DNA of 64,000 nucleotides, from NCBI RefSeq assembly GCF_048403405.1, contig NZ_CP183129.1, one strand, 5' to 3'. Every line of letters begins with the position of its first letter. Within the stretch, counting starts at the first letter, position 1. This DNA is from Escherichia coli (GTDB taxonomy: Bacteria > Pseudomonadota > Gammaproteobacteria > Enterobacterales > Enterobacteriaceae). The translations under genes were made by a program, and so were the position numbers. The notes below the pieces were generated by a model, which was not told where the DNA came from, did no database searches, and saw nothing but the letters and a program-made list of their open reading frames with translations. Of this stretch, positions 1 through 64,000 are shown in pieces.

Positions 1-157
1 GAGGTTTTTGCGATATTTAGCTTTTGTCGTTGGAAAATTCGCTATTTTTTTGACTTAAGTTAAACAACATCCCTTATTGCTGGCAGGTTATTAAACTGTT
101 GAGCGAGGGTAAAGGATAGTGTCAAATAGCCATCATACTTCAATGAGAGGCAATGAC

Positions 158-1198
158 ATGAGCGACAACATCCGTGTTGGGTTGATTGGGTATGGTTATG
201 CGAGCAAAACCTTCCATGCGCCCCTGATTGCGGGCACGCCCGGGCTGGAACTGGCGGTAATCTCCAGCAGCGATGAAACAAAAGTAAAAGCCGACTGGCC
301 AACGGTTACGGTTGTCTCTGAGCCGAAGCATCTGTTTAACGATCCCAACATAGACCTGATTGTCATTCCTACACCCAACGATACCCATTTCCCGTTAGCC
401 AAAGCGGCGCTTGAGGCGGGTAAACATGTGGTCGTTGATAAACCCTTTACCGTGACACTGTCACAAGCGCGAGAGCTGGAAGCGCTGGCAAAAAGCCTGG
501 GGCGTGTGCTGTCTGTATTCCATAACCGTCGCTGGGATAGCGATTTCCTGACGCTAAAAGGTTTGCTCGCGGAAGGCGTACTGGGTGAAGTTGCTTACTT
601 TGAGTCTCATTTTGACCGCTTCCGTCCGCAGGTGCGCGATCGTTGGCGTGAACAGGGCGGCCCTGGCAGCGGTATCTGGTACGATTTAGCACCGCATCTT
701 CTTGATCAGGCCATTACGCTATTTGGTTTACCGGTTAGCATGACGGTAGATTTGGCACAGTTACGGCCCGGAGCGCAGTCGACTGATTATTTCCACGCCA
801 TCTTGTCCTATCCGCAGCGGCGAGTCATTTTACACGGCACCATGCTGGCAGCCGCTGAGTCAGCACGTTATATCGTGCATGGATCCCGAGGCAGTTATGT
901 GAAATATGGCCTCGATCCACAGGAAGAACGTCTGAAAAATGGCGAGCGTCTGCCGCAGGAAGACTGGGGCTACGATATGCGTGATGGCGTACTTACCCGC
1001 GTGGAAGGTGAGGAACGTGTCGAAGAAACGCTGTTGACAGTACCAGGGAATTATCCGGCTTACTATGCGGCTATTCGTGATGCGTTAAATGGCGATGGTG
1101 AAAATCCGGTTCCGGCAAGTCAGGCAATCCAGGTAATGGAGTTGATTGAGCTGGGCATCGAATCCGCCAAACATCGCGCGACGCTGTGCCTTGCGTGA
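158..1198 (+). CDS. ydgJ: Gfo/Idh/MocA-family NAD(P)-dependent oxidoreductase YdgJ
   Basis: Supplied ORF 119..1198 contains the recalled 346-aa YdgJ from internal ATG at 158 (MSDNIRVGLIGYGYASK, Rossmann GxGxxG-like N-terminus); GAGAGG RBS upstream of 158. Confidence 0.9.
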   Translation: MSDNIRVGLIGYGYASKTFHAPLIAGTPGLELAVISSSDETKVKADWPTVTVVSEPKHLFNDPNIDLIVIPTPNDTHFPLAKAALEAGKHVVVDKPFTVTLSQARELEALAKSLGRVLSVFHNRRWDSDFLTLKGLLAEGVLGEVAYFESHFDRFRPQVRDRWREQGGPGSGIWYDLAPHLLDQAITLFGLPVSMTVDLAQLRPGAQSTDYFHAILSYPQRRVILHGTMLAAAESARYIVHGSRGSYVKYGLDPQEERLKNGERLPQEDWGYDMRDGVLTRVEGEERVEETLLTVPGNYPAYYAAIRDALNGDGENPVPASQAIQVMELIELGIESAKHRATLCLA

Positions 1199-1233
1199 AA
1201 AGAGGATGGTGCAATTAGCACCATCCATTTTTG

Positions 1234-2235
1234 TTACTTCGCAGCGACTTTTTCTCGCAGTGCGCGTTTTTCCTCTGCGCTGAGGAAAGCCATTTCCAGA
1301 CCATTAATCTGCGCCTGGCGGATTTGCTCGCGGGATAACCCAGCAGCCGGCGCGGCAACGGTATATTCGTGAATGATATCCACTCCCTGTACGCCGGGAT
1401 CGTCAGTGTTAATGCTGGCACGAATGCCATGCTCAAGGAACGTTTTCAGCGGATGTGCCGCCAGCTCTGCCACGGTGCTGGTCTGAATATTGGAGGTCAG
1501 ACAGGATTCAATACCAATTTGCTGCTCGGCGAGAAAATCCATCAGCGCCCGATCTTCAATGGCTTTTACGCCATGTCCAATACGTTCCGCCCCCAGTTCA
1601 CGAATCGCCTGCCAGATGCTTTCCGGCCCGGCAGCTTCGCCTGCATGGACGGTAATATGCCAGCCCGCATCACGCGCGCGGTTGAAGTGAGAAAGGAACA
1701 GACTTCCCGGGAAACCAAGTTCATCACCGGCTAAATCAAGTGCGGTAATCTGGTCACGATGGGCTAAAAAGGCCTCCAGCTCTTGCTGACAGGCAGCTTC
1801 ACCGAAGGTCCGGCTCATAATGCCGATAAGCTTCGCCTGCACACCAAAGGTACGGCAACCTTCACATACGCCATCGATCACCGCTTCGACAACACCCGCT
1901 ACAGGCAGCTGATGAGCCATTGCCATGTAGCCCGGTGAAAAACGCAGCTCGACATAGTGCAGGCCGTTACGGGATGCATCTTCAATGTTTTCAAATGCCA
2001 CGCGGCGACAGGCATCAAGAGAGGCGAGAACTTTAACGCCCCAGTCAAGTTTGGTCAGAAAGCTCACCAGATCGGGTTCGTTGGCAATGACCTGAACGTG
2101 GGGAATCAGTGTTGCCAGGGATTGTGCAGGAAGCGAGATATTATACTGGCGGCCAAGTTCAAGAATGGTCTGGGGACGAATGTTGCCATCAAGGTGGCGA
2201 TGGATATCAGTTAATGGCAGGGTGGTATCAATCAT
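1234..2235 (-). CDS. add: adenosine deaminase
   Basis: 333-aa translation with the HxH metal-binding N-terminus (DIHRHLDG) and full-length match to recalled E. coli Add. Confidence 0.95.
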
Positions 2236-2338
2236 GGTCGCACTCTTTTTCTGGATATAAAAGTGCGCACCATTATAAAAACAAAGCAGGGTAAAAATCC
2301 ACGATTGCGCAACGATTTTTTACGTTGCGCAATTGGGG

Positions 2339-3511
2339 TTAGCGAACAGCGCGGATGGCGTTAATTAATCCAGCCACACCTTTTTCCAGTTTCGAACGCG
2401 GGCACCCGGCATTGAGACGGACAAAACCACGACCTTCTTCACCGTAGGTATACCCCGGCATGATCGCGACCTTCTCTTGCTCGATAAGCGCTTTTTGCAA
2501 CGCGTTGTCGTCAATATTCAACGGACGTAGATCAATCCAGGCCAGATAAGTGGATTGCGGGATCTGCCAGTTGAGTTCAGGGAACGCGGCGTTCATTTTA
2601 TCTGCGATATACGTCAGGTTATCTTTCAGATAGACGCGTAAGGCATCCAGCCACGGCGCGCCTTGCTGATAGGCGGCGATATGGGCAGTTAACGCCAGTA
2701 CTGAAGGGGAAGAAAGGCCATCACGTCCTTTCAGTGCCGATAAATAGGCATCACGGCTGCTGCTATTTTCTATAATCCCGTAAGCACCGGTCAGGGCGGG
2801 AATATTGAAACTTTTCGATCCCGACGTTAGCAATGCCCAGTCTCCGCGCGCCACATTACTCCAGGGAATATGCGGCTGCTCGCCCCAAACCATATCCATA
2901 TGGATTTCATCGGAAATAACCCGCACACCATGACGCTCGCACAGGTCAGCCATGATCTCCAGCTCATCGCACGTCCACACTTTCCCGGTAGGATTCTGTG
3001 GGCTACACAGGAGCATAATTTTACATTCTGGTTTCGCCAACACGGCTTCCAGCTTGCCCATATCGCAAAACCAGCCGTCAGCCTGCTTCTCTAAAGCAAC
3101 GGGCATTACTGTGCGCTGGTTACCTTCAATGGCCTTGTAAAATGCGTCATAGGCGGGTGTGTGGATCACCACGCCTTCACCTGTTTCAGACCACTGACGA
3201 ATCAGTTCTGAAACCATATAGATAACAGAAGGGCCATACACCACCGATTGCGTATCAATTGCGGTGTAATGCTGGGTGGAAAACCAGTGGGCAATAGCCG
3301 CGAGAAACTCATCGTTTTTCCAGCGGCTGTAGCCAAACACGCCGTGCATCAGGCGCTGATTCAGCGCCTCGATAATGCAGGGGGCAGTGGCAAAATCCAT
3401 GTCTGAAATCGTGAACGGTAACAGGTCAGCAGTGCCGAAACGGTCAGCGACATAATCCCACTGCGTACACCATGTGCCATGACGATCCACGACCTTTGAA
3501 AAATCGAACAT
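2339..3511 (-). CDS. malY: PLP-dependent cystathionine beta-lyase / maltose regulon modulator MalY
   Basis: 390-aa translation recognised as MalY (aminotransferase class I/II fold); immediately downstream of malX as in the malXY operon. Confidence 0.95.
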   Translation of the reverse strand: MFDFSKVVDRHGTWCTQWDYVADRFGTADLLPFTISDMDFATAPCIIEALNQRLMHGVFGYSRWKNDEFLAAIAHWFSTQHYTAIDTQSVVYGPSVIYMVSELIRQWSETGEGVVIHTPAYDAFYKAIEGNQRTVMPVALEKQADGWFCDMGKLEAVLAKPECKIMLLCSPQNPTGKVWTCDELEIMADLCERHGVRVISDEIHMDMVWGEQPHIPWSNVARGDWALLTSGSKSFNIPALTGAYGIIENSSSRDAYLSALKGRDGLSSPSVLALTAHIAAYQQGAPWLDALRVYLKDNLTYIADKMNAAFPELNWQIPQSTYLAWIDLRPLNIDDNALQKALIEQEKVAIMPGYTYGEEGRGFVRLNAGCPRSKLEKGVAGLINAIRAVR

Positions 3512-3520
3512 ATCTTATCC

Positions 3521-6316
<2,796 letters not shown>

Positions 6317-6427
6317 CCCTCTCTTTATCTGCTATACCTGGTAGTGTCCTTTCCTCAAGGTTAATGATAAAAAATGTGGCACACAGGCGGTGCCTTTTAT
6401 TTTTACTGAAGTTCACAGGAGGTTTAT

Positions 6428-7195
6428 GTGTTTAATTCTGACAACCTGAGACTCGACGGAAAATGTGCCATCATCACAGGTGCCGGTGCAGGTATTGGTA
6501 AAGAAATTGCCATTACATTCGCGACAGCTGGCGCATCTGTGGTGGTCAGTGATATTAACGCCGATGCAGCTAATCATGTTGTAGATGAAATTCAACAACT
6601 GGGTGGTCAGGCATTTGCCTGGCGCTGCGATATTACTTCCGAACAGGAACTCTCTGCACTGGCAGACTTTGCCGTCAGTAAGCTGGGTAAAGTTGATATC
6701 CTGGTTAACAACGCCGGTGGCGGTGGGCCTAAACCGTTTGATATGCCAATGGCAGATTTTCGCCGCGCTTATGAACTGAATGTATTTTCTTTTTTCCATC
6801 TGTCACAACTTGTTGCGCCAGAAATGGAAAAAAATGGCGGTGGCGTTATTCTGACCATTACTTCTATGGCGGCAGAAAATAAAAATATAAACATGACCTC
6901 CTATGCATCATCTAAAGCTGCGGCCAGTCATCTGGTCAGAAACATGGCGTTTGACCTGGGTGAAAAAAATATTCGGGTGAATGGCATTGCGCCGGGGGCA
7001 ATATTAACCGATGCCCTGAAATCCGTTATTACACCTGAAATTGAACAAAAAATGTTACAGCACACACCGATTAGACGTCTGGGCCAACCGCAAGATATTG
7101 CTAACGCGGCGCTGTTCCTTTGCTCGCCTGCAGCCAGCTGGGTAAGCGGACAAATTCTCACCGTCTCCGGTGGTGGGGTACAGGAGCTCAATTAA
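6428..7195 (+). CDS. hdhA: 7-alpha-hydroxysteroid dehydrogenase (SDR family)
   Basis: 255-aa SDR with TGAGAGIG cofactor motif and YxxxK active site (YASSKAA); GTG start at 6428 read in sequence (the adjacent ATG at 6426 is out of frame). Confidence 0.95.
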   Translation: MFNSDNLRLDGKCAIITGAGAGIGKEIAITFATAGASVVVSDINADAANHVVDEIQQLGGQAFAWRCDITSEQELSALADFAVSKLGKVDILVNNAGGGGPKPFDMPMADFRRAYELNVFSFFHLSQLVAPEMEKNGGGVILTITSMAAENKNINMTSYASSKAAASHLVRNMAFDLGEKNIRVNGIAPGAILTDALKSVITPEIEQKMLQHTPIRRLGQPQDIANAALFLCSPAASWVSGQILTVSGGGVQELN

Positions 7196-7207
7196 TACAC
7201 TAACGGA

Positions 7208-7238
7208 CCGGTAAACAACCGTGCGTGTTGTTTACCGG
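7208..7238 (+). terminator. inverted repeat downstream of hdhA (putative terminator or REP-like element)
   Basis: Palindrome ccggtaaacaacc-gtgcg-tgttgtttaccgg seen directly after the hdhA stop; no clear T-tract follows, so the assignment is tentative. Confidence 0.35.
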
Positions 7239-7415
7239 GATAAACTCATCAACGTCTCAGCTAAATAACTGGCAGCCAAATCACGGCTATTGGTTAACCA
7301 ATTTCCGAGTGAAAAGTATACGAATAGAGTGTGCCTTCGCACTATTCAACAGCAATGATAGGCGCTCACCTGACAACGCGGTAAACTAGTTATTCACGCT
7401 AACTATAATGGTTTA

Positions 7416-8006
7416 ATGATGGATAACATGCAGACTGAAGCACAACCGACACGGACCTGGATCCTCAATGCTGCCAGAGAGATTTTTTCAGAAAATGGAT
7501 TTCACAGTGCCTCGATGAAAGCCATCTGTAAATCTTGCGCCATTAGTCCCGGGACGCTCTATCACCATTTCATCTCCAAAGAAGCCCTGATTCAGGCGAT
7601 TATCTTACAGGACCAGGAGAGGGCGCTGGCCCGTTTCCGGGAACCGATTGAAGGGATTCATTTCGTTGACTATATGGTCAAGTCTATTGTCTCTCTCACC
7701 CATGAAGCCTTTGGACAACGGGCGCTGGTGGTCGAAATTATGGCGGAAGGGATGCGTAACCCACAGGTCGCCGCCATGCTTAAAAATAAGCATATGACGA
7801 TCACGGAATTTGTTGCCCAGCGGATGCGTGATGCCCAGCAAAAAGGCGAGATAAGCCCAGACATCAACACGGCAATGACTTCACGTTTACTGCTGGATCT
7901 GACCTACGGTGTACTGGCCGATATCGAAGCGGAAGATCTGGCGCGTGAAGCGTCGTTTGCTCAGGGATTACGCGCGATGATTGGCGGTATCTTAACCGCA
8001 TCCTGA
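7416..8006 (+). CDS. uidR: TetR-family repressor of the uid operon
   Basis: 196-aa translation with TetR-type N-terminal HTH; directly upstream of uidA. Confidence 0.95.
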   Translation: MMDNMQTEAQPTRTWILNAAREIFSENGFHSASMKAICKSCAISPGTLYHHFISKEALIQAIILQDQERALARFREPIEGIHFVDYMVKSIVSLTHEAFGQRALVVEIMAEGMRNPQVAAMLKNKHMTITEFVAQRMRDAQQKGEISPDINTAMTSRLLLDLTYGVLADIEAEDLAREASFAQGLRAMIGGILTAS

Positions 8007-8345
8007 TCCTCTCTCTCTTTCCGCGGGCTGGTGACAACTGAGCCCGCGTTTCATATCGTAATTTCTCTGTGCAAAAATTATCCTTCCCGGGTTCGGAGAA
8101 TTCCCCCCAAAATATTCACTGTAGCCATATGTCATGAGAGTTTATCGTTCCCAATATGCTCGAACGAACGTTCGATTGCTTATTTTGTGTCTTATGTCAA
8201 CGCTGTTTTAAAGATTAATGCGATCTATATCACGCTGTGGGTATTGCAGTTTTTGGTTTTTTGATCCCGGTGTCAGTTCTTTTTATTTCCATTTCTCTTC
8301 CATGGGTTTCTCACAGATAACTGTGTGCAACACAGAATTGGTTAA

Positions 8346-11578
<3,233 letters not shown>

Positions 11579-11616
11579 TATTCAATAAAAATAATCAGAA
11601 CATCAAAGGTGCAACT

Positions 11617-12882
11617 ATGAGAAAAATAGTGGCCATGGCCGTTATTTGCCTGACGGCTGCCTCTGGCCTTACCTCTGCTTACGCGGCGCAACTGGCTGAC
11701 GATGAAGCGGGACTACGCATCAGACTGAAAAACGAATTGCGCAGGGCTGATAAGCCCAGTGCTGGCGCGGGAAGAGATATTTACGCATGGGTACAGGGAG
11801 GATTGCTCGATTTCAATAGTGGTTATTATTCCAATATTATTGGCGTTGAAGGCGGAGCGTATTATGTTTATAAATTAGGTGCTCGTGCTGATATGAGTAC
11901 CCGGTGGTATCTTGATGGTGATAAAAGTTTTGGCTTTGCCCTGGGGGCAGTAAAAATAAAACCCAGTGAAAATAGTCTGCTTAAATTAGGTCGCTTCGGG
12001 ACGGATTATAGTTATGGTAGCTTACCTTATCGTATTCCGTTAATGGCTGGCAGTTCGCAACGTACATTACCGACAGTTTCTGAAGGAGCATTAGGTTATT
12101 GGGCTTTAACGCCAAATATTGATCTGTGGGGAATGTGGCGTTCACGAGTATTTTTATGGACCGATTCAACAACCGGTATTCGTGATGAAGGGGTGTATAA
12201 CAGCCAGACGGGAAAATACGATAAACACCGCGCACGTTCTTTTTTAGCCGCCAGTTGGCATGATGATACCAGTCGCTATTCTCTGGGGGCATCGGTACAG
12301 AAAGATGTATCCAATCAGATACAAAGTATTCTCGAGAAAAGCATACCGCTTGACCCGAATTATACGTTGAAAGGGGAGTTGCTCGGCTTTTACGCGCAAC
12401 TCGAAGGTTTAAGTCGTAATACCAGCCAGCCCAATGAAACGGCGTTGGTTAGTGGACAATTGACCTGGAATGCGCCGTGGGGAAGCGTATTTGGCAGTGG
12501 TGGTTATTTGCGCCATGCAATGAATGGTGCCGTGGTGGATACCGACATTGGCTATCCCTTTTCATTAAGTCTTGATCGTAACCGTGAAGGAATGCAGTCC
12601 TGGCAATTGGGTGTCAACTATCGTTTAACGCCGCAATTTACGCTGACATTTGCACCGATTGTGACTCGCGGCTATGAATCCAGTAAACGAGATGTGCGGA
12701 TTGAAGGCGCGGGTATCTTAGGTGGTATGAACTATCGGGTCAGCGAAGGGCCGTTACAAGGGATGAATTTCTTTCTTGCTGCCGATAAAGGACGGGAAAA
12801 ACGCGATGGCAGTGCGCTGGGCGATCGCCTGAATTACTGGGATGTGAAAATGAGTATTCAGTATGACTTTATGCTGAAGTAA
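11617..12882 (+). CDS. uidC: glucuronide outer-membrane channel
   Basis: 421-aa protein with N-terminal signal peptide (MRKIVAMAVICLTAASGLTSAYA) and C-terminal aromatic residue typical of beta-barrels; third gene of uidABC. Confidence 0.95.
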   Translation: MRKIVAMAVICLTAASGLTSAYAAQLADDEAGLRIRLKNELRRADKPSAGAGRDIYAWVQGGLLDFNSGYYSNIIGVEGGAYYVYKLGARADMSTRWYLDGDKSFGFALGAVKIKPSENSLLKLGRFGTDYSYGSLPYRIPLMAGSSQRTLPTVSEGALGYWALTPNIDLWGMWRSRVFLWTDSTTGIRDEGVYNSQTGKYDKHRARSFLAASWHDDTSRYSLGASVQKDVSNQIQSILEKSIPLDPNYTLKGELLGFYAQLEGLSRNTSQPNETALVSGQLTWNAPWGSVFGSGGYLRHAMNGAVVDTDIGYPFSLSLDRNREGMQSWQLGVNYRLTPQFTLTFAPIVTRGYESSKRDVRIEGAGILGGMNYRVSEGPLQGMNFFLAADKGREKRDGSALGDRLNYWDVKMSIQYDFMLK

Positions 12883-12890
12883 CAAATAAC

Positions 12891-12917
12891 GCCGGAGAGA
12901 AAAATCTCCGGCGTTTT
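12891..12917 (+). terminator. intrinsic terminator after uidC (possibly bidirectional with ydgA)
   Basis: GC hairpin gccggagag-aaaaa-tctccggc followed by gtttt, 9 nt after the uidC stop. Confidence 0.7.
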
Positions 12918-12926
12918 GGCTGTGAA

Positions 12927-14435
12927 TTACTGCTGCGGAATAGCGGGTACAGCCGGAACGTTTAATGCCGGCATTGCAAACATCCCAACAAAATCTTCCA
13001 GTGGCATTTTCTGCCCGTTTAACGTGATCTGACCGTTAGCATATTGCAGGCTGGTGGTGATGGTATTGTCCTGCAAGGTGGTCAGGCGGAACATCTGCCC
13101 CATTGCTGACGCACCTTCAACTTGCTGTTTCGCCAGTTTTTTTGCTTGATCTTCCTGATAACCTTCCAGCTTCGCTACCTGAGTCATAAACTCAGTTGCC
13201 ATATCCACCGGAATGGTCAGTTTCGCATCCAGAGATTTAACCGAGCGGTCTACTTCCTGCGCCAGCGTTTGCGGCGCTTCTTTAGTCGTTGCCGGATCTT
13301 TCAGGAACAGCGACAGATTCAGCGCACTTTCACCCTGACTGTTTTTCCAGCTTAGCGGCGCGATAGTAATCACCGGATCGCCTTTCAACATCAGCGGCAG
13401 GGCGCTAAAGAAGGCTTCCGTCACTTTCTCCTGATAAAGTTCGGGATTGTTGGCAATTTCTGGCTGTGCCAGCAGCGCCTGAGTTTGCGCGTTATATTGC
13501 TGGCTAAACTGATGCCAGGCTTCACCATCAATCTGGCCGACTTTTAAAGTCAGCTTGCCGCTGCCCAGATCCTGATTCTGTACCTTCAGGCTGTTTAGCG
13601 AGTAATCCAGTTGGCTATTGATCGTTTTACCGTCATTGACCAGATCCGATTTACCGCTGATCTCCATGCCTTCCAGCAGTGCCAGTTCTTTGCCTTCCAC
13701 TGAAATGGTCATTTTTTCCAGCGACAGTTTTTGATTTCCTACGCGCTCACCAAAACTTGCCAGCGTGCTGGAACCGTCGGTTTTCAGATTATTAAAGGTC
13801 AACTGTACTTTCTGGTTGTATTCGTTAACCGCGTCTATCCGACCACTTTGCGCCTCCCCGGAAAGGGAGATAGCTTTGCCGTCTCTGTCTGCATTTAACT
13901 GGAACTCGCCGCCGCTAAAGGCGACTTTTTCATCCTTTTGCTCGTAATTCAGTGGCTTGAGCGAAATATCGGAACTGGAATCACCTCTGTAACCAATGCG
14001 GGAGTTAATCTCAAAAGGCGTTTCACCTTTTGCCATATCAAACAGTGGCTTGCTAACTTCGTTATTAACCAGCGTGGTTTGAATTGATGCCATCGACGGG
14101 ATCAGGTTCAGTTTTTTTAGCTGGGCAAGGGGGAAGGGACCATGATCAACTGATTCGTTGAAGATGACGCTCTGACCGCTTTTAATCCACGGATTTTCTT
14201 TCCCGGCAATGGGTTTCACCAATAGTTGCAGCTGACTGCTGAATACGCCGCGATGATAGTTTTGATAACTCACTTCCAGGTTGGATTCAGGAGCGGTCAG
14301 TTTGAGTTGCGCGTTCGCCTGCGCGACCATGTCTTCGAGATGGGTTTCAATCTTCTTGCCTGTATACCATGCGCCGCCTGTCCAGACTACGCCTAGCGCA
14401 ACAATGACGCCTACCGCTACCAGCGATTTATTCAT
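12927..14435 (-). CDS. ydgA: DUF945-family exported protein YdgA
   Basis: 502-aa translation with N-terminal signal/anchor segment (MNKSLVAVGVIVALGVVWTGGAWY); position between uidC and manA as in K-12. Confidence 0.9.
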   Translation of the reverse strand: MNKSLVAVGVIVALGVVWTGGAWYTGKKIETHLEDMVAQANAQLKLTAPESNLEVSYQNYHRGVFSSQLQLLVKPIAGKENPWIKSGQSVIFNESVDHGPFPLAQLKKLNLIPSMASIQTTLVNNEVSKPLFDMAKGETPFEINSRIGYRGDSSSDISLKPLNYEQKDEKVAFSGGEFQLNADRDGKAISLSGEAQSGRIDAVNEYNQKVQLTFNNLKTDGSSTLASFGERVGNQKLSLEKMTISVEGKELALLEGMEISGKSDLVNDGKTINSQLDYSLNSLKVQNQDLGSGKLTLKVGQIDGEAWHQFSQQYNAQTQALLAQPEIANNPELYQEKVTEAFFSALPLMLKGDPVITIAPLSWKNSQGESALNLSLFLKDPATTKEAPQTLAQEVDRSVKSLDAKLTIPVDMATEFMTQVAKLEGYQEDQAKKLAKQQVEGASAMGQMFRLTTLQDNTITTSLQYANGQITLNGQKMPLEDFVGMFAMPALNVPAVPAIPQQ

Positions 14436-14535
14436 AATGATTATCCATAAAATGAAATCAGGCGGACTGGCCGCCTGAAGGTGTTATAAGCCTTTAATAA
14501 GCTTAGCAAGAGATGTTAATTTTTTCAGTAAGCTC

Positions 14536-15711
14536 TTACAGCTTGTTGTAAACACGCGCTAAACGGCCGTGGCCTTTGACAGTCACCGGTGATTCGTTGG
14601 CGGCAATAAACGCTGATTCACCCGGTTTAAGCTGTAACTGCTGAGAACCTTTCCACAGCGTTGCATCGCCTTCGACGCAGAACAAAATGGCGGCACTCTG
14701 CTGGCTGATGGTGGTTTCTTTATCACTAAGGTCATGCAGCGAGAAGGCAAAATCATCCACAGGAATCGGGAAGTCCAGTTCTGCACCTTGTTTCACCGGC
14801 TGGGTCAACAACTGGTTAGCCGGTTTGGCTTCGAACTTCACATTGGCAACCAGTTCCGGAATATCAATGTATTTAGGCGTCAGACCCGCACGCAGCACGT
14901 TATCGGAGTTCGCCATCACTTCCAGCGCCACGCCTTGCAGGTAAGCGTGCGGTGTTTCAGCGAACAGGAACATCGCTTCGCCAGGATTCAATTTCACCAC
15001 ATTCAGCAACAGCGGGGAGAACAGACCGCTGTCATCCGGGTAAAATTCAGAAATTAAACGAATTGTTTGCCACGGTTCACCCTGCTGGCTGTCAAGGGCC
15101 GATTTTAAAATCGCCAGCGCGCGGGATTTTTCTTCACCCTGCATATTCAACAGGCTGGCGAACAGTTCGCTTAAACGTTCGGCATCAGGCTGTTGTAAAA
15201 AGTGAGCAATCGCCGGATGTGCACCTGCGACCGGCTGGAGCAGGGAGACAATCTCGGAAAACTCACGAAACGCGTTCATCGCAAGGAAAGGCGTCAGCGC
15301 AAAAACCAGCTCCGGCTTGTGGTTAGGATCTTTATAGTTACGCTCGGCGGCATCCAACGGAATACCTGCGGCATTTTCTTTGGCAAAACCGATTTCAGAA
15401 TTGCGTTTGTTTGGATGAACCTGAATGGAGAGCGGCTGTGCTGCGCATAATACTTTGAACAGGAAAGGCAGTTCGCCAAAGCGTTTGGCAACGGCCTCTC
15501 CGAGCAGAGTCGATTTATCACTCTCAATCACATCACGCAGTGAAACGATATCTCCGGCGGCATTCTGCACTCGTGAACTGCTTTTCGGATGTGCGCCCAT
15601 CCACAGCTCGGCCATCGGCTGGCTGGACGGATTTTCCATACCATAAAGTTCAGTCAACGCCGTTTTGCTGCCCCAGGCATAGTTTTGCACTGAGTTAATG
15701 AGTTTTTGCAT
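14536..15711 (-). CDS. manA: mannose-6-phosphate isomerase
   Basis: Supplied ORF 14536..15789 has a 26-codon extension; recalled 391-aa ManA starts at MQKLINSVQNYAWGSK (cat at 15709..15711). Confidence 0.95.
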   Translation of the reverse strand: MQKLINSVQNYAWGSKTALTELYGMENPSSQPMAELWMGAHPKSSSRVQNAAGDIVSLRDVIESDKSTLLGEAVAKRFGELPFLFKVLCAAQPLSIQVHPNKRNSEIGFAKENAAGIPLDAAERNYKDPNHKPELVFALTPFLAMNAFREFSEIVSLLQPVAGAHPAIAHFLQQPDAERLSELFASLLNMQGEEKSRALAILKSALDSQQGEPWQTIRLISEFYPDDSGLFSPLLLNVVKLNPGEAMFLFAETPHAYLQGVALEVMANSDNVLRAGLTPKYIDIPELVANVKFEAKPANQLLTQPVKQGAELDFPIPVDDFAFSLHDLSDKETTISQQSAAILFCVEGDATLWKGSQQLQLKPGESAFIAANESPVTVKGHGRLARVYNKL

Positions 15712-15909
15712 GATCAATCCCTGTTTTAATGTGGAAATTAATCCCGCTATTAAAGCAAGAATCCTACGGGAAGTAACCTGGAGCCGCAAAAAGTCGTACT
15801 AGTCTCAGTTTTTGTTAAAAAAGTGTGTAGGATATTGTTACTCGCTTTTAACAGGGCAACGGAACACCCGCCCAGAGCATAACCAAACCAGGCAGTAAGT
15901 GAGAGAACA

Positions 15910-17556
15910 ATGTCAAACAAACCCTTTCATTATCAGGCTCCTTTTCCACTCAAAAAAGATGATACTGAGTATTACCTGCTAACCAGCGAACACGTTAGCG
16001 TATCTGAATTTGAAGGGCAGGAGATTTTGAAAGTCGCACCCGAAGCGTTAACTTTGTTGGCGCGTCAGGCGTTTCATGATGCGTCATTTATGCTGCGTCC
16101 GGCTCACCAACAACAGGTGGCCGACATTCTGCGTGACCCGGAAGCCAGCGAAAATGATAAATATGTGGCGCTGCAATTCCTGCGCAACTCCGACATCGCC
16201 GCAAAAGGCGTTCTGCCAACCTGTCAGGATACCGGCACCGCGATTATTGTTGGTAAAAAAGGGCAGCGTGTATGGACCGGTGGCGGTGATGAAGCGGCGC
16301 TGGCACGCGGTGTCTATAACACTTATATCGAAGATAATCTGCGCTACTCGCAAAACGCGCCGCTGGATATGTATAAAGAGGTGAATACCGGCACCAATCT
16401 ACCAGCGCAGATCGATCTTTATGCCGTTGATGGCGACGAGTACAAATTCCTCTGTATCGCCAAAGGTGGCGGTTCGGCAAACAAGACGTATCTCTATCAG
16501 GAAACCAAAGCGTTACTGACGCCGGGGAAACTGAAAAATTACCTGGTTGAGAAGATGCGCACGCTGGGTACGGCGGCCTGTCCTCCGTATCATATTGCGT
16601 TCGTTATTGGTGGAACTTCTGCAGAAACGAACCTTAAAACGGTGAAACTGGCTTCCGCTAAATACTATGATGAACTGCCAACGGAAGGGAATGAGCACGG
16701 ACAGGCGTTCCGCGATGTGGAACTGGAAAAAGAATTGCTGATCGAAGCGCAAAATCTTGGTCTGGGTGCGCAGTTTGGCGGTAAATACTTCGCTCACGAC
16801 ATCCGCGTGATTCGCCTGCCACGTCACGGCGCATCCTGCCCGGTCGGTATGGGCGTCTCCTGTTCTGCTGACCGTAATATCAAAGCAAAGATCAACCGTC
16901 AGGGGATTTGGATCGAAAAACTGGAACATAATCCAGGCAAATATATCCCGGAAGAGCTGCGCAAAGCGGGAGAAGGCGAAGCGGTGCGCGTTGACCTTAA
17001 CCGTCCGATGAAAGAGATCCTCGCACAGTTGTCGCAGTATCCCGTTTCTACACGCTTATCGCTGAATGGCACGATTATCGTTGGTCGTGATATTGCTCAC
17101 GCCAAACTGAAAGAGCGGATGGATAACGGCGAAGGGCTGCCGCAGTATATTAAAGATCATCCGATTTACTACGCGGGTCCGGCCAAAACGCCGGAAGGTT
17201 ATGCCTCCGGTTCTCTTGGCCCAACGACCGCCGGACGGATGGATTCTTATGTCGATCAACTGCAAGCGCAGGGCGGAAGTATGATCATGCTGGCGAAAGG
17301 CAACCGCAGCCAGCAGGTGACGGATGCCTGTAAAAAACACGGCGGTTTCTACCTCGGTAGTATCGGTGGTCCGGCAGCTGTATTGGCGCAGGGAAGTATT
17401 AAGAGCCTGGAATGTGTTGAATATCCGGAACTGGGAATGGAAGCCATCTGGAAAATTGAAGTGGAAGATTTCCCGGCATTTATCCTTGTGGATGATAAAG
17501 GAAATGACTTCTTCCAGCAGATACAACTCACACAGTGCACCCGCTGTGTGAAATAA
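15910..17556 (+). CDS. fumA: class I fumarate hydratase (Fe-S, aerobic)
   Basis: 548-aa translation recognised as FumA. Confidence 0.95.
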
Positions 17557-17561
17557 ACAGA

Positions 17562-17586
17562 GCCGCCCTTCGGGGCGGTTTTTTTA
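17562..17586 (+). terminator. Rho-independent terminator after fumA
   Basis: agccgccc-ttcg-gggcggtt hairpin followed by a run of T residues immediately after the fumA stop. Confidence 0.8.
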
Positions 17587-17698
17587 CATGGCACGAAAGA
17601 CCAAACATTTGTTATCAAATAGTAAATAATAAGTGAGCTAAAAGTTGCTTAACGAAAGCAAAACAGAAAGAAAAAATTAATCAGGTGAGGAGCAGGCC

Positions 17699-21406
<3,708 letters not shown>

Positions 21407-21409
21407 CGC

Positions 21410-22129
21410 TTATTCCCATGCATGAGGCGCAAAAAGATAGCCTTTGTTACGCACAGTTTTAATGCGATAAGGTTCTGCGGCGTTATCGAGCAGTTTTTTT
21501 CTTAACCGCGAAATAGCCACGTCCACGCTACGATCCAGTCCGTCATAACTGACGCCACGTAAATTTTTCAGCAATGCATCGCGGTCCATGATTTGCCCAG
21601 CATGGGTAGCTAATTCCCACAATAATTCGAAATCAGCTGTCGAGAGCGAGATTTCAGTGTTAGCCAGGGTGACTACGCGGTTGATAGGATCGATGGTCAA
21701 CGTGCCGAAATGCAGGGCTTTGTAGGGAGTCAGAGACGTTTCCTGAAGACCTTTGCTCAGTGTGGCTTGCTCATTCTGACGCAAATGCAAACGTAAACGC
21801 GCTAACAAAACAGCAGGGGGCGTCGTTTTGAGAATATAGTCGCAGGCTCCCATTTCCAGTGCCAGGATGTGGTTCATATCGCTATCGAGAGAGGTTAGAA
21901 GAACAATTGGTCCGGACCACTTTGCGCGTAAATCACGACAAATGGTCATGCCGTCCTTGCCTGGTAGCATGATGTCGAGTAACACCAAATCCGGATTTTC
22001 TCGCAGAATAGTTTCTTCGGCCTGGTCGCCGCGCGGCTCTACGGTAACCTGCATATCATGTTTTGCCAGGTACGCGGCAATCAGTGAACCGACTTCCGCA
22101 TCATCTTCCACAAATACGATAGTGTTCAT
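21410..22129 (-). CDS. rstA: OmpR-family response regulator RstA
   Basis: Supplied ORF 21410..22189 has an extension; recalled 239-aa RstA begins MNTIVFVEDDAEVG (cat at 22127..22129). Receiver domain plus winged-helix output. Confidence 0.9.
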   Translation of the reverse strand: MNTIVFVEDDAEVGSLIAAYLAKHDMQVTVEPRGDQAEETILRENPDLVLLDIMLPGKDGMTICRDLRAKWSGPIVLLTSLDSDMNHILALEMGACDYILKTTPPAVLLARLRLHLRQNEQATLSKGLQETSLTPYKALHFGTLTIDPINRVVTLANTEISLSTADFELLWELATHAGQIMDRDALLKNLRGVSYDGLDRSVDVAISRLRKKLLDNAAEPYRIKTVRNKGYLFAPHAWE

Positions 22130-22257
22130 ATTATTCACGGTAGATATAAAAACGTCACAATACACCGCGCTGTTTTTACTTACTATCAATCGTTTCTAAA
22201 CAAGTTTTCATCAGGTATTCTACTGATGACTTGTTATGGAAGTGTTAAGGTAAAAAG

Positions 22258-22593
22258 ATGGGGCTGGTAATCAAAGCCGCGCTCGGTGCGCTGGTAGTGC
22301 TGTTGATTGGTGTTTTAGCAAAAACGAAAAATTATTATATCGCCGGGCTGATCCCACTTTTCCCGACCTTTGCGCTCATCGCGCATTATATTGTTGCCAG
22401 CGAACGCGGCATTGAAGCCTTACGCGCAACCATCATTTTTAGCATGTGGTCGATTATTCCCTATTTTGTTTACCTGGCGTCGCTGTGGTATTTCACCGGA
22501 ATGATGCGCTTGCCCGCCGCTTTTGTTGGTTCTGTTGCGTGTTGGGGGATAAGCGCATGGGTGTTGATTATATGCTGGATAAAGCTGCATTAA
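22258..22593 (+). CDS. ydgC: GlpM-family inner-membrane protein YdgC
   Basis: 111-aa hydrophobic protein; convergent 4-nt overlap with the folM stop. Confidence 0.9.
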   Translation: MGLVIKAALGALVVLLIGVLAKTKNYYIAGLIPLFPTFALIAHYIVASERGIEALRATIIFSMWSIIPYFVYLASLWYFTGMMRLPAAFVGSVACWGISAWVLIICWIKLH

Positions 22594-23312
22594 CGCAGAT
22601 GACGACCGCCATCAAGAGGGAAACTGCGTCCGGTGACAAAGCAGCTGGTAAGTAAGTAATCGACCAGGTCGATCACTTCTTTCTCGCCAGGCGCGGTTTT
22701 CATCAGTGATTTATTCAGCGCCTGTTGTCGATATTCGGCATCATCATGTTCATTAAACAGGATCAGCGATGGCGCAATAGAATTCACTTTCACTTCCGGT
22801 GCCAGCTTGCGGGCAAACGAGCGGGTCATATTATCCAGTGCCGCTTTGCTTGCAGCATACGCAACATGTTTGTCGCTACCGCGCTCCACCACATAATCGG
22901 TAAAGTGAATGATATCGCTGGCGGCGTGTCCGTGCCCACGCAGTAATCTTTCCAGCGCATGGTTGAGCAGGTATGGGGTATTAACGTGGATCTGCATCAT
23001 GCAAGCCAGTACGTCGGCCAGTGGTGTACCTGGTTTTTCTGCCATCCACGCACTGGCGTTATGCAAAATAGCACGCAGACCATGGGTGCTTTTTAGTACT
23101 TCATCGGCAAACGCCATCACACCGTCGTTGGTCGAAAAATCAGCCTGAATACACTGCGCACCTGCGTTAATCAGTCCATCAATGGCTGGATAGTGCGTCC
23201 GATAGCTGATAATCACCGGTTGCTTTTGATTAATGAAATGCCATGCGAGGGCGAGGCCGATGCGACGACCACCGCCAGTAATTAATATTGGCAAGGGCTG
23301 GGCTTTACCCAT
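22590..23312 (-). CDS. folM: dihydromonapterin / dihydrofolate reductase (SDR family)
   Basis: 240-aa SDR (ITGGGRRIG cofactor motif; YAASKAAL active site) recognised as FolM. Confidence 0.9.
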   Translation of the reverse strand: MGKAQPLPILITGGGRRIGLALAWHFINQKQPVIISYRTHYPAIDGLINAGAQCIQADFSTNDGVMAFADEVLKSTHGLRAILHNASAWMAEKPGTPLADVLACMMQIHVNTPYLLNHALERLLRGHGHAASDIIHFTDYVVERGSDKHVAYAASKAALDNMTRSFARKLAPEVKVNSIAPSLILFNEHDDAEYRQQALNKSLMKTAPGEKEVIDLVDYLLTSCFVTGRSFPLDGGRHLR

Positions 23313-23348
23313 CGTTATCTCCTTTGCTATCCAACGATGGGATGAACG

Positions 23349-24731
23349 TTATCCCACCAGCATCCAGGTCGCCGGAACTGAGGCAATTAACAGCATGCCA
23401 ATCAGCACCATTTCCTGACGATTCAGTACATTATCATGGGTATGCGTTTTACGCGCGTACAGGAAAACCAGCAGCCCCGGTGCATACAGAACAACGGATA
23501 ACAGCAAGTGCATTGGACCAGAGGCGTACAATAACCATAAGCCATAAATGCAGGCACCGACACCTACCGCTTTATGCAGTGGACGGGTTGCGATTTTCAG
23601 CAAGAACGCGCCGACCAGGAAATAGGGCACCAGAATCATTTCTGAGGCGATGGTCAGCAACGTGTTGTAATCGGAACCGGTCAGCCAGATGAGTACCAGA
23701 CAAATTTGCACGCAGATGTTGGTCAACCACAGTGAGGCGGATGGCGCAGCTTGTGTGTTCTGGCGCGCAAAAATGCGCGGGAATGCTTTATGAGTGGCGG
23801 CCAGGAACGGAACTTCTGCCGCCATGATGGTCCAGCTTAAGTACGCGCCGCAAACGGAAACGATTAAACCGGCAGCGATGATGATTTCGCCCCATGGTCC
23901 CATCATTTCCACCATCAGACCGGCCATTGACGGGTTACGAATTTCAGCCAGTTCAGGACGTGCCACCACACCCAACGAAAGCAGCGTTACCAGCAAGTAA
24001 ACGCCCAGAGCGGAGAGAACCGCCAGCAGTGTCGCTTTGCCAACATCACGTTTATTACGCGCACGCGCAGAAACAACCACGGCACCTTCCACACCAATGA
24101 AAACCCACAGGGTGATCAGCATGGTGTTTTTCACCTGTTCCCAAACGGGTACGCCAAGTGCAAGTCCGGTGAAGTCGAGCTTGAAGGTATCCAGTTTGAA
24201 CATCATCATCGCCAACACAACAAACAGACCCAGCGGCAACAGTTTTGCCAGTGTTGCCACCAGGTTAATGCTGGCAGCGGTTTGCACCCCGCGCAGGATC
24301 AAAAAGTGAACAATCCACAATAAAGCCGATGCACCGACGATCGATTGCCAGGTATTACCATCGCCAAACAGGCGCAATTCCGGCGTGTCCGTAAAAAAGC
24401 TTAACGCGGAAAAAACGATCACCAGATAGGAGACGTTGGCGATGACCGCGCACAGCCAGTATCCCCATGCGGAACAAAAGCCGATTAGCTCGCCAAACCC
24501 TTCGCGGGCATAGGTAAAGATACCGCCGTCAAGTTCGGGACGAATGCGCGTGAGGATCAGCATGGCAAAGGCCAGCAATAAAATGCCAGCGCCAGTAATG
24601 CCCCAGCCGATGAGCAGTGCTGCCGGGCTGGCAACTGCTGCCATATTTTGCGGCAGACTGAAAACACCCGCGCCCAGCATTGAGCTTAATACCAGCGCGG
24701 TGAGTGCGCTCAGTCCCAGTTTCTTTTCCAT
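23349..24731 (-). CDS. ydgI: APC-family basic amino acid antiporter (ArcD-like) YdgI
   Basis: 460-aa polytopic membrane protein at the K-12 ydgI position. Confidence 0.9.
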   Translation of the reverse strand: MEKKLGLSALTALVLSSMLGAGVFSLPQNMAAVASPAALLIGWGITGAGILLLAFAMLILTRIRPELDGGIFTYAREGFGELIGFCSAWGYWLCAVIANVSYLVIVFSALSFFTDTPELRLFGDGNTWQSIVGASALLWIVHFLILRGVQTAASINLVATLAKLLPLGLFVVLAMMMFKLDTFKLDFTGLALGVPVWEQVKNTMLITLWVFIGVEGAVVVSARARNKRDVGKATLLAVLSALGVYLLVTLLSLGVVARPELAEIRNPSMAGLMVEMMGPWGEIIIAAGLIVSVCGAYLSWTIMAAEVPFLAATHKAFPRIFARQNTQAAPSASLWLTNICVQICLVLIWLTGSDYNTLLTIASEMILVPYFLVGAFLLKIATRPLHKAVGVGACIYGLWLLYASGPMHLLLSVVLYAPGLLVFLYARKTHTHDNVLNRQEMVLIGMLLIASVPATWMLVG

Positions 24732-24867
24732 CGATATCCAGTGATTAAAACGTGATAAGAAGAATAAATATTAGGGCAAAACGCATAAAAATGGAGTTTG
24801 CCACTGAAGCGCGGGATTTTACGAAGAGATGTGTCTGCATGCAATGGTCGCGGGGAAATTTGTGACT

Positions 24868-24897
24868 AAAAATGCGAAAGGCGGCATCAAGCCGCCT
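24868..24897 (-). terminator. intrinsic terminator after ydgH
   Basis: Hairpin aggcggc-atcaa-gccgcct; on the minus strand it is followed by a T-rich tract, about 20 nt past the ydgH stop. Confidence 0.6.
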
Positions 24898-24916
24898 TAT
24901 AGGAGTAACTGAATAG

Positions 24917-25861
24917 TTATTTATACAGATCTGCGCTGACGGTCAGGTTATTACCACGTTCCTGCCACTGGCGGGTGATGTGGTAATATTTAGCACCTTT
25001 CTTCGCGGCACGTTTCGCAACCTGATAGGAGACTTCAGTCATGTTGCCGTAGTTGCCAGAGAATTTGATGCTGTCGAACGGGACCATCATCGCTGCGGTC
25101 GCTTTGTTCAGTTCTTCGACTTTAGTGCCGTCAGGAAGCGTGACAGTGTAACGCCCGCCTTTTGATGACTGGGTTTCAAAGAAGCGACCGACTTCAGAGC
25201 TTGGTGATGCGGTAGTCGCAACACCCGGAATCTCAACTTTCTTCGCGGCTTCGCCACCGGCAGCCAGAGCTGCACGTCCTGCTTCGGAATCTGCCGGGAT
25301 CACATCCGGGCTCTGGACGATACGTTTCTTCGCATCTTTTTTATAGATGAATGCAGTAATACGCTGGTTGCCGCCCTGGTTGGCATCGATTTGACGAACG
25401 ATGTAGAAAGAGTAGGCACCTTTCGCTTTTGCCGCTTTGGTGATGGCATCATTGACTTCTGGCTGGCTACGATAGAAGCCCTGGACGGTGACCGTGTCAA
25501 ACGGTTCAATCAGAACAGCCTGATCTTTCGGCAGTTCGACAACACCGTTAATTACGCGATTACTTGTTTCTTCTGCTTTTTCAGCATCGGCTTTATAGAG
25601 GTCAGCGACCACACGCCAGTTACCGCTGTTACCAAAATCAGAAGTGTCGACAACATAAAAAGAGGCGGCACCTTCTTTATCTGCGCGACGAGAAACGGCT
25701 TTCACCGCTTCGCCAATAGCATTAAAACGACCGGTAACCACTACACGGTCAAAAGGTTTAACCGCTGCCGCTTGCTCCGGTGTCAGTTCTGTTGCTGCGT
25801 TAACGGAGAATGCCGTAGCAGAAAGCAGTGCCGACGCCAGGAGGGTGTTCTTAAGCTTCAT
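24917..25861 (-). CDS. ydgH: DUF1471 (YdgH/BhsA/McbA-like) periplasmic protein
   Basis: 314-aa protein with signal peptide and three internal DUF1471-like repeats (recurring FYVV/FYIV segments). Confidence 0.9.
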   Translation of the reverse strand: MKLKNTLLASALLSATAFSVNAATELTPEQAAAVKPFDRVVVTGRFNAIGEAVKAVSRRADKEGAASFYVVDTSDFGNSGNWRVVADLYKADAEKAEETSNRVINGVVELPKDQAVLIEPFDTVTVQGFYRSQPEVNDAITKAAKAKGAYSFYIVRQIDANQGGNQRITAFIYKKDAKKRIVQSPDVIPADSEAGRAALAAGGEAAKKVEIPGVATTASPSSEVGRFFETQSSKGGRYTVTLPDGTKVEELNKATAAMMVPFDSIKFSGNYGNMTEVSYQVAKRAAKKGAKYYHITRQWQERGNNLTVSADLYK

Positions 25862-26321
25862 AAAAATAATCCTTCGCCTTGCGCAAACCAGGTACTGGTA
25901 TTGTTATTAACGAGAAACGTGGCTGATTATTGCATTTAAACGGTGTAACTGTCTGCGTCATTTTTCATATCACATTCCTTAAGCCAATTTTAATCCTGCT
26001 CAAATGACCGTCTATGCTTAAAAAACAGCCGTATCAGCATCAATACTACTGAAGCAACTGAATTGTATAAGTTAATTTAATGTTAAGTAGTGATTCGTGC
26101 CGGGGCGATGTCTCGTTTTACCTGACCGTCGAAGACAATTATCAGTCTTTATCCAACGTTCTAAGGTGTTTATCCCACTATCACGGCTGAATCGTTAATA
26201 TTTTGCGAGTTCACGCCGAAATACTGATTTTTGGCGCTAGATCACAGGCATAATTTTCAGTACGTTATAGGGCGTTTGTTACTAATTTATTTTAACGGAG
26301 TAACATTTAGCTCGTACATGA

Positions 26322-27917
<1,596 letters not shown>

Positions 27918-27924
27918 GGGGTAA

Positions 27925-29316
<1,392 letters not shown>

Positions 29317-29321
29317 CCCTG

Positions 29322-29350
29322 ACGGCCTCTGCGGAGGCCGTCACTCTTTA
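29322..29350 (+). terminator. putative bidirectional terminator between pntB and tqsA
   Basis: Hairpin acggcctc-tgcg-gaggccgt followed by a T-rich stretch; overlaps the convergent tqsA stop. Confidence 0.5.
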
Positions 29351-30375
29351 TTGAGATCGCTTAACAGAACGGCGATGCTTTGACCTCCCGCTGTTTGTTC
29401 AAGCGCAATTTTGACAATAATTGTCAACGGCACGGAAAGCAGCATACCCACCGGTCCTAACAACCATCCCCAAAAAATCAACGACAAAAATACCACCAAT
29501 GTGGAAAGCCCCAGCCCACGCCCCATGATGCGTGGCTCCAGAATATTGCCGAAGACCAGATTAATCAGCAGATATCCCGCCAGCACGAACAACGCTTCGT
29601 AGAAGCCATTAAACACCAGTACCTGAGCGATAGGGGGGATTGCCGCGAGAACTGAACCAATATTCGGGATGTAATTAAGCGCAAAGGCCAGCAATCCCCA
29701 GACAAAAGCGAAGCGAACATCGAGTGCGGCGAGCATCGCCCAGGCGACCAGGCCGGTGATGATGCTGATGGCTGTTTTCAGCACCAGATAATGAGACACA
29801 CTGTCAATCGCACGCTGAATCGCCGCCATCCCTTCAACCGGACGCGCCATCATTTGCTGAAATTTTCCGGGCAATTGTGGCACTTCGAGCAGCATAAACA
29901 GCACCGTCAGCAGCAATAAAAATATTGATGACATGGCATTAGATAACTGCGTCAATAAGTTGGTGAGCAACGTCATCGCCGCGTTCGGATCAATGTAATG
30001 CGCCAGCTGGTCAACTGAGACGTCAATCCCTACGCGTTGCAACAACGGTTCAAGCGCTTGCAGCGGCGTCATAATAGAGTTGCGATATTGCGGTAACGTC
30101 CGCGTCAACTCGTTGAGTGCGGAACCCAGATAAGCTAACAGCAACACCATCGCCATCACGATGATGGTCATCAAAATCGACACCGCCAGTACACGCGGCA
30201 CTCGCCAGCGGACCATGTGTTGCACCAGCGGGTTAAGAATAACAGCAATAAATAATGCGAGAATAAACGGCACGATGATCTCGGCGGCAAAACGGATACC
30301 GCAGAGAATAATGACCAGCATTCCCAACATAATGACGATTTTTAGGCCATTGAGCGTGATGATCGGCTTTGCCAT
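29341..30375 (-). CDS. tqsA: autoinducer-2 exporter (AI-2E family)
   Basis: 344-aa polytopic membrane protein at the K-12 tqsA (ydgG) position. Confidence 0.9.
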
Positions 30376-30786
30376 GCTTGTCCCCGTTTTTTCTTCCTTT
30401 GCTAATAATAATGTCTTTTTCGCTCCGTCATCATAACGAAAATCAAACTGCTCAGGTAAAGAAGTGAAAATATTTTGAGTTAATTCTTAAGCTATGATAC
30501 AAATCAGGCGTGTTCAACTACCGAGGACAATTATCATCCGCGATGACGAGAAGCAACACTGCGGATAATTGTAATATTATGGACAATTTTTTCAGGACGT
30601 TATTTTCTACATTTACCCATCTTCGTACCTCATCCACTATCTTGCTCGTAGGTGAGCAGCACTGGCGCAACGCGCTTTAGTCCTTTCTTCTGCCTAAGCT
30701 TGCGCTATGCGCGGGGCTTGACCACTTTACTTTGGTTTCGCTGAAATAAGCGAAAATTAAAATAATTCTCTTGCAGGAGAAGGACA

Positions 30787-31152
30787 ATGTATATTTATTG
30801 GATTTTATTAGGCCTGGCTATTGCTACGGAAATTACCGGTACGCTGTCAATGAAATGGGCGAGCGTCAGTGAGGGAAATGGCGGCTTTATTTTAATGCTG
30901 GTGATGATTTCTCTGTCGTATATATTTCTCTCTTTCGCCGTTAAAAAAATCGCCTTAGGCGTGGCTTATGCGCTGTGGGAAGGTATCGGTATTTTATTTA
31001 TTACCTTGTTTAGCGTTTTGTTATTCGACGAAAGTTTATCGCTGATGAAAATTGCCGGGTTAACCACCCTGGTGGCCGGGATTGTATTGATCAAATCAGG
31101 TACCCGTAAAGCGCGTAAACCTGAACTGGAGGTGAACCATGGCGCAGTTTGA
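30787..31152 (+). CDS. mdtJ: SMR-family spermidine exporter subunit MdtJ
   Basis: 121-aa four-helix SMR-type protein. Confidence 0.9.
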
Positions 31153-31468
31153 ATGGGTTCACGCCGCCTGGCTGGCATTGGCAATCGTGCTGGAAATCGT
31201 TGCTAACGTTTTTTTGAAATTTTCTGACGGCTTTCGTCGCAAAATATTTGGCTTGCTCTCCCTGGCGGCGGTGCTGGCTGCCTTTAGTGCGCTTTCTCAG
31301 GCCGTTAAAGGGATCGACTTGTCTGTCGCTTATGCATTGTGGGGCGGGTTTGGTATTGCCGCCACGTTAGCCGCAGGTTGGATCTTGTTTGGTCAACGGT
31401 TAAATCGTAAAGGCTGGATTGGCCTGGTCTTGCTGTTGGCTGGAATGATCATGGTGAAACTTGCCTGA
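31139..31468 (+). CDS. mdtI: SMR-family spermidine exporter subunit MdtI
   Basis: 109-aa SMR-type protein; start overlaps the mdtJ 3' end by 14 nt. Confidence 0.9.
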
Positions 31469-31474
31469 TGAACA

Positions 31475-31505
31475 CGCTGCCCGCACTGTCGGGCAGCGTT
31501 TGAAC
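31475..31505 (+). terminator. intrinsic terminator after mdtI
   Basis: Hairpin cgctgcccg-cactgt-cgggcagcg followed by a T-rich tract; overlaps the convergent ydgD 3' end. Confidence 0.7.
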
Positions 31506-31506
31506 A

Positions 31507-32328
31507 TTATTTTTGCGACAGTTGATCCAGCTTGTCGCGAAAACCGGTAACAGAAATGGCCCGGTTATCGGCGCGCCAGCGATCTTTCGCGGCAGGAGCC
31601 GAACTTTGCACCCCAATTAATTGCCAGCCGTCATTGGTATGCAACATCAGAGGCGAACCGCTGTCACCCGGCAAGGTATCGCACTGATGTGACATCACCG
31701 ACGTTTGCGCCCAGCCAGTCACTTCACAGTTTTGATGACTGTACAACGTATCGAGATGATCTTCAGGGTATCCTGCCTGAGTCACTTTACGGCCAGCCGA
31801 TTTTAATGCGGCGGTAAGCGCGGCTTTATCTCCCTCAAATAACGGCAACGGTGTAATGCCAGAAGGGGGATTACGTAGCACAATCAAACCGAAGTCCCAC
31901 GGCGCAGCTGCGGGAGGAACAATCCAACCATCCCCATCTGCTTTTAACCGCTTTCCCAGTGTCGGATCAACGCGGCCTTCTATGTCGTGGATCTCATAGC
32001 GCCAAAGACCTTTATTTGACACGAAACGCAGCGCTACCGCTTTATCGGCTTTACCCTTTGGCGGCGTCAATAAACAGTGTCCTGCCGTTAATGCCAGATT
32101 GGGTGCAATCAGCGTCGCCGTACATAAATTGCCGCTGGCCGTTTCCAGTTGGCCAACCGCATCCCACGGTGATTGGGTCGTGTCATTCACTGGCACACGA
32201 TCATCATGACCAAAAAACAGGGTGCTGACCTCATCGTTTGCCGATTTGGCAACGTCTGGTTTATCTGCAAACACAAAAGCAGACGTCAAACTAATTGCAC
32301 CCAACACTACAGCAATGGTTGTACGCAT
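31507..32328 (-). CDS. ydgD: secreted trypsin-like serine protease YdgD
   Basis: 273-aa protein with signal peptide, TAGHC histidine motif and GDSGSPL serine motif. Confidence 0.9.
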
Positions 32329-32427
32329 ATCACACTCTGGTGGGTAATTATGATTATTAAAAGCAAACCCTCATAAATACTATAGACGGGACGGGATGAA
32401 AGTGGGAGTAAAATCAGATAACTACGA

Positions 32428-32511
32428 TCAGGAAAGATAAAAACGGGCGGCAATCAGTGCGCATAAAATAAGGATGATAAGAATGAACTCAAAGCGATAA
32501 CGGCCCACCAT
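32428..32511 (-). CDS. ydgU: 27-aa hydrophobic micro-protein
   Basis: Hand-translated minus-strand ORF MVGRYRFEFILIILILCALIAARFYLS between asr and ydgD; below the ORF-track size cut-off. Matches my memory of a 27-aa YdgU at this position. Confidence 0.55.
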   Translation of the reverse strand: MVGRYRFEFILIILILCALIAARFYLS

Positions 32512-32603
32512 ACTACCCTCCGCTAAAGGCGGTGCTAAACGTTATCCGCTTAGCACCGTAATTTTCAGGCGCGAGGGGGCGCGCCAGCATTACTATTGAT
32601 AAC

Positions 32604-32912
32604 TTACGCTGCGGGTTGTGCAGCAGGTTTTGCCGGTTGCTGATGGCTGTGTTTCTTGGCGTGTTTCTTCGCTGCCTGCGCTTTTTGTTCAGGAGCTTTC
32701 TGTTCAGCTTTGGCATTTTTATGATGCTTTTTAGCCGCCTGCGCTTTCTGGGCAGGTGCTGCTTTATGCTGTTTTTTATGATGTGTGGTTTTCGCCGGCG
32801 CTGCTTTGGTGGTCGTCGCAGTCGGAGCAGGTGTGGTCGCAGTCTCTGCAGCAAAGGCAGCAGAAGACAGACCCATAGCAGCGGCAACAACCAGAGCTAA
32901 TACTTTTTTCAT
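32604..32912 (-). CDS. asr: acid shock protein precursor
   Basis: Supplied ORF 32604..32939 has an extension; recalled 102-aa Asr starts [21 protein letters not shown] (cat at 32910..32912) and continues as a low-complexity Lys/Ala/Gln/His-rich repetitive protein. Confidence 0.9.
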
Positions 32913-33335
32913 TGTCATACCCTCAATTTGTTTTTTCATTTAACCCCACTGCGGGGCCGTTGAAATAACTATATCCCTGGGAATGGCAGACTTCCGTGAG
33001 TGGTTGGTTTCAGCGTGTAACGATATGTACAAACGCTGAATAAATTACAGCGTTGATAATAACGTATTGTGACTTAAGGGAAATTTAGCTACCAATAATA
33101 GTAGTCTTGATCGGGTTAACTATTTTACTACTTACAAAGCGGTAGAATAACTGCGCATCAGTAATAAATGACACACAGCAAAATGAATCCGTTTATTTGG
33201 GTACTTATAATCCTGATGACACTAGATGCGCTGCGGGAATTGGCTGGCGCTTCGTCTATTTTAGGATGGCTATTAACGTTGGTTTGAGCAGACAATAAGT
33301 CCGGATGGGTATTTACCGCAGTCCGGACTTATTTT

Positions 33336-34589
33336 TCAGGCGTGCAGACGACGATGCAAACGCGTCCCGACCAGCAGAGCAATGACCAGCATCAGAGCAA
33401 TAAATGCGCCGACGCCGTTCCAGCCATAGTTATGCCAGAAAACACCACCCAGCGTCCCGGCAATACTCGACCCCAGATAGTAACTGAACAGATACAGCGA
33501 GGAGGCCTGGCCTTTAGCGCGTTTTGCTCGGGGGCCGATCCAGCTGCTGGCTACTGAGTGGGCTGCGAAGAATCCGGCTGAGAAGAGTAACATTCCGGCA
33601 AAGATCAGCCACAGCGAGCTAAATAAGGTCATCAGTAAACCAAACAGCATAACCCCCGTCGAAAACAACATCACCGGACCGCGCCCATAGCGGGTGGTCA
33701 TGGTTCCGGCTTTGGGTGAGCTCCATGTACCGGTCAAATAGGCCAGCGATAATAAGCCAACCACAGCCTGACTGACATGCCAGGGGGAGAGCATCAACCG
33801 ATAGCCGATGTAATTAAACAGCGTGACGAACGACCCCATCAGCAAAAAGCCTTCTGCGAACAATAACGGTAATCCCCGGTCACGCCAGTGCAGACGAAAG
33901 TTGATAAACAACGTCTTAGGTCGCAGCGAAGTCGGGCGAAAATGGCGTGATTCAGGGAGGATTTTCCAGAACATTAACGCCGAGGCCAGCGCGAAACAAC
34001 CGATTGCCGCCAGCGCAATTCGCCAGTTGAAAAAGTCCGTGAAGACACCGCTAATTAAGCGTCCGCTCATGCCGCCAATTGAGTTGCCGCTGATATACAA
34101 CCCCATCGAAAAGGCCACGAAACTGGGGTGGATTTCCTCACTAAGATAAGTCATGCCAACAGCTGCTACGCCACTTAACGAAAGCCCAATCAAGGCGCGC
34201 ATAATCAAAATGCCGTGCCAGCTGGTCATCATTGTTGAAAGTAATGTGCAAATGGAGGCCAACAGTAGCGCCGTTACCATCACTGGTTTGCGACCAATGG
34301 CATCGGATAGCGGGCCAGTAAACAGCAAACCGATAGCCAACATCGCCGTGGAAATGGACAGTGAAATACTACTGTTCGCGGGTGTTAAGCCAAACTCTTG
34401 TGAAAGCACCGGAAGGATAGGTTGCACACAATAGAGAAGTGCGAAGGTTGCCAGTCCGGCAGAGAACAGCGCCAGGGTGACGCGCATAAATTGCGGCGTA
34501 CCGCGTTTAATAAATTGATTTGGCTGAGAAATGCTTTGCTTGTCAGTGTCGCTTGCCGGAGCGCCATCAACAGTTGTAGTACGGCTCAC
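33336..34589 (-). CDS. ynfM: MFS transporter YnfM
   Basis: 417-aa, about 12-helix MFS-like protein; divergent from LysR regulator ynfL. Confidence 0.9.
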   Translation of the reverse strand: MSRTTTVDGAPASDTDKQSISQPNQFIKRGTPQFMRVTLALFSAGLATFALLYCVQPILPVLSQEFGLTPANSSISLSISTAMLAIGLLFTGPLSDAIGRKPVMVTALLLASICTLLSTMMTSWHGILIMRALIGLSLSGVAAVGMTYLSEEIHPSFVAFSMGLYISGNSIGGMSGRLISGVFTDFFNWRIALAAIGCFALASALMFWKILPESRHFRPTSLRPKTLFINFRLHWRDRGLPLLFAEGFLLMGSFVTLFNYIGYRLMLSPWHVSQAVVGLLSLAYLTGTWSSPKAGTMTTRYGRGPVMLFSTGVMLFGLLMTLFSSLWLIFAGMLLFSAGFFAAHSVASSWIGPRAKRAKGQASSLYLFSYYLGSSIAGTLGGVFWHNYGWNGVGAFIALMLVIALLVGTRLHRRLHA

Positions 34590-34695
34590 TTGAAATCCTT
34601 GCTAAATATGCCTGTGGATCAGGCTTATGAATAGATTAGGAAAATCGAATTGTTCTGTCTAATATATTAATAATCTCAAATAAGATGTTTTAAAT

Positions 34696-35589
34696 ATGAA
34701 TATTGAACTTCGTCATCTGCGTTACTTTGTTGCGGTTGCAGAAGAGCTGCATTTCGGGCGCGCCGCTGCCCGCCTGAATATTTCGCAACCACCGCTAAGT
34801 CAACAGATTCAGGCGCTGGAGCAACAAATTGGTGCCCGACTGCTGGCACGGACCAATCGCAGTGTATTGCTGACGGCAGCAGGAAAACAGTTTCTTGTAG
34901 ATAGTCGGCAAATCCTGTCTATGGTGGATGATGCTGCCGCTCGCGCTGAAAGACTGCATCAGGGTGAAGCGGGGGAGTTGCGCATTGGTTTTACTTCGTC
35001 CGCTCCTTTTATTCGGGCGGTGTCCGATACGTTATCGCTGTTTCGCCGTGATTATCCCGATGTCCATTTACAAACCCGCGAAATGAACACTCGCGAGCAA
35101 ATCGCTCCGCTCATTGAAGGAACGCTGGATATGGGATTGCTGCGTAACACAGCGTTACCGGAGACGCTTGAACACGCAGTCATCGTCCATGAACCGCTTA
35201 TGGCGATGATCCCGCACGATCATCCCCTGGCAAATAACCCGAGTGTAACGCTGGCTGAACTGGCGAAAGAACCCTTTGTCTTTTTTGATCCGCACGTAGG
35301 GACAGGGCTGTATGACGATATTCTCGGGCTGATGCGACGTTACAATTTGACGCCCGTCATCACTCAGGAGGTGGGTGAGGCAATGACCATCATCGGTCTG
35401 GTTTCCGCTGGTCTGGGTGTTTCAATTTTGCCTGCGTCATTTAAACGTGTTCAGCTCAACGAAATGCGCTGGGTGCCGATTGCTGAAGAGGATGCGGTTT
35501 CTGAAATGTGGTTGGTCTGGCCGAAACACCATGAACAAAGTCCGGCTGCGCGTAACTTTCGTATTCATCTGCTGAATGCTCTCAGGTGA
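34696..35589 (+). CDS. ynfL: LysR-family transcriptional regulator
   Basis: 297-aa protein with LysR N-terminal HTH (LRHLRYFVAVAEELHFGRAAARLNISQPPLSQQI). Confidence 0.9.
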   Translation: MNIELRHLRYFVAVAEELHFGRAAARLNISQPPLSQQIQALEQQIGARLLARTNRSVLLTAAGKQFLVDSRQILSMVDDAAARAERLHQGEAGELRIGFTSSAPFIRAVSDTLSLFRRDYPDVHLQTREMNTREQIAPLIEGTLDMGLLRNTALPETLEHAVIVHEPLMAMIPHDHPLANNPSVTLAELAKEPFVFFDPHVGTGLYDDILGLMRRYNLTPVITQEVGEAMTIIGLVSAGLGVSILPASFKRVQLNEMRWVPIAEEDAVSEMWLVWPKHHEQSPAARNFRIHLLNALR

Positions 35590-35723
35590 GGGAAATTTCA
35601 GCGAAAAAGCCCGAAAAATGTGCTGTTAATCACATGCCTAAGTAAAAATTTGACGACACGTATTGAAGTGCTTCACCATAGCCTACAGATTATTTCGGAG
35701 CGCGAAAATATAGGGAGTATGCG

Positions 35724-36944
35724 GTGGTTGCTGAAAATCAGCCTGGGCACATTGATCAAATAAAGCAGACCAACGCGGGCGCGGTTTATCGCCTGATTGA
35801 TCAGCTTGGTCCAGTCTCGCGTATCGATCTTTCCCGTCTGGCGCAGCTGGCTCCTGCCAGTATCACTAAAATTGTCCGTGAGATGCTCGAAGCACACCTG
35901 GTGCAAGAGCTGGAAATCAAAGAAGCGGGGAACCGTGGCCGTCCGGCAGTGGGGCTGGTGGTTGAAACTGAAGCCTGGCACTATCTTTCTCTGCGCATTA
36001 GTCGCGGGGAGATTTTCCTTGCTTTGCGCGATCTGAGCAGCAAACTGGTAGTGGAGGAGTCGCAGGAACTGGCGTTAAAAGATGATTCGCCATTGCTGGA
36101 TCGTATCATTTCCCATATCGATCAGTTTTTTATCCGCCACCAGAAAAAACTTGAGCGTCTGACTTCGATTGCCATTACCTTGCCGGGAATTATTGATACG
36201 GAAAATGGTATTGTACATCGCATGCCGTTCTACGAGGATGTAAAAGAGATGCCGCTCGGCGAGGCGCTGGAGCAGCATACCGGCGTACCGGTTTATATTC
36301 AGCATGATATCAGCGCATGGACGATGGCTGAGGCCTTGTTTGGTGCCTCACGCGGGGCGCGCGATGTGATTCAGGTAGTTATCGATCACAACGTGGGGGC
36401 GGGCGTCATTACCGATGGTCATCTGCTACACGCAGGCAGCAGTAGCCTCGTGGAAATAGGTCACACGCAGGTCGACCCGTATGGGAAACGCTGTTATTGC
36501 GGGAATCACGGCTGCCTCGAAACCATCGCCAGTGTGGACAGTATTCTTGAGCTGGCACAGCTGCGTCTTAATCAATCCATGAGCTCGATGTTACATGGAC
36601 AGCCGTTAACCGTGGACTCATTGTGTCAGGCGGCATTGCGCGGCGATCTACTGGCAAAAGACATCATTACCGGGGTGGGCGCGCATGTCGGGCGCATTCT
36701 TGCCATCATGGTGAATTTATTTAACCCACAAAAAATACTGATTGGCTCACCGTTAAGTAAAGCGGCAGATATCCTCTTCCCGGTCATCTCGGACAGCATC
36801 CGTCAGCAGGCCCTTCCTGCGTATAGTCAGCACATTAGCGTTGAGAGTACTCAGTTTTCTAACCAGGGCACGATGGCAGGCGCTGCGCTGGTAAAAGACG
36901 CGATGTATAACGGTTCTTTGTTGATTCGTCTGTTGCAGGGTTAA
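35724..36944 (+). CDS. mlc: ROK-family global repressor Mlc (DgsA)
   Basis: 406-aa ROK protein with C-terminal zinc motif (CYCGNHGCLE); GTG start read at 35724. Confidence 0.95.
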   Translation: MVAENQPGHIDQIKQTNAGAVYRLIDQLGPVSRIDLSRLAQLAPASITKIVREMLEAHLVQELEIKEAGNRGRPAVGLVVETEAWHYLSLRISRGEIFLALRDLSSKLVVEESQELALKDDSPLLDRIISHIDQFFIRHQKKLERLTSIAITLPGIIDTENGIVHRMPFYEDVKEMPLGEALEQHTGVPVYIQHDISAWTMAEALFGASRGARDVIQVVIDHNVGAGVITDGHLLHAGSSSLVEIGHTQVDPYGKRCYCGNHGCLETIASVDSILELAQLRLNQSMSSMLHGQPLTVDSLCQAALRGDLLAKDIITGVGAHVGRILAIMVNLFNPQKILIGSPLSKAADILFPVISDSIRQQALPAYSQHISVESTQFSNQGTMAGAALVKDAMYNGSLLIRLLQG

Positions 36945-37068
36945 CATTTTTTAACTGTTCTACCAAAATTTGCGCTATCTCAATTTGGGCCAGGAAAGCA
37001 TAACTTAGACTTTCAAGGTTAATTATTTTCCTGGTTTATATTTGTGAAGCATAACGGTGGAGTTAGTG

Positions 37069-37764
37069 ATGCTGAAGCGTTTCTTTATTACCGGTACAGA
37101 CACTTCTGTAGGGAAAACGGTGGTTTCCCGCGCATTGCTACAAGCGTTAGCCTCCCAGGGAAAAACGGTTGCGGGATATAAACCCGTAGCGAAGGGGAGC
37201 AAAGAGACACCCGAAGGGCTGCGTAATAAAGATGCCCTGGTGTTGCAGAGTGTTTCAACCATCGAACTGCCTTATGAAGCAGTGAATCCTATCGCGTTAA
37301 GCGAAGAAGAAAGTAGCGTGGCGCACAGTTGCCCAATCAATTACACCCTCATTTCAAACGGCCTGGCAAACCTGACCGATAAAGTCGATCATGTGGTGGT
37401 AGAAGGGACTGGCGGCTGGCGCAGTCTGATGAATGATTTGCGTCCGCTCTCTGAATGGGTGGTGCAGGAACAACTGCCGGTGTTGATGGTTGTCGGTATT
37501 CAGGAAGGTTGCATTAACCATGCACTGCTAACAGCTCAGGCGATCGCCAACGACGGGCTACCGCTCATTGGCTGGGTGGCTAACCGAATCAACCCAGGAC
37601 TTGCGCATTATGCGGAAATCATTGATGTGCTCGGTAAAAAACTTCCGGCACCGCTCATTGGTGAACTGCCTTATCTGCCGCGCGCCGAACAGCGTGAACT
37701 GGGGCAATACATCCGCTTAGCTATGCTTCGCAGTGTGCTGGCGGTAGATAGAGTCACGGTGTAA
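37069..37764 (+). CDS. ynfK: dethiobiotin synthetase paralogue
   Basis: Recalled 231-aa protein from the internal ATG at 37069 ([21 protein letters not shown]-loop); 3' end overlaps the convergent clcB 3' end by about 48 nt. Confidence 0.9.
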
Positions 37765-38973
37765 CGTCCGCGAAATTACCGACGCAATTACGCAGGCAAT
37801 CAATAAACCGGGGAGTAGCTGATACTCCCCGGTCATTTCACATATCATCAACGTCGACATAATCGGCGCGTGCGTGGTTGCCGCCAACAGTGTCGCCATC
37901 CCGGTCAATCCGAGTAAAAGCGTAATTTCTTCGCCATCAGGGAACCATAATCCCAGGCTACGACCATACAACATGCCAATGGCAAGACCGATAAATAGCG
38001 TCGGTGTAAAGACACCACCGGGCGCGCCAGAACCACTACTCGCCAGCACGGCAAACAGTTTACAGAGGAAGATCCCGGCAATGATCATTAACAGTGGCGG
38101 AGCGGTTAAAAAGGATTGTACGGTGCTATAGCCGTTGCCCCACACTGCAGGTGTGAACAGGGAAAGCAGACCCACGATCAACCCGCCCAGTGCCAGTTGC
38201 CAGGGCGGCGCAAGCTTGAGACTTACAAATTCACGATGACAGGCGTTCATCAACGTTAACAACAGTGGTCCGCACAGACCTGCCAGCACACCTGTACTGA
38301 TAATCAGCGCATAGTCACGAGCCTGAACCGTCACTGAGAGTTGTACACTGTAGAGTAACGCGTCGCTATGATTAATCAGATTGCTAACCAGCAATGCCAC
38401 GACGGCGGAAATAATCACCGGGCCGAGAGAGGCCAACATCATAGTGCCAAACAGCACTTCGGCTATAAATAAACTGCCAGCAAGCGGGGCGCGATAGGCC
38501 GCAGCCATTCCCGCCGCAGCTCCACAGGCGATCCATAATTTCCACTCCTGGCGTGGCGTAAAACGTTGGGCAAAACAGGAGGCGGCAAGGGCAGCTAAAA
38601 GAATCATCGCACCTTCGCGACCAATTGCACTGCCGCTGGTTACTACCAGCAGAGAGGCAAGGGATTTAACCAGGCTTGCTGCGTAATCAAACTGCCCATC
38701 GGTTTGCAACGCTTCCATGTAATCGGTCGGCGCATGAGGGCGTTGCTGGGTAAATTTCTGCCAGCCCATCAGCAACAAACCCGCCGCCAGTCCGCCGAGC
38801 GCCGGAGTTAGCAGCCGTCGCCAGGGGGAAAGATTTGTCGCTGCATTGACCAGACTGCCCGAGTCATTATTGAGGAACAACCACTCCAGTAGCAGCATTG
38901 CATGACGAAACCCGGCAACGGCAAAGGCCGCAAGAATACCGACGACTGTTGCGATAAGCAGACGGCGGAACAT
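37717..38973 (-). CDS. clcB: ClC-family voltage-gated chloride channel
   Basis: Supplied ORF has a 12-codon extension; recalled 418-aa ClcB begins [12 protein letters not shown] (cat at 38971..38973); ClC selectivity motifs GSGAPGG and GREG present. Confidence 0.9.
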
Positions 38974-39166
38974 AGTGCGCAGATCCGGATAGATGTGTAG
39001 ATGATGCATGAGCAGAAATGGGCAATGAAATACGGGCGACTATTTTGCGGCAAAAGAAGCCAGACGCAAAAGCAGTGCGTGCTTTAAGAGATAAAAAACG
39101 TGACACTGTAACCTATTATTGCCGAATTGCGCCTAATCGACACCATCCGGCAATATTACGGTGATC

Positions 39167-39781
39167 CTATCGAAAGAGTGGTTTAACCGCGACAGGAATT
39201 AACAGTTGTGATTGCCATTGCGCCAGCGTTAAGCGAGCCAGTTCACCCAGTGCACGGTAGAAAGGGTGTTCTGCTTTTTCGATAAAAACGTCAAGAAAAC
39301 GTGTTGACCACGGAAAAAGGTGCCATGCCAGCAATTCTTCGCATTCTGTCTGGCGACCATTCTCCGCCAACCACGCAGCCATCAACAGCAGTGAACCAAA
39401 ATGATCTTCCGGTTCGTTTTGCTTCATTTCAAACTGAATGCCTTTCTCGCGCATCCACTGACGAAGTGCCAATGTTGAATCGCCAAACAGCACAGATTCG
39501 CGATCCAGCCAGACCGACCCCCACGGCGGTGATGGCAGAGCCCACGGACCGACAAACAAACGCTGCCAGGCCTGGGCGCGAGTCTCTTCACTCTGTGCCT
39601 GAAAAGCCGTCACCAGCGGCGCTAATGACGCTTCTGGTAGAGGCCACTGAGTTTCCCAGCCGTCACGGGTGAGTACCGCAACCAGAGGTGCGGCTTCCGC
39701 ACTCTCTGGAGCGTAATAAAACAGCGCGCCCAACACGCGCGCCGCGACAGAAAAATTATCTTGCTGTGAAAAATGGGTCAT
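39167..39781 (-). CDS. dmsD: Tat proofreading chaperone for DMSO-reductase-type enzymes
   Basis: Recalled 204-aa DmsD from internal start MTHFSQQDNFSVAARV (cat at 39779..39781); last gene of the ynfEFGH-dmsD operon. Confidence 0.9.
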   Translation of the reverse strand: MTHFSQQDNFSVAARVLGALFYYAPESAEAAPLVAVLTRDGWETQWPLPEASLAPLVTAFQAQSEETRAQAWQRLFVGPWALPSPPWGSVWLDRESVLFGDSTLALRQWMREKGIQFEMKQNEPEDHFGSLLLMAAWLAENGRQTECEELLAWHLFPWSTRFLDVFIEKAEHPFYRALGELARLTLAQWQSQLLIPVAVKPLFR

Positions 39782-39823
39782 TCCTAACATCCTGAAATGT
39801 GCGGGTTGCCCCGCACCAATTTG

Positions 39824-40678
39824 TTAACCTGCAATAGCCATTCCTACCGTCATGTGCAGGCCATAAAAGAGCACACGCCCGATCATCTCACCGCCAAGTA
39901 TGAGGATTAGCCCCAGAACAAGTCCGGCAACGTGAGGTTCACGGCGACGAATGAGCGGACAAAGCCAGCATCCTAGACCTGCGCATAACAATACCACACG
40001 CCAGACCTGTAAGGAGGCGTAATCTGGTACCAGTGCGCTGGCTTGTTGTACGGATGAGTGAATAGACGCCAGAGACAAACCTTGCAGCACAATCACCCCG
40101 GCACAAGCGATCAGCGCCAGAACGCTAATGATGGCAAAGGGTGTGGTATTAAATGTAATGCGGGCTGCCCGCAGAATTGCGGCAGCAAGTATTGGACCGC
40201 TCAACAATACTGTCAGGAAGAAAGCCAGCGTAGTGTAACCGTTATGCCAGGTTGGCACTGTGTCGATTTGATACACGCAGGTCATCATCCAGACGAAAAT
40301 GACGCCGAGCGCCATGCTGACAAGTAACCAGAGTTTCCCCAACGCTTGCGGCATTTTACCGATGACTGCCACCAGCCACCATAATCCGCCAACGGCAAAA
40401 AATATTGAACCGGCAGCAATTTCGTTACTCAGACCAGAAGCACCGATTCGATTCAGCGAGTTAAACGCTCGCAGTGGCGATCCCAGGTGCATGACAGAGG
40501 CAATAAACCCGATGCCCATCAACAGCCAGAGGAAAAACATGCCACGGACAATACGCTGACGGTCTGCGTCATTATTGGCGGCGAACCAGCCAATTCCGCT
40601 AACAATCAGCGCGCCTACTACGCATTGACCCAATACGGTAAAGATAACCAGTGGCCATTCATGCCATCCATTTCCCAT
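39824..40678 (-). CDS. ynfH: DmsC-type membrane anchor subunit
   Basis: Supplied ORF has a long extension; recalled 284-aa YnfH starts MGNGWHEWPLVIFTVLGQ (cat at 40676..40678), one nt after the ynfG stop. Confidence 0.9.
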   Translation of the reverse strand: MGNGWHEWPLVIFTVLGQCVVGALIVSGIGWFAANNDADRQRIVRGMFFLWLLMGIGFIASVMHLGSPLRAFNSLNRIGASGLSNEIAAGSIFFAVGGLWWLVAVIGKMPQALGKLWLLVSMALGVIFVWMMTCVYQIDTVPTWHNGYTTLAFFLTVLLSGPILAAAILRAARITFNTTPFAIISVLALIACAGVIVLQGLSLASIHSSVQQASALVPDYASLQVWRVVLLCAGLGCWLCPLIRRREPHVAGLVLGLILILGGEMIGRVLFYGLHMTVGMAIAG

Positions 40679-40679
40679 T

Positions 40680-41297
40680 TTACACTTCCTCCGGATTAGC
40701 CAGATAACCAGTGGTATCGCCGGTCGGGCGGCTATTGGCGTTAGGTTTGATAACGATATTGGGTTTTGTGAAATGCGCGCGCGGCAGTGGCGCGACGGCA
40801 GCCAGAGTGCCGTGCTTCTGGCGCAGCTCTTCAATTGGACCGAACTCAAGTGCACGCAGCGGGCAGGATTCGACACATATGGGTTGTTTCCCCTCGGCGA
40901 CGCGCGAATAACAACCATCGCACTTCGTCATGTGCCCTTTTTCAGCATTGTACTGTGGCGCGCCGTACGGACAAGCCATGTGGCAGTAGCGGCAGCCGAT
41001 ACAAACATCTTCATCAACCACCACAAAGCCATCTTCACGCTTATGCATTGCGCCGCTGGGGCAGACTTTTGTACATGCGGGGTCATCGCAATGGTTACAG
41101 GAGATGGAGAGATAATAAGCGAACACGTTCTGGTGCCAGACGCCATTATCTTCCTGCCAGTCGCCGCCAGCATATTCATAAATACGGCGGAAACTGACTT
41201 CCGGGCCAAGATCTTTAAAATCTTTGCACGCCAGTTCGCAGGTTTTACAGCCAGTACAGCGGCTGGAATCGATAAAAAATCCATATTGTGTGGTCAT
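40680..41297 (-). CDS. ynfG: DmsB-type 4Fe-4S ferredoxin subunit
   Basis: 205-aa protein with four Cys clusters (CxxCxxCxxxC-type). Confidence 0.95.
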   Translation of the reverse strand: MTTQYGFFIDSSRCTGCKTCELACKDFKDLGPEVSFRRIYEYAGGDWQEDNGVWHQNVFAYYLSISCNHCDDPACTKVCPSGAMHKREDGFVVVDEDVCIGCRYCHMACPYGAPQYNAEKGHMTKCDGCYSRVAEGKQPICVESCPLRALEFGPIEELRQKHGTLAAVAPLPRAHFTKPNIVIKPNANSRPTGDTTGYLANPEEV

Positions 41298-41307
41298 GGG
41301 CTACTCC

Positions 41308-43731
41308 TTAAACCTTTTCGATCTGGACAAGATTGCTGTGCGACGGGTTTCCCTTTGCCAGCGGTGAAGGGCGGTGAGAGGTCAGAATATTGATACTGCC
41401 GCCGTGATCGACCCGGTCACCAAACATATCCGCTTTAAGCCACGCACCTTGCCCGATGGCGGTAACGCCAGGCAGAATACGCGGAGTCACTTTTGCGGCA
41501 ATCAGCATTTCTCCATTATTGTTAAATACCCGCACGGTATCGCCATGACGGATACCGCGTGCCTGAGCATCAATAGGGTTGATCCACACCTCTTGTGGGC
41601 AGGCCTGCTGTAACACATCAATATTGCCGTAGCTGGAGTGGGTACGCGCTTTGTAGTGGAAGCCCGTTAGCTGCAGTGGATAGGTTTTCCGCAGGGGATC
41701 GTCCCAGCCATCAAAACCTGGGGTATACGCAGGAAGGGGATGAATAATTTCATCTTTTTTCAATTCCCAGGTATCCGCAATCGTCGCCAGTCGTTCAGAA
41801 TAAATTTCGATTTTCCCCGAAGGTGTTTTCAACGGGTTTGCCTGTGGATCTTCACGGAATGCGCGGAAAGCGACGTAGTGTTCTTCCGGGCATTTTTTCT
41901 TAAAGATCCCGGTCGTTTTCATCTCCTCGTAGTCGGGCATCTCAGGGTTACGTTCCTTCGTTTTCGCATGGAGATATTTGATCCATTCATGCTGACTGCG
42001 ACCTTCAGTAAAGGTTTGATAAACGTCTGGTCCTAAGCGTTTGGCGACTTCGCTCAGCATCCAGTAGATGGGTTTGCGTTCAAATTTTGCTGAGGTTGCG
42101 GGTTGGGCGAGGATCACATAGCCCATATTCCCGGCAGATTCGTGAGAGATAAGGTCTTCTTGCTCTGTTGGCATCAGGTCGGGCAACAGGATATCGCAAT
42201 ACTTAGCCGAGGCCGTCATGAAGTGGTCAATGCCAACAATCATCTCGCACTTGCTGTCATCCTGAAGCACCTCATGGGTGTGATTGATGTCGCCATGTTG
42301 ATTGATCAATGTGTTACTGGCGTAGCACCATAAAAACTTGATGGGGACATCCAGTTTTTCTTTTCCACGAACACCATCACGGGTCGCGGTCATTTCCGTA
42401 CCATGGTCGATGGCATCTGTCCATGTAAAGACGGAAATCTGCGTTTTAACAGGATTCTCAAGCATCGGGAACCATTCTACCCCCAGATCCCAGCTACCTT
42501 CGCGTACACCTGAGTTGCCGCCGTTTATGCCGACGTTACCGGTGAGAACGGAAAGCATGGCAATAGCGCGGGACGTTTGCTCGCCGTTGGAGTGTCGTTG
42601 TGGCCCCCAACCCTGACAAATATAAGCAGGTTTTGCTGAACCGATCTCTCGTGCCAACTGGATAATTTTTTCTGCCGGGATGCTGGTGATTTTTGCTGCC
42701 CATTCCGGCGTTTTAGCTATGCCGTCAGGCCCTTCGCCCAGAATATAGGCTTTATAATGCGCGTTACGTGGTGCGTTGGCGGGCAGCGTTTTTTCATCGT
42801 AACCAACACAATATTTGTCGAGAAATGGCTGATCGACCATGTTTTCAGTAATCAGTACCCAGGCAATCGCACAGGCCAGTGCGCCATCGGTGCCTGGGCG
42901 AATGGGCAGCCATTCATCTTCACGCCCGGCAGCAGTGTCGTTATAACGTGGATCGATGACGATCATGCGTGCGTTTGAACGTTCTCGGGCTTGCTCGACG
43001 TAGTAAGTGACACCACCGCCGCTCATCCGGGTTTCTGCCGGGTTATTTCCGAACATAACGACCAGTTTCGTATTGGCTATATCATCCGGGCTGTTGCCAT
43101 CATTGGCACCGAACATATAACTCATTGCGGCACTGATTTGAGCGGTACTGTAGCTGCCATAGCGACTGAGAAAACCACCGCAAGAGTTCATCAGACGGTA
43201 CGGGACGTTCGAGTTGGTGATGTTTCCGCCATCTACGCCTGTTCCGTACAGGACATGTACAGCCTCATTGCCGTATTCTTTCAGGATCCGCCGAAGATTA
43301 TCACTGATGGTATCCAGGGCTTCATCCCAACTTATCCGTTCAAATTTACCTTCACCGCGCTTGCCGACGCGCTTCATGGGATATTTCAACCTGTCAGGAT
43401 GATTCATCCGTCGGCGGATAGAGCGCCCGCGTAAACACGCCCGAACCTGATGATTACCGTAGACGTCGTCACCTGTCGTATCAGACTCCACCCAGTACAC
43501 GGTGTCATCTTTCACATGCAAACGTAACAGACAGCGGCTCCCGCAGTTAACGGTGCAGGAACTCCAGACCGCTTTCTCTTCTACCGGTGCCTCTGCCGCT
43601 CGGACCATTTGGGAAAATGGCAGAGTGAAAGCACTGCTTGCCAGCGCAAGACTGCCAAGTGCGGAGGTTTTCATCAGACTTCTACGGCTGATTTCAGCCT
43701 TCATGAGCGCCTCTGTGATATGGATTTTCAT
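41308..43731 (-). CDS. ynfF: molybdopterin oxidoreductase catalytic subunit (DmsA paralogue) with Tat signal
   Basis: About 807-aa protein with twin-arginine signal (SRRSLMKTSALGSLALA) and N-terminal Cys cluster; start taken at the second Met of the supplied ORF (MMKIH...), so it is uncertain by one codon. Confidence 0.9.
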   Translation of the reverse strand: MKIHITEALMKAEISRRSLMKTSALGSLALASSAFTLPFSQMVRAAEAPVEEKAVWSSCTVNCGSRCLLRLHVKDDTVYWVESDTTGDDVYGNHQVRACLRGRSIRRRMNHPDRLKYPMKRVGKRGEGKFERISWDEALDTISDNLRRILKEYGNEAVHVLYGTGVDGGNITNSNVPYRLMNSCGGFLSRYGSYSTAQISAAMSYMFGANDGNSPDDIANTKLVVMFGNNPAETRMSGGGVTYYVEQARERSNARMIVIDPRYNDTAAGREDEWLPIRPGTDGALACAIAWVLITENMVDQPFLDKYCVGYDEKTLPANAPRNAHYKAYILGEGPDGIAKTPEWAAKITSIPAEKIIQLAREIGSAKPAYICQGWGPQRHSNGEQTSRAIAMLSVLTGNVGINGGNSGVREGSWDLGVEWFPMLENPVKTQISVFTWTDAIDHGTEMTATRDGVRGKEKLDVPIKFLWCYASNTLINQHGDINHTHEVLQDDSKCEMIVGIDHFMTASAKYCDILLPDLMPTEQEDLISHESAGNMGYVILAQPATSAKFERKPIYWMLSEVAKRLGPDVYQTFTEGRSQHEWIKYLHAKTKERNPEMPDYEEMKTTGIFKKKCPEEHYVAFRAFREDPQANPLKTPSGKIEIYSERLATIADTWELKKDEIIHPLPAYTPGFDGWDDPLRKTYPLQLTGFHYKARTHSSYGNIDVLQQACPQEVWINPIDAQARGIRHGDTVRVFNNNGEMLIAAKVTPRILPGVTAIGQGAWLKADMFGDRVDHGGSINILTSHRPSPLAKGNPSHSNLVQIEKV

Positions 43732-43791
43732 CATTACTCACTTATTGCTTTTCAAACAAAATGTCATGTCAGAATTTATGGTTGTAGTGGG

Positions 43792-46218
43792 TTATATTTT
43801 TTCGATCTCGACCAGATTAGTGTGCTGCGGGTTTCCCTTCGCCAGTGGTGAAGGGCGCAGAGTGGTTAGCGTATTCACACAGCCGCCGTGGTCGATTTTA
43901 TCGCCAGACATATTGGCCTCGTGCCAGGCTCCCTGGCCCATAGCGCTAACCCCAGGGAGAATGCGTGGTGTTACTTTGGCTGGTAGCCGAACTTCGCCAC
44001 GATGGTTAAACACCCGCACCATATCGCCGTTGGCAATCCCACGTTTCTGTGCATCTATAGGGTTGATCCACACCTCCTGACGGCAGGCTGCCTTCAGGAC
44101 ATCAATATTGCCGTAGGTCGAGTGGGTACGGGATTTGTAATGGAAACCAAACAGTTGCAGTGGGAAGGTTCTACGTTCAGGGGAGTCCCAGCCTTCAAAG
44201 GTTGAGGCATAAACTGGCAGTGGGCTTATCACTTCATCTTTTTCCAGTTCCCAGGTACGGGCAATTTCCGCCAGCTTGCTGGAATAAATTTCAATCTTAC
44301 CGGAAGGCGTTTTAAGTGGATTTTCCTCGGGGTCGTCACGAAATGCTTTGTAGGCGACAAAATGACCATTGGGATCTTTACGCTTATAGATACCCATTTT
44401 TTTCAGTTCGTCGTAAGACGGTAACGCCGGATCTTTGGCAAGCATTTTGGCGTACAGATGTTGTAACCATTGTTCCTGCGTGCGACCTTCTGTGAACTTT
44501 TGATAGACGTCAGGTCCAAGACGTTTCGCGACCTCACTCAGGATCCAGTAAATCGGTTTGCGTTCGAATTTTTCGCTGGTGACTGGCTGGAGGAAAATGA
44601 GATATCCCATGTTACCGGCGTAGTCGTTAGGAATTATATCTTCCTGCTCAACGGTCATCAGGTCTGGCAGCAGAATGTCGGCATATTTTGCCGATGAGGT
44701 CATAAAGTTTTCGATGACCACAATCATTTCGCATTTCGATTCGTCCTGCAGAATTTCATGCGTTTTGTTGATGTCAGAATGCTGATTAACCAGGGTATTT
44801 CCCGCGTAGTTCCAGATGAACTTAATGGGCACATCCAGTTTATCTTTGCCCCGGACGCCGTCGCGGATTGCCGTCATTTGCGGGCCATGATCGATAGCAT
44901 CTGTCCAGCTGAAGCAGGAGATTGACGTTTTGACCGGATTATCCAGCACCGGTAGGCGTTCTATGGTAATGGTATAGGTCGATTCACGCGCGCCACTATT
45001 CCCGCCGCTGATGCCGACATTGCCCGTCAAAATAGGCAACATAGCAATAGCGCGTGCGGTCAGCTCACCGTTTGCCTGGCGTTGCGGCCCCCAACCCTGG
45101 CAGATATAAGCGGGTTTTGCTGTGCCAATTTCACGCGCCAGTTTGATGATACGGTCCACCGGGATACCGGTAATTTGCGAAGCCCACTGCGGCGTTTTCG
45201 CTGTTTTATCGTCACCTTCACCAAGAATATAGGCTTTATAGTGACCATTTTTTGGTGCATCTGCGGGTAAGGTTTTTTCGTCATAGCCGACGCAGTATTT
45301 ATCGAGAAAAGGTTGATCAACGAGATTTTCGTTAATCAATACCCAGGCAATACCCGCAACCAGCGCGGCATCGGTGCCCGGGCGAATAGGTAGCCATTCG
45401 TCTTCACGACCAGCAGCTGTATCGGTATATCGCGGATCGATAACAATCATTTTTGCGTTCGATTTCTCGCGCGCTTTTTCAAGAAGATAAGTGATGCCAC
45501 CGCCGCTCATGCGGGTTTCTGCCGGGTTGTTACCAAACATCACGACCAGCTTGCTGTTTTCAATATCCGTGGTGCTGTTGCCATCATTACTGCCGTAGGT
45601 GTAGGGCATGGCACAGGAAATTTGCGCGGTGCTGTAGGAGCCATACTGGTTGAGTGAACCGCCGTAGCAGTTCATCAGGCGTTTGACCGCCGAGGCGGAT
45701 GGCGAAGAGCGGGTCATATTGCCGCCAACGATCCCTGAAGAGTACTGAATATATACAGCCTCATTGCCATATTGTTCGACGGTTTTTTTCAGGCTACTGG
45801 CGATAGTATCCAGGGCTTCATCCCAGCTAATCCGTTCGAATTTGCCTTCGCCGCGTTTGCCCACGCGTTTCATTGGGTAATTCAAGCGATCGGGATGATT
45901 AATACGCCGACGGATGGAGCGACCGCGCAAACAGGCACGTACTTGATGATTGCCATACTCGTCGTTGCCGGTGTTGTCAGTTTCCACCCAGGTCACTTCA
46001 TTATCTTTAACATGCAGACGAAGTGCACAGCGGCTACCACAGTTGACGGAACAGGCACCCCAGACCACTTTCTCGCTGGCCTGCTGTACCGCTGCCGCTG
46101 CACTGCGCAGGGTGAACGGTAAAGAAAAACCGCCTGCAGCCAGCGCCAGAGAACCTATCGCGGTAGATTTAACGAGTGTTCTGCGGCTGATGCCCACCAT
46201 TTGTTCATTTTTGGACAT
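43792..46218 (-). CDS. ynfE: molybdopterin oxidoreductase catalytic subunit (DmsA paralogue) with Tat signal
   Basis: 808-aa protein with twin-arginine signal (SRRTLVKSTAIGSLALAAG); tandem paralogue of ynfF. Confidence 0.9.
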   Translation of the reverse strand: MSKNEQMVGISRRTLVKSTAIGSLALAAGGFSLPFTLRSAAAAVQQASEKVVWGACSVNCGSRCALRLHVKDNEVTWVETDNTGNDEYGNHQVRACLRGRSIRRRINHPDRLNYPMKRVGKRGEGKFERISWDEALDTIASSLKKTVEQYGNEAVYIQYSSGIVGGNMTRSSPSASAVKRLMNCYGGSLNQYGSYSTAQISCAMPYTYGSNDGNSTTDIENSKLVVMFGNNPAETRMSGGGITYLLEKAREKSNAKMIVIDPRYTDTAAGREDEWLPIRPGTDAALVAGIAWVLINENLVDQPFLDKYCVGYDEKTLPADAPKNGHYKAYILGEGDDKTAKTPQWASQITGIPVDRIIKLAREIGTAKPAYICQGWGPQRQANGELTARAIAMLPILTGNVGISGGNSGARESTYTITIERLPVLDNPVKTSISCFSWTDAIDHGPQMTAIRDGVRGKDKLDVPIKFIWNYAGNTLVNQHSDINKTHEILQDESKCEMIVVIENFMTSSAKYADILLPDLMTVEQEDIIPNDYAGNMGYLIFLQPVTSEKFERKPIYWILSEVAKRLGPDVYQKFTEGRTQEQWLQHLYAKMLAKDPALPSYDELKKMGIYKRKDPNGHFVAYKAFRDDPEENPLKTPSGKIEIYSSKLAEIARTWELEKDEVISPLPVYASTFEGWDSPERRTFPLQLFGFHYKSRTHSTYGNIDVLKAACRQEVWINPIDAQKRGIANGDMVRVFNHRGEVRLPAKVTPRILPGVSAMGQGAWHEANMSGDKIDHGGCVNTLTTLRPSPLAKGNPQHTNLVEIEKI

Positions 46219-46416
46219 AACTCACTCCCTGTTCTTTATCGTTATATAAAAGTTTATATATTGAATATTTAGCGCGCTAACAATAGAGGGAGTCTACCTA
46301 TTTTGGGTTAAGAATTATTAATCCATATCAATAGAAGGGTATGAGTAATAAGGTGGGATTATGTTGTATGTTCAAATCGCCGGATGTGTCGTATCCGGCG
46401 TGCAGTCGATAATGTA

Positions 46417-46722
46417 TTACTGCGGTTCGGCAGGCGCGCCATCCTGGGTAGACTGCGCGGGAGCAGAGACGTTACCGCTGGTGGTGCGGGTGTAGAGAAT
46501 TTTATGCGTATCATTAGCGCAATGCCCGACGACCTGGGAATCAGGCTGATCAACCTGGTCATTGGGTACAATACTTAACGTGAAGCTGCTTTCGGGAACG
46601 CCATTATTGATAATGCGCTGTGATATATCGCTCTGTATGCGCTCACAGGATCCCGGCGCGGCGAGTACCGCGGGTGAGGCGAGGGCGAGCAGAAGCGCGG
46701 CACAGCAGGTTGAGAGTTTCAT
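46417..46722 (-). CDS. ynfD: small secreted DUF1161 protein
   Basis: Recalled 101-aa YnfD from internal start MKLSTCCAALLLALASPAVLA (cat at 46720..46722). Confidence 0.85.
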   Translation of the reverse strand: MKLSTCCAALLLALASPAVLAAPGSCERIQSDISQRIINNGVPESSFTLSIVPNDQVDQPDSQVVGHCANDTHKILYTRTTSGNVSAPAQSTQDGAPAEPQ

Positions 46723-46829
46723 CATAAGCTCCTTACGCGAAGATAACTTCTTTAAGCATAGCATTTAACGTGTAAAGTACTGTATTTGCTACTATGATTG
46801 AGAATCATCTCTACTCTCTGGTGACTGTT

Positions 46830-47540
46830 GTGAAATACAAATTACTGCCATGCTTACTCGCGATATTCCTCACAGGATGTGACCGCACAGAGGTAACACT
46901 TTCATTTACCCCTGAGATGGCCAGTTTCTCTAATGAATTCGATTTTGATCCGCTGCGTGGTCCGGTAAAAGATTTCACTCAGACATTAATGGATGAGCAA
47001 GGTGAAGTGACGAAACGTGTTTCGGGGACTTTGTCGGAAGAAGGCTGTTTTGATTCACTCGAATTACTGGATCTGGAAAATAATACCGTGGTCGCTCTGG
47101 TACTGGACGCCAATTATTACCGTGATGCCCAGACACTGGAGAAAAGAGTTCGTTTGCAGGGAAAATGCCAGCTTGCTGAATTACCTTCTGCCGGGGTGAG
47201 CTGGGAAACCGATGATAATGGCTTTGTGATTAAAGCCAGCAGCAAACAGATGCAGATGGAATATCGCTATGATGATCAGGGGTATCCGCTGGGTAAAACC
47301 ACGAAAAGTAACGACAAAACATTATCTGTCAGCGCCACGCCATCAACGGATCCGATCAAAAAATTAGATTACACAGCGGTTACTTTACTGAATAATCAAC
47401 GGGTTGGTAATGTAAAACAGAGCTGCGAATATGACAGTCACGCCAATCCCGTGGACTGTCAGCTAATCATTGTTGATGAAGGAGTAAAACCCGCCGTCGA
47501 ACGGGTTTACACCATCAAAAATACTATCGATTATTATTAA
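46830..47540 (+). CDS. ynfC: UPF0257 lipoprotein
   Basis: Recalled 236-aa YnfC with lipobox (LLAIFLTGC) from an inferred GTG start 12 codons into the supplied ORF; I could not verify this start base by base. Confidence 0.75.
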   Translation: MKYKLLPCLLAIFLTGCDRTEVTLSFTPEMASFSNEFDFDPLRGPVKDFTQTLMDEQGEVTKRVSGTLSEEGCFDSLELLDLENNTVVALVLDANYYRDAQTLEKRVRLQGKCQLAELPSAGVSWETDDNGFVIKASSKQMQMEYRYDDQGYPLGKTTKSNDKTLSVSATPSTDPIKKLDYTAVTLLNNQRVGNVKQSCEYDSHANPVDCQLIIVDEGVKPAVERVYTIKNTIDYY

Positions 47541-47542
47541 TG

Positions 47543-48103
47543 CTATTGTGCGGTCGGCTTCAGTAGAGTCTGACCCGGTGTTTTGTGCTCTGCCAGATAC
47601 TGATGCTGGAATATGCACATGCGAATGGCATTACGATATTGACCATTAATAAAGAACTCGTGCATCAATTCACCTTCAACCGTAAAGCCAAGCTTGCGGT
47701 AAATGTGAATCGCTTTTTCATTCTCTTTATCGACGATCAGATACAGCTTATAGAGATTAAGAACGGTGAAGCCATAGTCCATTGCTAATTTTGCGGCACG
47801 CGTTGCCAGACCTTTCCCCTGATATTCCGGGGAGATAATTATCTGAAATTCTGCGCGGCGATGAACATGGTTAATTTCCACCAGCTCCACCAGACCGGCT
47901 TTTTCGCCGTCACATTCCACCACAAAGCGCCGTTCGCTCTGATCGTGAATATGCTTATCGTACAGATCAGAGAGTTCAACAAAGGCTTCGTAGGGTTCCT
48001 CAAACCAGTAACGCATCACACTGGCGTTATTGTCGAGTTGATGTACATAGCGTAAATCTTCACGCTCCAGCGGGCGTAGCTTAACACTGTGGGCGCTTGG
48101 CAT
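47543..48103 (-). CDS. speG: spermidine N1-acetyltransferase (GNAT)
   Basis: 186-aa GNAT protein recognised as SpeG. Confidence 0.95.
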
Positions 48104-48137
48104 AACGTGTCCTTACATTCCTTAAATCAATAACAGG

Positions 48138-48479
48138 TTAGGGGGTAATAACGCGGCCAGTTCGACGGTCCAGGCAGCGCAAAGTATTTGGCTCCCAGTA
48201 GGCATTGATGTTGGCGCTTTGCTCACATTTATCGCGGTTATCAAAAGCGGCGTCGGCTTTATCCCACTCTTTTTCAGTGCGTTTATTCACTTTCTGGCGC
48301 AGATTGCGCGTGTCATTCCATTGCTCTTTTTCCATAGCGGCGTGCTGGCGGCTTTGTGCACTGTCGCCAGACTCAATCACCAGTTTGTTAGTTTCGGCAT
48401 GAACAGTTGTGCTCAATGCCAGTGTGCAAGGCAGCAGAAAAGCGAGCAGGCCAATTCGTTTGCTGAGAGTAATTTTCAT
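48138..48479 (-). CDS. ynfB: UPF0482 exported protein
   Basis: 113-aa protein with signal peptide at the K-12 ynfB position. Confidence 0.9.
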
Positions 48480-48613
48480 AATTCATTCCCTATGTGAATG
48501 ATTAAAGGTGATTCTACACCATCCACTGCGAACGCAAAACGTACCAGGAGGATGTTTATATTGATGATATTATGTCGTCCTATAACTATACATGATGTCA
48601 ATAAGTGACAAAG

Positions 48614-48940
48614 ATGATTAAAACAACGTTACTATTTTTTGCTACTGCGCTGTGTGAAATTATTGGATGCTTTCTGCCCTGGTTGTGGTTAAAACGAAAC
48701 GCCAGTATCTGGCTGTTGCTTCCGGCGGGGATTTCTCTGGCACTGTTTGTCTGGTTGTTAACGTTGCATCCTGCGGCGAGTGGGCGTGTTTACGCGGCTT
48801 ATGGTGGCGTTTATGTCTGCACGGCGTTGATTTGGCTGCGCGTTGTGGATGGCGTGAAACTGAGTCTTTATGACTGGACGGGGGCGTTGATTGCGCTTTG
48901 CGGCATGTTGATCATTGTTGCGGGCTGGGGGCGCGCGTAA
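48614..48940 (+). CDS. ynfA: UPF0060 small membrane protein
   Basis: Recalled 108-aa protein from the internal ATG at 48614 ([26 protein letters not shown]). Confidence 0.85.
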
Positions 48941-49145
48941 GGACATAAATCCATTTTATCAATAAGATACGAGGAAGTGTCAGCTGACAAAAGGTATTCT
49001 ATTTCATCTTTTGTCAACCATTCACGGCGTAAATATACGCCTTTTTTTGTGATCACTCCGGCTTTTTTTGATCTTCATACTTGTATGGTAGTAGCTCAGT
49101 TGCGTAGATTTCATGCATCACGACAAGCGATGCAAGGAATCGAAC

Positions 49146-50360
49146 ATGAAGATCGTAAAGGCTGAAGTTTTTGTTACCTGTCCGGGGCGTAATTTCGTCA
49201 CATTAAAAATCACCACTGAGGACGGTATTACGGGCCTTGGGGATGCCACCCTCAATGGACGTGAGCTTTCCGTGGCCTCTTATTTGCAGGATCACCTTTG
49301 TCCGCAGCTTATTGGTCGCGATGCACACCGTATCGAAGATATCTGGCAGTTTTTCTATAAAGGAGCTTACTGGCGTCGCGGCCCGGTGACGATGTCGGCC
49401 ATTTCAGCGGTTGATATGGCGCTGTGGGATATTAAAGCCAAAGCTGCCAACATGCCGCTTTACCAGTTACTCGGCGGCGCGTCTCGTGAAGGGGTGATGG
49501 TTTATTGCCATACCACCGGTCACAGTATTGATGAAGCTCTGGATGATTATGCTCGTCATCAGGAGCTGGGATTCAAAGCCATCCGCGTGCAGTGCGGAAT
49601 CCCTGGTATGAAAACCACCTACGGCATGTCGAAAGGTAAAGGTCTGGCTTATGAACCCGCAACCAAAGGACAGTGGCCGGAAGAGCAGCTGTGGTCGACG
49701 GAGAAATACCTCGATTTCATGCCGAAATTGTTTGACGCGGTACGTAACAAGTTTGGTTTTAATGAACATTTGCTGCATGACATGCACCATCGCTTAACGC
49801 CTATTGAAGCGGCGCGCTTTGGTAAAAGCATTGAAGATTATCGCATGTTCTGGATGGAAGACCCGACGCCTGCGGAAAACCAGGAATGCTTCCGTCTCAT
49901 TCGCCAACATACCGTCACACCCATCGCGGTGGGTGAAGTCTTCAACAGCATCTGGGACTGCAAGCAACTGATTGAAGAGCAACTTATCGATTATATCCGC
50001 ACCACGCTGACCCATGCAGGCGGAATTACCGGTATGCGCCGGATTGCCGATTTTGCTTCGTTGTATCAGGTACGTACTGGCTCACACGGTCCTTCCGATT
50101 TGTCACCAGTCTGCATGGCTGCGGCGCTGCACTTTGATCTGTGGGTCCCCAATTTCGGTGTTCAGGAGTACATGGGTTATTCCGAACAAATGCTTGAAGT
50201 CTTCCCGCACAACTGGACTTTCGATAACGGCTATATGCATCCGGGAGACAAACCGGGTCTTGGCATCGAATTCGATGAAAAGCTGGCGGCGAAATATCCC
50301 TATGAACCTGCTTATCTGCCAGTCGCACGTCTGGAAGATGGCACGCTGTGGAACTGGTAA
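49146..50360 (+). CDS. rspA: starvation-sensing protein RspA (enolase-superfamily mannonate dehydratase-like)
   Basis: Recalled 404-aa RspA from [17 protein letters not shown] (atg at 49146). Confidence 0.9.
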
Positions 50361-50371
50361 GGAGTAAGATA

Positions 50372-51391
50372 ATGAAAAGCATTTTAATTGAAAAACCGAA
50401 TCAACTGGCAATTATCGAACGCGAAATACCCACCCCGTCAGCGGATGAAGTACGAGTAAAAGTGAAACTTGCCGGAATTTGTGGTTCGGATAGCCATATT
50501 TATCGTGGGCATAATCCTTTTGCGAAATATCCGCGCGTCATTGGTCATGAATTCTTTGGCGTCATTGATGCAGTGGGTGAAGGCGTGGAAAGCGCCAGAG
50601 TCGGTGAACGCGTTGCTGTCGATCCGGTGGTCAGCTGTGGGCATTGCTATCCGTGCTCTATAGGTAAGCCGAACGTTTGTACAACACTGGCTGTATTAGG
50701 TGTGCACGCTGACGGTGGTTTCAGTGAATATGCCGTGGTTCCGGCAAAAAATGCGTGGAAAATTCCTGAAGCAGTGGCCGATCAATATGCGGTGATGATC
50801 GAACCTTTTACCATTGCGGCGAACGTAACCGGTCATGGTCAACCGACTGAAAATGATACCGTTCTGGTTTACGGTGCCGGTCCAATCGGCCTGACGATCG
50901 TTCAGGTATTAAAAGGCGTCTATAACGTTAAAAATGTGATTGTTGCCGATCGCATTGATGAACGACTGGAAAAAGCGAAAGAGAGCGGGGCTGACTGGGC
51001 GATTAATAACAGCCAGACACCGCTTGGCGAGATTTTCGCTGAAAAAGGCATAAAGCCGACATTAATTATCGATGCGGCTTGCCATCCTTCAATCCTGAAA
51101 GAAGCCGTAACGCTGGCTTCTCCGGCGGCACGTATTGTATTGATGGGCTTCTCCAGTGAACCGTCTGAAGTGATTCAGCAAGGAATTACCGGAAAAGAAC
51201 TCTCTATTTTCTCTTCACGCTTAAATGCAAATAAATTCCCGGTCGTTATCGACTGGTTAAGTAAAGGGTTAATTAAACCAGAAAAATTAATTACCCATAC
51301 GTTTGATTTCCAGCATGTTGCTGATGCCATTAGTTTATTTGAACAGGATCAAAAACATTGCTGCAAAGTCTTACTCACTTTTTCTGAATAA
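50372..51391 (+). CDS. rspB: starvation-sensing protein RspB (Zn-dependent alcohol dehydrogenase family)
   Basis: Recalled 339-aa RspB from MKSILIEKPNQLAI (atg at 50372, AAGGAG RBS); zinc-ligand GHEFFG and GCG motifs. Confidence 0.9.
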   Translation: MKSILIEKPNQLAIIEREIPTPSADEVRVKVKLAGICGSDSHIYRGHNPFAKYPRVIGHEFFGVIDAVGEGVESARVGERVAVDPVVSCGHCYPCSIGKPNVCTTLAVLGVHADGGFSEYAVVPAKNAWKIPEAVADQYAVMIEPFTIAANVTGHGQPTENDTVLVYGAGPIGLTIVQVLKGVYNVKNVIVADRIDERLEKAKESGADWAINNSQTPLGEIFAEKGIKPTLIIDAACHPSILKEAVTLASPAARIVLMGFSSEPSEVIQQGITGKELSIFSSRLNANKFPVVIDWLSKGLIKPEKLITHTFDFQHVADAISLFEQDQKHCCKVLLTFSE

Positions 51392-51448
51392 TACCAATAA
51401 CGGCGAGTAAGTAGTACGCATCTTACCTCTTTTTTAGAGATAACCATT

Positions 51449-51559
51449 ATGACAATAGAAAAACACGAAAGAAGCACTAAGGATTTGGTGAAAGCAGCAG
51501 TATCGGGATGGCTGGGCACAGCGCTTGAATTTATGGATTTCAAGAGTCATGCGTGTTAA
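51449..51559 (+). pseudogene. ydfJ: 5' fragment of MFS transporter gene ydfJ, truncated by prophage insertion
   Basis: Hand-translated MTIEKHERSTKDLVKAAVSGWLGTALEFMDF matches my memory of the YdfJ N-terminus; the frame then runs into a stop after 5 foreign codons (KSHAC) at the prophage junction. Confidence 0.6.
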
Positions 51560-51578
51560 CTGTTTGATAAATATTAAA

Positions 51579-52859
51579 TTAATTTTTCATTGCTTCGTTA
51601 TGGGGCATGGTTGGGGCAAACTCGCTTAACTGTGTATTTAACAAAGCTACCTGTGCATTATTGTTTTCAGACATCCATTTTCCGTATACCTGAAATACCA
51701 TTTGCGCATCTGCATGGCCCATCTGGTTTGCTATAAATGCCGGGTTAGCACCAGCTGTCAGCGACCAGCAGGCATAAGTATGTCTCGACTGATATGATTT
51801 TCGATGGCGGAGTCCGGCACGTTTTATCGCTGCGTCCCACATCTGCCTTATTGAGTCAACGGTAAAATGGTCACCATAATTTTTTACTCTCGCTGACACT
51901 TCAGGTTGAAAAACAAAGGTGCATTTTTGTTTTTCTGTTCTGCCATACTCTCTGAGGTGAACATCAATGATATGCTCTTTGCTCAGTCTCGTTAATGTCA
52001 TCTGACTCCGGAGAGCGTCGATTGCTGGCTTAATAAGATGAATGACCCGATTGGTTCCCGCCTGTGTTTTTGGTACCGTGAAACGGTCTTTTGCTAAATT
52101 TCTCCTGATCATCATTGTTCCATTTTTCAGATCTATGTCCTCCCATCCAAGTGCACACAGCTCACCAGGGCGAACGCCAGTATAAACAGAAACACACCAT
52201 AAATTTTTGGCTTGCTGATTTCTGCACGCATCGATAAGACGGATGAATTCCTCCCGCGAAAGAGGATCCGGAATGGTTCTTGATTCCTTTAATGGCGAGA
52301 TCCCCTTAAACGGATTATCTGCCAGGTAACCGTTATCAACACCAAACTGGAACACGGCGTTAAGATTTGTCATGTAATTATTTACAGTTACAGCCGATCT
52401 CCCTGGTTGTGTAACAATATAGTTACTTTTGGGGATCTGGTATCCAGTCAGTAGCTCTTTACGAACCTCCAGTAATTTTTCTTTATTAATCGATGAGGCA
52501 AGATTTTTTTCACCGATTATGCTCAGGATATTTTTGATGACGGCACGGTATGTGTTGAGTGATGTTTTGGCGACTTCAGTTTCTTTCAGTGCCAGAAATT
52601 TTTCAGCCAGTTCTTTTATGGTTAAATCTTGTCGGGCCTCACCAAATTTTTCCAGATTGCGTGAGGAGGGAAACTGTTTTGCATAGTCGAAAACACCAGT
52701 TTTTATTGCGTAACAAACAGAGGAGCGTAGTTCACCTGCAACGCGCCTGTTTTTTGCTGTGTCAGGAACCCCCAGATTTTCCCTGACTCTTACGCCTTTA
52801 TAAACAAACCAGATACGTAATTTCCCTCCATGGTTTTCCACGCCTGTCGGATATTTCAT
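51579..52859 (-). CDS. phage tyrosine integrase (lambda Int family)
   Basis: About 426-aa protein with an R...HxxR...Y-type catalytic C-terminus (GLRHRKSYQSRHTYA region). Start placed at the Met with the better upstream purine-rich spacing; the supplied ORF start at 52874 is the alternative. Confidence 0.85.
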   Translation of the reverse strand: MKYPTGVENHGGKLRIWFVYKGVRVRENLGVPDTAKNRRVAGELRSSVCYAIKTGVFDYAKQFPSSRNLEKFGEARQDLTIKELAEKFLALKETEVAKTSLNTYRAVIKNILSIIGEKNLASSINKEKLLEVRKELLTGYQIPKSNYIVTQPGRSAVTVNNYMTNLNAVFQFGVDNGYLADNPFKGISPLKESRTIPDPLSREEFIRLIDACRNQQAKNLWCVSVYTGVRPGELCALGWEDIDLKNGTMMIRRNLAKDRFTVPKTQAGTNRVIHLIKPAIDALRSQMTLTRLSKEHIIDVHLREYGRTEKQKCTFVFQPEVSARVKNYGDHFTVDSIRQMWDAAIKRAGLRHRKSYQSRHTYACWSLTAGANPAFIANQMGHADAQMVFQVYGKWMSENNNAQVALLNTQLSEFAPTMPHNEAMKN

Positions 52860-52893
52860 TTCAACTTCTCTCATTAGTTAGTGTGGCTTTTAG

Positions 52894-53145
52894 TCAAGTA
52901 AGATGACGTCTTGGTCTCGCTGATGCCTGGCGCTCAATCCAGCGATCAATTTCTTCCAGGTTGTAAAAGCATGGACTGTTATCCCATGGCATACCGTCAT
53001 GAGCGACATGCTTATATTCCCTTCCTTCCATAAACGATTTTTCCCGGGCCTTTTTTAACGTACCTTTTTTTATTCCTTTCAGCGCAATTAACTGCTCTTC
53101 GGATACCCATTTGCCGGGAGAGACAATCATGATTACTTCGCTCAT
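52894..53145 (-). CDS. excisionase-like small DNA-binding protein
   Basis: 83-aa basic protein directly upstream of the integrase in the same orientation; annotated by size and position. Confidence 0.6.
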   Translation of the reverse strand: MSEVIMIVSPGKWVSEEQLIALKGIKKGTLKKAREKSFMEGREYKHVAHDGMPWDNSPCFYNLEEIDRWIERQASARPRRHLT

Positions 53146-53217
53146 CGATTTCTTTATCTCTTACATCAGACGAGCGCCGGTTGCAGAATACCAGTCACAA
53201 CCGGCGACAGTTGAACA

Positions 53218-55689
53218 TTAAGAATCAGCCTGACTCGGGATCAGTTTTTGCCAGATAACTGAAACGTATTTTGCCTGGTAACGGGCGTCATCAAGTGCAT
53301 TATGGCGCTCACCTTCGAATGGAATAGCCGTTCTGGCATCGAAGTCTATGGCTTTCCCCAGCTCAACGATTGTGCGTACATCGCGATCGTTGTAGTAACG
53401 CCACGGGCAGGGGATCCCCTGCCGTTCGTATGAACGGCGCAAAATCGTGTTGTCGAAGTTGGCTCCATTTCCCCAAACCTGAACAAAAAATTCACCGGAG
53501 TTTTCGTCGATAAATTCCCGCAATTGTAACAGTGCATCATCTAACGGGATTTCATCGGTCATAATGGCAGATTGCGCTTCGCGTGATTGCTTAAGCCACC
53601 ATTTAATGGTGTCCCGATCAATGACTCCGCCAGCAGTTTCCAGATCGATAGTCTTACTAAATTCCGGTCCCATATCTCCGGTTTGCGGATCGAAAAATAT
53701 TGCACCTATTGAGATGATCGGGGCATCAGGATTTTTTCCCATGGTTTCAAGGTCGATCATTAGATGGTCACACGTCCTGCTGGTGGATGTGATTTCGTGA
53801 TGACCGTTCACCTTAATTGGGTGATCTGCCGTCTCGCCAGTTTCATTATCGCTATTGTGATGCTGATTGCCGCCAGTGTTCTCCTTGTGTGGATGTTCAG
53901 CGCCTTCCATTTCCTCCGGATCATCTTCCTGAACTTCAACCTGATACTCTTCATCGAATGTTTCTTGGTATGTTGCGTCGCCCATCACCGCGCCACAATC
54001 AGGGCAGTTGCCGCCGCCGGTCTGACCGCAGGCGGTGCAGGCTTTTTCCACTTCCTGTTGCGCCACTGGTTCAGGCTGTTTCGTTTCTGGCTCGTTTTGT
54101 AACGCATTTGGACTGTTTTGTTCCGCTTTTTGGTAGTTCCGTTCCGATTCATGCTGGTTCTGGTTCACAGAATCGCGGGTCTGGATCCCCTTAACCCATT
54201 TCGGATCATTCGGGTCACTAATCCCTTCAACAAATTCACCACGTGATGCAGCAAGCAACTTATCGGCGTCAGGCTGGCTGATATTGGCTGCCTGCATAAT
54301 TTTGTTTACTTCGTCAGCGGTAACTTTTATCGGCTCTGGTTGTTCTGAATCTTCAGCGGTATCTACATTTTGCGGTAAGCCCGTGTATGTGCCATTTTTT
54401 CGGGCAAAATATTCTTCTTTTGTGATTTCAGTGGCGCCAGCAGCCAGTGCCTTATCCAGACCAGAAAGTTTGTTTGCGCGACCGTATTTTTCTCCGTCCT
54501 TATCTGCGAAGAGGAAATAGAACGGCCCCTCACGCTCTACAGATGGTTCAGTTTCCGGCGCGGTTTCATTTTTTGGGATATCAGATACCTCAGTTTCCAC
54601 TGCATCAGTTTGTGTTTCTGATGACTGGAGAACAGCAACAGTGCCCAGGTCTGTTTCTTCATTCTCAAACACGCCCTTTGTCGTCAGGTATTCGCAGATA
54701 TATTTGTTCAGTGCTACGGGATCTTTGTGAATGTCGATCGGACGCTCACGGACAAGGCCAAAAATAGTTTGGCGGTCGTAGCGAAGGGCATCAGGCTGTT
54801 TGCGTATTGATGCCGAGATACGCTTCCAGTCTTCGCGGTCGTTGTCGATAACTTCTTTTTTTGCCCAGCGATGGATGCTGCCGTCAATGTTTCCGGCATC
54901 CACATCACCAGGCCAGAGAGCGTAGGCCAGTTCGTCATCCAGTGTTTTCCATGTCTGCTTGTATTCGCGATGAATGGCAGCAATGACCGAGCTGATTTTT
55001 CCTGTTGAATTTTCAGTGTACTGTTGATTGGCTCTGGCGCGGGCGAGATCAACAACAGACGTGTATTTTCCGGTTTCCTTGCGTTCACCTTCGCGACGTT
55101 TTTTCCAGATGCGCATCTCTGCCTGAATTTCGGGCCATTTAGCACCAGGAATACATTTATGCTTAACCCACCCAATGGCGTGCAACTTAAGCTCCGGATA
55201 CATGGCGTTAACTTCTGGCATTTTCATCAACGCTTCAACGATATGTCCGTCGAATGTTGCCATGTCTTCCTGCAACAATTCCTGTGCGCTAATAACCATA
55301 TCAACGGTGATGTTTTCACATGTGTCGAACTTAACCATGACAGCGTTCTGTACTTCAGGGGCCAGCTTGTCAAAAGTGACGTTCATCGGATCGGATTCAG
55401 TCTCAACCGGGACAAAAGAAGCAGACTCCTCATCCCAGCGGTTTTCCTGCATATATTCAGCATCCCATGAATCGAGGGCAGGGCGGGGTATGCCAGGTTT
55501 ATCCTCGCAGACAATAAATTTATAAGCGCAGTCCTGAGCAGCCGGATAATGTTCCAGGAATTGCCAGTGAAATTTTGCTCGAGCACGGCGTTCGTCGCCA
55601 GCTTCAATGGCTGTGGCTACAGCCACAGCGCCTTCTTCCCTTGTTGCCAGTTCGTCAGGAATAGCGGCGCAAATAAAGACTTTACTCAT
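53218..55689 (-). CDS. prophage exonuclease (exodeoxyribonuclease VIII-like; C-terminal DEDDh/DnaQ-type 3'-5' exonuclease domain)
   Basis: 823-aa protein; the C-terminal part has Exo I (MIDLETMG), Exo II (GANFD) and Exo III (HNALDDA) motifs; a central acidic low-complexity tract with a CxxC-x7-CxxC knuckle (CTACGQTGGGNCPDC). It sits where K-12 Qin has the truncated ydfE. Confidence 0.75.
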   Translation of the reverse strand: MSKVFICAAIPDELATREEGAVAVATAIEAGDERRARAKFHWQFLEHYPAAQDCAYKFIVCEDKPGIPRPALDSWDAEYMQENRWDEESASFVPVETESDPMNVTFDKLAPEVQNAVMVKFDTCENITVDMVISAQELLQEDMATFDGHIVEALMKMPEVNAMYPELKLHAIGWVKHKCIPGAKWPEIQAEMRIWKKRREGERKETGKYTSVVDLARARANQQYTENSTGKISSVIAAIHREYKQTWKTLDDELAYALWPGDVDAGNIDGSIHRWAKKEVIDNDREDWKRISASIRKQPDALRYDRQTIFGLVRERPIDIHKDPVALNKYICEYLTTKGVFENEETDLGTVAVLQSSETQTDAVETEVSDIPKNETAPETEPSVEREGPFYFLFADKDGEKYGRANKLSGLDKALAAGATEITKEEYFARKNGTYTGLPQNVDTAEDSEQPEPIKVTADEVNKIMQAANISQPDADKLLAASRGEFVEGISDPNDPKWVKGIQTRDSVNQNQHESERNYQKAEQNSPNALQNEPETKQPEPVAQQEVEKACTACGQTGGGNCPDCGAVMGDATYQETFDEEYQVEVQEDDPEEMEGAEHPHKENTGGNQHHNSDNETGETADHPIKVNGHHEITSTSRTCDHLMIDLETMGKNPDAPIISIGAIFFDPQTGDMGPEFSKTIDLETAGGVIDRDTIKWWLKQSREAQSAIMTDEIPLDDALLQLREFIDENSGEFFVQVWGNGANFDNTILRRSYERQGIPCPWRYYNDRDVRTIVELGKAIDFDARTAIPFEGERHNALDDARYQAKYVSVIWQKLIPSQADS

Positions 55690-55782
55690 TTTGTTTTAAC
55701 CTCATGACAGATTTAAGGATGAACAAATCCCTGCCATTGCTGGAATATAAGAATGAAACCGGATATTTATTACGGAACTGTT

Positions 55783-55974
55783 TTAAAGACCTGCCGGGAT
55801 TTCGATATTATCCTGGTGAATAACTTTATCGACCGGGTAACAGTTACCGGGAATTTTCTGTTCGGTTGCTGCAGTCATACACTCCTGCATTGTCCTGTGA
55901 ACACTGACTGCAATATCAACTGGCACTCCGGAAACAAGAAAAACTGTCAGAACAAGCGCAAATGCTGAATTCAT
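55783..55974 (-). CDS. ydfD: prophage lysis protein YdfD
   Basis: 63-aa protein MNSAFALVLTVFLVSGVPVDIAVSVHRTMQECMTAATEQKIPGNCYPVDKVIHQDNIEIPAGL, close to my memory of K-12 YdfD; N-terminal hydrophobic segment. Confidence 0.85.
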   Translation of the reverse strand: MNSAFALVLTVFLVSGVPVDIAVSVHRTMQECMTAATEQKIPGNCYPVDKVIHQDNIEIPAGL

Positions 55975-56159
55975 TGTGCACATCCTTTTGGCATCAGACG
56001 TAAACGAGCCAGCATTGAAACAATGCATATTTTATTTAATAGCTCCCGTTCTTGTTTTCTCTTGTTAATGGCATCTTCAGTAAATACAGGGTTACTGATA
56101 GTGACACCAATTTCAAAACAACCTTCAGACGTATTAACGTTTGGTAATAACGTTTTCAT
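55971..56159 (-). CDS. dicB: cell-division inhibitor DicB
   Basis: 62-aa protein MKTLLPNVNTSEGCFEIGVTISNPVFTEDAINKRKQERELLNKICIVSMLARLRLMPKGCAQ, matching my memory of DicB; 4-nt overlap with ydfD. Confidence 0.9.
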   Translation of the reverse strand: MKTLLPNVNTSEGCFEIGVTISNPVFTEDAINKRKQERELLNKICIVSMLARLRLMPKGCAQ

Positions 56160-56333
56160 TATCGCGTCCTCAACAATGAATTTTGTGATGCAGTGCCTGG
56201 TGCCTCCAGGTGACGTTAACCAGTTAACAATTAACGTCGGATACAGAGAATCCACCCATAACACTGTTTTTGGTTTTAACTGTTCCGCGTGCGCTTAGCC
56301 GCATTCACCGCATCACAAAATTCACTTTAAAAA

Positions 56334-56386
56334 CGGCGGCAGAGCAGTCACGGAGTAAAACTGATACCGCCAAACGTCACCAGAAA
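56334..56386 (-). ncRNA. dicF: DicF small regulatory RNA
   Basis: Minus-strand sequence TTTCTGGTGACGTTTGGCGGTATCAGTTTTACTCCGTGACTGCTCTGCCGCC matches my memory of the 53-nt DicF; the exact 3' end is not determinable from sequence. Confidence 0.85.
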
Positions 56387-56645
56387 ATTGATAACAGAGG
56401 GCGTTGCAGCGGGGTTGTCACTTAAGCGTATGGTCAACCTGACAACTCGGTGTCCTCAACGGGGAAGGAATAACCCCGCCATACTTACCGCCGCGCCATT
56501 TTGCGGGTTGCCACAACCGGAAGCGCACGGTCGAATTAAATTTAACGACACCGTACAGTGAGACGAACTTCGCCGTGCGCTTTCGTGTTGTGTGCCTGCT
56601 TTTAACCACGTCAGGCGAGGTGGTATCCTTAAAATCACCACAGTT

Positions 56646-57221
56646 TTAAGGATTCATTAAGCAATGTCGCAACCACCAATAAATCCGCTTAAGAACATGA
56701 AAATTGATTACTGGTATAAAGCGCTTACAGTTGTTGGCGCTGCGTTGTTTGTCTTTAATGGAACGTCTTTTTTTGACAGATATCCCGTTGTTCCATTGGG
56801 TTTTTTGTCCTCCGGCATCTTTTTTATTGGTTTGGGGGAGTGGATTAATCACCCTCTCAAAGTGAGATTTATTGGTCCTGGAGTTTGGACTCGTGGATAT
56901 AATCGTTCTTCGTGCGCACTCGGTATCATCTTCGACATACTTGGTTGTTTCCTGATTGTTACAGGAGTCGTCAAGTTCTTCTGATGTAAAACCGCAAATG
57001 GGGCACGTAACGGGAATTTTGAAAAGCGTTTCTCCGGGTTCCAGAACAAAATTTTCTGCGGTCTGATTTTGCTTCTCATATTTGTGCTCCGCGTCATTGT
57101 GAGAGCACATTCTTATTCTGAGTGCCTGTTTAAACTCACTGAAGCTGAGAGCTTCTTCGCCTTCGGCAAGGCCTTCGAAGTATTCTTCGTAAGCCTTTTC
57201 CATGATTGTGTCGAAATCCAT
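56646..57221 (-). CDS. hypothetical early-left protein (ydfB/ydfC region)
   Basis: Start MDFDTIMEKAYEEYFEGL at 57221 with AGGTGAG RBS, 1 nt after the ydfA stop; contains a CPxC knuckle (PVTCPICGF). The C-terminal two-thirds is low-complexity N/K/R-rich and overlaps the plus-strand ORF, so the true 3' end is uncertain. Confidence 0.45.
   Translation of the reverse strand: MDFDTIMEKAYEEYFEGLAEGEEALSFSEFKQALRIRMCSHNDAEHKYEKQNQTAENFVLEPGETLFKIPVTCPICGFTSEELDDSCNNQETTKYVEDDTECARRTIISTSPNSRTNKSHFERVINPLPQTNKKDAGGQKTQWNNGISVKKRRSIKDKQRSANNCKRFIPVINFHVLKRIYWWLRHCLMNP
56664..56984 (+). CDS. candidate 106-aa three-helix membrane protein, antisense to the early-left operon
   Basis: ORF with three hydrophobic segments and basic residues in the loops, AAGGA about 11 nt upstream of the ATG, G-rich first codon positions. 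It is exactly codon-antisense to the 3' part of the minus-strand ORF 56646..57221, so only one of the two is likely to be real. Confidence 0.4.
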   Translation: MSQPPINPLKNMKIDYWYKALTVVGAALFVFNGTSFFDRYPVVPLGFLSSGIFFIGLGEWINHPLKVRFIGPGVWTRGYNRSSCALGIIFDILGCFLIVTGVVKFF

Positions 57222-57222
57222 A

Positions 57223-57378
57223 TCACTCACCTGAGTTTCTTTCCAGCCAGCGACGGGCACCATTTTCGGTTTTAAACGTTTTGCTTTTGGTATACGTCAT
57301 CGCGGTGAACGTGCCGTCCTGGTTGGGGAACACGCCACATACCAGAGATTCGCTGTTGCCAAGATCGATAGTATCCAT
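57223..57378 (-). CDS. ydfA: small prophage protein YdfA
   Basis: 51-aa protein MDTIDLGNSESLVCGVFPNQDGTFTAMTYTKSKTFKTENGARRWLERNSGE, matching my memory of K-12 YdfA; first gene after the left operator. Confidence 0.8.
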   Translation of the reverse strand: MDTIDLGNSESLVCGVFPNQDGTFTAMTYTKSKTFKTENGARRWLERNSGE

Positions 57379-57491
57379 GCTGACCTCATTTCCCCTTAAC
57401 GCCGGGGTCGCGGAACTGTTTGCTGAGAACACCGTGCGGTGTCTTGATGGAAAGTAATTTAGAATAACCTAACATGAGAGGCAAGTGTTTT

Positions 57492-57511
57492 TTGTTAGAT
57501 TGATCTAACAA
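57492..57511. promoter_or_regulatory. palindromic operator (GTTAGA-N4-TCTAAC) between dicA and ydfA (early-left promoter region)
   Basis: Seen in sequence: TTGTTAGAT-TG-ATCTAACAA, perfect 9-bp half-sites; same half-site as the operator in the dicA-dicC intergenic region. Confidence 0.65.
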
Positions 57512-57546
57512 AAAGAGTGGGCGCAACTAATCACTTGAAAAGAATG

Positions 57547-57954
57547 TTATTTTATTGATTTATTTTTACGCGCTTTAAGCATTTCTTCGAAGAGTTTGTT
57601 GAAGTTTTCTACTCTTGCGCGCATTTCAGACAGCAAGGCTTCCTGCTCGGAAGATGGAAGAGCATCGAATAATTCGATCAATTCTTTGTGGTTGGGAGTT
57701 AGCTCTGTTTCCACATGAAGTTCTTGTGCAGGCACTGGTGCCTTGTCTTCGTCACCAAACATTAGCCATGTAGGTGAGCACTTCAGAGCATCCGCTAAAG
57801 CAAACAATCGTTTTCCGACTGGCTGGGTTTCGTCTCTTTCCCATTGTGAAATTGTGACGTGAGCAACTCCAGCGAGGCGCGCAGCTTCTCGTTGTGTTAA
57901 GCGTAATTCTTTTCGTCGCGCCAGAACTCGCTGGCCTAGGGTTCTTGTATCCAT
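57547..57954 (-). CDS. dicA: DicA-like HTH_XRE immunity repressor (cI functional analogue)
   Basis: 135-aa protein with XRE-type HTH (LRLTQREAARLAGVAHVTISQWERDE); similar to, but clearly diverged from, my remembered K-12 DicA; divergent from the Cro-like gene. Confidence 0.85.
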   Translation of the reverse strand: MDTRTLGQRVLARRKELRLTQREAARLAGVAHVTISQWERDETQPVGKRLFALADALKCSPTWLMFGDEDKAPVPAQELHVETELTPNHKELIELFDALPSSEQEALLSEMRARVENFNKLFEEMLKARKNKSIK

Positions 57955-57976
57955 AGTTAGGTAATTCTAATTTTTC

Positions 57977-58020
57977 TTGACTTAGGTATCCCGCGCACAA
58001 TAATGTTAGAAAAGTCTAAC
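57977..58020 (+). promoter_or_regulatory. dicC-type promoter with overlapping palindromic operator
   Basis: TTGACT (57977..57982), about 18-bp spacer, TAATGT (58001..58006), overlapped by the palindrome GTTAGA-AAAG-TCTAAC (58005..58020); GGGGG RBS before the dicC-like start. Confidence 0.6.
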
Positions 58021-58031
58021 AAGAGGGGGCT

Positions 58032-58262
58032 TTGATGCTTAAAGTTGACGCAATTACTTTTTTTGGCAGCAAAACAAAGCTTGCCAATGCCGCAGGAGTG
58101 AGACTGGCAAGTGTTGCTGCTTGGGGGATACTGGTTCCTGAAGGTCGCGCGATGCGTCTACAGGAGGCATCTGGCGGGGAGCTTCAGTATGATCCCAAAG
58201 TTTATGACGAATATCGTAAGACGAAGCGGGCGGGGCGGTTGAACAATGAAAATCACTCCTGA
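58032..58262 (+). CDS. dicC: DicC-like Cro-type repressor
   Basis: 76-aa protein; its C-terminal half (EGRAMRLQEASGGELQYDPKVYDEYRKTKRAGRLNNENHS) matches my memory of DicC. Confidence 0.85.
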   Translation: MMLKVDAITFFGSKTKLANAAGVRLASVAAWGILVPEGRAMRLQEASGGELQYDPKVYDEYRKTKRAGRLNNENHS

Positions 58263-58767
58263 ACAGGCTCGTGAGGCTCTGGATGCCTGGATATGTCGAC
58301 CAGGAATGACACAGGAGCAGGCGACGATATTAATCACTGAAGCATTCTGGGCTTTGAAAGAGCGCCCGAACATCGATGTTCAGCGTGTCACATATGAAGG
58401 TGGCGCGGTTGATCAGCGAGCGCTTAGCGTTAATCGAGTGAAGATATTCGAACGCTGGAAGGCTATCGACACCAGGGATAAGCGTGAAAAGTTCACAGCG
58501 CTAGTGCCTGCAATTATGGAGGCTATCCGGATTAGTGATTTCAGGTTGTATCGTGAGATCAGTGATGGAAAAAGTATTACGTACATGATCGCCGGGTTAA
58601 ATAAAGAATATGGCGATGTGGTGGAATCCGGACTGCTTTTTGCAGATCCTGCCGTTGTAGATCGTGAAACTGACGAACTTATAGAAAAAGCAATTGCTTT
58701 CAAGCTTGCGTATCGACAGCAATACCAACAAAAAGCTGGATGGAATTATGAGTCTTCTTTTTGCTGA
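58246..58767 (+). CDS. hypothetical protein in the cII-equivalent position (possibly YdaT-like)
   Basis: 173-aa ORF overlapping the dicC-like 3' end by 17 nt; the YdaT/cII-analogue assignment is by position only. Confidence 0.4.
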   Translation: MKITPEQAREALDAWICRPGMTQEQATILITEAFWALKERPNIDVQRVTYEGGAVDQRALSVNRVKIFERWKAIDTRDKREKFTALVPAIMEAIRISDFRLYREISDGKSITYMIAGLNKEYGDVVESGLLFADPAVVDRETDELIEKAIAFKLAYRQQYQQKAGWNYESSFC

Positions 58768-59713
58768 ACGCCCACTGGTTATAAACACGCAGCTGGCAAT
58801 GAAAATCGGCTTAAACGAAGCCATTGTTTTGCAACAACTGCACTACTGGTTGAGAGATACCAACTCCGGTATGGAATGTGATGGTGTTCGCTGGATTTAT
58901 AACACAACGGAACAATGGCTGGAACAGTTCCCATTCTGGTCAGAGTCAACGTTAAAGCGCGCGTTTGCAAGTCTGAAAACGCTGGGGCTTTTGCGTTGTG
59001 AAAAGCTCAATAAATCAAAGCGCGATATGACCAATTTCTACACGATCAACTATGGGAGCGAGCTTTTAGATGGTGGCAAATTGAACGAATCCATCGGTTC
59101 AAAATGCGCCGCTCCATCAGGTCAAAATGACACGATGGAAGAGGTCAAAATGAAACGCTCCATTGGTTCAAAACGACCCAATGTCATCGGGTCAAAATGG
59201 CCTGATGATCTTACAGAGAATACAACAGAGATTACTACAGAGAATAAAAACACTTTTCGTCCGGAAGCTTCGCAACCGGACCCGCAGACGACTGAACAGG
59301 ATTTTTTAACCCGGAACCCCGACGCGGTTGTGTTTAGTGTGAAAAAACGCCAGTGGGGTAGCAGGGAGGATTTGGCGTGTGCGCAGTGGATTTGGGGGCG
59401 GATCGTGAACCTTTACGAACAGGCTGCCAGCGACGATGGAGAGATCATGCGACCAAAAGAGCCTAACTGGACAGCCTGGGCCAATGACGTGCGCACAATG
59501 CGGATGCTGGATGGCAGAAGCCACAGACAAATTTGCGAAATGTTTGGTCGGGTACAGCGGGATCCATTCTGGGTAAAAAACATCATGAGCCCGTCAAAAC
59601 TCCGCGAAAAATGGGACGAACTGGTCATCCGCCTGGGACGTTCACCTGTACAGCGTTGTGTTAATCATATTTCTGAACCGGATACAGAAATTCCGCCTGG
59701 TTTCAGGGGATAA
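58748..59713 (+). CDS. phage replication initiator / replisome organiser (lambda O-like)
   Basis: N-terminal wHTH-like segment (LAMKIGLNEAIVLQQLHYWL) typical of phage replisome-organiser N-domains; the gene contains an iteron array followed by an AT-rich tract; the protein has the corresponding IGSK peptide repeats. Start codon uncertain (58694 or 58748). Confidence 0.7.
   Translation: MSLLFAERPLVINTQLAMKIGLNEAIVLQQLHYWLRDTNSGMECDGVRWIYNTTEQWLEQFPFWSESTLKRAFASLKTLGLLRCEKLNKSKRDMTNFYTINYGSELLDGGKLNESIGSKCAAPSGQNDTMEEVKMKRSIGSKRPNVIGSKWPDDLTENTTEITTENKNTFRPEASQPDPQTTEQDFLTRNPDAVVFSVKKRQWGSREDLACAQWIWGRIVNLYEQAASDDGEIMRPKEPNWTAWANDVRTMRMLDGRSHRQICEMFGRVQRDPFWVKNIMSPSKLREKWDELVIRLGRSPVQRCVNHISEPDTEIPPGFRG
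59093..59200. repeat. origin-like iteron array inside the O-like gene
   Basis: Five direct repeats of (A/T)TCNGGT(T)CAAAA(T/C)G spaced 21-25 bp apart (about 59096, 59120, 59144, 59165, 59190), followed by an AT-rich stretch (about 59200..59260). Confidence 0.65.
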
Positions 59714-59753
59714 GTGTTGATTTCAGGTCATGAGATAATTTTAAGGGGGACTT

Positions 59754-60155
59754 GTGGCAAAAGTTTTTACACAAGAAGAGCGGGAAAAAATTAAAGGGCA
59801 GGTTGTTGAACTCGTACGCCGGAGTGGGCGTGAGACGTTACGGCAACTGGAAGTCAAGACAGGTGCGACAAGATATCTGATGAGCGTTCTCGCAAGAGAG
59901 CTGGTTGCCAGCGGCGATGTATACAACTCTGGTTACGGGTTATTCCCGTCTGAACAGGCGCGTAAGGACTGGCAAAATGCCCGTAAAAAGCTCTCAAGGG
60001 CAAAGCTGAAGAAACCATCTGCGGTTGATCCGGACCTTATCTGGTCATTACCTGACGGAGAAATACGTCGCTACGACAGGCGTCAGAACATAATCTGCCG
60101 CGAGTGCCGGAAGAGTGAAGTTATGCAGCGCATACTGGCATTTTATCAGGGATAA
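59754..60155 (+). CDS. hypothetical prophage protein
   Basis: 133-aa ORF with GTG start and strong AAGGGGGA RBS; basic, contains a CxxC pair (CRECRK); function unknown. Confidence 0.55.
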   Translation: MAKVFTQEEREKIKGQVVELVRRSGRETLRQLEVKTGATRYLMSVLARELVASGDVYNSGYGLFPSEQARKDWQNARKKLSRAKLKKPSAVDPDLIWSLPDGEIRRYDRRQNIICRECRKSEVMQRILAFYQG

Positions 60156-60688
60156 TGTTAGGTATTTTAGACGTTACTAGATTAAAAAGCATTAGTTCAG
60201 GAGTGAATTGACATTCTCATTTTTCATGGCACAGGGTAGATCTGGCGTGGTTGTCCGCTTTGTGCCAACAGCGGACGTTACTAACGAAACTGTGAGTTAA
60301 AAACGGGAGCTGGTCACCTCCATCCCGCGAAATGGAATTCAAAAATGCCCTCATGTACGGTACTTCTAGTCTGATGTGAGCATTTTCGTGGATTTTTTCG
60401 AGCCACTCCAACGAATGATTACATTCAGTTTCGGGCACTAAAACGTCATAAATCCGCAAGTTGAGGAGTAGCGATCAGCCAATTGGTTAAAAAACAGCTT
60501 TAATTCCCTTTTTCAAGCAGGCTCCTTGTCGCACGTCTGGTGCATCCAATTCATTTCAGTTACCCTGATGCCATACTGGCACGGACTAGCTCTCTTAATT
60601 GGCGCTGGTTTGTTAACCTTGTCCGCTGTCGGGTCTTTGTAAGTTGTAATTCCTAAACTAGCATAATTTTATTATAAGGCCTCTTACT

Positions 60689-61714
60689 ATGCACATTTTA
60701 TCTGTTTCAAAAAAGGAAGTTGGAAGAGCTGGGGATAGATTAGTTTCTCAGTTTGGTACAGGTGAAAAATATAAAGAGGAAGATGTACAAATTCTTCATG
60801 AGTGGAGGATGTTGCATTTATATCCTTTAAGTAAAATACAATTTTATATGGAAAGAGAGGCTATTTCCTTAAACAAAAATGCGTTACTATCCTCTAGAAT
60901 TAAGAGGATGCCTTCCATTGTTACTAAGCTTTCTAGATTTCCTGATATGAAGTTAAATAAGATGCAGGATCTTGGTGGGTGCCGGGCTATTTTAAATAAT
61001 CTGGATCAAGTGTATGATTTAGTTAATAAAATAAAATCATCTAAATTCTCACATGAACTAGTTAGAATGGATGATTACATGATAGACGTGAAAGATTCTG
61101 GTTATAGAAGCTTTCATATGGTCTATTCATTCCAAAATAAAAAATTTCCATCTTTAAATGGGTTGCGCATTGAAATGCAAATAAGAACAGCTATTCAACA
61201 TAGCTGGGCTACAGCAGTTGAAATGGTTGGTTTGTTTCGAAAGGAATCATTGAAATCTGGTTTTGGTGATGCAAGATGGCTTAGGTTTTTTGAATTGGTA
61301 TCAGAGCTTTTTTATAAACTTGAGTATGAAAAAGAACCATCTGGGAGTTATATAAAAATATCAGAAGAATTAAGTTATTTATCCGTCGAGTTGAATGTTT
61401 TCGATATATTAGCTGCTTACAATGCCGTAGTTAGCCATATTGAGGGTAGCAAAAAATATGATAAAGGACTTTGCATAATTGTTGTTGATACCATAAAGCG
61501 GAATATAAATATAAAGAGCTTCGAAAATCACAATCATGCGAAGGCGGCAGAAGCTTATGTCGAGTCTGAAAAATACTGCGCGGAAAATAAAGGCTGTGAA
61601 GTGGCTATGGTTTCTGTTAGTTCAATTAGTGAATTAAAAAATGCATATCCTGCTTACTTTTTAGATACGAAAACTTTTTTAAATTATCTCAGTAGGTATG
61701 TTTTTATAAAATAA
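60689..61714 (+). CDS. RelA/SpoT-domain nucleotide pyrophosphokinase (toxSAS-like; candidate fused CapRel-type toxin-antitoxin defence protein)
   Basis: 341-aa protein with the four synthetase motifs in order: RIKRMPSIVTK, DLGGCRAIL, YRSFHMVY, EMQIRTAIQHSWATAVE. No HD hydrolase, TGS or ACT domains; about 130 C-terminal residues unassigned. The gene is markedly AT-rich compared with its flanks. Confidence 0.8.
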   Translation: MHILSVSKKEVGRAGDRLVSQFGTGEKYKEEDVQILHEWRMLHLYPLSKIQFYMEREAISLNKNALLSSRIKRMPSIVTKLSRFPDMKLNKMQDLGGCRAILNNLDQVYDLVNKIKSSKFSHELVRMDDYMIDVKDSGYRSFHMVYSFQNKKFPSLNGLRIEMQIRTAIQHSWATAVEMVGLFRKESLKSGFGDARWLRFFELVSELFYKLEYEKEPSGSYIKISEELSYLSVELNVFDILAAYNAVVSHIEGSKKYDKGLCIIVVDTIKRNINIKSFENHNHAKAAEAYVESEKYCAENKGCEVAMVSVSSISELKNAYPAYFLDTKTFLNYLSRYVFIK

Positions 61715-62448
61715 AAAATGTTATCTGGAGTGGTCTGAATTCTACTAACTTAGTTTTTTCAGACCGCTTCTGACCACAATGGCCTGTGAGGTTCTGCTGC
61801 TAGTCAACATAAAATAACAAAGCCGGCAGGTGGTGGTTGTTGTAAAGTTATTCAATGACATTCATGGAGGCTTAAGCGAATTATTTGTCCCTGGTCGGTA
61901 TGGTGGCAACAGCTTGTTGCGAGAATTTGGCTAATTTGGACTGACTTCCGCTCCTTGCTCAAAGCGGACTAGAAGGTTAGCTTGTGTCGGACTTTGCGTA
62001 TTAAAAGAAGTGCTGGTGGTGACTAGTGGTTGAGCCCCATTTCCACAGAAAAAATCAGAGAAACTATACCCAATAGTTGTATTGAATCACTGACGAGACA
62101 GCCTCATATTCATCAGGACTGGTGTACGTCCAATACAGGAGGTTGTGGTGCTGGTTCTCAAATGTGCGCTGGCTATTACGGCTGTAATGGCGATTTATTG
62201 TCTTGCTATTGTTCTTATGGATCGCCTTTCTGACTGATTTCATATTGGCGAGGTAAAGGTAGTTAAGTAGAATGGCTGCGGGTGCTTGAGGCTATCTGCC
62301 TCGGGCATGAACACCAAAGGCAGATAGAGAAAAGCCCCAGTTAACATTACGCGTCCTGCAAGACGCTTAACATTAATCTGAGGCCAATTTCATGCTAGAC
62401 ACATGTAGGTTAGCCTCTTACGTGCCGGAAGGCAAGGAGAAGCAGGCT

Positions 62449-62604
62449 ATGAAGCAGCAAAAGGCGATGTTAATCGCCCTGATCGTCATCTGTTTAACCG
62501 TCATAGTGACGGCACTGGTAACGAGGAAAGACCTCTGCGAGGTACGAATCCGAACCGGCCAGACGGAGGTCGCTGTCTTCACAGCTTACGAACCTGAGGA
62601 GTAA
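62449..62604 (+). CDS. hokD: Hok/Gef-family membrane toxin
   Basis: 51-aa protein MKQQKAMLIALIVICLTVIVTALVTRKDLCEVRIRTGQTEVAVFTAYEPEE, matching my memory of HokD; AAGGAGA RBS; upstream fold-back elements typical of hok mRNAs. No relB/relE ORFs are present upstream. Confidence 0.9.
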   Translation: MKQQKAMLIALIVICLTVIVTALVTRKDLCEVRIRTGQTEVAVFTAYEPEE

Positions 62605-62820
62605 GAGACCCGGCGAGGGAGAAATCCCTCGCCACCTCTGATGTGGCAGGCATCCTCAACGCACCCGCACTTAACCCGCTTCGGCGGGTTTTTGTTTTTA
62701 TTTTCAACGCGTTTGAAGTTCTGGACGGTGCCGGAATAGAATCAAAAATACTTAAGTAGCGCGCAGGGATAAGAGGGATGGTCCCTTAAAGGGGAGAGCT
62801 AATTATCCGGAAGAATTCTG

Positions 62821-63072
62821 ATGATGAACATCGAAGAACTGCGTAAAATTTTTTGTGAAGATGGCCTCTATGCTGTGTGCGTTGAAAATGGAAATCTTGT
62901 TAGTCATTACCGCATTATGTGTTTGCGAAAGAATGGGGCTGCGTTAATTAATTTTGTGGATGGTCGAGTGACAGACGGATTTATCTTGCGCGAAGGTGAG
63001 TTTGTCACTTCATTACAGGCACTGAAAGAGATCGGAATAAAAGCAGGCTTTTCAGCTTTTGCAGAAGAATAA
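62821..63072 (+). CDS. rem: Qin prophage protein Rem
   Basis: 83-aa protein MMNIEELRKIFCEDGLYAVCVENG..., matching my memory of K-12 Rem; downstream of hokD as in K-12. Confidence 0.8.
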   Translation: MMNIEELRKIFCEDGLYAVCVENGNLVSHYRIMCLRKNGAALINFVDGRVTDGFILREGEFVTSLQALKEIGIKAGFSAFAEE

Positions 63073-63138
63073 ACTCATCTACAATCTTGCGCGGGGCTGA
63101 ACTCCCGCTGAGTAACACCGTGCCACCGGAGAAAACCG

Positions 63139-63417
63139 ATGGCACGCAACGTAAAATATTACAATTCTGATAATTCGCCCGTTCTTGCCTGCACGCACGG
63201 GCGGTATTCTCACGCATTCAAGTCTGAATGGTTCCAGCACCCTCCATGCACTGCAGAACAGGCCGAATGGCTGATTCATTCTTACCGCAGGCGCGGGTTC
63301 GAGGTTAAGAAAGCTCTCAGTCTCGACTATCGGCACTGGATAATCTCTGTCAGGCTGCCTTATTCCGAACGCCCACCACGTGCGTCCCGCACTTTCCAGC
63401 AACGGATCTGGAGGTAA
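63139..63417 (+). CDS. hypothetical prophage protein
   Basis: 92-aa ORF whose stop immediately precedes, with a GGAGG RBS embedded for, the following gene. Confidence 0.5.
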   Translation: MARNVKYYNSDNSPVLACTHGRYSHAFKSEWFQHPPCTAEQAEWLIHSYRRRGFEVKKALSLDYRHWIISVRLPYSERPPRASRTFQQRIWR

Positions 63418-63418
63418 C

Positions 63419-64000
63419 GTGCGGGTATTACTTAGACCTGTTCTGGTGCCTGAGCTTGGGCTGGTGGTCCTTAAGCCGGGCCGTGAATCCATACAGATAT
63501 TTCATAATCCTCGAGTGCTGGTGGAACCGGAACCAAAAAGCATGCGTAATCTGCCATCCGGAGTCGTTCCTGCCGTTCGCCAGCCGCTGGCGGAAGACAA
63601 AACATTGCTGCCGTTTTTTAGTAACGAACGGGTGATTCGTGCTGCTGGCGGCGTTGGCGCATTGTCTGACTGGCTATTACGTCATGTTACATCCTGCCAG
63701 TGGCCTAATGGCGATTACCATCACACTGAAACAGTCATTCACCGTTATGGTACCGGCGCAATGGTGTTGTGCTGGCACTGCGACAACCAACTGCGTGACC
63801 AGACATCGGAATCACTGGAGCTGCTTGCTCAACAAAATCTGACAGCATGGGTGATTGACGTCATCCGTCACGCAATAAGCGGTACGCAGGAGCGGGAATT
63901 ATCTTTGGCTGAATTATCCTGGTGGGCGGTCTGCAATCAGGTGGTGGATGCACTACCTGAGGCTGTATCGCGTCGTTCGCTGGGATTACCAGCGGAAAAA
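63419..64000 (+). CDS. YdfU-like prophage protein (5' part only; runs off the window)
   Basis: Hand-translated from a GTG at 63419 with GGAGG RBS: VRVLLRPVLVPELGLVVLKPGRESIQIF..., open to the window end (194 codons). Absent from the ORF track because it has no in-window stop. Confidence 0.6.
   Translation, partial: MRVLLRPVLVPELGLVVLKPGRESIQIFHNPRVLVEPEPKSMRNLPSGVVPAVRQPLAEDKTLLPFFSNERVIRAAGGVGALSDWLLRHVTSCQWPNGDYHHTETVIHRYGTGAMVLCWHCDNQLRDQTSESLELLAQQNLTAWVIDVIRHAISGTQERELSLAELSWWAVCNQVVDALPEAVSRRSLGLPAEK

What the first reader, a model, noticed from the sequence alone, without database searches (positions are those of the whole stretch)
58694..60155. Replication module appears incomplete: no recognisable helicase or helicase-loader gene
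Lambdoid replication modules normally pair the initiator with a P-like loader or a DnaC/DnaB-type helicase. Here the only downstream gene is a 133-aa hypothetical protein, immediately followed by the AT-rich cargo block. Either the loader is a novel small protein or the cargo insertion removed part of the module.
Basis: inference. Interest (0 to 1): 0.3.

Follow-up and report, generated by a model that had tools for sequence, protein, structure and literature searches.

The report
Loader-less lambda-type phage replication module
The prophage really has no helicase or helicase-loader gene, but this is a common and apparently working design: viable E. coli and Shigella phages share it, and the initiator carries the C-terminal tail of the host protein DnaT, probably to borrow the host's own loader.

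Summary
Between the initiator gene (58748-59713; the ORF opens at 58694) and the low-GC cargo there is only a 133-aa gene. An identical 43-kb prophage in strain 4621 has no helicase or loader anywhere.

Neither proposed explanation holds.
- **The 133-aa protein** is DUF977, a winged-helix homologue of lambda Ren sitting at the ren position. It is not a loader.
- **The cargo block (60152-62104)** clips only the last 7 codons of DUF977 and replaces non-replication DNA.

The initiator is a lambda O homologue. It has a winged-helix N-domain, 4-5 iterons plus an A-rich tract inside its own gene, and a lambda-O-type C-domain. Its last ~20 residues match the tail of host DnaT (…SEPDxxIPPGFRG).

The same initiator-then-no-loader order occurs in phages HannyBb, PhiR42_1, mEp460, SfII, SfIV and KpF5. 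The same junction occurs in 1,872 of 5,426 complete E. coli genomes.

Tail type tracks loader type:
- DnaT-type tails are followed by a DnaC-like gene or nothing, never by P (about 140 loci).
- Other tails, mostly the acidic Trp-rich lambda-O type, are followed by lambda-P (8 of 8).

Best reading: a complete module that recruits host DnaB-DnaC through the tail. That last step is inferred. The locus is ordinary; the tail-loader rule is a modest lead.

The parts
57547..57954 (-). Immunity repressor (DicA/cI-like HTH, 135 aa)
   Evidence: Pfam HTH_3 E 1.5e-14 and PHROG repressor families. It is divergent from the cro-like gene, as in lambdoid immunity regions.
58032..58262 (+). Cro/DicC-like regulator, first gene of the early-right operon
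   Evidence: Pfam P22_Cro E 5e-12. PGAP calls it 'DicC'.
58246..58767 (+). YdaT / cII-like protein (173 aa); overlaps the initiator start by 20 nt
   Evidence: Pfam YdaT_toxin E 4e-6 and PHROG 163 'CII-like' E 9e-41.
58748..59713 (+). Lambda-O-type replication initiator (321 aa from ATG 58748; the ORF opens at TTG 58694)
59092..59199 (+). Origin iterons: four exact CATYRGKTCAAAAYG copies (59092, 59115, 59161, 59185) plus a degenerate fifth at 59138, spaced 23-24 bp, inside the initiator gene
   Evidence: the repeat finder family D1 and the sequence itself. All four exact matches in the 64-kb window fall within this 108 bp. The repeats encode the repeated peptide SIGSK/VIGSK in the disordered linker. 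Lambda has the same layout, with ori iterons inside O.
59208..59260 (+). A-rich tract next to the iterons (70% A+T, 45% A); presumed unwinding element
   Evidence: Composition and sequence. Its position matches the A+T-rich region right of the lambda iterons (established knowledge of ori-lambda).
59285..59641 (+). Initiator C-terminal domain (residues 180-298), homologous to the lambda O C-domain
   Evidence: hhalign against lambda O residues 170-271: 99.8% probability, E 7e-30, 42% identity. Against DnaT: 0.3% probability.
59651..59710 (+). DnaT-type C-terminal tail (…RCVNHISEPDTEIPPGFRG-COOH); proposed docking motif for host helicase-loading proteins
   Evidence: It matches the last 20 residues of DnaT (NCBIfam PRK02854 positions 160-179; PDB chains 2ru8, 6aep, 9zbt). 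Rac YdaU carries the same tail. Nucleotide homology to the P-carrying relative L012 stops at 59638, just upstream of the tail.
59754..60155 (+). DUF977 / Ren-like winged-helix protein (133 aa), short by 7 C-terminal residues
60152..62104 (.). Low-GC cargo block. It is not part of the replication module; it marks the module's right-hand edge
   Evidence: It replaces 1.2 kb of HannyBb (blastn breakpoints at 60151 and 62105). GC is 0.36-0.41. It carries the RelA/SpoT-domain gene 60689-61714, which is PADLOC candidate PDC-S33, E 5e-119.

Best explanation
This is a complete lambda-type replication module of the initiator-only kind, not a truncated one.

Shown:
- The 321-aa protein is a lambda O homologue. 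Its winged-helix N-domain is expected to bind the 4-5 iterons that lie inside its own gene, next to an A-rich tract that would serve as the unwinding element.
- Its C-domain is of the lambda O type.
- Its last ~20 residues are the C-terminal tail of host DnaT, in place of lambda O's acidic Trp-rich tail.
- Across relatives, the tail and the loader gene are inherited together. DnaT-type tails go with a DnaC-like gene (about 50% identical to host DnaC) or with no loader. The other tails found, mostly of the lambda-O type, go with a lambda-P-like gene.

Inferred:
- The tail is a short docking motif. It lets the initiator, once assembled at the origin, recruit the host's DnaB-DnaC complex, or DnaC itself.

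The 133-aa DUF977 protein is the counterpart of lambda Ren, an accessory DNA-binding protein, and has no part in helicase loading.
For: Anatomy of the initiator:
- PHROG O-like match.
- Iterons and A-rich tract.
- C-domain homologous to lambda O, 99.8%.
- Tail matching the DnaT tail.

The module is not truncated:
- Phages HannyBb (whole 45-kb genome, no loader or helicase), PhiR42_1, mEp460_4F5, SfII, KpF5 and ST147-VIM1phi7.2 all have initiator followed by a non-loader gene.
- Both the lytic and lysogenic cycles are reported as confirmed for the focus phages of the study that sequenced mEp460 (PMC9836094).
- The O-to-DUF977 junction is contiguous in 1,872 of 5,426 complete E. coli genomes.
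- It has an invariant +41 spacing in 34 of the 36 IMG/VR loci where DUF977 directly follows O.

Tail-loader rule:
- DnaT-type tails: 24 followed by DnaC-like, 51 by none, 0 by P in scan 1; 73 by none in scan 2.
- Other tails (acidic, Trp-rich, lambda-O type in seven of the eight; acidic DFDYDQRPDDERL in P0389): 8 of 8 followed by Phage_lambda_P, counting lambda itself.
- In L012, the same Qin-type early region has O with a lambda-type tail, then P, then DUF977. Its homology to the window ends 25 codons before the O stop.

The tail also sits next to DnaC in two unrelated contexts: host dnaT-dnaC and Rac ydaU-ydaV.
Against: - No interaction between the tail and DnaC or DnaB has been shown here or in the literature I could read. 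The 2017 review states that no DnaT-DnaC interaction is documented (PMC5778457). The 2026 preprimosome paper proposes the DnaT N-domain, not the tail, as the possible DnaB/DnaC recruiter (PMC13377028).
- In DopC-DopE, a DnaT C-terminal motif is paired with a P-derived protein (PMC5509034). That does not fit a strict tail-to-DnaC rule.
- The locus counts are from related prophages and are not phylogenetically independent.
- Resident prophages such as Rac (ydaV) could supply a DnaC-like loader in trans.
- Whether this particular prophage is inducible was not tested.
Confidence: 0.6

Rival explanations
1. The tail imitates DnaT's contact with the restart machinery rather than with DnaC. The initiator would dock PriA (or PriB, or join a DnaT filament) at the opened origin, and DnaB would then be loaded by the normal PriA-PriB-DnaT-DnaC pathway, as for phiX174 and ColE1-type primosome assembly sites.
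For: - The only cellular protein with this tail is DnaT, a preprimosome component whose C-domain docks on PriA through a hydrophobic, conserved interface (PMC13377028).
- The tail has a hydrophobic core (IPPGF) preceded by acidic residues.
- The loader-less relatives recovered here are E. coli, Shigella, Klebsiella, Citrobacter and Salmonella phages and prophages; these hosts have the PriA-PriB-DnaT system (my knowledge, not tested).
Against: - The initiator lacks both the DnaT N-domain and the DnaT three-helix C-domain (hhalign 0.3%; NCBIfam matches only positions 160-179).
- The text I read does not say that the extreme tail is the part that contacts PriA.
- The recurrent adjacency of the tail to DnaC-like genes points to DnaC rather than PriA.
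Confidence: 0.2
2. The module is a decayed remnant. A DnaC-like or P-like gene was deleted, and the prophage, like K-12 Qin at the same site, can no longer replicate on its own.
For: - Relatives have a loader at exactly this position.
- The prophage occupies the Qin site between rspB and ydfJ. K-12 Qin is cryptic (one search lists a paper on the 'Qin cryptic prophage').
- The O genes of loader-less and DnaC-carrying variants are about 89-94% identical right up to the stop codon. That fits a simple gain or loss of the loader gene.
Against: - The same order is found in complete phage genomes, some of which were isolated or propagated.
- It occurs in 35% of complete E. coli genomes.
- The initiator is full length in almost all of the IMG/VR loci examined, and every locus where DUF977 directly follows it has a full-length 275-321-aa O.
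- The prophage keeps a full set of lysis, head and tail genes.
Confidence: 0.1
3. The 133-aa DUF977 protein is itself a new small loader or adaptor that bridges the initiator to DnaB.
For: - It directly follows the initiator at a fixed +41 spacing in 34 of 36 loci.
- It has a winged-helix domain, as DnaD-type adaptors do.
Against: - It is a Ren homologue. Lambda ren is not needed for replication (established knowledge).
- It is present together with P-like and DnaC-like loaders.
- It is absent from the loader-less SfII, KpF5 and ST147phi7.2 modules, where a Dam methylase or another protein follows O.
- There are no AAA+, P, DciA or DnaD hits by sequence or fold.
Confidence: 0.04
4. Helicase loading is driven by host DnaA bound at the phage origin, as in iteron plasmids that encode only a Rep protein.
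For: Initiator-only replicons such as pSC101 and P1 work this way (established knowledge).
Against: There is no DnaA box (TTATCCACA, up to 1 mismatch) anywhere in 57901-60300. This idea also does not explain the conserved DnaT-type tail.
Confidence: 0.04

Closest known systems
Bacteriophage lambda O-P-ren replication region
   Same: - Gene order cro, cII-like, O, (P), ren.
- Origin iterons plus an A/T-rich tract inside the O gene.
- O C-domain 42% identical to lambda's.
- DUF977 is homologous to Ren.
   Different: - There is no P gene.
- The O N-domain belongs to another wHTH subfamily (PHROG 391, no Pfam hit).
- Lambda O's acidic tail (…LDLTNTDWIYGVDL) is replaced by the DnaT-type tail (…SEPDTEIPPGFRG).
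Loader-less modules of phages SfII, SfIV, mEp460, HannyBb, PhiR42_1 and KpF5 ('primosomal protein I' or 'O-like' annotations)
   Same: - An initiator with a lambda-O-type C-domain and an …IPxGFRG tail, followed by a non-loader gene.
- No helicase or loader in the genome.
- The HannyBb and PhiR42_1 initiators are 97.6-98.2% identical to this one.
   Different: - The SfII type has a different N-domain, and a 162-aa protein follows O instead of DUF977.
- In this prophage a RelA/SpoT cargo block replaces the DNA downstream of DUF977.
Rac prophage ydaU-ydaV-ydaW and host dnaT-dnaC
   Same: In both, a protein ending in …PDSxIPPGFRG is encoded immediately upstream of a DnaC-type AAA+ loader. Rac also has a DUF977 gene (ydaW) after the loader.
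   Different: - Here the DnaC-like gene is absent.
- YdaU has a DUF1376 N-region and DnaT has its own N- and C-domains. Neither resembles lambda O.
DopC-DopE of Cellvibrionales and Oceanospirillales (PMC5509034)
   Same: An O-like N-terminal HTH is combined with a DnaT C-terminal motif.
   Different: - DopC has lost the lambda-O C-domain and the iterons, is chromosomal, and is paired with a P-derived protein.
- Here the lambda-O C-domain and the iterons are kept, and no P is present.

Membership tests
Lambda O-type replication initiators | N-terminal winged-helix DNA-binding domain | tested here: met
Lambda O-type replication initiators | Origin (iterons plus A/T-rich tract) embedded in the initiator's own coding sequence | tested here: met
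   There are four exact iterons and one degenerate one at 59092-59199, spaced 23-24 bp. All exact matches in the 64-kb window lie here. The tract at 59208-59260 is 70% A+T.
Lambda O-type replication initiators | C-terminal domain homologous to lambda O residues ~170-271 | tested here: met
   hhalign 99.8%, E 7e-30, 42% identity.
Lambda O-type replication initiators | Cognate P-type loader encoded immediately downstream, with a lambda-O-type acidic Trp-rich tail | tested here: not met
   The next gene is DUF977, and the tail is DnaT-type. Relatives with non-DnaT tails, mostly the lambda-O type, all have P.
Lambda O-type replication initiators | Sequence-specific binding of the iterons and origin unwinding | not testable with these tools
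   This needs a footprinting or ori-plasmid assay.
DnaT (primosomal protein I) | DnaT N-terminal oligomerisation domain and acidic PriB-binding linker | tested here: not met
   NCBIfam PRK02854 matches only model positions 160-179, scoring 16 bits against a cut-off of 201. There is no Pfam hit.
DnaT (primosomal protein I) | Three-helix-bundle ssDNA-binding C-domain (residues ~84-153) | tested here: not met
   hhalign of the C-domain profile against DnaT gives 0.3% probability.
DnaT (primosomal protein I) | Extreme C-terminal tail …VSEPDxxIPPGFRG-COOH | tested here: met
   About 14 of the last 17 residues are identical to E. coli DnaT, and both tails end at the C-terminus. This protein shares the tail but is not a member of the DnaT family.
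Helicase loaders (DnaC/IstB AAA+, lambda P, DciA, DnaD/DnaB_2), tested on the 133-aa protein | Family HMM match or the corresponding fold | tested here: not met
DUF977 / lambda Ren family | Full-length HMM match, homology to Ren, and position after the replication genes | tested here: met
   Pfam PF06163 matches residues 1-133 of the protein to positions 1-131 of 134, E 3.8e-29. hhalign to lambda Ren covers residues 5-93 of 96 at 95.8%. The gene order matches lambda's O-P-ren. The Ren function, escape from Rex exclusion, is not testable here.
Initiator-only lambdoid replication modules (as in SfII, mEp460, HannyBb) | The initiator is followed by a non-loader gene, and the element has no helicase or loader anywhere | tested here: met
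   The whole-prophage annotation has no helicase or loader. The same order is seen in the named phages.
Initiator-only lambdoid replication modules (as in SfII, mEp460, HannyBb) | Autonomous replication of this particular element | not testable with these tools
   This needs induction or an ori-plasmid test.

The most novel reading that the evidence does not exclude
The last ~17 residues shared by DnaT, Rac YdaU and many lambdoid initiators (…[ST]xPDxxIPxGFRG-COOH) would be a portable short linear motif that docks the DnaB-DnaC complex.

If so:
- It would be the missing link for how DnaT hands the restart primosome over to DnaB-DnaC.
- It would be what allows whole families of temperate phages to drop their own loader.
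- The extreme C-terminal tail of lambda-O-type initiators, rather than the conserved globular C-domain, would select the loader class (P versus DnaC).
Probability: 0.35. Interest if true: 0.6.

Novelty: new member of a known kind. Interest (0 to 1): 0.33.

Why it matters
For annotation, a lambdoid prophage should not be scored as replication-defective only because it lacks P, DnaC or DnaB genes. About a third of complete E. coli genomes carry this initiator-to-DUF977 junction. Proteins labelled 'primosomal protein I' or 'hypothetical' at this position are lambda-O-type initiators.

For mechanism, the co-inheritance of tail and loader gives a concrete, cheap experiment on two questions.
- How DnaT recruits DnaB-DnaC. 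Reviews and the 2026 preprimosome structure paper both call this unknown.
- Which part of lambda-O-type initiators chooses the loader.

Tried and rejected
- **Pfam on the initiator:** no hit at E ≤ 0.01. PHROGs and hhalign against lambda O were needed instead.
- **DnaT C-domain homology of the initiator C-domain:** rejected at 0.3%. YdaU also shows no similarity outside the tail.
- **DnaA boxes near the origin:** none found.
- **Literature:**
  - 'initiator-solo' did not occur in any of the listed papers.
  - The Weigel & Seitz 2006 review is not held. My memory that it describes initiator-only modules is therefore unverified.
  - I found no paper on phage 'DnaT-like' tails, and nothing useful on DUF977.
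  - The papers I read on DnaT do not say what its extreme tail does.
- **Second IMG/VR scan:** seeded with lambda-type-tail sequences to enlarge that class, it returned only SfII-type loci. The lambda-type class therefore rests on 8 cases.
- **Fused tail-DnaC structure prediction:** considered but not run.
- **Simple deletion of a loader by the cargo insertion:** rejected from the blastn breakpoints.
Full report
**1. Setting and observation**

Most of the window is E. coli chromosome (ynfEFGH, speG, rspAB). From about 51579 it holds a lambdoid prophage that runs off the right end. The region 57500-62700 is 100% identical to strain 4621 and about 40 other complete genomes.

In strain 4621 the prophage spans about 43 kb, from an integrase beside rspB to ydfK/ynfT beside a truncated ydfJ. 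This is the Qin site, but here the element keeps a full set of lysis, head and tail genes.

The early-right operon reads:
- repressor, 57547-57954, minus strand
- Cro/DicC-like, 58032-58262
- YdaT/cII-like, 58246-58767
- a 133-aa protein, 59754-60155
- a low-GC block

No helicase or loader family matches either protein in Pfam, PHROGs, NCBIfam or PADLOC. None is annotated anywhere in the complete prophage.

**2. The initiator**

- The 321-aa protein matches PHROG 391 'replication initiation O-like' at E 2e-92.
- AlphaFold2 on a 28-sequence alignment gives four parts: a winged-helix domain (residues 11-110), a disordered linker (113-178), a helical C-domain (180-298) and a disordered tail.
- The linker is encoded by DNA that holds four exact copies and one degenerate copy of CATYRGKTCAAAAYG, spaced 23-24 bp, at 59092-59199. 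These are the only exact matches in the 64 kb. A 70% A+T tract follows at 59208-59260.
- Lambda has the same layout, with its ori iterons inside O.
- The C-domain profile aligns to lambda O residues 170-271 at 99.8% probability, E 7e-30, 42% identity. It does not align to DnaT (0.3%).
- The last 20 residues, RCVNHISEPDTEIPPGFRG, match the extreme C-terminus of DnaT, RDVNTVSEPDSQIPPGFRG. This explains the 'primosomal protein I' label that some pipelines give these proteins.

**3. The 133-aa protein**

- It is Pfam DUF977 over its full length (E 3.8e-29) and PHROG 142 'Ren-like'.
- Its family profile aligns to nearly all of lambda Ren (95.8%, E 8e-9), including the shared …ECRxSxxMxRVLAxY motif.
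- It sits where ren sits in lambda.
- Relatives carry it together with a P-like loader (L012) or a DnaC-like loader.
- Other loader-less phages lack it (SfII, KpF5, ST147phi7.2).

It is therefore not a substitute loader.

**4. The cargo block**

Against phage HannyBb, nucleotide homology (95%) runs from 58131 to 60151, breaks, and resumes at 62105. The window's 60152-62104 replaces 1.2 kb that in HannyBb holds a methyltransferase fragment and a hypothetical gene.

The only damage on the replication side is the loss of the last 7 DUF977 codons: 133 aa, against 140-141 aa ending …AFYQGNFQEVxL in relatives.

The cargo gene 60689-61714 is a RelA/SpoT-domain protein that matches the PADLOC defence candidate PDC-S33.

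**5. Is the loader-less order normal?**

Yes.
- HannyBb (initiator 97.6% identical; whole 45-kb genome listed), PhiR42_1 (98.2%), mEp460_4F5, SfII, KpF5 and ST147-VIM1phi7.2 all have the initiator followed by a non-loader gene. SfIV was recovered only as an initiator match and its gene order was not examined. No helicase or loader is annotated in the HannyBb genome or in the stretches of the other phages that were listed.
- The study that sequenced mEp460 states that lytic and lysogenic cycles were confirmed for its focus phages (PMC9836094). That SfII is an inducible serotype-converting phage rests on my own knowledge.
- A 341-nt query across the O-end/DUF977-start junction is contiguous in 1,872 of 5,426 complete E. 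coli genomes.
- In IMG/VR, DUF977 starts 41 bp after the O stop in 34 of the 36 loci where it directly follows O. These include loci whose initiators have a different N-domain.

**6. Tail type and loader type go together**

DnaT-type tails (…IPxGF[RK][GS]):

| Set | Followed by DnaC-like | No loader within 4 kb | Followed by P-like |
|---|---|---|---|
| 80 IMG/VR relatives, 75 informative | 24 | 51 | 0 |
| Second scan, 73 informative, SfII-type (about 8 contigs shared with the first) | 0 | 73 | 0 |

Three further DnaT-type cases were checked singly. P0250 is followed by a DnaC-like gene. P0252 and P0358 have no loader.

Relatives with the same C-domain but a non-DnaT tail (acidic and Trp-rich, lambda-O type, in all but P0389, whose tail is acidic without Trp) are followed by a Phage_lambda_P gene in 8 of 8 cases. 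These are P0257, P0386, P0034, P0260, P0333, P0278, P0389 and lambda itself.

The clearest case is L012. It has the same Qin-type early region, in the order O, P, DUF977. Its homology to the window (80%) stops at 59638, which is 25 codons before the O stop. The tail and the P gene therefore swap as one unit.

In DnaC-carrying variants, homology runs exactly to the O stop codon, and the DnaC-like gene is a clean presence/absence.

The same tail also ends Rac YdaU, a DUF1376 protein otherwise unrelated, which precedes the DnaC-like YdaV. YdaV is 50% identical to host DnaC. Host dnaT itself precedes dnaC. The counts come from related prophages and are not independent events.

**7. Mechanism**

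Shown: a lambda-O-type initiator with its origin inside the gene; a DnaT-type tail; co-inheritance of tail and loader class; and loader-less relatives that are viable phages.

Inferred, at about 0.4-0.5 for this step: the tail is a short docking motif for DnaC-class loaders or the DnaB-DnaC complex. In Enterobacterales, which have dnaT-dnaC, the host complex can then be used and a phage DnaC copy is optional.

Rivals:
- The tail docks PriA or PriB, as DnaT does, and the full restart primosome loads DnaB (about 0.2).
- The module is decayed (about 0.1).
- DUF977 is the adaptor (about 0.04).
- DnaA-driven loading (about 0.04; no DnaA boxes).

Caveats:
- No DnaT-DnaC contact is documented (PMC5778457).
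- The 2026 preprimosome paper suggests the DnaT N-domain may recruit DnaB/DnaC and calls the mechanism unknown (PMC13377028).
- DopC combines a DnaT C-terminal motif with a P-derived partner (PMC5509034).

**8. Comparison, novelty and score**

The locus works like lambda O-P-ren with P removed and the O tail exchanged. It passes the structural tests for a lambda-O-type initiator, apart from the P partner and the lambda-type tail. It is not a DnaT family member, since only the tail is shared.

The architecture is already present in sequenced, named phages and in thousands of genomes. As a feature it is an ordinary new member of a known kind.

What I did not find stated in the literature I could search is the tail-loader rule and what it implies for DnaT. 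That gives the finding modest interest (0.33). The stronger reading has a probability of about 0.35, with interest 0.6 if true.

Noticed in passing
window 60689-61714 (+), inside the low-GC block 60152-62104: A 341-aa RelA/SpoT-domain protein (Pfam E 4e-18; PHROG 4773 E 5e-134) matches the PADLOC candidate defence family PDC-S33 at E 5e-119. It looks like a phage-borne small alarmone synthetase-type defence or toxin gene, inserted between the ren-like gene and hokD.
   Followed up: partly
window 60132-60155: The DUF977 gene ends 7 codons early (…AFYQG*, against …AFYQGNFQEVxL in most of about 900 homologues). The cargo junction at 60151/60152 lies inside its 3' end. A few relatives (L025, L026) end at the same point, so this may be a recurrent recombination site.
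   Followed up: partly
proteins P0001, P0003, P0004; window 58748-58767 overlap: Some E. coli assemblies (56 contigs for P0001) have a 448-aa ORF that carries the YdaT Pfam domain fused to a 99%-identical initiator. The cause could be a frameshift in the 20-nt ydaT/O overlap or a gene-calling artefact.
   Followed up: no
window 56646-57263 (-) versus 56680-56880 (+) and 56849-57214 (-): Gene calls conflict between the dicB region and the repressor. HannyBb annotates a 205-aa ORF here (PHROG 35040, E 7e-150), whereas PGAP in strain 4621 calls a 121-aa minus-strand gene and a 66-aa plus-strand gene.
   Followed up: no
window 53218-55689 (-): An 823-aa early-left protein is annotated '3'-5' exonuclease' or 'exodeoxyribonuclease VIII'. 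In relatives the matching gene carries the YdfE_N, YdfE_C, Exonuc_VIII and Rv2179c-like Pfam families. It has a long acidic, low-complexity middle region.
   Followed up: no
L007 (Klebsiella phage ST147-VIM1phi7.2), locus 4007-4921: This initiator has the same N-domain as the window's protein (61% identity over residues 17-241) but an unrelated C-domain. It still ends in …DVDYSVPAGFRS and still has no loader gene. The tail therefore moves independently of the lambda-O C-domain.
   Followed up: partly
window 62392-62604 (+) and 62821-63072 (+): A hokD/mokD type I toxin (Pfam HOK_GEF E 3e-23) and rem follow the cargo block, as in K-12 Qin. The relBE-flxA segment found at this place in K-12 and PhiR42_1 is absent here.
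   Followed up: no

Follow-up and report, generated by a model that had tools for sequence, protein, structure and literature searches.

A Qin-like lambdoid prophage integrated beside rspB very probably has its vegetative replication origin at positions 59069–59258 of the window (the whole 64-kb stretch of Escherichia coli DNA analysed here), inside its own initiator gene. This degree of confidence covers three steps taken jointly: after derepression, rightward transcription from a pR-like promoter (57977–58004) would yield the O-like protein; dimers of its winged-helix N-domain would bind five or six 23-bp iterons, giving an O-some-like complex; and the adjoining A-rich tract (59208–59258) would then be opened. 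In a fourth step, which is much less certain than the first three and is based on the statistics of neighbouring genes and on similarity over 21 residues, the initiator itself may bring in the host DnaB–DnaC, likeliest via its lambda-O-type C-terminal domain and a DnaT-like peptide, SEPDTEIPPGFRG (see below).

Iterons and A-rich tract within the initiator gene

The features recognised in the initiator gene are the following.

58748–59713, + strand: O-like replication initiator, 321 aa (PHROG 391 'replication initiation O-like', E 1.9e-92)
58748–59056, + strand: N-terminal winged-helix domain, aa 1–103, the putative iteron binder (AlphaFold2 model, pLDDT 85.9)
59069–59091, + strand: iteron slot 0, degenerate, GATGGTGGCAAATTGAACGAATC, in register with the array
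59092–59114, + strand: iteron 1, CATCGGTTCAAAATGCGCCGCTC
59115–59137, + strand: iteron 2, CATCAGGTCAAAATGACACGATG, in a different frame, translated PSGQNDTM
59138–59160, + strand: iteron 3, GAAGAGGTCAAAATGAAACGCTC, in the third frame, translated EEVKMKR
59161–59183, + strand: iteron 4, CATTGGTTCAAAACGACCCAATG
59185–59207, + strand: iteron 5, CATCGGGTCAAAATGGCCTGATG, adjoining the A-rich tract; the lambda O alignment begins here
59186–59629, + strand: aa 147–294, homologous to lambda O over its C-terminal half (BLASTP 1e-27, 34% identity over 148 aa; same coordinates by tblastn)
59208–59258, + strand: A-rich low-stability tract of three 12-nt TACAGAGAATAC-like units (A=24, T=12), putative DNA unwinding element
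59648–59710, + strand: C-terminal tail, VQRCVNHISEPDTEIPPGFRG, which matches DnaT of the host at its extreme C-terminus (phmmer against PDB)

The array (59069–59207) has six 23-bp slots, of which five are good iterons and one is degenerate. The five direct repeats with a GGT(T)CAAAA(T/C)G core that the earlier note had described are present where it placed them, being recovered both by a repeat search, as a single family of five copies with start-to-start distances of 23, 23, 23, and 24, and by the tandem-repeat analysis which that note had proposed as a check (TRF: period 23, 3.2 copies, score 71, at 59090–59163). The cores read GGTTCAAAATG at 59096, GGTCAAAATG at 59120, 59143, and 59190, and GGTTCAAAACG at 59165. 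The motif GGTYCAAAAYG was counted twice versus 0.12 expected, and GGTCAAAATG with at most one mismatch has eight matches in the 64 kb, four of them inside 103 bp; a chance origin of the iteron repeats is excluded. Their spacing, given earlier as about two helical turns, is indeed regular, but 23 bp corresponds to 2.2 turns and not exactly to two. Each unit is an imperfect palindrome over its 23 bp, with 16 self-complementary positions in iterons 2, 4, and 5 and weaker symmetry in iterons 1 (12/23) and 3 (10/23), and the consensus derived from 18 slots of three lineages, CATCAGGTCAAAATGACCCGATG, is a near-palindrome. Relatives carry a good iteron in place of the degenerate slot 0 (GAAGAGGTCAAAGTG in L072, GATGAGGTCAAAGTG in L084), and in many of them iteron 1 reads CATCAGGTCAAAATG, which is nearer to the consensus and costs a G-to-R residue change. 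DnaA boxes are absent within 4 kb of the origin, and their count in the 64-kb window is that expected by chance. A 43-aa antisense ORF (59122–59253) had no support and was set aside.

The AT-rich stretch said to follow the repeats is also real. This A-rich tract (about 59207–59258, GC 0.29) is the least stable 50-mer of the O-like gene and belongs to the 0.9% least stable of the whole 64 kb, with a nearest-neighbour dG (59207–59257) of -57.7 kcal/mol versus a window mean of -70.8 (sd 4.9). TRF detects in it a period of 12 (2.8 copies, 59213–59246), the number of 12-nt units differs between relatives, and no synonymous changes were seen within it among close relatives. A short palindrome stands to the right of the AT-rich tract in ori-lambda; here, as a point of difference, a search to the right of the tract, near 59259–59330, gave no inverted repeats of at least 10 nt. 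Array and tract together occupy the linker-coding part of the gene, between the winged-helix N-domain and the lambda-O-type C-terminal domain. Comparison with lambdoid ori sequences, another check that had been suggested, puts the array at the same gene position as ori-lambda, since the lambda O alignment begins at the last iteron, and gives a GC of 0.27 for the lambda A-rich tract, close to the value found here.

The match of the protein to PHROG 391 is full-length (residues 17–321 against profile positions 11–298 of 298). In most genomes PGAP annotates the gene as 'hypothetical protein'; a few annotations read 'phage replication protein O', and some phage records label its close relatives as DnaT. 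The description 'O-like' holds for the C-terminal half only: Phage_rep_O (PF04492), which lambda O matches at 5.7e-36, is not matched by this protein, and no P gene follows it, in both of which it differs from lambda. For the N-domain we found no family in Pfam or NCBIfam and no Pfam match even at E 1, and the precomputed Pfam fields of 120 homologues were empty save for one partial match (PF13973/DUF4222). Searched against PDB, the N-domain model scored best with 4pql (E 1.6e-3, TM 0.54), followed by 5kbj (E 1.6e-2), both of them iteron-binding N-domains of RepA_N plasmid initiators, a DNA complex included; the match is modest, and generic winged-helix regulators score about equally.

Around the initiator gene, the following elements were annotated.

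57547–57954, - strand: DicA-like repressor (NCBIfam DicA, E 2.7e-67)
57977–58004, + strand: pR-like promoter, TTGACT-16-AATAAT, whose transcript would traverse the origin
58032–58262, + strand: DicC/Cro-like regulator (NCBIfam DicC, E 1.9e-49; Pfam P22_Cro)
58246–58767, + strand: YdaT/CII-like gene, overlapping the start of O (Pfam YdaT_toxin, E 4e-6; PHROG 163 'CII-like', E 8.7e-41)
59754–60155, + strand: DUF977/Ren-like gene, 40 bp past O, the loader slot being empty (Pfam DUF977, E 3.8e-29; PHROG 142 'Ren-like', E 6.5e-45)

The pR-like promoter is the sole sigma-70-like match within 57400–60700, and we infer by analogy with lambda that it would have a role in origin activation. The statement in the earlier note that K-12 Qin is devoid of a replication module proved right: blastn of 57500–62700 against the K-12 Qin region matches dicC/ydfX and hokD only, the O-like gene being entirely absent there. 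Among 5426 complete E. coli genomes, 1382 contain the module (region covered to at least 80%). A prophage identical to that of the window is found in genome A0 34/86, where it has integrase, Q, lysis, terminase, portal, capsid, and tail genes and looks complete. Absence of the repeats from homologues, which had been named as an observation that would speak against an origin, is not what we see, because phages with an O at least 98% identical (PhiR42_1, mEp460_ev081, and HannyBb) carry the same array, with a difference of 1 nt in PhiR42_1. These phages and the gene content of the A0 34/86 prophage make it likely that the module works.

Helicase loading and the DnaT-like tail

No DnaC, DnaB, or P homologue was detected by tblastn (1e-4) anywhere in the 64 kb. 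With genes for P, DnaC, and DnaB all missing from the module, the host DnaB–DnaC would have to be recruited by the initiator. Of 84 related loci, 30 have a DnaC-like (YdaV-type) gene placed directly after O and before the DUF977 gene, where the window has only the 40-bp gap. One explanation for the empty slot is that the origin is intact and the module defective, its helicase-loader gene having been lost, so that what we describe would be a relic unable to fire unaided. We consider this improbable. Most of the loci (54 of the 84) are loader-less, and so is PhiR42_1, whose deposited record is that of a phage and gives a propagation host; our literature search found no paper on this phage. Modules with O only are a recognised lambdoid class, amounting to 34 of 314 Enterobacterales lambdoid phages (PMC12315714). 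The O gene of the window is moreover full length, with flanking domains under strong purifying selection (dN/dS about 0.01–0.04), and the identical prophage of A0 34/86 looks complete, as mentioned above. A loader hidden in the DUF977 product was rejected, this protein being Ren-like by PHROG and occurring both with and without the DnaC-like gene.

If the initiator does recruit the host helicase itself, as we favour, its C-terminal tail would be a candidate point of contact. Against PDB, phmmer aligns this tail with the DnaT chains 2ru8, 6aep, and 9zbt, end-to-end at the C-terminus. The protein as a whole is not a DnaT, as it scores 16.3 bits with the NCBIfam DnaT model versus a cut-off of 201, and the last 20 residues alone align. 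The same tail closes at least nine other phage initiator families and is absent from lambda O and Stx-phage O, both of which are paired with P. Among 62 tail-bearing initiators with enough flanking sequence, the next gene is DnaC-like in 39, a non-loader in 23, and lambda-P-like in none; these tail counts are lower bounds, because the IPPGFRG-stop pattern employed overlooks IPAGFRG and VPAGFRS variants. That the tail is specific to loader-less modules is ruled out by the 39 DnaC-like neighbours and by YdaU of the K-12 Rac prophage, which has the tail too (its C-terminal end is ...VNTVSLPDSAIPPGFRG). In the literature we found no stated role for the extreme C-terminal tail of DnaT. The DnaT C-terminal domain docks on PriA (PMC13377028), so the partner of the tail could be PriA rather than DnaC.

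Constraint on the array and co-variation with the N-domain

In an NG86 comparison with L031, dS is 0.667 in the N-domain (dN 0.008) and 0.568 in the C-terminal domain (dN 0.024), and only 0.057 in the array plus A-rich tract, where dN is 0.042. A similar profile was obtained with L072 (69% aa identity), with pS values of 0.82 for the N-domain, 0.13 for array plus tract, and 0.84 for the C-terminal domain and an array pN of 0.14, and with the Klebsiella phage L084 (pS 0.97 for the N-domain, 0.14 for the array). In these last two comparisons, synonymous divergence in the array is about 6-fold below that of the flanks, and pN is about equal to pS. The cores of iterons 1 to 5 read in frames 1, 0, 2, 1, and 1, the iterons being translated in different frames since a 23-bp unit does not divide into whole codons; of the matching IGSK repeats claimed for the protein, three do appear, as (S/V)IGSK, but the other two iterons read PSGQN and EEVKM in other frames. 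With the motif read in three frames, and with synonymous divergence falling while pN remains similar to pS, it is the DNA of the array and not the protein that is conserved, and the divergence values show this DNA to be constrained independently of the reading frame.

Low divergence could also come about if the segment were a patch of homology at a module boundary, the linker promoting recombination between N- and C-terminal modules and its similarity reflecting recent exchange. Such a patch would account for the confinement of the low synonymous divergence to the array segment and for the mosaic junction between N- and C-domains just past the A-rich tract, which is evident when L084 and L086 are compared with the window: L084 shares N-domain, iterons, and A-rich tract with the window, its C-terminal domain being unrelated, and L086 has an unrelated HTH_36 N-domain, the same C-terminal domain, and different iterons (CCGTCAAAATCTGACG). 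However, recent exchange would cut pN as well, and the observed pN equals or exceeds that of the flanks. The segment is internally built of in-phase 23-bp palindromes, its iteron variants drift toward the consensus, and in L085, whose N-domain is 53% identical, both half-sites have changed symmetrically (GGGCAAAATGCCC). The cassette is kept even in Staphylococcus phage 42E, with an N-domain 46% identical and three GGACAAAATG iterons spaced 22–23 bp apart in the same place, the first of them agreeing with the E. coli consensus in 19 of its 23 positions, and recent exchange between this phage and E. coli is implausible. Taken together, we judge this explanation very improbable.

Slightly less probable still is that the repeats bind another protein, such as a regulator or an exclusion or incompatibility factor, or act as decoys. 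Exclusion phenotypes caused by cloned lambda ori regions are known (PMC3349717), but in four lineages that differ in their immunity genes and C-terminal domain the iteron sequence follows the N-domain encoded around it, and a different binder would leave both the low-stability tract and the lambda-like position unexplained. Least credible of all is that the repeats serve the protein, as a repetitive low-complexity linker (IGSK/TENT repeats) with no cis function, since the hydrophilic repetitive linker that the region does encode, (S/V)IGSK in three iterons, comes from one DNA motif translated in all three frames, with the synonymous constraint given above and with residue changes tolerated where the DNA consensus is restored.

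Dyad symmetry, co-variation with the N-domain, and the fold of this domain lead us to infer that N-domain dimers would sit on the iterons. The proposal that a lambda-type origin sits within the gene of its own initiator is supported, at the level of sequence, by the linker position, the frame-independent constraint on the DNA, and the co-variation with the N-domain, and the origin is in these terms a further case of a kind already known.

Comparison with known systems and implications

With ori-lambda this origin shares imperfect-palindrome direct repeats with a CAAAA centre, 20–24 bp apart, some 50 bp of A-rich DNA after them, and a mid-gene, linker-coding location downstream of pR, cro, and cII. 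Its iterons differ, being 23 bp long versus 19 bp in lambda and having other half-sites, and iteron number is variable in any case, with four in lambda and six in Stx phages (PMC7466680). The O-only modules, such as that of phage LLS, have likewise a single O-homologue gene and no helicase or loader, although their description gives neither iterons nor a mechanism and presents O-only lambdoid replication as unstudied and not yet understood (PMC12315714). In our literature search no experimental report of initiator binding, unwinding, or origin activity was found for this O type.

The staphylococcal RepA_N plasmid initiators (PDB 4pql, 4pt7, and 5kbj), which provide the best fold matches to the N-domain and include a Rep–DNA complex, resemble it at the level of fold only (15–17% identity, TM about 0.5) and are plasmid proteins with another C-terminal domain. 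In RepA_N initiators too, the iterons lie within the rep coding sequence. The Rep of lactococcal phage TP901-1, annotated 'replication protein, experimental', has the same plan of short direct repeats, which form its origin, and an AT-rich stretch mid-gene; homology between the two proteins was not detected (BLASTP E 0.79). The combination of an O-like or initiator N-domain with the DnaT C-terminal motif is found in DopC of Cellvibrionales/Oceanospirillales (PMC5509034) and in Rac YdaU. The DopC locus differs in having no iterons, in not being an origin, and in pairing with a P-like gene (PMC5509034). In YdaU, the N-domain is of the DUF1376 type, and the next gene encodes the DnaC-like YdaV.

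A wider reading that joins these observations is offered tentatively, and we hold it to be possible rather than likely. O-only lambdoid origins would need no loader from the phage, their initiator acting as a mimic of host DnaT, with the peptide SEPDxxIPPGFRG, common to DnaT and at least nine unrelated phage initiator families, docking DnaC-type loaders, or PriA, and so delivering DnaB–DnaC to the opened A-rich tract. The host dnaT–dnaC operon would mirror, and may derive from, a phage initiator–loader pair, and the N-domain, the GGNCAAAATG iterons, and the ACAGAGA repeats would make up an ancient origin unit of Gram-negative and Gram-positive phages.

Being textbook in kind, the proposed origin adds little beyond the annotation of a gene left as 'hypothetical protein' in most PGAP records. 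Its value is as an entry point to how O-only lambdoid phages, about a tenth of the total (PMC12315714), load their helicase: the cis elements of one such module are now defined to the base pair, two natural variants are available, with and without the DnaC-like gene, and the 13-residue peptide held in common with DnaT may be the recruitment signal.

Prophage context and the initiator gene

The window is found at 100% identity in many E. coli chromosomes (e.g., strain A0 34/86), and the element it carries is a lambdoid prophage adjoining rspB, the same site as K-12 Qin. Its genes begin with integrase, excisionase, exonuclease, ydfD, dicB and a DicA-like repressor, continue through the replication region listed here to a RelA/SpoT-domain gene, hokD, rem and a Q-type antiterminator, and finish with lysis, terminase, portal, capsid and tail genes.

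Features of the replication region (window coordinates)
57547-57954, minus strand: DicA-like repressor
57977-58004, plus strand: pR-like promoter
58032-58262, plus strand: DicC/Cro-like gene
58246-58767, plus strand: YdaT/CII-like gene
58748-59713, plus strand: 321-aa O-like initiator gene (O) containing the repeats
59069-59091: sixth, degenerate repeat unit, a good copy in relatives
59096, 59120, 59143, 59165, 59190: iteron core GGT(T)CAAAA(T/C)G
59754-60155, plus strand: DUF977/Ren-like gene

K-12 Qin does lack a replication module, as the earlier note stated, the initiator gene being wholly missing there; when 57500-62700 was compared by blastn with the K-12 Qin region, only dicC/ydfX and hokD matched. 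The repressor matches the DicA protein model (2.7e-67), yet comparing its DNA with K-12 dicA by blastn gave nothing at E 1e-5, against 87% identity for the dicC region alongside, which suggests a different immunity allele from that of K-12. Roughly where K-12 Qin has relBE, ydfV and flxA, the RelA/SpoT-domain gene (60689-61714, plus strand) encodes a 341-aa protein matching the PADLOC candidate defence family PDC-S33 (E 5e-119).

Profile searches returned no Pfam or NCBIfam family for the full 321-aa initiator; PHROGs family 391 ('replication initiation O-like') matches it at 1.9e-92. In BLASTP, residues 147-294 align to lambda O over its C-terminal half (1e-27, 34% identity), and since this alignment starts exactly at the last iteron, the array sits where the lambda iterons are annotated in their gene. 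Phage_rep_O, the family that lambda O hits at 5.7e-36, gives no match to the N-terminal 110 residues. This N-domain is modelled by AlphaFold2 (65 homologues as input, pLDDT 85.9) as a winged helix, with modest best PDB matches (E 1.6e-3, TM 0.54) to the N-domain of staphylococcal RepA_N plasmid initiators, including a Rep-DNA complex. PGAP names for this widespread gene are inconsistent in RefSeq genomes, mostly 'hypothetical protein' and in a few 'phage replication protein O', and the labels of close relatives in phage records include 'Primosomal protein I'. DnaT itself was rejected as an identity (16 bits with the DnaT model, cut-off 201).

The iteron array, the A-rich tract and constraint on their DNA

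The five repeats that the earlier note had placed within 59093-59260 were confirmed by a repeat search as one five-copy family, with start-to-start distances of 23, 23, 23 and 24, and Tandem Repeats Finder reported period 23 at 59090-59163 (score 71). The exact degenerate core pattern occurs twice against 0.12 expected, and half of the near-matches to GGTCAAAATG across the 64 kb fall within the 103-bp array stretch. Each unit is a 23-bp imperfect palindrome, with 16/23 self-complementary positions in iterons 2, 4 and 5. As 23 is not divisible by 3, one DNA motif is read in all three frames (SIGSK, PSGQN, EEVKM, SIGSK, VIGSK). Thus the 'IGSK repeats' reported in the protein hold for the three iterons read as (S/V)IGSK and fail for the other two, and arise as a side effect of the repetition in the DNA.

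The AT-rich stretch said to follow the repeats is present at 59207-59257 (GC 0.29, with the top strand rich in A). Within the O gene this is the 50-mer of lowest stability (dG -57.7 kcal/mol; window mean -70.8 kcal/mol, sd 4.9), and it ranks among the least stable 0.9% of the whole window. A further array reported by Tandem Repeats Finder, with period 12, spans 59213-59246, and its 12-nt units differ in copy number among close relatives (L036 and L043 carry two extra); the unit at 59212-59247 is ACAGAGAATACA. An ACAGAGA(N)TAC motif is retained in Klebsiella phage ZX1 (L085, ~2940-2985) and Staphylococcus phage 42E (L212, ~2395-2440), and since it persists there in a less AT-rich tract, the 12-nt repeat may be a sequence-specific element and not merely an easily melted stretch.

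Divergence was examined with 80 related loci from IMG/VR and several phage records. Among close relatives, synonymous diversity drops to ~0-0.005 over 59060-59260 and non-synonymous diversity goes up. By the Nei-Gojobori method, comparison with locus L031 yields a dS of 0.667 and a dN of 0.008 for the N-domain; the corresponding values are 0.057 and 0.042 for the array plus A-rich tract and 0.568 and 0.024 for the C-terminal domain. With the 69%-identical L072 class, these three segments have pS values of 0.82, 0.13 and 0.84, with a pN of 0.14 in the array, and with Klebsiella phage vB_VIPKPNMC05 pS reaches 0.97 over the N-domain and 0.14 over the array. Variants of iteron 1 shift toward the consensus CATCAGGTCAAAATG at the price of a Gly-to-Arg substitution. 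As judged from divergence, this is the pattern of a cis-acting DNA element, which led us to reject a protein repeat as its source; a recently exchanged segment was also rejected, as exchange would reduce pN along with pS.

Co-variation with the N-domain and comparison with ori-lambda

Phage vB_VIPKPNMC05 shares with the window initiator the type of N-domain (72% identity), the iteron sequence, in six copies, and the A-rich tract, and its C-terminal domain (Phg_2220_C) is an unrelated one. In ZX1, with an N-domain 53% identical, the iterons have GGGCAAAATGCCC replacing GGTCAAAATGACC, a symmetric change in both half-sites, and the ACAGAGACTAC repeats are retained. SfIV-type phages join an unrelated HTH_36 N-domain to the same C-terminal domain, and have different iterons (CCGTCAAAATCTGACG). 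ORF016 of phage 42E (L212, 1992-2747), with an N-domain 46% identical to that of the window, holds three GGACAAA(A/T)TG iterons, spaced by 22-23 bp, at the corresponding place in the gene, the first of which (CATCGGGACAAAATGGCCCGACG) matches the E. coli consensus at 19/23 positions, and ...TACACAGAGACTAAC... comes after them. In this Gram-positive phage the second gene downstream, past the small ORF040, encodes a DnaB-like helicase. By these comparisons, the iterons move and vary together with the N-domain, and neither the C-terminal domain nor the immunity region follows them, the relation expected of an initiator and its origin.

The lambda-type origin proposed inside the initiator gene is therefore supported by its lambda-like position, the constraint on its DNA and its co-variation with the N-domain, and the repeat region is very probably the replication origin of the prophage. 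The O gene is intact, strong purifying selection acts on its domains on either side of the array, and the prophage in the identical genome (A0 34/86) looks complete; the window copy is likely functional. In phages PhiR42_1, mEp460_ev081 and HannyBb, O is at least 98% identical, and the PhiR42_1 array differs by a single base, upstream of iteron 1. The origin would be of the same kind as ori-lambda, and iteron number likewise varies among lambda (4) and Stx phages (6). However, the DNA-binding domain comes from another family, the site is 23 bp instead of 19 bp, an inverted-repeat search gave no palindrome right of the A-rich tract, the module is without a P gene, and the initiator bears a DnaT-like tail.

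Helicase loading and the DnaT-like tail

Searches of the entire 64 kb by tblastn with E. coli DnaC, DnaB, lambda P and Rac YdaV gave no match, and the gap between O and the Ren-like gene is only 40 bp (59714-59753). In 30 of the 84 loci of this O type the slot is filled by a DnaC-like gene (48% identity to host DnaC), and the other 54, which include PhiR42_1 and the window, have none there. There are thus two natural module variants, O + DnaC-like + DUF977 (e.g., L061, L064 and L066, ~3973-4700) and O + DUF977, a ready-made comparison of what the phage loader contributes. A 2025 survey, in which 34 of 314 lambdoid phages encoded an O homologue alone, calls O-only replication not understood (PMC12315714).

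The last 21 residues of the initiator, VQRCVNHISEPDTEIPPGFRG (59648-59710), match the extreme C-terminus of host DnaT end to end. When IMG/VR was scanned for IPPGFRG plus a stop codon (loci L089-L168), this tail (SEPDxxIPPGFRG-stop) was found to end at least nine phage or prophage initiator families with unrelated N-termini, K-12 Rac YdaU (L211, 3120-3977) among them. The gene that follows, in the 62 cases with enough flank, is DnaC-like in 39, a non-loader in 23 and lambda-P-like in none. The tail is missing from lambda O and an Stx-phage O, both paired with P, and host dnaT and dnaC are adjacent, in the same gene order as the initiator/DnaC-like pairs. A link between an O-like N-domain and the DnaT C-terminal motif had been noted for DopC (PMC5509034). 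Our inference is that the tail serves as a docking signal linked to DnaC-type loading, which in loader-less modules would bring in host DnaB-DnaC; our confidence in this helicase-recruitment step is far below that in the origin. PriA is a rival partner for the tail, since it is where the C-terminal domain of DnaT docks in the preprimosome structure of 2026, in which DnaB/DnaC recruitment is still unexplained (PMC13377028).

The origin itself would be ordinary in kind; what the module adds is a well-defined case in which the unexplained O-only replication of lambdoid phages can be put to the test.

Follow-up and report, generated by a model that had tools for sequence, protein, structure and literature searches.

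Organization of the Locus

The window, a stretch of 64,000 nucleotides from Escherichia coli (contig NZ_CP183129.1), carries Qin-type prophage flanks laid out as the original prediction described them, with replication genes on the left and hokD and rem on the right. A YdaT-like gene and an O-like replication gene are listed between dicC and a ren-like DUF977 gene that is kept in every locus compared. The flanks and the interval that they enclose contain the following features, listed by position:

57547-57954, minus strand: dicA
58032-58262: dicC
59754-60155, plus strand: ren-like DUF977 gene, which forms the conserved flank to the left of the slot (PHROG 142 "Ren-like exclusion protein", E 6.5e-45; DUF977 in RefSeq)
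60253-60276, plus strand: L site, a 24-bp palindrome, GTCCGCTTTGTGCCAACAGCGGAC, the left cassette boundary (TCCGC-N10-14-GCGGA match)
60277-61945, plus strand: variable cargo cassette, one gene, GC 0.365
60689-61714, plus strand: 341-aa CapRel-type fused toxSAS toxin-antitoxin gene (PADLOC PDC-S33; Pfam RelA_SpoT at residues 69-175)
61946-61969, plus strand: R site, TTCCGCTCCTTGCTCAAAGCGGAC, an L-type site in opposite orientation, the right cassette boundary (TCCGC-N10-14-GCGGA match)
62148-62237, plus strand: conserved, unannotated, hydrophobic small ORF of 29 aa (SD AGGAGG at 62137-62142)
62821-63072, plus strand: rem, the conserved right flank

The order flxA-ydfV-relB-relE given for the K-12 Qin prophage in the original prediction is correct, the longer stretch reading ydfX/ydfW-flxA-ydfV-relB-relE-hokD-rem, and the window counterpart of its flxA-ydfV-relBE interval is the 341-aa RelA/SpoT gene. 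Homology between K-12 and the window does not restart until 62435, 14 nt upstream of the hokD ATG, and comparison at both the DNA and the protein level over the whole 64-kb window found no similarity to relBE, flxA or ydfV, confirming their predicted absence. Of 5426 complete E. coli genomes, 40 carry the block originally singled out (60156-62448) at 99.8-100% identity, but the segment that truly varies among Qin-like prophages is the narrower 60277-61945. The description of this block as a RelA/SpoT gene plus non-coding sequence was correct in that 60689-61714 is the sole long ORF, but overlooked the right part, which comprises the 29-aa ORF, the hok promoter and the hok leader, the final ~170 nt being mRNA leader with the mok start and the Sok target. 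Similarly, a windowed GC run found the AT-rich character attributed to the block in its middle (GC 0.31-0.38 at ~60600-61950, and 0.326 for the 341-aa ORF), but not in its outer parts (0.43-0.49). The 29-aa ORF is intact in all 11 loci that retain the region, one version being ~60% identical; it is a "hypothetical protein" in a few records and has no match in PHROG. An 80-aa minus-strand ORF at 60217-60459 has no family match and is treated as spurious because it straddles the L site.

An Apparently Complete hok/mok/sok Module and the relBE Insertion of K-12

As a type I toxin, Hok is paired with an antisense RNA, not with relBE. The view of hokD as an orphan toxin does not hold for this locus, which has the promoter, mok, the tac/fbi pairing and an antisense region of the Sok type:

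62245-62273, plus strand: hok promoter candidate TTGGCG-17-TAGAAT (consensus scan), with the transcript start at ~62280
62280-62696, plus strand: full-length hok mRNA, with tac at the 5' end, then mok and hok, fbi at the 3' end, and a terminator
62327-62399, minus strand: candidate Sok antisense RNA (positional homology with annotated K-12 sokC)
62392-62604, plus strand: mok-like ORF of 70 aa that extends hok in frame, like the annotated mokC of K-12, with which it aligns
62436-62450, plus strand: 15-bp hok-leader target GGAGAAGCAGGCTAT, uninterrupted in the window and duplicated around the relBE insertion in K-12-type prophages
62449-62604, plus strand: hokD, 51 aa (RefSeq name of the identical sequence; 99% identity to K-12 hokD)
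62673-62690: hok terminator

In alignment, the promoter candidate coincides with the hokC promoter region of K-12, and the Rfam sok model (RF01794) matches 62280-62454 over its full length with 117 bits against a gathering threshold of 59. Closure of the mRNA by tac-fbi pairing (62280-62291 with 62654-62666) is predicted in both MFE and centroid folds (-176 kcal/mol, z -7.8), and the candidate Sok RNA is predicted to fold into a long hairpin with a single-stranded 5' end and a U-rich tail (-30.6 kcal/mol, z -4.3). A putative Sok promoter, TTGCCT-17-TAACCT at 62434-62406, was read from the sequence and was not picked up by the consensus scan. The hokD product matches the NCBIfam Hok family with E 9e-13 and 47.8 bits, below the curated cut-off of 73. 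Rfam matches to isrK, rsmX and ceN48 at 62293-62694 are weak, fall below gathering and overlap the hok leader or terminator, and were set aside. Alignment with hok/sok of plasmid R1 and hokC/mokC/sokC of the K-12 chromosome matches promoter, tac-fbi closure, in-frame mok, Hok ORF and antisense region alike; unlike these two, the module described here has an 18-nt palindromic insertion that lengthens the Sok terminator hairpin, and lies in a prophage, adjoining a cargo slot. The K-12 hokD copy has been reported to have lost its hok/mok/sok-type regulatory region (PMC6379469), and alignment with the window shows that it lacks the entire leader. Judged from these alignments, the regulatory region appears complete here, and the K-12 copy is the truncated one.

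Because both segments fill the same interval when K-12 is aligned with the window, the cargo block could be taken for an allelic replacement of the relBE-flxA-ydfV module that left hokD partnerless, as was first proposed. This explanation is very improbable, given that hokD has its own antisense-controlled leader in the window and that the ydfW-flxA-ydfV-relBE segment of K-12-type prophages is a separate IS1202-type insertion of 3.27-3.30 kb, located inside the hok leader 14 nt before hokD. The insertion has TGT...ACA ends (TGTTAACACC...GCGTTGACA) with a terminal inverted repeat of 18/25, contains a truncated transposase gene, and is surrounded by its own 15-bp target duplication, seen in three independent genomes. 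Members of the IS1202 family have 5'-TGT...ACA-3' ends, imperfect terminal inverted repeats and a target duplication that is long in one subgroup, with none reported for ISEsa1 itself (PMC10132070). Insertion of relBE into hokD has already been published (PMC6379469). Furthermore, the relBE insertion coexists with slot cargo in KSC1031, Ec-U4-19 and LR-64-1 (SIR2, QueH with Kiwa, and a methyltransferase), and loci with slot cargo and relBE block together refute replacement. The relBE-hokD arrangement of K-12 represents a derived state that arose via an IS1202-type insertion, and intact hokD loci would retain normal hok/sok control.

An Exchangeable Slot Between the ren-like Gene and hok/sok

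The suggestion that this interval is a toxin/defence exchange hotspot is supported by its alignment across E. coli Qin-like prophages and tabulation of its contents, which show that the block is not invariant: the flanks are 88-99% identical, and the sequence that separates the DUF977 gene from hokD is unrelated across genomes and isolated phages, with at least 15 unrelated cargo types. These include Kiwa KwaAB, SIR2, a BstA-like KilA-N protein, PDC-S06, S15, S39 and S07-like systems, and a protein with an SMEK/Aga-like N-terminus, and ~10 of the 20 slot cargo proteins tested match PADLOC models or defence domains, a raw count given without a background rate. Cargo GC ranges from 0.32 to 0.46, compared with 0.48-0.50 in the flanks. 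The cassette of the window is itself specific to 40-43 of the 5426 genomes.

A new finding is that a 24-bp site lies at each end of the variable core (60277-61945), the two being inversely oriented. Slot variability and junction positions were observed directly: the left junctions of nine unrelated cargos cluster at 60267-60285 and the right junctions of seven at 61944-61961, with other junctions, at 60157-60167 and 62068-62268, in some loci. A cassette 96% identical over 60253-61943 is present in Citrobacter chromosomes, outside any Qin-like context; homology of both Citrobacter and Enterobacter copies begins exactly at 60253, in L, and that of the Citrobacter copies ends at R. Cargo between L and R is found in either orientation. 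A near-empty slot was found once, in strain A20, in which 229 nt separate the sites and both sites are kept; strain K207-3 was ruled out as an empty site, its deletion extending from 60050 to 62125. The interval is probably an L/R-delimited accessory-gene slot 3' of the ren-like gene in Qin/mEp460-type lambdoid phages, which here holds a CapRel-family cassette beside an independent, apparently complete hok/mok/sok module. The DNA between L and R would be swapped among phages and chromosomes as a unit of 0.4-5 kb, mostly consisting of a single gene.

Comparable variable loci of P2-like phages (the Z/fun "TO region" and the old/tin hotspot) and P4 hotspots have reportedly been described by Nilsson et al. 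in 2004, Odegrip et al. in 2006, and Rousset et al. and Vassallo et al. in 2022. The slot resembles these hotspots in having a conserved phage backbone and a short slot with many alternative defence genes, but it is lambdoid and lies between a ren-like gene and hok/sok; our literature search found no paper joining hokD with hotspot, defence and prophage. The arrangement that it defines (ren-like gene, L, cargo, R, hok/sok) is compact and easy to recognise, and belongs to a class of E. coli prophages that is very common; cargos such as DUF5677, a Sll1717-type ATPase, an alpha/beta hydrolase and several "hypothetical" proteins are candidate new anti-phage genes.

The CapRel-Type Cargo Gene

To our knowledge, CapRelSJ46, a fused toxSAS toxin-antitoxin that senses a phage capsid protein, is the only characterised CapRel. 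The homology, conserved residues and fold of the window protein all lead to this protein of Salmonella phage SJ46 (PDB 7ZTB, 9ERV), with which it shares a single-polypeptide architecture and the same domain order, an N-terminal toxSYNTH (RelA/SpoT) domain followed by an antitoxin-like pseudo-ZFD with anchors at the C-terminus. In a phmmer search, residues 6-338 align to 15-370 of 7ZTB (E 2.6e-34), 9ERV being matched full-length as well, and the top Foldseek matches of the AF2 model (pLDDT 88.9) are 9ERV and 7ZTB, over ~350 columns with a TM of 0.69. Residues R70, R99 and G138-Y139 align to catalytic residues of CapRelSJ46, the arginines R79 and R116 that coordinate ATP and the G-loop tyrosine Y155, and are invariant in 40 homologues, and Y320-P-A-Y323 is aligned with YPNY, the C-terminal YXXY autoinhibition motif of SJ46, Y320 being kept in 97% and Y323 in 87% of homologues. 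CapRel's C-terminal region is more variable than its catalytic core (PMC9712102), and the same is seen in the family of the window protein, where identity is 0.58 in the catalytic core vs 0.33 in the C-terminal domain. The two proteins differ in length (341 aa vs ~373 aa), share just 28.5% identity, and come from different phage types and genomic slots. The window protein accordingly adds to the CapRel family a distant, naturally prophage-borne branch that should be useful for studies of trigger specificity.

Like CapRelSJ46, the gene is prophage-encoded and has no separate antitoxin gene; the cassette contains no other same-strand ORF of at least 60 aa, and the neighbours of the CapRel-like gene differ in every context examined, with no partner ORF co-travelling. 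No sigma-70 promoter upstream of the gene passed the consensus scan. Homologues are located in prophage moron slots or beside AbiEii, DndB, HsdR or integrases. The protein also has a near full-length match to the PADLOC profile for PDC-S33 (PDLC04999; E 5.3e-119, protein residues 4-338 vs profile 6-342 of 349). PDC systems are untested candidates that guilt-by-embedding picked out within loci of the BREX, DISARM or type I RM kind (Payne et al. 2024 preprint, 10.1101/2024.01.29.577857); unlike in such loci, the gene described here occupies a lambdoid prophage slot. Neither PDC-S33 nor WP_000547812 was named in any paper found in the literature search.

The cassette gene most likely encodes an autoinhibited tRNA pyrophosphokinase that causes abortive infection, a conclusion for which we infer enzymatic target, trigger and defence phenotype by analogy with CapRelSJ46. 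The protein would combine an N-terminal, toxic RelA/SpoT-type nucleotide pyrophosphokinase with a C-terminal autoinhibitory, antitoxin-like domain, and a lysogen would make it in a closed, inactive form. Binding of a protein of the infecting phage to the variable C-terminal domain may then free the active site, whereupon the enzyme would pyrophosphorylate tRNA 3' ends, halt translation and abort the infection, shielding both the lysogen population and the resident prophage.

It is unlikely, by comparison, that the product of the RelA/SpoT gene is a FaRel/Tas1-like toxin that makes (pp)pApp, or a small alarmone synthetase. The catalytic domain does match RelQ, RelP and YjbM too (E about 1e-10 to 1e-15), and toxSAS substrate choice is described as not predictable from sequence (PMC11782079), but CapRelSJ46 alone is matched over the full length, C-terminal domain and YXXY motif included. 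The score of 57.6 bits vs 320 is far under the NCBIfam cut-offs for housekeeping synthetases, and the gene is low-GC mobile cargo found in defence contexts. That the cassette is decaying, non-functional DNA is hardly credible: remnants occur in two strains, DAX4 and MB53, and one copy is split by IS903B, but 40 genomes have an intact ORF at 99.8-100% identity, the exact protein is found on at least 1000 contigs, and the catalytic residues are invariant in a conserved family.

The L and R Sites and the Mode of Cassette Exchange

L and R are the only two matches to TCCGC-N10-14-GCGGA in the 64 kb. In consensus, the reverse complement of R equals L apart from the central 4 nt (GTCCGCTnTG-NGCN-AgnAGCGGAC, with TGCC at the centre of L and AGCG at that of the reverse complement of R). 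The pair is also found on either side of K-12 flxA, of phage P2 fun(Z) and of dozens of cassettes rich in defence genes, and many of the viral contigs that contain L are P2-like. In 80 viral contigs, searched with relaxed site patterns that have an appreciable chance match rate, R occurs 95 times in forward and 24 times in reverse orientation (chance ~17), and the order of sites (LR 70, RL 47, RR 11, LL 9) indicates alternation. The elements of viral contigs also include a fixed 18-nt R-L doublet, which in E. coli is present in 1838 of 5426 genomes at 1-5 copies per genome, always intergenic, ruling out a REP/BIME-like high-copy repeat in this species. The 71 L-R cassettes comprise 45 cargo families, and 10 of 20 of their representative proteins match PADLOC models (a raw count without a background rate). 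A search of L, R and the doublet against Rfam found no known RNA family, and compensatory double changes at the stem positions equalled the shuffled-partner control, without excess. The sites were rejected as intrinsic terminators, with a T-run after neither element.

Integron cassettes have attC sites of 57-141 bp with conserved AAC/GTT triplets, together with an IntI integrase and attI. An attC identity was ruled out for L and R on their 24-bp size, the lack of consistent AAC/GTT flanks in enterobacterial copies inspected by eye, and the absence of an IntI-type integrase beside any L/R array examined, where only a 200-aa Xer-like tyrosine recombinase was found. The gene for this recombinase (WP_001305361-like), which has only weak Xer-type matches in NCBIfam, invariably lies between an R and an L-type site. 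Tandem short gene modules, short palindromic alternating sites and an array-associated tyrosine recombinase gene are likewise features of Acinetobacter plasmid pdif modules and integron cassettes; unlike these, L and R are 24 bp long and, as read from the sequences, dissimilar to dif or attC, and the recombinase is absent from most loci; recombination at L/R is a proposal.

Tentatively, L and R may serve as the recombination sites in a cassette system not characterised before, in which a mobile 200-aa Xer-like recombinase could exchange or invert cassettes in a pdif- or RMCE-like manner. Nilsson et al. in 2004, in a paper whose title is said to propose site-specific recombination, probably foreshadowed this idea for P2-like phages. 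If it is correct, anti-phage cassettes of one gene each (among them CapRel-like, PD-T7-1, TIR/ThsB, retron RT, Kiwa and fun(Z)) would be shuttled among chromosomal islets and phages of the lambdoid and P2-like kinds. This would account for the movement of single defence genes between chromosomes and phage families that are unrelated, and L/R would provide a sequence tag for mining defence cassettes.

The 64-kb window contains no recombinase gene that could act on L/R, so that ordinary homologous recombination, acting in the conserved flanks, could account for cassette exchange. On this explanation, which deserves serious weight though it falls short of probable, slot variation arises only by homologous recombination between mosaic lambdoid phages, and L and R are passive conserved hairpins, insulating or terminator-like moron structures. 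Lambdoid phages encode efficient short-homology recombinases, a small tyrosine recombinase is present in just 15 of 200 L-containing loci, and the additional junctions noted above fit this explanation as well. Passive hairpins sit less easily with exact 21/24-nt site matches spanning Enterobacterales, Alpha- and Betaproteobacteria and Acidobacteria, with the fixed doublet and the alternation of sites, or with the missing T-runs and the two orientations of the cargo. Recombination at the sites themselves is further suggested by the invariable position of the recombinase gene between R and an L-type site, and by homology breakpoints that fall inside a site in Citrobacter and in strains CB6886 and A20.

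Prophage Layout and Comparison With K-12 Qin

A Qin-type lambdoid prophage makes up the right end of the window; in it, a block at 60156-62448 lies between the replication genes and hokD:

57547-57954, minus strand: dicA
58032-58262: dicC
between dicC and the DUF977 gene: a YdaT-like gene, then an O-like replication gene
59754-60155: DUF977 gene (PHROGs: Ren-like exclusion protein)
60253-60276: L site, GTCCGCTTTGTGCCAACAGCGGAC
60689-61714, plus strand: CapRel-like RelA_SpoT gene
61946-61969: R site, TTCCGCTCCTTGCTCAAAGCGGAC
62449-62604: hokD
62673-62690: hok terminator
62821-63072: rem, with the DUF968/ydfU gene farther right

The gene order of K-12 MG1655 Qin is ydfX/ydfW-flxA-ydfV-relB-relE-hokD-rem, and its similarity to the window ends at 58525 and restarts at 62435, 14 nt before the start of hokD. 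As blastn and tblastn found no trace of relB, relE, ydfV or flxA in the whole 64 kb, the original prediction gave the K-12 gene content (flxA-ydfV-relB-relE) and placed the block correctly. Its description of the block as mostly AT-rich holds for a narrower part, with windowed GC of 0.31-0.38 at about 60600-61950 (0.326 over the CapRel-like ORF), compared with 0.48-0.50 in the flanks and 0.492 in the whole window. Of 5426 complete E. coli genomes, 40 carry the block, each as a single copy at 99.8-100% identity, and many of these are avian isolates.

A Cargo Slot Bounded by Paired Palindromes

The region 58246-64000 was queried against all complete E. coli genomes and the match ranking sampled evenly, from which 16 genomic versions of the slot between the ren-like DUF977 gene and hokD were retrieved, together with two isolated phages. 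The slot flanks recur with wholly different DNA between them. Alignment of the block against Qin-like prophages, where slot content differs between genomes, bore out the prediction of an exchange hotspot, with unrelated cargos between conserved flanks and PADLOC matches for several. Cargos measure 1.2-3.0 kb (GC 0.32-0.46) and comprise DUF4209 (PADLOC PDC-S39), NUDIX and HAD hydrolases (PDC-S07-like), a 798-aa AAA ATPase (PDC-S06), a SMEK-domain protein with a methyltransferase, SIR2, QueH with Kiwa KwaA/KwaB, a Sll1717-type P-loop ATPase, DUF5677, an FRG-domain protein (PDC-S15), DUF7167 with small ORFs, an alpha/beta hydrolase, a KilA-N/BstA-like protein, ParDE and several hypothetical proteins. 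A matching layout in mEp460_ev081, HannyBb, PhiR42_1, Tritos, and Evi indicates that the slot exists in isolated phages too; it is a prophage hotspot of an already known kind.

When the window was compared with each slot locus by pairwise blastn, the junctions clustered: on the left at 60157-60167 or, in nine loci, 60267-60285, and on the right at 61944-61961 in seven loci and 62068-62268 in the remainder. In the alignments both main junctions carry a 24-bp palindrome, the L site on the left and the R site on the right, so that the variable core is 60277-61945. L and R are the only two matches in the window to TCCGC-N10-14-GCGGA (0.37 expected) and, as a pair of inverted repeats, rank first in the region. 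The slot of strain A20 is nearly empty, with 229 nt between L and R.

Several further variants were observed. IS903B is inserted in the block of GPEC1258 (matches H6/H124), in DAX4 (H128) and MB53 (H129) nothing of the cassette survives beyond its final 380 or 68 nt, and K207-3 (L003) carries a deletion of 60050-62125 that truncates the ren-like gene. In Ec-U4-19, a fragment between QueH and Kiwa (L010 2878-2971) resembles window 62215-62308 (the small-ORF end and hok promoter), which suggests that this two-cargo slot arose through successive recombination events.

A CapRel-Like Cargo Gene

The 341-aa product carries a Pfam RelA_SpoT domain (residues 69-175) and matches PADLOC PDC-S33 over nearly its full length (E 5e-119); PDC-S33 belongs to a set of 145 untested candidates recognised by their embedding in BREX, DISARM or RM loci (10.1101/2024.01.29.577857). 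It aligns end-to-end with CapRelSJ46 (PDB 7ZTB/9ERV; E 2.6e-34; 28.5% identity over 98% of the length), whereas housekeeping small alarmone synthetases match its catalytic core alone (E ~1e-10). Equivalents of the CapRel hallmarks defined by Zhang et al. 2022 (PMC9712102) are R70, R99, G138-Y139 and Y320-P-A-Y323, all invariant or nearly so among 40 homologues, in an alignment where mean identity is 0.58 in the catalytic core and 0.33 in the C-terminal beta-sheet region. The best PDB matches of the AlphaFold2 model (pLDDT 88.9, pTM 0.86) are the two CapRelSJ46 entries (~350 columns, TM 0.69), followed by RelP and RelQ, which match only its N-terminal half.

Homologues adjoin dCTP-deaminase-like and radical-SAM genes in Serratia, AbiEii and an integrase in Pectobacterium, DndB, HsdR and an integrase in Klebsiella, and HigBA in Enterobacter, and lie in a chromosomal islet in Citrobacter; across these and the E. 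coli contexts no second ORF travels with the gene. Given the CapRel alignment, conserved hallmark residues, fold match and lack of a partner ORF, the gene is filed, on sequence and predicted structure, as a new, distant member of the known CapRel defence family. Its product would then be an autoinhibited tRNA pyrophosphokinase that a phage protein releases, and the released enzyme would arrest translation and lead to abortive infection. Another E. coli lambdoid prophage has, in its moron slot between Q and the holin, a paralogue at 65% identity (loci L020-L023, 6001-7017), which runs on the opposite strand and has no L or R sites nearby.

The hok Module and the relBE Insertion

The description of hokD as an orphan toxin gene proved mistaken. 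A match to the Rfam sok family, a sense-strand model of the hok leader, spans 62280-62454 at full model length (117 bits; gathering 59), and the locus aligns with K-12 hokC/mokC/sokC through the promoter, transcript start (GGGTGCTTGAGG), mok start (62392) and hok. The promoter-like element TTGGCG-17-TAGAAT stops 7 nt short of 62280. In the predicted fold of the 417-nt hok transcript (-176 kcal/mol, z -7.8), the 5' end (62280-62291) pairs with 62654-62666, the tac/fbi closure typical of hok mRNAs. RNA antisense to the mok start has a Sok-like predicted fold with a free 5' end, long hairpin and U-rich tail (z -4.3), and a candidate Sok promoter was inferred.

Relative to hokC/sokC, the leader contains an 18-nt palindromic insertion at 62335-62352 (ACGCGTCCTGCAAGACGC) that lengthens the predicted Sok terminator hairpin. 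Directly upstream of the hok promoter lies an unannotated 29-aa hydrophobic ORF (62148-62237, plus strand; MLVLKCALAITAVMAIYCLAIVLMDRLSD) with a strong Shine-Dalgarno sequence. The 11 loci retaining this stretch all have the ORF intact, one version of it ~60% identical; its product could be a small membrane protein or toxin-like peptide.

Nor does the cargo replace a relBE module, as had been proposed, since slot cargo and relBE coexist in KSC1031, Ec-U4-19 and LR-64-1, where the slot cargo is SIR2, QueH+Kiwa or a methyltransferase remnant. There, the cargo is followed by an intact hok leader copy up to 62450, then by an insert of 3.27-3.30 kb (L009 3870-7169; L010 5133-8405; L012 3975-7274) carrying, in order, a truncated ISEsa1/ISNCY transposase gene, ydfW, flxA, ydfV, relB and relE, downstream of which the leader restarts at 62436. 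The insert starts with TGTTAACACC and ends with GCGTTGACA, its terminal inverted repeats match at 18/25 positions, and it is flanked, within the hok leader, by a 15-bp direct duplication (GGAGAAGCAGGCTAT; window counterpart 62436-62450). The IS1202 family features ends of the TGT...ACA type and long target duplications, with no target duplication seen for ISEsa1 itself (PMC10132070). The ydfW-flxA-ydfV-relBE segment is an IS1202-family-bounded insertion, and from its TGT...ACA ends and the 15-bp duplication relBE looks like the passenger of a decayed transposon. The structure of the insert in these strains identifies the K-12 arrangement as relBE insertion plus a deletion from ydfX to the IS remnant. 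K-12 hokD keeps only the last 14 nt of the hok leader, consistent with the published model of relBE integration into a hokD/mok frame that ancestrally had 70 codons (PMC6379469).

A Wider Family of L/R-Bounded Cassettes

The most interesting by-product, worth experimental follow-up, is the paired-site cassette architecture and the small recombinase associated with it. Within the K-12 insert, flxA is bracketed by L and R (K-12 Qin locus L001, 5982-6005 and 6973-6996); this L site falls within the annotated ydfV ORF, casting doubt on ydfV as a real gene. In phage P2, fun(Z), a classical P2 exclusion gene, is bracketed by L at P2 15335-15358 (locus L280, 1836-1859) and a degenerate R upstream of pF (~17440 of P2; L280 about 3940-3965), which ties the slot of lambdoid phages to the variable 'TO' region of P2. 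Site-specific recombination at the P2 variable region had probably been proposed before, to go by the title of Nilsson et al. 2004 (cited in PMC9122126), and the paired-site cassette idea may have partial prior art.

Citrobacter chromosomes carry the CapRel-like cassette at 96% identity (60253 to 61943), with an efflux operon on one side and a TonB receptor on the other; L differs there in its left arm (GTCCCCATC), placing the breakpoint inside the L site, and one strain has a second cassette (DUF4145) between the CapRel-like cassette and R. The Enterobacter copy (87% identical) is preceded by another L-bounded cassette. Overall, L and R bracket single-gene, defence-rich cassettes in lambdoid phages, P2-like phages and chromosomal islets (L004-L014, L029-L036, L037-L116, L157-L276).

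The exact L pattern has at least 120 matches in IMG/VR and at least 120 in a one-genome-per-species collection, where the matches listed include many Enterobacterales, reach Alpha- and Betaproteobacteria, and take in Hyphomicrobiales, Nitrosospira, Rhodospirillum, an Acidobacteria MAG and others; in these non-enterobacterial taxa a second GTCCGC...GCGGAC palindrome often lies ~18-20 nt upstream. Relaxed patterns applied to 80 viral contigs, many of them P2-like (tail sheath, tube and tape-measure genes) and only 22 with a ren-like gene, gave 122 L and 95 R in forward orientation and 18 L and 24 R in reverse (chance, ~5 and ~17). Successive sites alternate (LR 70, RL 47, RR 11, LL 9), L-to-R distances are 0.36-4.7 kb, and R-to-L gaps are 12-19 nt in 26 of 47 cases, mostly exactly 18, which yields a 66-nt R-18-L doublet; such doublets recur in arrays. 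The 71 L-R cassettes fall into 45 sequence families, mostly low in GC with genes in either orientation, and half of 20 representative proteins match PADLOC models (PD-T7-1 twice, ThsB/TIR, a SIR2/ThsA-like domain, a protease effector, NsnA, a retron-type RT and an HNH effector). Judged by the consensus of L (GTCCGCTnTGTGCCAgnAGCGGAC) and of reverse-complemented R (GTCcGCTnTGAGCGAgaAGCGGAC), the two are one kind of site in opposite orientations with different central four bases. The doublet, which matches no Rfam family, occurs in 1838 of 5426 E. coli genomes at 1-5 places, always intergenic.

A 200-aa tyrosine recombinase (PF00589, otherwise only weak Xer-type matches) is encoded in 863 of the 5426 genomes, and copies from E. 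coli, Enterobacter and Rahnella share 93-97% identity (L277 3339-3941; L032 6194-6796; L046, L048, L057, L087, L114, L216, L198, L267). All eight close copies examined have an R-type site 63 nt upstream of the start and an L-type half-site (…CCCTGTGCCAGGAGCGGAC) directly after the stop, so that the gene sits where the doublet has its 18-nt spacer. By this association, L and R may be recombination sites acted on by the enzyme, although it is not present in the window, most L-containing loci do not have it, and compensatory changes are not in excess at the L/R stem positions. The last observation favours a double-stranded protein site over an RNA hairpin, without being decisive. GTCCGC...GCGGAC palindromes likewise frame the homologues with 55-60% identity in Amphritea and another genome.

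What the first reader, a model, noticed from the sequence alone, without database searches (positions are those of the whole stretch)
60156..60688. About 530-bp non-coding leader upstream of the RelA/SpoT gene with only TTG-initiated or very small ORFs
No credible ATG-initiated ORF of at least 60 aa occupies this interval; the supplied minus-strand ORF 60217..60459 starts with TTG. By hand I found a 24-codon plus-strand ORF (MPYWHGLALLIGAGLLTLSAVGSL, about 60568..60642) encoding a hydrophobic peptide shortly before the toxSAS start. A long leader before a toxin gene could hold a promoter, an RNA element, or a small antitoxin-like peptide.
Basis: inference. Interest (0 to 1): 0.35.

Follow-up and report, generated by a model that had tools for sequence, protein, structure and literature searches.

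The report
Junction DNA before a phage-defence gene
The 530 bases in front of this toxin-like gene code for nothing: they are the seam where a swappable anti-phage gene cassette, marked by a short hairpin, is joined to a prophage, and only the last ~50 bases look like the gene's own promoter.

Summary
In detail: 60156-60688 has no credible gene. The 24-codon hydrophobic ORF (60568-60642) is broken in all three other versions of this DNA (start codon lost, +2 bp, +17 bp). The TTG minus-strand ORF shows no coding selection (dN/dS 0.73, like the other frames). No antitoxin is needed, because the gene at 60689-61714 is a full-length fused CapRel homologue.

The interval is a mosaic:
- 60156-60252 is the tail of a Qin/mEp460-like prophage backbone, present in about 2,200 of 5,426 E. 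coli genomes.
- 60253-60276 is a hairpin, GTCCGCTTTGTGCCAACAGCGGAC, marking the left edge of a 1.7-kb cassette.
- A sister hairpin closes the cassette at 61946-61969.
- 60277-60316 is a box shared with other cassettes.
- About 320 bp has no relatives elsewhere.
- A plausible sigma-70 promoter and ribosome-binding site lie at 60637-60679.

The same cassette, starting at the same hairpin, sits in a P2-like phage, a Raoultella plasmid and metagenomic contigs. Hairpin pairs of this kind bracket at least 43 different cargos, many of them known defence genes, including Z/fun in phage P2. Cargo-linked and backbone-linked bases change over at the centre of the loop. I found no conserved RNA structure. 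The leader is ordinary; the hairpin-bounded slot is the interesting part.

The parts
59754..60155 (+). DUF977 (LygF-like) gene, the last backbone gene before the variable slot
   Evidence: Pfam DUF977 E 3.8e-29. Annotated as DUF977 in RefSeq copies.
60156..60252 (.). Prophage backbone tail. It is non-coding and includes the box TGGCACAGGG (60227-60236), which is complementary to the loop of the following hairpin.
   Evidence: Matches in 2,221 of 5,426 complete E. coli genomes cover only bases 1-~126 of the interval. The sequence is identical in prophages carrying other cargo. The same box precedes the hairpin in phage P2.
60253..60276 (.). L-type boundary hairpin GTCCGCTTTGTGCCAACAGCGGAC, the left edge of the cassette slot
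   Evidence: Homology to the Raoultella plasmid, L022 and L023/24 starts here. Backbones with other cargo diverge here. The arm pattern occurs twice in 64 kb, against 0.02 expected. The hairpin is in at least 120 viral contigs. Loop positions 7-9 follow the backbone and positions 16-17 follow the cargo.
60277..60316 (+). Conserved cassette 5' box GTTACTAACGAAACTGTGAGTTAAAAACGGGAGCTGGTCA
   Evidence: 88% identical in IncN Klebsiella plasmids. About 18 of 101 distinct cargos carry a box of the same geometry, RTTRCT..TGTTAAT..GGAGCAGGTCA. Divergence between cassette versions is 1-2 differences in 68 nt in comparisons among window, L003 and L022 (6-8 of 68 against L023).
60317..60636 (.). Cassette-specific non-coding DNA with no relatives outside this cassette. 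It contains the two pseudo-ORFs (minus 60217-60459; plus 60568-60642) and a half-hairpin GTCCGCT at 60621-60627.
   Evidence: No DNA homologue in E. coli genomes, phages or plasmids beyond the cassette itself. Only two 'homologous proteins' among 5.8 billion, both from the same cassette. dN/dS of 0.73 equals that of the other frames. Indels break the small ORF. 60621-60632 is complementary to 60265-60276.
60637..60688 (+). Probable promoter and ribosome-binding site of the CapRel gene: -35 TTGTAA 60637-42, -10 TAGCAT 60659-64, SD AAGG 60676-79
   Evidence: Best sigma-70 score in the interval, 9.2. The elements are conserved in four versions. GC drops from about 0.45 to 0.32 here. One homologue (L020) shares DNA only from about 60654 onward.
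60689..61714 (+). Fused toxSAS (CapRel-like) defence gene, 341 aa
   Evidence: Pfam RelA_SpoT 4e-18. PADLOC PDC-S33 5e-119. PDB 7ZTB/9ERV E 2.6e-34 over residues 6-338. pN 0.007 against pS 0.16 versus the Raoultella copy.
61715..61945 (.). 3' non-coding part of the cassette
   Evidence: Shared with the Raoultella plasmid up to about 61935, at 13% divergence, close to the synonymous rate.
61946..61969 (.). R-type boundary hairpin TTCCGCTCCTTGCTCAAAGCGGAC, the right edge of the slot
   Evidence: All prophage variants share sequence from the right half of this hairpin onward. In R-type hairpins generally, positions 17 and 21 follow the backbone and positions 8-9 do not.

Best explanation
The interval is junction DNA of a phage defence hot spot, not a regulatory leader in its own right. 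In Qin/mEp460-like lambdoid prophages, the space between the DUF977 gene and hokD/sok is a slot whose contents are exchanged between elements.

The slot is bounded by two related 24-nt hairpins with arms GTCCGCT/AGCGGAC. The L-type has loop core GTGCCA and the R-type has loop core TCGCTC. In this window the slot holds a 1.7-kb cassette (60253-61969) whose cargo is a single-protein fused toxin-antitoxin of the CapRel type.

Within the 533-bp interval:
- The first 97 bp are backbone.
- The next 24 bp are the L hairpin, where backbone and cassette are joined.
- The next 40 bp are a box common to many cassettes.
- About 320 bp are untranslated filler, possibly the relic of an earlier cargo.
- The last ~50 bp supply the sigma-70 promoter and ribosome-binding site from which the defence gene is expressed in the lysogen.

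Shown: the mosaic boundaries, the lack of coding constraint, the non-conservation of the small ORF, the fused nature of the toxin, and the generality of the hairpin-bounded slot.

Inferred: the promoter, and the idea that the hairpins are where recombination happens. Whether that recombination is site-specific or depends on short homology is open.
For: Boundaries:
- Homology with a Raoultella IncFII plasmid (93.6%) runs 60252-61935.
- The same leader plus gene follows a fun(Z) cassette in a P2-like contig (L022) and occurs in L023/L024. In each case it begins at the L hairpin.
- Prophages with DUF4209, hypothetical or NUDIX/HAD cargo share the flanks up to and from the hairpins.

Non-coding nature:
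- dN/dS of the minus-strand ORF is 0.73, against 0.45-0.93 in the other frames.
- The small ORF is broken in 3 of 3 other versions.
- There are no protein homologues outside the cassette.

No antitoxin needed:
- The protein aligns over its full length with CapRel-SJ46.
- Other CapRels are expressed from 100-200 bp of native upstream DNA (PMC9712102).

Promoter.

Generality of the slot:
- The L hairpin is in at least 120 viral contigs.
- 62 L...R pairs were found with 43 distinct cargos.
- Cargos hit PD-T7-1, PD-T7-5, Old, DarG, AriA, GajA, HerA, TIR, GmrSD and others.
- Phage P2 has the L hairpin at 15335-15358 and a degenerate R hairpin at 17426-17449 around fun(Z).

Exchange point at the loop centre.
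Against: - The promoter score is one that chance gives about once per kb per strand, and no transcription data were available.
- The 5' 200 bp of the cassette leader diverge 2-3 times less than synonymous sites of the adjacent gene in three of the comparisons (4.3% against 15.7% for window vs the Raoultella plasmid). That could mean an unrecognised function there. It is not so against L023.
- The loop-centre exchange rests on few independent events, with only 10 sequences in informative cargo clusters.
- No L/R hybrid or empty site was found.
- No recombinase was identified.
- In Hyphomicrobium the same hairpin is a dispersed intergenic repeat between ordinary genes. The hairpin is therefore not specific to cassettes.
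Confidence: 0.7

Rival explanations
1. The leader, especially 60277-60460, is a functional RNA: either a long structured 5' UTR or sRNA controlling the toxSAS gene, or an antisense transcript.
For: The 5' 200 bp are 2-3 times more conserved than synonymous sites in three pairwise comparisons. Fold z-scores are -2.0 on the plus strand and -2.2 on the minus strand. A 74-nt stretch (60424-60497) recurs at 80% identity in an unrelated intergenic region of another E. coli.
Against: There is no Rfam match at E<=1. 0 of 101 predicted pairs covary, and the covariation term is unfavourable. The region is not conserved upstream of CapRel homologues at 57-86% identity. The best promoter lies downstream of it. 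With only four close sequences, the power of the covariation test is low.
Confidence: 0.12
2. The filler 60277-60636 is the decayed remnant of an earlier cargo. An L hairpin and 5' box were once followed by a gene, and the AT-rich CapRel unit with its own promoter was later placed behind it. This is compatible with the main explanation.
For: - The box ends in an SD-like GGGAG at the position where other cassettes start their first gene.
- A half-hairpin GTCCGCT at 60621-60627 sits exactly where GC falls from 0.45 to 0.32.
- Open frames without coding constraint persist.
- E. coli A20 shows that cargos do decay to a ~216-bp stub between intact hairpins.
Against: No protein or DNA homologue of the supposed former gene was found in any frame. 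The half-hairpin is only 7-12 nt and could be chance.
Confidence: 0.3
3. The 24-codon hydrophobic ORF (60568-60642) is a type I-toxin-like or antitoxin-like peptide.
For: A weak Ldr_toxin match, E 0.032. The sequence is hydrophobic.
Against: The score is 14.7 bits against a cut-off of 27. There is no Shine-Dalgarno sequence. The start codon is lost in L023/L024 and the frame is shifted in L022 (+2) and the Raoultella plasmid (+17). This segment diverges at about the neutral rate.
Confidence: 0.03
4. The minus-strand ORF 60217-60459 encodes a real 73-93-aa protein transcribed divergently from the toxSAS gene.
For: The frame stays open in all four versions.
Against: - It has a TTG start with no Shine-Dalgarno sequence.
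- 8 of 9 differences against the Raoultella copy change the amino acid.
- dN/dS is 0.73, no lower than in other frames.
- Its C-terminus runs through the hairpin into whatever backbone lies beyond, and differs in each context.
- There is no Pfam or PADLOC family, and no homologue outside the cassette.
Confidence: 0.05

Closest known systems
Phage morons and prophage defence hot spots (P2 Z/fun and tin-old loci, P4 psu-int locus)
   Same: An AT-rich accessory gene with its own promoter sits at a fixed slot between conserved phage genes. The cargo differs between close relatives and is often anti-phage. The P2 Z/fun slot carries the very same L and R hairpins, and one P2-like contig carries this very cassette.
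   Different: This slot is in a lambdoid (Qin/mEp460-like) backbone between DUF977 and hokD. No intrinsic terminator was found for the cassette. None of the four hot-spot papers whose text I searched (PMC9122126; 10.1101/2024.10.15.618418; 10.64898/2026.02.27.708500; PMC13100340) mentions the boundary hairpins. Nilsson et al. 2004 (Mol Biol Evol 21:1) may describe them, but I could not read that paper.
Fused CapRel toxin-antitoxin (CapRel-SJ46, PDB 7ZTB)
   Same: A single protein with an N-terminal RelA/SpoT synthetase and a C-terminal autoinhibitory region. It is prophage-borne and has no separate antitoxin. The alignment is full-length.
   Different: The relationship is distant (phmmer E 2.6e-34), the protein is 341 rather than 373 aa, and it falls in the PADLOC candidate family PDC-S33. 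Neither activity nor trigger was tested.
Integron cassettes and attC sites; Acinetobacter pdif (XerC/D) modules
   Same: Promoter-poor or single-gene modules are bounded by short palindromic sites. They occur in tandem with a composite site between them (R hairpin, 18 nt, L hairpin). The same module appears in unrelated replicons.
   Different: There is no GTTRRRY/RYYYAAC core and no similarity to Xer sites. No integrase or dedicated recombinase is nearby. The two ends are of different types, which suggests exchange by two crossovers rather than insertion of a circle. No empty or hybrid site was seen.
REP/BIME dispersed palindromes
   Same: A short imperfect palindrome found in intergenic DNA. 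In Hyphomicrobium genomes it occurs at high copy number, in ordered clusters of 2-3 hairpins between ordinary genes.
   Different: Its sequence is unrelated to E. coli REP. In enterobacteria it is confined to mobile-element slots, with only two copies in this 64-kb window. No RAYT link was tested.

Membership tests
Fused CapRel-type toxSAS | RelA/SpoT nucleotidyl-transferase (toxSYNTH) domain | tested here: met
   Pfam PF04607 E 4e-18, 66 bits against a cut-off of 27
Fused CapRel-type toxSAS | C-terminal autoinhibitory/sensor region fused in the same polypeptide | tested here: met
   phmmer alignment to 7ZTB/9ERV covers residues 6-338 of 341, including the C-terminal AYPxYF...FLSR motif. This is by sequence only; no structure was predicted.
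Fused CapRel-type toxSAS | No separate cognate antitoxin gene adjacent | tested here: met
   No conserved ORF lies upstream or within the 230 bp downstream.
Fused CapRel-type toxSAS | tRNA pyrophosphorylation and phage-triggered abortive infection | not testable with these tools
   Needs experiment.
Type I toxin (Ldr/Fst-like) small ORF | Family profile match above threshold | tested here: not met
   Ldr_toxin 14.7 bits against a cut-off of 27
Type I toxin (Ldr/Fst-like) small ORF | Reading frame conserved among homologous loci | tested here: not met
   ATG to ACG, +2 bp and +17 bp in the three other versions
Cis-regulatory or small RNA (any Rfam family) | Covariance-model match or covarying structure | tested here: not met
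   No Rfam hit at E<=1 in 60156-60688. 0 of 101 pairs covary. Only four sequences, so low power.
Phage moron | Own promoter, own terminator, and deviant base composition between conserved phage genes | tested here: inconclusive
   GC is 0.29-0.38 against about 0.47 in the flanks. A promoter candidate of modest score was found. No intrinsic terminator was found after the gene.
Integron cassette / attC | R''/R' core sites (RYYYAAC ... GTTRRRY) and an IntI integrase | tested here: not met
   By eye, the bases after the hairpin do not fit GTTRRRY: GTTACTA here, and (G/A)TT plus variable bases elsewhere. No IntI-like gene was noted in the flanking annotation I looked at, but it was not searched for systematically.
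Hairpin-bounded defence slot (as in P2 Z/fun) | L-type hairpin at the left edge and R-type hairpin at the right edge, with cargo replaced exactly between them | tested here: met
REP/BIME-like repeats | High-copy dispersed intergenic palindrome in the host genome; RAYT association | tested here: inconclusive
   High copy in Hyphomicrobium MAGs. Only two copies in this window. RAYT association was not tested.

The most novel reading that the evidence does not exclude
The L- and R-type hairpins would be the crossover sites of an undescribed cassette-exchange mechanism. The sites would be two heterospecific dyad-symmetric sites, each with a central GC. This mechanism would move defence genes between P2-like phages, lambdoid prophages and conjugative plasmids. 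It would use a palindrome family that also exists as a dispersed repeat in distant Proteobacteria. If so, it would supply the missing mechanism for the inter-element sharing of defence genes that recent surveys report without explanation.
Probability: 0.3. Interest if true: 0.75.

Novelty: new member of a known kind. Interest (0 to 1): 0.4.

Why it matters
For the leader itself, little changes. It removes a candidate antitoxin peptide and a candidate riboregulator, and it says that expression most likely comes from a short proximal promoter.

The wider point concerns the seam inside the interval. It is a 24-nt hairpin that, with a sister hairpin, brackets dozens of different anti-phage cargos in unrelated phages and plasmids, and the join falls at the centre of the loop.

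Recent large surveys record that P2 defence genes also occur in other prophages and plasmids, and they remark that homologous recombination cannot easily explain this (10.64898/2026.02.27.708500). A defined pair of boundary sites would make that question experimentally testable. It would also give a simple sequence handle for finding new defence cargo.

Tried and rejected
- **Leader conserved across the CapRel family?** I fetched loci for homologues at 63-86% identity. DNA similarity starts at the start codon; one case reaches 35 bp upstream. Rejected.
- **Remnant of the BrnT/CopG-like pair** that precedes the 84-86% homologues. tblastx found nothing. Rejected.
- **Protein search with the 93-aa minus ORF.** Only two hits in 5.8 billion proteins, both from the same cassette.
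- **Tn3-type inverted repeat, Xer/dif, gix/hix, sigma-54 promoter, and boxA/nut readings of the hairpin region.** I compared these by eye from memory only. None fits, and I do not claim any of them.
- **attC/integron reading.** The core motifs are absent.
- **Search for an empty or hybrid L/R site** with a synthetic junction query in 5,426 E. coli genomes. None was found. The nearest case is a 216-bp stub cargo in strain A20.
- **Exact-match scan of species-representative genomes** with a 34-nt invariant piece of the leader. No hits.
- **Reading the older literature.** Nilsson et al. 2004, Odegrip et al. 2006 and Svab et al. 2013 are not held in the library.
- **Rfam on the Hyphomicrobium hairpin arrays.** Nothing relevant.

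Full report
**Setting.** The end of the window is a lambdoid prophage of the Qin/mEp460 type. It has a repressor, dicC-like cro, ydaT, an O-like replication gene and a DUF977 (LygF-like) gene at 59754-60155. After the interval come a RelA/SpoT-domain gene (60689-61714), hokD with its sok RNA (Rfam RF01794, 117 bits, 62280-62454), rem, ydfU and the Q-like antiterminator. The whole stretch 59700-61800 is 100% identical in 40 of 5,426 complete E. coli genomes, most of them avian or human extra-intestinal isolates.

**The observation.** It is correct. No ATG-initiated ORF of 60 aa or more lies in 60156-60688. The 80-aa minus-strand ORF starts with TTG. The 24-codon ORF is at 60568-60642. Rfam finds nothing at E<=1 in the interval, and the consensus scans find no terminator and no strong promoter.

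**The downstream gene needs no partner.** Its product has:
- a RelA_SpoT domain (Pfam, 4e-18);
- a match to the PADLOC candidate family PDC-S33 (5e-119);
- an alignment from residue 6 to 338 with CapRel-SJ46 (PDB 7ZTB and 9ERV, E 2.6e-34), including the C-terminal part that in CapRel-SJ46 acts as the built-in antitoxin and phage sensor (PMC9712102).

That paper also reports that 100-200 bp of native upstream DNA was enough to express four other CapRels.

**The interval is a mosaic.**
- Searching the interval alone against E. coli genomes gives 2,221 genomes with a match. All but 40 match only the first ~126 bases.
- The remaining 404 bases occur only together with the CapRel gene.
- A Raoultella terrigena IncFII plasmid carries 60252-61935 at 93.6% identity in a completely different neighbourhood, next to pifC.
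- A protein search with the minus-strand ORF returned only two predicted proteins out of 5.8 billion. Both led to further copies of the same cassette. One copy (L022) sits behind a fun(Z) gene in a P2-like contig. Two (L023/L024) sit next to an HTH gene.
- In all four contexts the shared DNA begins at the same 24-nt palindrome, GTCCGCTTTGTGCCAACAGCGGAC (60253-60276).

**Coding tests.** Against the Raoultella copy the CapRel gene has pS 0.157-0.167 and pN 0.007, which is strong purifying selection. In the minus-strand ORF, 8 of 9 differences change the amino acid. Over all pairs of the four versions its dN/dS is 0.73, inside the range of the five other frames (0.45-0.93). Its C-terminus reads through the hairpin into whatever lies beyond, and differs in each context. 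It is not a gene.

The small hydrophobic ORF fails in every other version. The ATG is ACG in L023/L024. L022 has a 2-bp insertion and the Raoultella plasmid a 17-bp insertion, and both shift the frame. Its segment diverges at 8-19%, about the synonymous rate. There is no Shine-Dalgarno sequence, and the Ldr_toxin match is far below threshold.

**RNA tests.**
- CapRel homologues at 57-86% protein identity were fetched with their flanks. Their DNA similarity to the window begins at the start codon, apart from one case that reaches 35 bp upstream. The leader is therefore not a family-wide regulatory element.
- Folding 60253-60640 gives z-scores of -2.0 and -2.2 on the two strands.
- The consensus fold of the four versions has no compensatory change in 101 pairs, and an unfavourable covariation term. 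Four close sequences give little power, so an RNA is not excluded.
- One observation remains in its favour. The first ~200 bp of the cassette leader diverge 2-3 times less than synonymous sites in the comparisons among window, Raoultella and L022, though not against L023.

**Promoter.** A position-weight scan puts the best sigma-70 candidate at -35 TTGTAA (60637-60642), a 16-nt spacer, and -10 TAGCAT (60659-60664), followed by AAGG (60676-60679) nine bases before the ATG. These elements are kept in all four versions; L023 has TAACAT. They sit exactly where GC falls from about 0.45 to 0.32. The score of 9.2 is reached about once per kb per strand by chance, so this is an inference. In one E. 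coli genome (GPEC1258) an IS903B copy interrupts the leader at about 60636.

**The hairpins.**
- A second palindrome with the same arms, TTCCGCTCCTTGCTCAAAGCGGAC, lies at 61946-61969, nine bases beyond the end of the homology with the Raoultella plasmid.
- The arm pattern TCCGCT-N(6-14)-AGCGGA occurs only at these two places in 64 kb, against 0.02 expected.
- Prophages with the same backbone but other cargo share the left flank up to and through the first hairpin, and the right flank from the right half of the second hairpin onward. Examples are a DUF4209 protein in strain 25DN, hypothetical proteins in ECC-1470 and in phage mEp460, and NUDIX and HAD hydrolases in AR_0017.

**Generality.**
- In 62 cases an R-type hairpin, (G/T)TCCGCTnnTCGCTCAnAGC(G/A)GAC, follows 0.45-5.8 kb downstream. 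These enclose 43 distinct cargos with GC of 0.31-0.52.
- The largest protein of each cargo hits, among others, PD-T7-1, PD-T7-5, Old, DarG, AriA, GajA, HerA, NsnA, PD-T4-2, PRTase, TIR, GmrSD and a few IS transposases.
- Upstream contexts fall into a few classes. One is the DUF977 tail seen here. Another is the sequence after tail-fibre assembly gene G of phage P2.
- In P2 itself the L hairpin is at 15335-15358 and a degenerate R hairpin at 17426-17449, enclosing fun(Z). That is the known Z/fun hot spot (10.1101/2024.10.15.618418).
- Where two cargos are in tandem, the junction is a composite of R hairpin, 18 nt and L hairpin, with a constant 42-nt pitch.

**Where the join lies.**
- Among 102 non-redundant L hairpins, loop positions 7-9 agree within clusters that share the upstream backbone (41-44 of 46). 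Positions 16-17 do not (22-28 of 46), but they agree within clusters that share the downstream cargo (9-10 of 10).
- R hairpins show the mirror image. Positions 8-9 do not follow the downstream backbone (15-17 of 32), while positions 17 and 21 do (28-30 of 32).
- The change-over is therefore at the loop centre of both hairpins, around a central GC.
- This is what a site-specific exchange would leave. However, the number of independent events is small, and no recombinase was found.
- No empty or hybrid site was found either. The nearest case, in strain A20, is a 216-bp stub of a known cargo between intact L and R hairpins.
- Because the two ends are of different type, exchange by two crossovers (L with L, R with R) fits better than insertion of a circle.

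**The 5' box.** The 40 bases after the L hairpin (60277-60316) are 88% identical to a sequence in IncN Klebsiella plasmids. They belong to a looser motif, RTTRCT...TGTTAAT...GGAGCAGGTCA, found in fixed register after the hairpin in about 18 of 101 distinct cargos. In some of those the first gene starts just after the GGAG.

Here no gene follows. Together with a half-hairpin at 60621-60627 and the composition break, this suggests that the ~320-bp filler is what remains of an earlier cargo. I found no homologue to prove it.

**A caution on the hairpin.** Besides many Enterobacterales, the same 24-mer occurs in Hyphomicrobium, other Hyphomicrobiales, Paracoccaceae and Nitrosospira assemblies.

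In Hyphomicrobium it is the last member of ordered clusters of two or three hairpins (loops GGGTCA, ACCCCC, GTGCCA; about 45-nt pitch). These are repeated on many contigs between ordinary genes such as rhomboid, cytochrome b561, VIT1, a DinB-type polymerase and AcrB. There it behaves like a REP/BIME-type dispersed palindrome, not like a cassette boundary. Whatever recognises it is probably not phage-specific.

**Literature.** The hot-spot papers I could read name the P2 hot spots and note sharing of defence genes with other prophages and plasmids. None mentions boundary hairpins or a mechanism. The title of Nilsson et al. [quoted passage not shown] The paper is not in the library, so I cannot say whether these are the same repeats.

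**Verdict.** The finding is real as an observation and ordinary as a leader: junction and filler DNA with a probable proximal promoter, no peptide, and no demonstrable RNA element. Its one noteworthy component is the boundary hairpin at 60253-60276.

Noticed in passing
window 62280-62604: A complete hok/sok type I toxin-antitoxin locus lies just after the slot. The sok RNA is Rfam RF01794 at 117 bits, and hokD runs 62449-62604 within the mok-like ORF 62392-62604.
   Followed up: partly
window 62613-62694: A hairpin plus T-run after hokD resembles isrK (Rfam RF01394) at 25.7 bits, E 0.01, below the gathering score of 50. It is probably just the hok terminator.
   Followed up: no
window ~60636 (E. 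coli GPEC1258, NZ_CM142782.1): In one genome an IS903B copy splits the leader at about 60636, right at the predicted -35 element of the CapRel promoter.
   Followed up: no
L163, L167, L169, L187 (Hyphomicrobium MAG contigs): The same 24-nt hairpin is part of ordered clusters of 2-3 hairpins (loops GGGTCA, ACCCCC, GTGCCA) at about 45-nt pitch. The clusters are repeated between ordinary chromosomal genes on many contigs, forming a REP/BIME-like family shared with enterobacterial phages.
   Followed up: partly
window 60227-60236 and L145 (phage P2) 15310-15319: A box TGGCACAG(G/A)G about 17-26 nt upstream of the L hairpin is complementary to the left part of the hairpin loop. In P2, CTCTGTGCCA gives a 10-nt perfect complement. 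The box is present in both lambdoid and P2 backbones.
   Followed up: no
L145 (phage P2) 15326-15334 and 17450-17458; many IMG/VR loci: In the P2-type backbone the slot is additionally flanked by an inverted repeat, AATCTGA(C/A)A ... TGTCAGATT, immediately outside the two hairpins.
   Followed up: no
L009 1656-2382, L010 568-1334, L020 1201-1922: CapRel homologues at 84-86% identity are preceded by a conserved pair of small genes with sub-threshold BrnT-toxin and CopG-antitoxin matches. This is probably an independent type II TA module.
   Followed up: partly
L021 2501-2574 (E. coli GDSC2BY4G, near yecA): A 74-nt piece of the leader (window 60424-60497) recurs at 80% identity in an intergenic region beside a tRNA-fragment att site of another integrated element. 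Its meaning is unknown.
   Followed up: partly
L266 444-714 (E. coli A20): Here the slot holds only a ~216-bp stub, the two ends of a 2.7-kb cargo known from other prophages, between intact L and R hairpins. This shows internal decay of cargo.
   Followed up: partly
L267 2753-4059 (E. coli AR_0017) and L083: Some cargos in the same slot are not obvious defence genes. Examples are a NUDIX hydrolase plus a HAD hydrolase, and several cargos carry IS transposases.
   Followed up: no

Follow-up and report, generated by a model that had tools for sequence, protein, structure and literature searches.

The gene under study lies in a 64,000-nucleotide stretch of Escherichia coli DNA (contig NZ_CP183129.1 of assembly GCF_048403405.1), hereafter referred to as the window, within a prophage that adjoins rspB, as Qin does in strain K-12. 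Its 341-aa product is identical to WP_000547812.1, which RefSeq labels 'RelA/SpoT domain-containing protein'. The gene sits directly upstream of hokD, where K-12 has relE-relB, and homology to K-12 picks up again at position ~62434, at the hokD ribosome-binding site. Its upstream neighbour is a DUF977 gene of 133 aa, a prophage backbone gene that is there irrespective of the cargo carried. The slot between DUF977 and hokD is occupied in other strains by candidate defence or accessory cargo (e.g. SIR2, DUF5677), and also by non-defence cargo (e.g. QueH, an alpha/beta hydrolase). The relBE/hokD position of Qin-type prophages is a variable cargo-exchange slot.

The GC content of the ORF is 0.326 (GC3 0.267), compared to 0.459 in the prophage DNA on the left, 0.496 on the right and 0.492 in the whole window. 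The initial annotation, made from the nucleotide sequence alone, had described the gene as far more AT-rich than its flanks and as occupying the position of relBE in K-12 Qin, and both descriptions are accurate. The gene is the sole supported ORF of a 1.68-kb unit, mobile among E. coli, Yokenella and Superficieibacter, which also comprises a leader and a trailer (Table 1). The leader presumably holds the promoter; a scan upstream of the ATG, judged like the terminator scan against shuffled sequence, gave no strong sigma-70 match and a site count not above that of shuffled sequence. An inverted repeat, GGTCTGAA...TTCAGACC, is found in the trailer directly 3' of the stop codon. Rfam matches in the window are limited to sok and DicF, and none falls inside the module.

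Table 1. Features of the CapRel-type gene, its encoded protein and the surrounding module (window coordinates).
Feature	Coordinates	Strand	Remarks
CDS, 341-aa CapRel-family protein, probable fused toxSAS toxin-antitoxin	60689..61714	+	ATG start; = RefSeq WP_000547812.1
Three N-terminal helices, residues 1-61	60689..60871	+	5' of synthetase core; conserved W39, R40, H43, P46, L47
toxSYNTH (RelA_SpoT) catalytic core, residues 62-190	60872..61258	+	Pfam, alignment, model
Three predicted 'anchor' helices, residues 195-246	61271..61426	+	In variable sensor region
Predicted pseudo-zinc-finger-like domain, residues 250-310	61436..61618	+	Short strand 250-252; strands 260-267, 272-278, 303-310; helix 283-299
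Conserved tail, residues 313-341	61625..61711	+	YXXY motif and C-terminal helix
Putative YXXY autoinhibition motif YPAY, residues 320-323	61646-61657	+	Aligns to SJ46 Y352-Y355
Non-coding leader travelling with gene	60262..60688	+	94.6% identical in Yokenella
Non-coding trailer travelling with gene	61715..61943	+	91.6% identical in Yokenella
Left boundary palindrome GTCCGCT-N10-AGCGGAC	60253..60276	.	Edge of exchangeable module
Right boundary palindrome TTCCGCT-N10-AGCGGAC	61946..61969	.	Other module edge

Copies of the protein with 98% identity are present in Yokenella and Superficieibacter. Relative to these copies, the ORF shows 20-23 synonymous and 6 non-synonymous codon changes, and third codon positions take 19-22 of the 26-29 base changes. 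Because synonymous and third-position changes predominate, the ORF is not a chance one; it is under purifying selection. Carriage in E. coli is rare (40 of 5426 complete genomes, <1%), and relatives of the protein occur in at least 586 species. Homologues among the protein-search matches listed are 214-400 aa long, nearly all of them 320-400 aa, and in the best 80 genome loci the match to the query starts at about residue 3-33 and ends at residue 325-341.

Over its whole length, the protein resembles CapRel-SJ46, an experimentally characterized fused toxSAS with a solved structure. Using phmmer against PDB sequences, residues 6-338 of the query were matched to residues 14-369 of the CapRel-SJ46 chain (7ZTB/9ERV, E 2.6e-34), and BLASTP returned 28% identity over residues 4-338, with 35% in the core and ~20% in the sensor region. 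Both proteins match the same two profiles over their full length, PDC-S33 of PADLOC (5e-119 for the query, 7e-87 for CapRel-SJ46) and phrog_4773 of PHROG (5e-134 and 1e-144, respectively). The top Foldseek matches in the PDB are CapRel chains, aligned over ~356 columns (E 5e-20), followed by small alarmone synthetases that match the catalytic half only. The fused toxSAS, CapRel-like reading put forward in the initial annotation is supported by this full-length homology and by the shared PDC-S33 and phrog_4773 matches: the protein is a divergent yet complete member of the CapRel family and no new system.

The sole domain reported by Pfam is RelA_SpoT (PF04607, residues 69-175, E 1.1e-17); HD, TGS and ACT domains were absent in this search of the 341-aa protein. 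The synthetase motifs follow in the canonical order, namely RIKRMPSIVTK (70-80), DLGGCR (94-99), YRSFH (139-143) and EMQIRTAIQHSW (162-173). These results uphold what had been read from the sequence, that is four ordered motifs with no HD, TGS or ACT domain, and the PF04607 profile search that the initial annotation had proposed is clearly positive. The ATP-adenine residues R70 and R99 correspond to R79 and R116 of CapRel-SJ46, and the G-loop Y139 to Y155; all three are invariant in a 62-sequence alignment, and D94, E162 and Q164 are invariant in the catalytic core. Judged from the alignment, the N-terminal pyrophosphotransferase domain retains the full set of residues on which ATP binding and catalysis are known to depend.

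The remainder of the protein was modelled with AlphaFold2 (full-length model: pLDDT 90.9, pTM 0.88). The predicted C-terminal topology consists of helices 195-213, 220-234 and 237-246, strands 260-267 and 272-278, helix 283-299, strand 303-310 and helix 313-338, with short helices at the YXXY motif following the strand-strand-helix-strand unit. When the C-terminal 152 residues are modelled alone, the significant PDB matches are CapRel chains only (E 1e-5 to 4e-5, TM 0.60-0.73, rmsd 3.9-5.1), the next match having an E value of 0.05; BLASTP of the C-terminus alone against that of SJ46 gives E 1e-7. In this model, the C-terminal half carries the fold of the CapRel antitoxin/sensor, that is anchors, pseudo-zinc-finger, YXXY and terminal helix, and the residues left unassigned in the initial annotation are best read, as it had suspected, as a CapRel-type domain. 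The YXXY tyrosines are well conserved (Y320, SJ46 Y352, in 60 of 62 sequences; Y323, SJ46 Y355, in 57 of 62), as is A319 (SJ46 A351; 59 of 62). Substitution of the SJ46 interface residues A77, V338, L339 and A341 activates CapRel-SJ46; at these four positions the present protein has the conservative changes S68, A306, M307 and S309, which are also frequent across the family alignment.

We considered whether the gene could instead be a piece of a long RelA/SpoT enzyme or specify a small alarmone synthetase of the housekeeping type (RelQ/RelP/RelV-like). Housekeeping small alarmone synthetases are ~200-250 aa long and consist of the catalytic domain only, and long RSH enzymes carry an HD hydrolase or pseudo-hydrolase together with TGS and ACT/RRM domains in ~700-750 aa. 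Weak NCBIfam matches to YjbM (NF053588, 57.6 bits) and RelA (NF008124, 21.9 bits) speak for such an origin, but these scores are far under the curated cut-offs of 320 and 728 bits. Furthermore, the lengths of the listed relatives and the nearly complete query coverage in the best 80 loci are at odds with a fragment, the additional 150 residues adopt the fold of the CapRel antitoxin domain in the model, and the gene is AT-rich prophage cargo found in <1% of genomes. Refuted by the NCBIfam scores, the homologue lengths and the C-terminal fold, this origin is highly improbable, and neither of the computational outcomes that the initial annotation had named as fatal to its reading, a missing RelA_SpoT match or homologues that are long RSH enzymes, materialized.

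Conservation is unevenly distributed along the protein. Compared with distant relatives, the core is 42-61% identical and the tail 33-54%, and the value falls to 12-30% in residues 256-305; the close clade follows the same trend, the sensor region being least conserved. No other part of the protein varies as much as the anchor helices and pseudo-zinc-finger taken together. This pattern agrees with that published for CapRel, in which core and tail are conserved and anchors and pseudo-zinc-finger are variable (PMC9712102, PMC11578894). The C-terminal 147 residues, of which 20 are acidic and 18 basic, have a pI of 5.97 and are not markedly acidic.

The architecture raises the question of a partner gene. 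Among ORFs of at least 20 aa in the leader and trailer, only short and unsupported ones were found and none is a plausible antitoxin or partner, in line with the initial annotation, which had seen no separate antitoxin ORF. An 80-aa minus-strand ORF (60217-60459), weighed as a hidden gene, crosses the module boundary and is present in the mobile unit in truncated form. Of the 66 amino acids that it shares with its Yokenella counterpart, 7 differ; it has no NCBIfam match and a PADLOC match at chance level only (E 0.02), and was treated as non-coding or as a remnant. Across 80 loci from different species, neighbour families within 2.5 kb recur in 4 at most, and no neighbouring gene is conserved.

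These observations bear on the possibility that the protein depends on a separately encoded partner, either as the effector in a two-gene system (PANGU type I, for example) or as the toxin in a classical bicistronic toxSAS pair. PANGU type I is an anti-phage defence of two genes, the effector Pag1B and the sensor Pag1A, a nucleoid-associated protein (NAP; ~40 kDa), in which the acidic, DNA-mimic C-terminal domain of Pag1B binds the NAP activator (bioRxiv 10.64898/2026.04.06.716658). [quoted passage not shown] Against such a system, no neighbour family recurs in more than 4 of the 80 loci, the mobile 1.68-kb unit has this ORF only, the upstream DUF977 gene is backbone that is independent of cargo, and the C-terminal domain lacks marked acidity and is predicted to have the CapRel antitoxin fold with YXXY. 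The PANGU/GRel pair, weighed for its like size and layout, was rejected for want of a partner gene and because the C-terminal domain folds like that of CapRel in the model; no NAP gene lies next to the CapRel-type gene, which is flanked by DUF977 and hokD. Taken together, the absence of a conserved neighbour and the near-full-length homologues therefore rule out an RSH fragment, a two-gene pair and a PANGU-type pair, and we regard dependence on a separate partner as very unlikely.

On our best explanation, the gene is cargo of a Qin-type lambdoid prophage and its product is probably a CapRel-family toxSAS toxin-antitoxin fused into one polypeptide, which would act by tRNA-targeting abortive infection. 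By analogy to CapRel-SJ46 and CapRel-Ebc, the C-terminal domain would fold back onto the enzyme in the uninfected cell, and the YPAY turn (Y320, Y323) would lodge between R70 and R99 and so occlude the ATP donor site. When another phage infects, one of its proteins, by itself or in complex with a host protein, would bind the anchor/pseudo-zinc-finger surface (~195-310) and hold the protein open. The open enzyme would then move pyrophosphate from ATP onto the 3' CCA end of tRNAs; tRNAs modified in this way could not be charged, translation would stop, and no phage would emerge from the infected lysogen. Such abortive infection would shield sister cells and the resident prophage. We ascribe toxicity, autoinhibition, substrate and phage protection to the protein on the strength of a relative that is 28% identical overall, and the anti-phage module proposed in the initial annotation is supported as a CapRel-type one, its function by analogy.

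The choice of substrate deserves separate consideration. Published structural work associates the pZFD/YXXY type of neutralisation, in which the donor site is blocked, with toxSAS that target tRNA; toxSAS that make alarmones have Tis1-like neutralising domains, which act at the acceptor site (PMC11782079). Because of this pairing, tRNA is supported as the substrate, and we infer tRNA pyrophosphorylation from a single feature, the donor-site (pZFD/YXXY) neutralisation mode. The same architecture could nonetheless serve another chemistry, in which the released enzyme makes toxic (pp)pApp or (p)ppGpp and depletes ATP or GTP. The core is a generic RelA_SpoT fold whose next-best structural matches are the (p)ppGpp synthetases RelP and RelQ, and the similar-sized GRel toxSAS Pag1B, whose synthetase domain is inactive in isolation, makes pppGpp (bioRxiv 10.64898/2026.04.06.716658). 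Set against this, the protein has the element published as the partner of tRNA-targeting toxSAS (PMC11782079), and its sole full-length relative in structure and sequence is the tRNA pyrophosphokinase CapRel, which makes an alarmone product unlikely.

The gene could also be intact and have no role in phage defence, as a prophage-stabilising or selfish toxin module or as silent cargo. The negative promoter scan, the rarity of the gene in E. coli, the presence of QueH and alpha/beta hydrolase in the same slot and that of relBE in K-12 are all compatible with such a role. However, a fused toxin-antitoxin cannot work through differential decay of a separate antitoxin, and the characterised CapRel members SJ46, Ebc and Kp protect against phages (PMC9712102). 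In addition, the ORF is under purifying selection, its leader and trailer co-travel with it between genera, and the fast-evolving sensor region suits an arms race. We therefore judge a role outside defence to be quite unlikely and retain the fused, tRNA-targeting CapRel module as the preferred reading.

The kind of system is a known one, work on the CapRel family dating from 2022. Full-text literature searches for WP_000547812 and PDC-S33 found no report, and CapRel literature searches found no paper on the Qin-prophage copy, absence from such searches being no proof; accession WP_000547812 is not listed in the supplements of the 2022 CapRel paper (PMC9712102). CapRel is among the best-understood immunity proteins that directly recognise phage proteins, and all mechanistic work has dealt with one clade (SJ46, Ebc, Kp). 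A prophage copy that keeps the catalytic and autoinhibitory elements and has an almost wholly different sensor surface would be a good test case, which could show how far the scaffold can be retargeted and which further phage or host-phage signals can be read. We tentatively suggest, as a possibility of low probability, that the protein stands for an enterobacterial/Vibrio/Aeromonas CapRel clade whose sensor half has diverged unrecognisably from those of SJ46 and Ebc (~20% identity, near-neutral versus basic) and may therefore read a class of phage or phage-host signal new to CapRel, and that the gene may move as a 1.68-kb cassette, bracketed by 24-nt GTCCGCT-N10-AGCGGAC palindromes, between the lambdoid DUF977-hokD slot and chromosomal islands of other genera. 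If true, the palindrome-bracketed cassette would point to a hairpin-guided exchange route for defence genes. With this finding, a named presumptive defence gene joins the cargo recorded at the relBE/hokD position of Qin-type prophages, and a known family is extended; current understanding is unchanged.

Among known systems, PANGU Pag1B (GRel toxSAS), compared here by its published description, resembles the protein in size, N-terminal toxSYNTH, helical linker and C-terminal regulatory domain, and differs in having a partner gene and a C-terminal domain unlike that of CapRel. The bicistronic toxSAS pairs PhRel/ATphRel (mycobacteriophage Phrann gp29/gp30), unfused CapRel and FaRel2/ATfaRel2 (PMC7229694, PMC11782079) share a toxSYNTH toxin that is held in check at its ATP donor site by a pZFD/YXXY element, and tblastn gives a weak match to Phrann gp29 (26.5% over residues 67-259); in these pairs toxin and antitoxin are two genes, whereas here they form one polypeptide with no partner ORF. 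CapRel-Ebc of Enterobacter chengduensis is a fused CapRel with an autoinhibition-release mechanism like that of SJ46, and senses T7 Gp0.4 bound to FtsZ (PMC13423816). Because it is 70% identical to SJ46 (PMC13423816), CapRel-Ebc belongs to the SJ46 clade; our protein lies outside that clade and is set apart from CapRel-Ebc on the basis of the published description.

The closest counterpart is CapRel-SJ46, from Salmonella phage SJ46 and E. coli P1-like prophages, studied by Zhang et al. in 2022 (PMC9712102) and 2024 (PMC11578894). Both proteins have the same domain order over their full length, with the ATP-site arginines, the G-loop tyrosine, YXXY and the C-terminal helix in common, and both combine the anchor and pseudo-zinc-finger fold (here as modelled) in a single gene on a temperate phage. 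They differ in length, the present protein being 32 residues shorter mostly through deletions in one core loop and the sensor domain; in the charge of the C-terminal half, near-neutral here (pI 6.0) and basic in SJ46 (pI 9.3); and in their carrier, a lambdoid Qin-type prophage here and a P1-like phage for CapRel-SJ46. The known triggers of CapRel-SJ46 are the SECphi27 capsid protein and Bas11 Gp54, and because the binding surface is not conserved, the protein described here probably responds to a different trigger.

The ORF opens with ATG and encodes 341 aa, as initially annotated, and all four synthetase motifs quoted for its product are present, at residues 70–80, 94–99, 139–143 and 162–173. 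The gene is also as AT-rich relative to its surroundings as had been claimed, with a GC content of 0.326 (GC3 0.267) against 0.459 in the left prophage DNA, 0.496 in the right DNA and 0.492 over the entire window. A Pfam search identifies RelA_SpoT, the domain proposed for the protein, at residues 69–175 (E 1.1e-17), and no second domain. The only NCBIfam matches, to the small synthetase YjbM (57.6 bits) and to RelA (21.9 bits), fall below the respective cut-offs of 320 and 728. More specifically, the protein is matched over its full length by PADLOC PDC-S33 (E 5e-119, residues 4–338) and by phrog_4773 (E 5e-134). Used as control, CapRel-SJ46, the characterised CapRel of Salmonella phage SJ46, likewise gives full-length matches to both profiles (7e-87 and 1e-144, respectively). 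Because two independent profile libraries match both proteins, they belong to one family. Among sequences of solved structures, the best matches are 7ZTB and 9ERV (E 2.6e-34, query residues 6–338), both described as tRNA pyrophosphokinase CapRel from Salmonella phage SJ46, and the SJ46 gene product is 28% identical to our protein over 98% of the query. All membership tests that were run place the protein in the known CapRel family, of which it is a further member.

A protein search returned 261 relatives; the 120 listed are 214–400 aa long, nearly all 320–400 aa, and none of these 120 carries a hydrolase domain. At the best 80 genome loci, the match spans the query from about residue 3–33 to residue 325–341. 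These lengths and this near-complete coverage exclude a fragment of a long RSH enzyme. When ORFs of at least 60 aa within 2.5 kb of the gene were clustered across the same 80 loci, no neighbour family occurred in more than four, in line with the earlier claim that there is no separate antitoxin gene. A classical two-gene toxSAS toxin–antitoxin pair is therefore rejected. The result also excludes the PANGU arrangement, in which the GRel toxSAS, of similar size, requires an adjacent nucleoid-associated protein (bioRxiv 10.64898/2026.04.06.716658); furthermore, the PANGU C-terminal domain is an acidic DNA mimic, whereas the C-terminal half studied here (pI 5.97) is not. The CapRel gene thus stands alone. 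When one genome per species was scanned, relatives were found in at least 586 species, including Proteobacteria, Cyanobacteria, Actinobacteria and Firmicutes, a range consistent with how CapRel got its name (PMC7229694).

Features of the CapRel locus and protein. Nucleotide positions are those of the window unless a locus is named; secondary structure is from the AlphaFold2 model, and conservation refers to 62 aligned sequences.
Feature	Position	Strand	Remarks
CapRel gene	60689..61714	+	RefSeq WP_000547812.1, "RelA/SpoT domain-containing protein"
Mobile unit	60262–61943		1.68 kb: leader, CapRel gene, trailer
DUF977–hokD interval	~60160–62430		DUF977 gene ends at 60155
Palindrome, left end of mobile unit	60253–60276		0 mismatches
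Palindrome, right end of mobile unit	61946–61969		1 mismatch
Palindrome, Yokenella (L004)	4564–4587		left junction; two mismatches
Palindromes, Superficieibacter (L005)	4564–4587, 7787–7810, 8567–8590, 8609–8632		left junction; more copies at and past downstream junction
Palindrome, other E. coli strain (L085)	3314–3337		right end of DUF5677 cargo
80-aa ORF	60217–60459	-	upstream of CapRel gene, across left module boundary
67-aa ORF	62030–62233	+	TTG start
hokD	62449–62604	+	
sok match (Rfam)	62280–62454	+	117 bits
DicF match (Rfam RF00039)	56334–56385	-	72.5 bits; dicB region
Three helices after synthetase core	residues 195–213, 220–234, 237–246		
Short strand	residues 250–252		
Two strands	residues 260–267, 272–278		
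Helix between last two strands	residues 283–299		
Last strand	residues 303–310		
Short helices	residues 313–319, 321–324		
Terminal helix	residues 328–338		
SJ46 R79, R116 (bind adenine of donor ATP)	R70, R99		invariant
SJ46 Y155 (G-loop tyrosine)	Y139		invariant
SJ46 Y352, Y355 (YXXY motif)	Y320, Y323		60/62 and 57/62
SJ46 A351 (scaffold)	A319		59/62
SJ46 A77, V338, L339, A341 (scaffold)	S68, A306, M307, S309		conservative states, family-common

An AlphaFold2 model of the full protein, with a 62-sequence alignment as input, reached a mean pLDDT of 90.9 and a pTM of 0.88. As in the layout published for CapRel-SJ46 (PMC9712102), the predicted C-terminal part consists of anchor helices, then a "pseudo-zinc-finger" of three strands, the last two of which flank a helix, then a YXXY hinge and, last, a C-terminal helix. 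In a Foldseek search of the PDB, the three CapRel chains take the top ranks (about 356 aligned columns, TM 0.68, E 5e-20 to 9e-19), followed by RelP and RelQ, which cover the catalytic half only. The rmsd to the CapRel chains is 10–11 Å at full length and 3.9–5.1 Å for the C-terminal part alone, a contrast which suggests that domain orientation differs between the full-length model and the open crystal form. The proposed CapRel-like nature of the C-terminus was borne out by a model of residues 190–341 alone (pLDDT 79.4): only three significant matches were found in the PDB, all of them CapRel chains (E 1.2e-5 to 4.1e-5, TM 0.60–0.73), the fourth-ranked match having an E of 0.05. Compared by BLASTP, this C-terminus and that of CapRel-SJ46 match at E 1e-7.

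Functional roles were mapped from CapRel-SJ46 and conservation was scored in the same alignment (see table). Identity to distant relatives is 42–61% in the core (61–200) and 33–54% in the tail (306–341), and drops to 12–30% in residues 256–305; the close enterobacterial clade follows the same trend. This pattern matches the published description of the antitoxin/sensor region as the least conserved part of CapRel, which sets phage specificity (PMC9712102, PMC11578894, PMC13423816).

E. coli chromosomes match the window with 100% identity. The CapRel gene sits in a lambdoid prophage integrated adjoining rspB, the position of the cryptic prophage Qin in K-12, with the gene order dicA-like repressor, cro-like regulator, ydaT, replication gene, DUF977, CapRel gene, hokD and rem. 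A DicF small RNA match in this prophage is as expected for a Qin-type element. As the initial annotation stated, the gene takes the place of K-12 relBE: relB-relE lies directly upstream of hokD in K-12, as the CapRel gene does here, and K-12 homology picks up again only at about 62434, the hokD ribosome-binding site. The gene is rare, occurring in only 40 of the 5426 complete E. coli genomes, while its flanking sequences are widespread. Because the contents of the DUF977–hokD slot differ between strains (relBE in K-12; elsewhere a SIR2-family protein, a DUF5677 protein, QueH, an alpha/beta hydrolase, DUF7167 with small ORFs, or a methyltransferase), we consider it an exchangeable cargo position.

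Upstream of hokD, the sok match indicates a full regulatory region; in K-12 Qin, relBE fills this space. The hok/sok locus is thus more complete here, since the sok-bearing region is kept. The conserved region upstream of hok also contains a 67-aa ORF with a Cys/Gly-rich tail (…CGAGSQMCAGYYGCNGDLLSCYCSYGSPF) and without RefSeq annotation, which may be a chance ORF. In E. coli GPEC1258, a chicken isolate, an IS903B (IS5-like) insertion splits the match to 60400–62000 in two (NZ_CM142782.1 4887899–4890565) and may disrupt the gene or its flank.

Yokenella regensburgei and Superficieibacter electus each have a copy of the mobile unit with 95% identity. The Yokenella copy lies outside this prophage, in a small chromosomal island (L004 4115–10062) flanked by cobT and an L,D-transpeptidase gene. 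There, a SymE-like gene, which at 58 bits scores below the cut-off of the SymE model, adjoins the module. Also in this island are a gene of 291 aa without annotation and one of 394 aa that matches PADLOC E2 models weakly; the island may be a defence island. Relative to either copy, the E. coli ORF shows 20–23 synonymous and 6 non-synonymous codon changes, and leader and trailer diverge more than the ORF (5.4% and 8.4% versus Yokenella). Given this synonymous excess and the greater divergence of leader and trailer, the gene is maintained by purifying selection. The 80-aa ORF on the opposite strand shares its first 66 residues with Yokenella, with 7 substitutions, and then diverges; it has no NCBIfam match and only a chance-level PADLOC match (E 0.02), and is probably a remnant or non-coding.

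Both ends of the mobile unit carry a 24-nt palindrome, GTCCGCT-N10-AGCGGAC, with just these two occurrences in the 64-kb window. For this post hoc, data-derived pattern, matches in shuffled sequence averaged 0.17, with 2 of 100 shuffles reaching two. The palindrome recurs at other junctions (see table); in Yokenella, the right-end sequence repeats after a second cargo gene, where the palindrome failed a two-mismatch search, and cargo of other types has other end points. In cargo exchange, the palindrome may act as a boundary or as a recombination element.

By analogy with CapRel-SJ46 and CapRel-Ebc, a second characterised fused CapRel, the C-terminal domain would dock on the enzyme, with the YPAY turn (residues 320–323) blocking the ATP donor site. 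Binding of a phage protein, either alone or in complex with a host protein, to the variable sensor would hold the enzyme open; the opened enzyme would pyrophosphorylate tRNA 3' ends, translation would stop and infection would abort. We would favour tRNA over an alarmone product because, according to a published rule, donor-site neutralisation by pZFD (pseudo-zinc-finger domain)/YXXY accompanies tRNA-targeting toxSAS (PMC11782079).

Literature searches turned up no publication on this protein or on any Qin-slot CapRel; knowledge of the kind itself and of its mechanism dates back to 2022 (PMC9712102). The sensor region is about 20% identical to that of SJ46 and carries a different charge, so that activation by the known SJ46 and Ebc triggers is unlikely here. 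As a divergent natural variant of the characterised kind, the protein is of modest interest.
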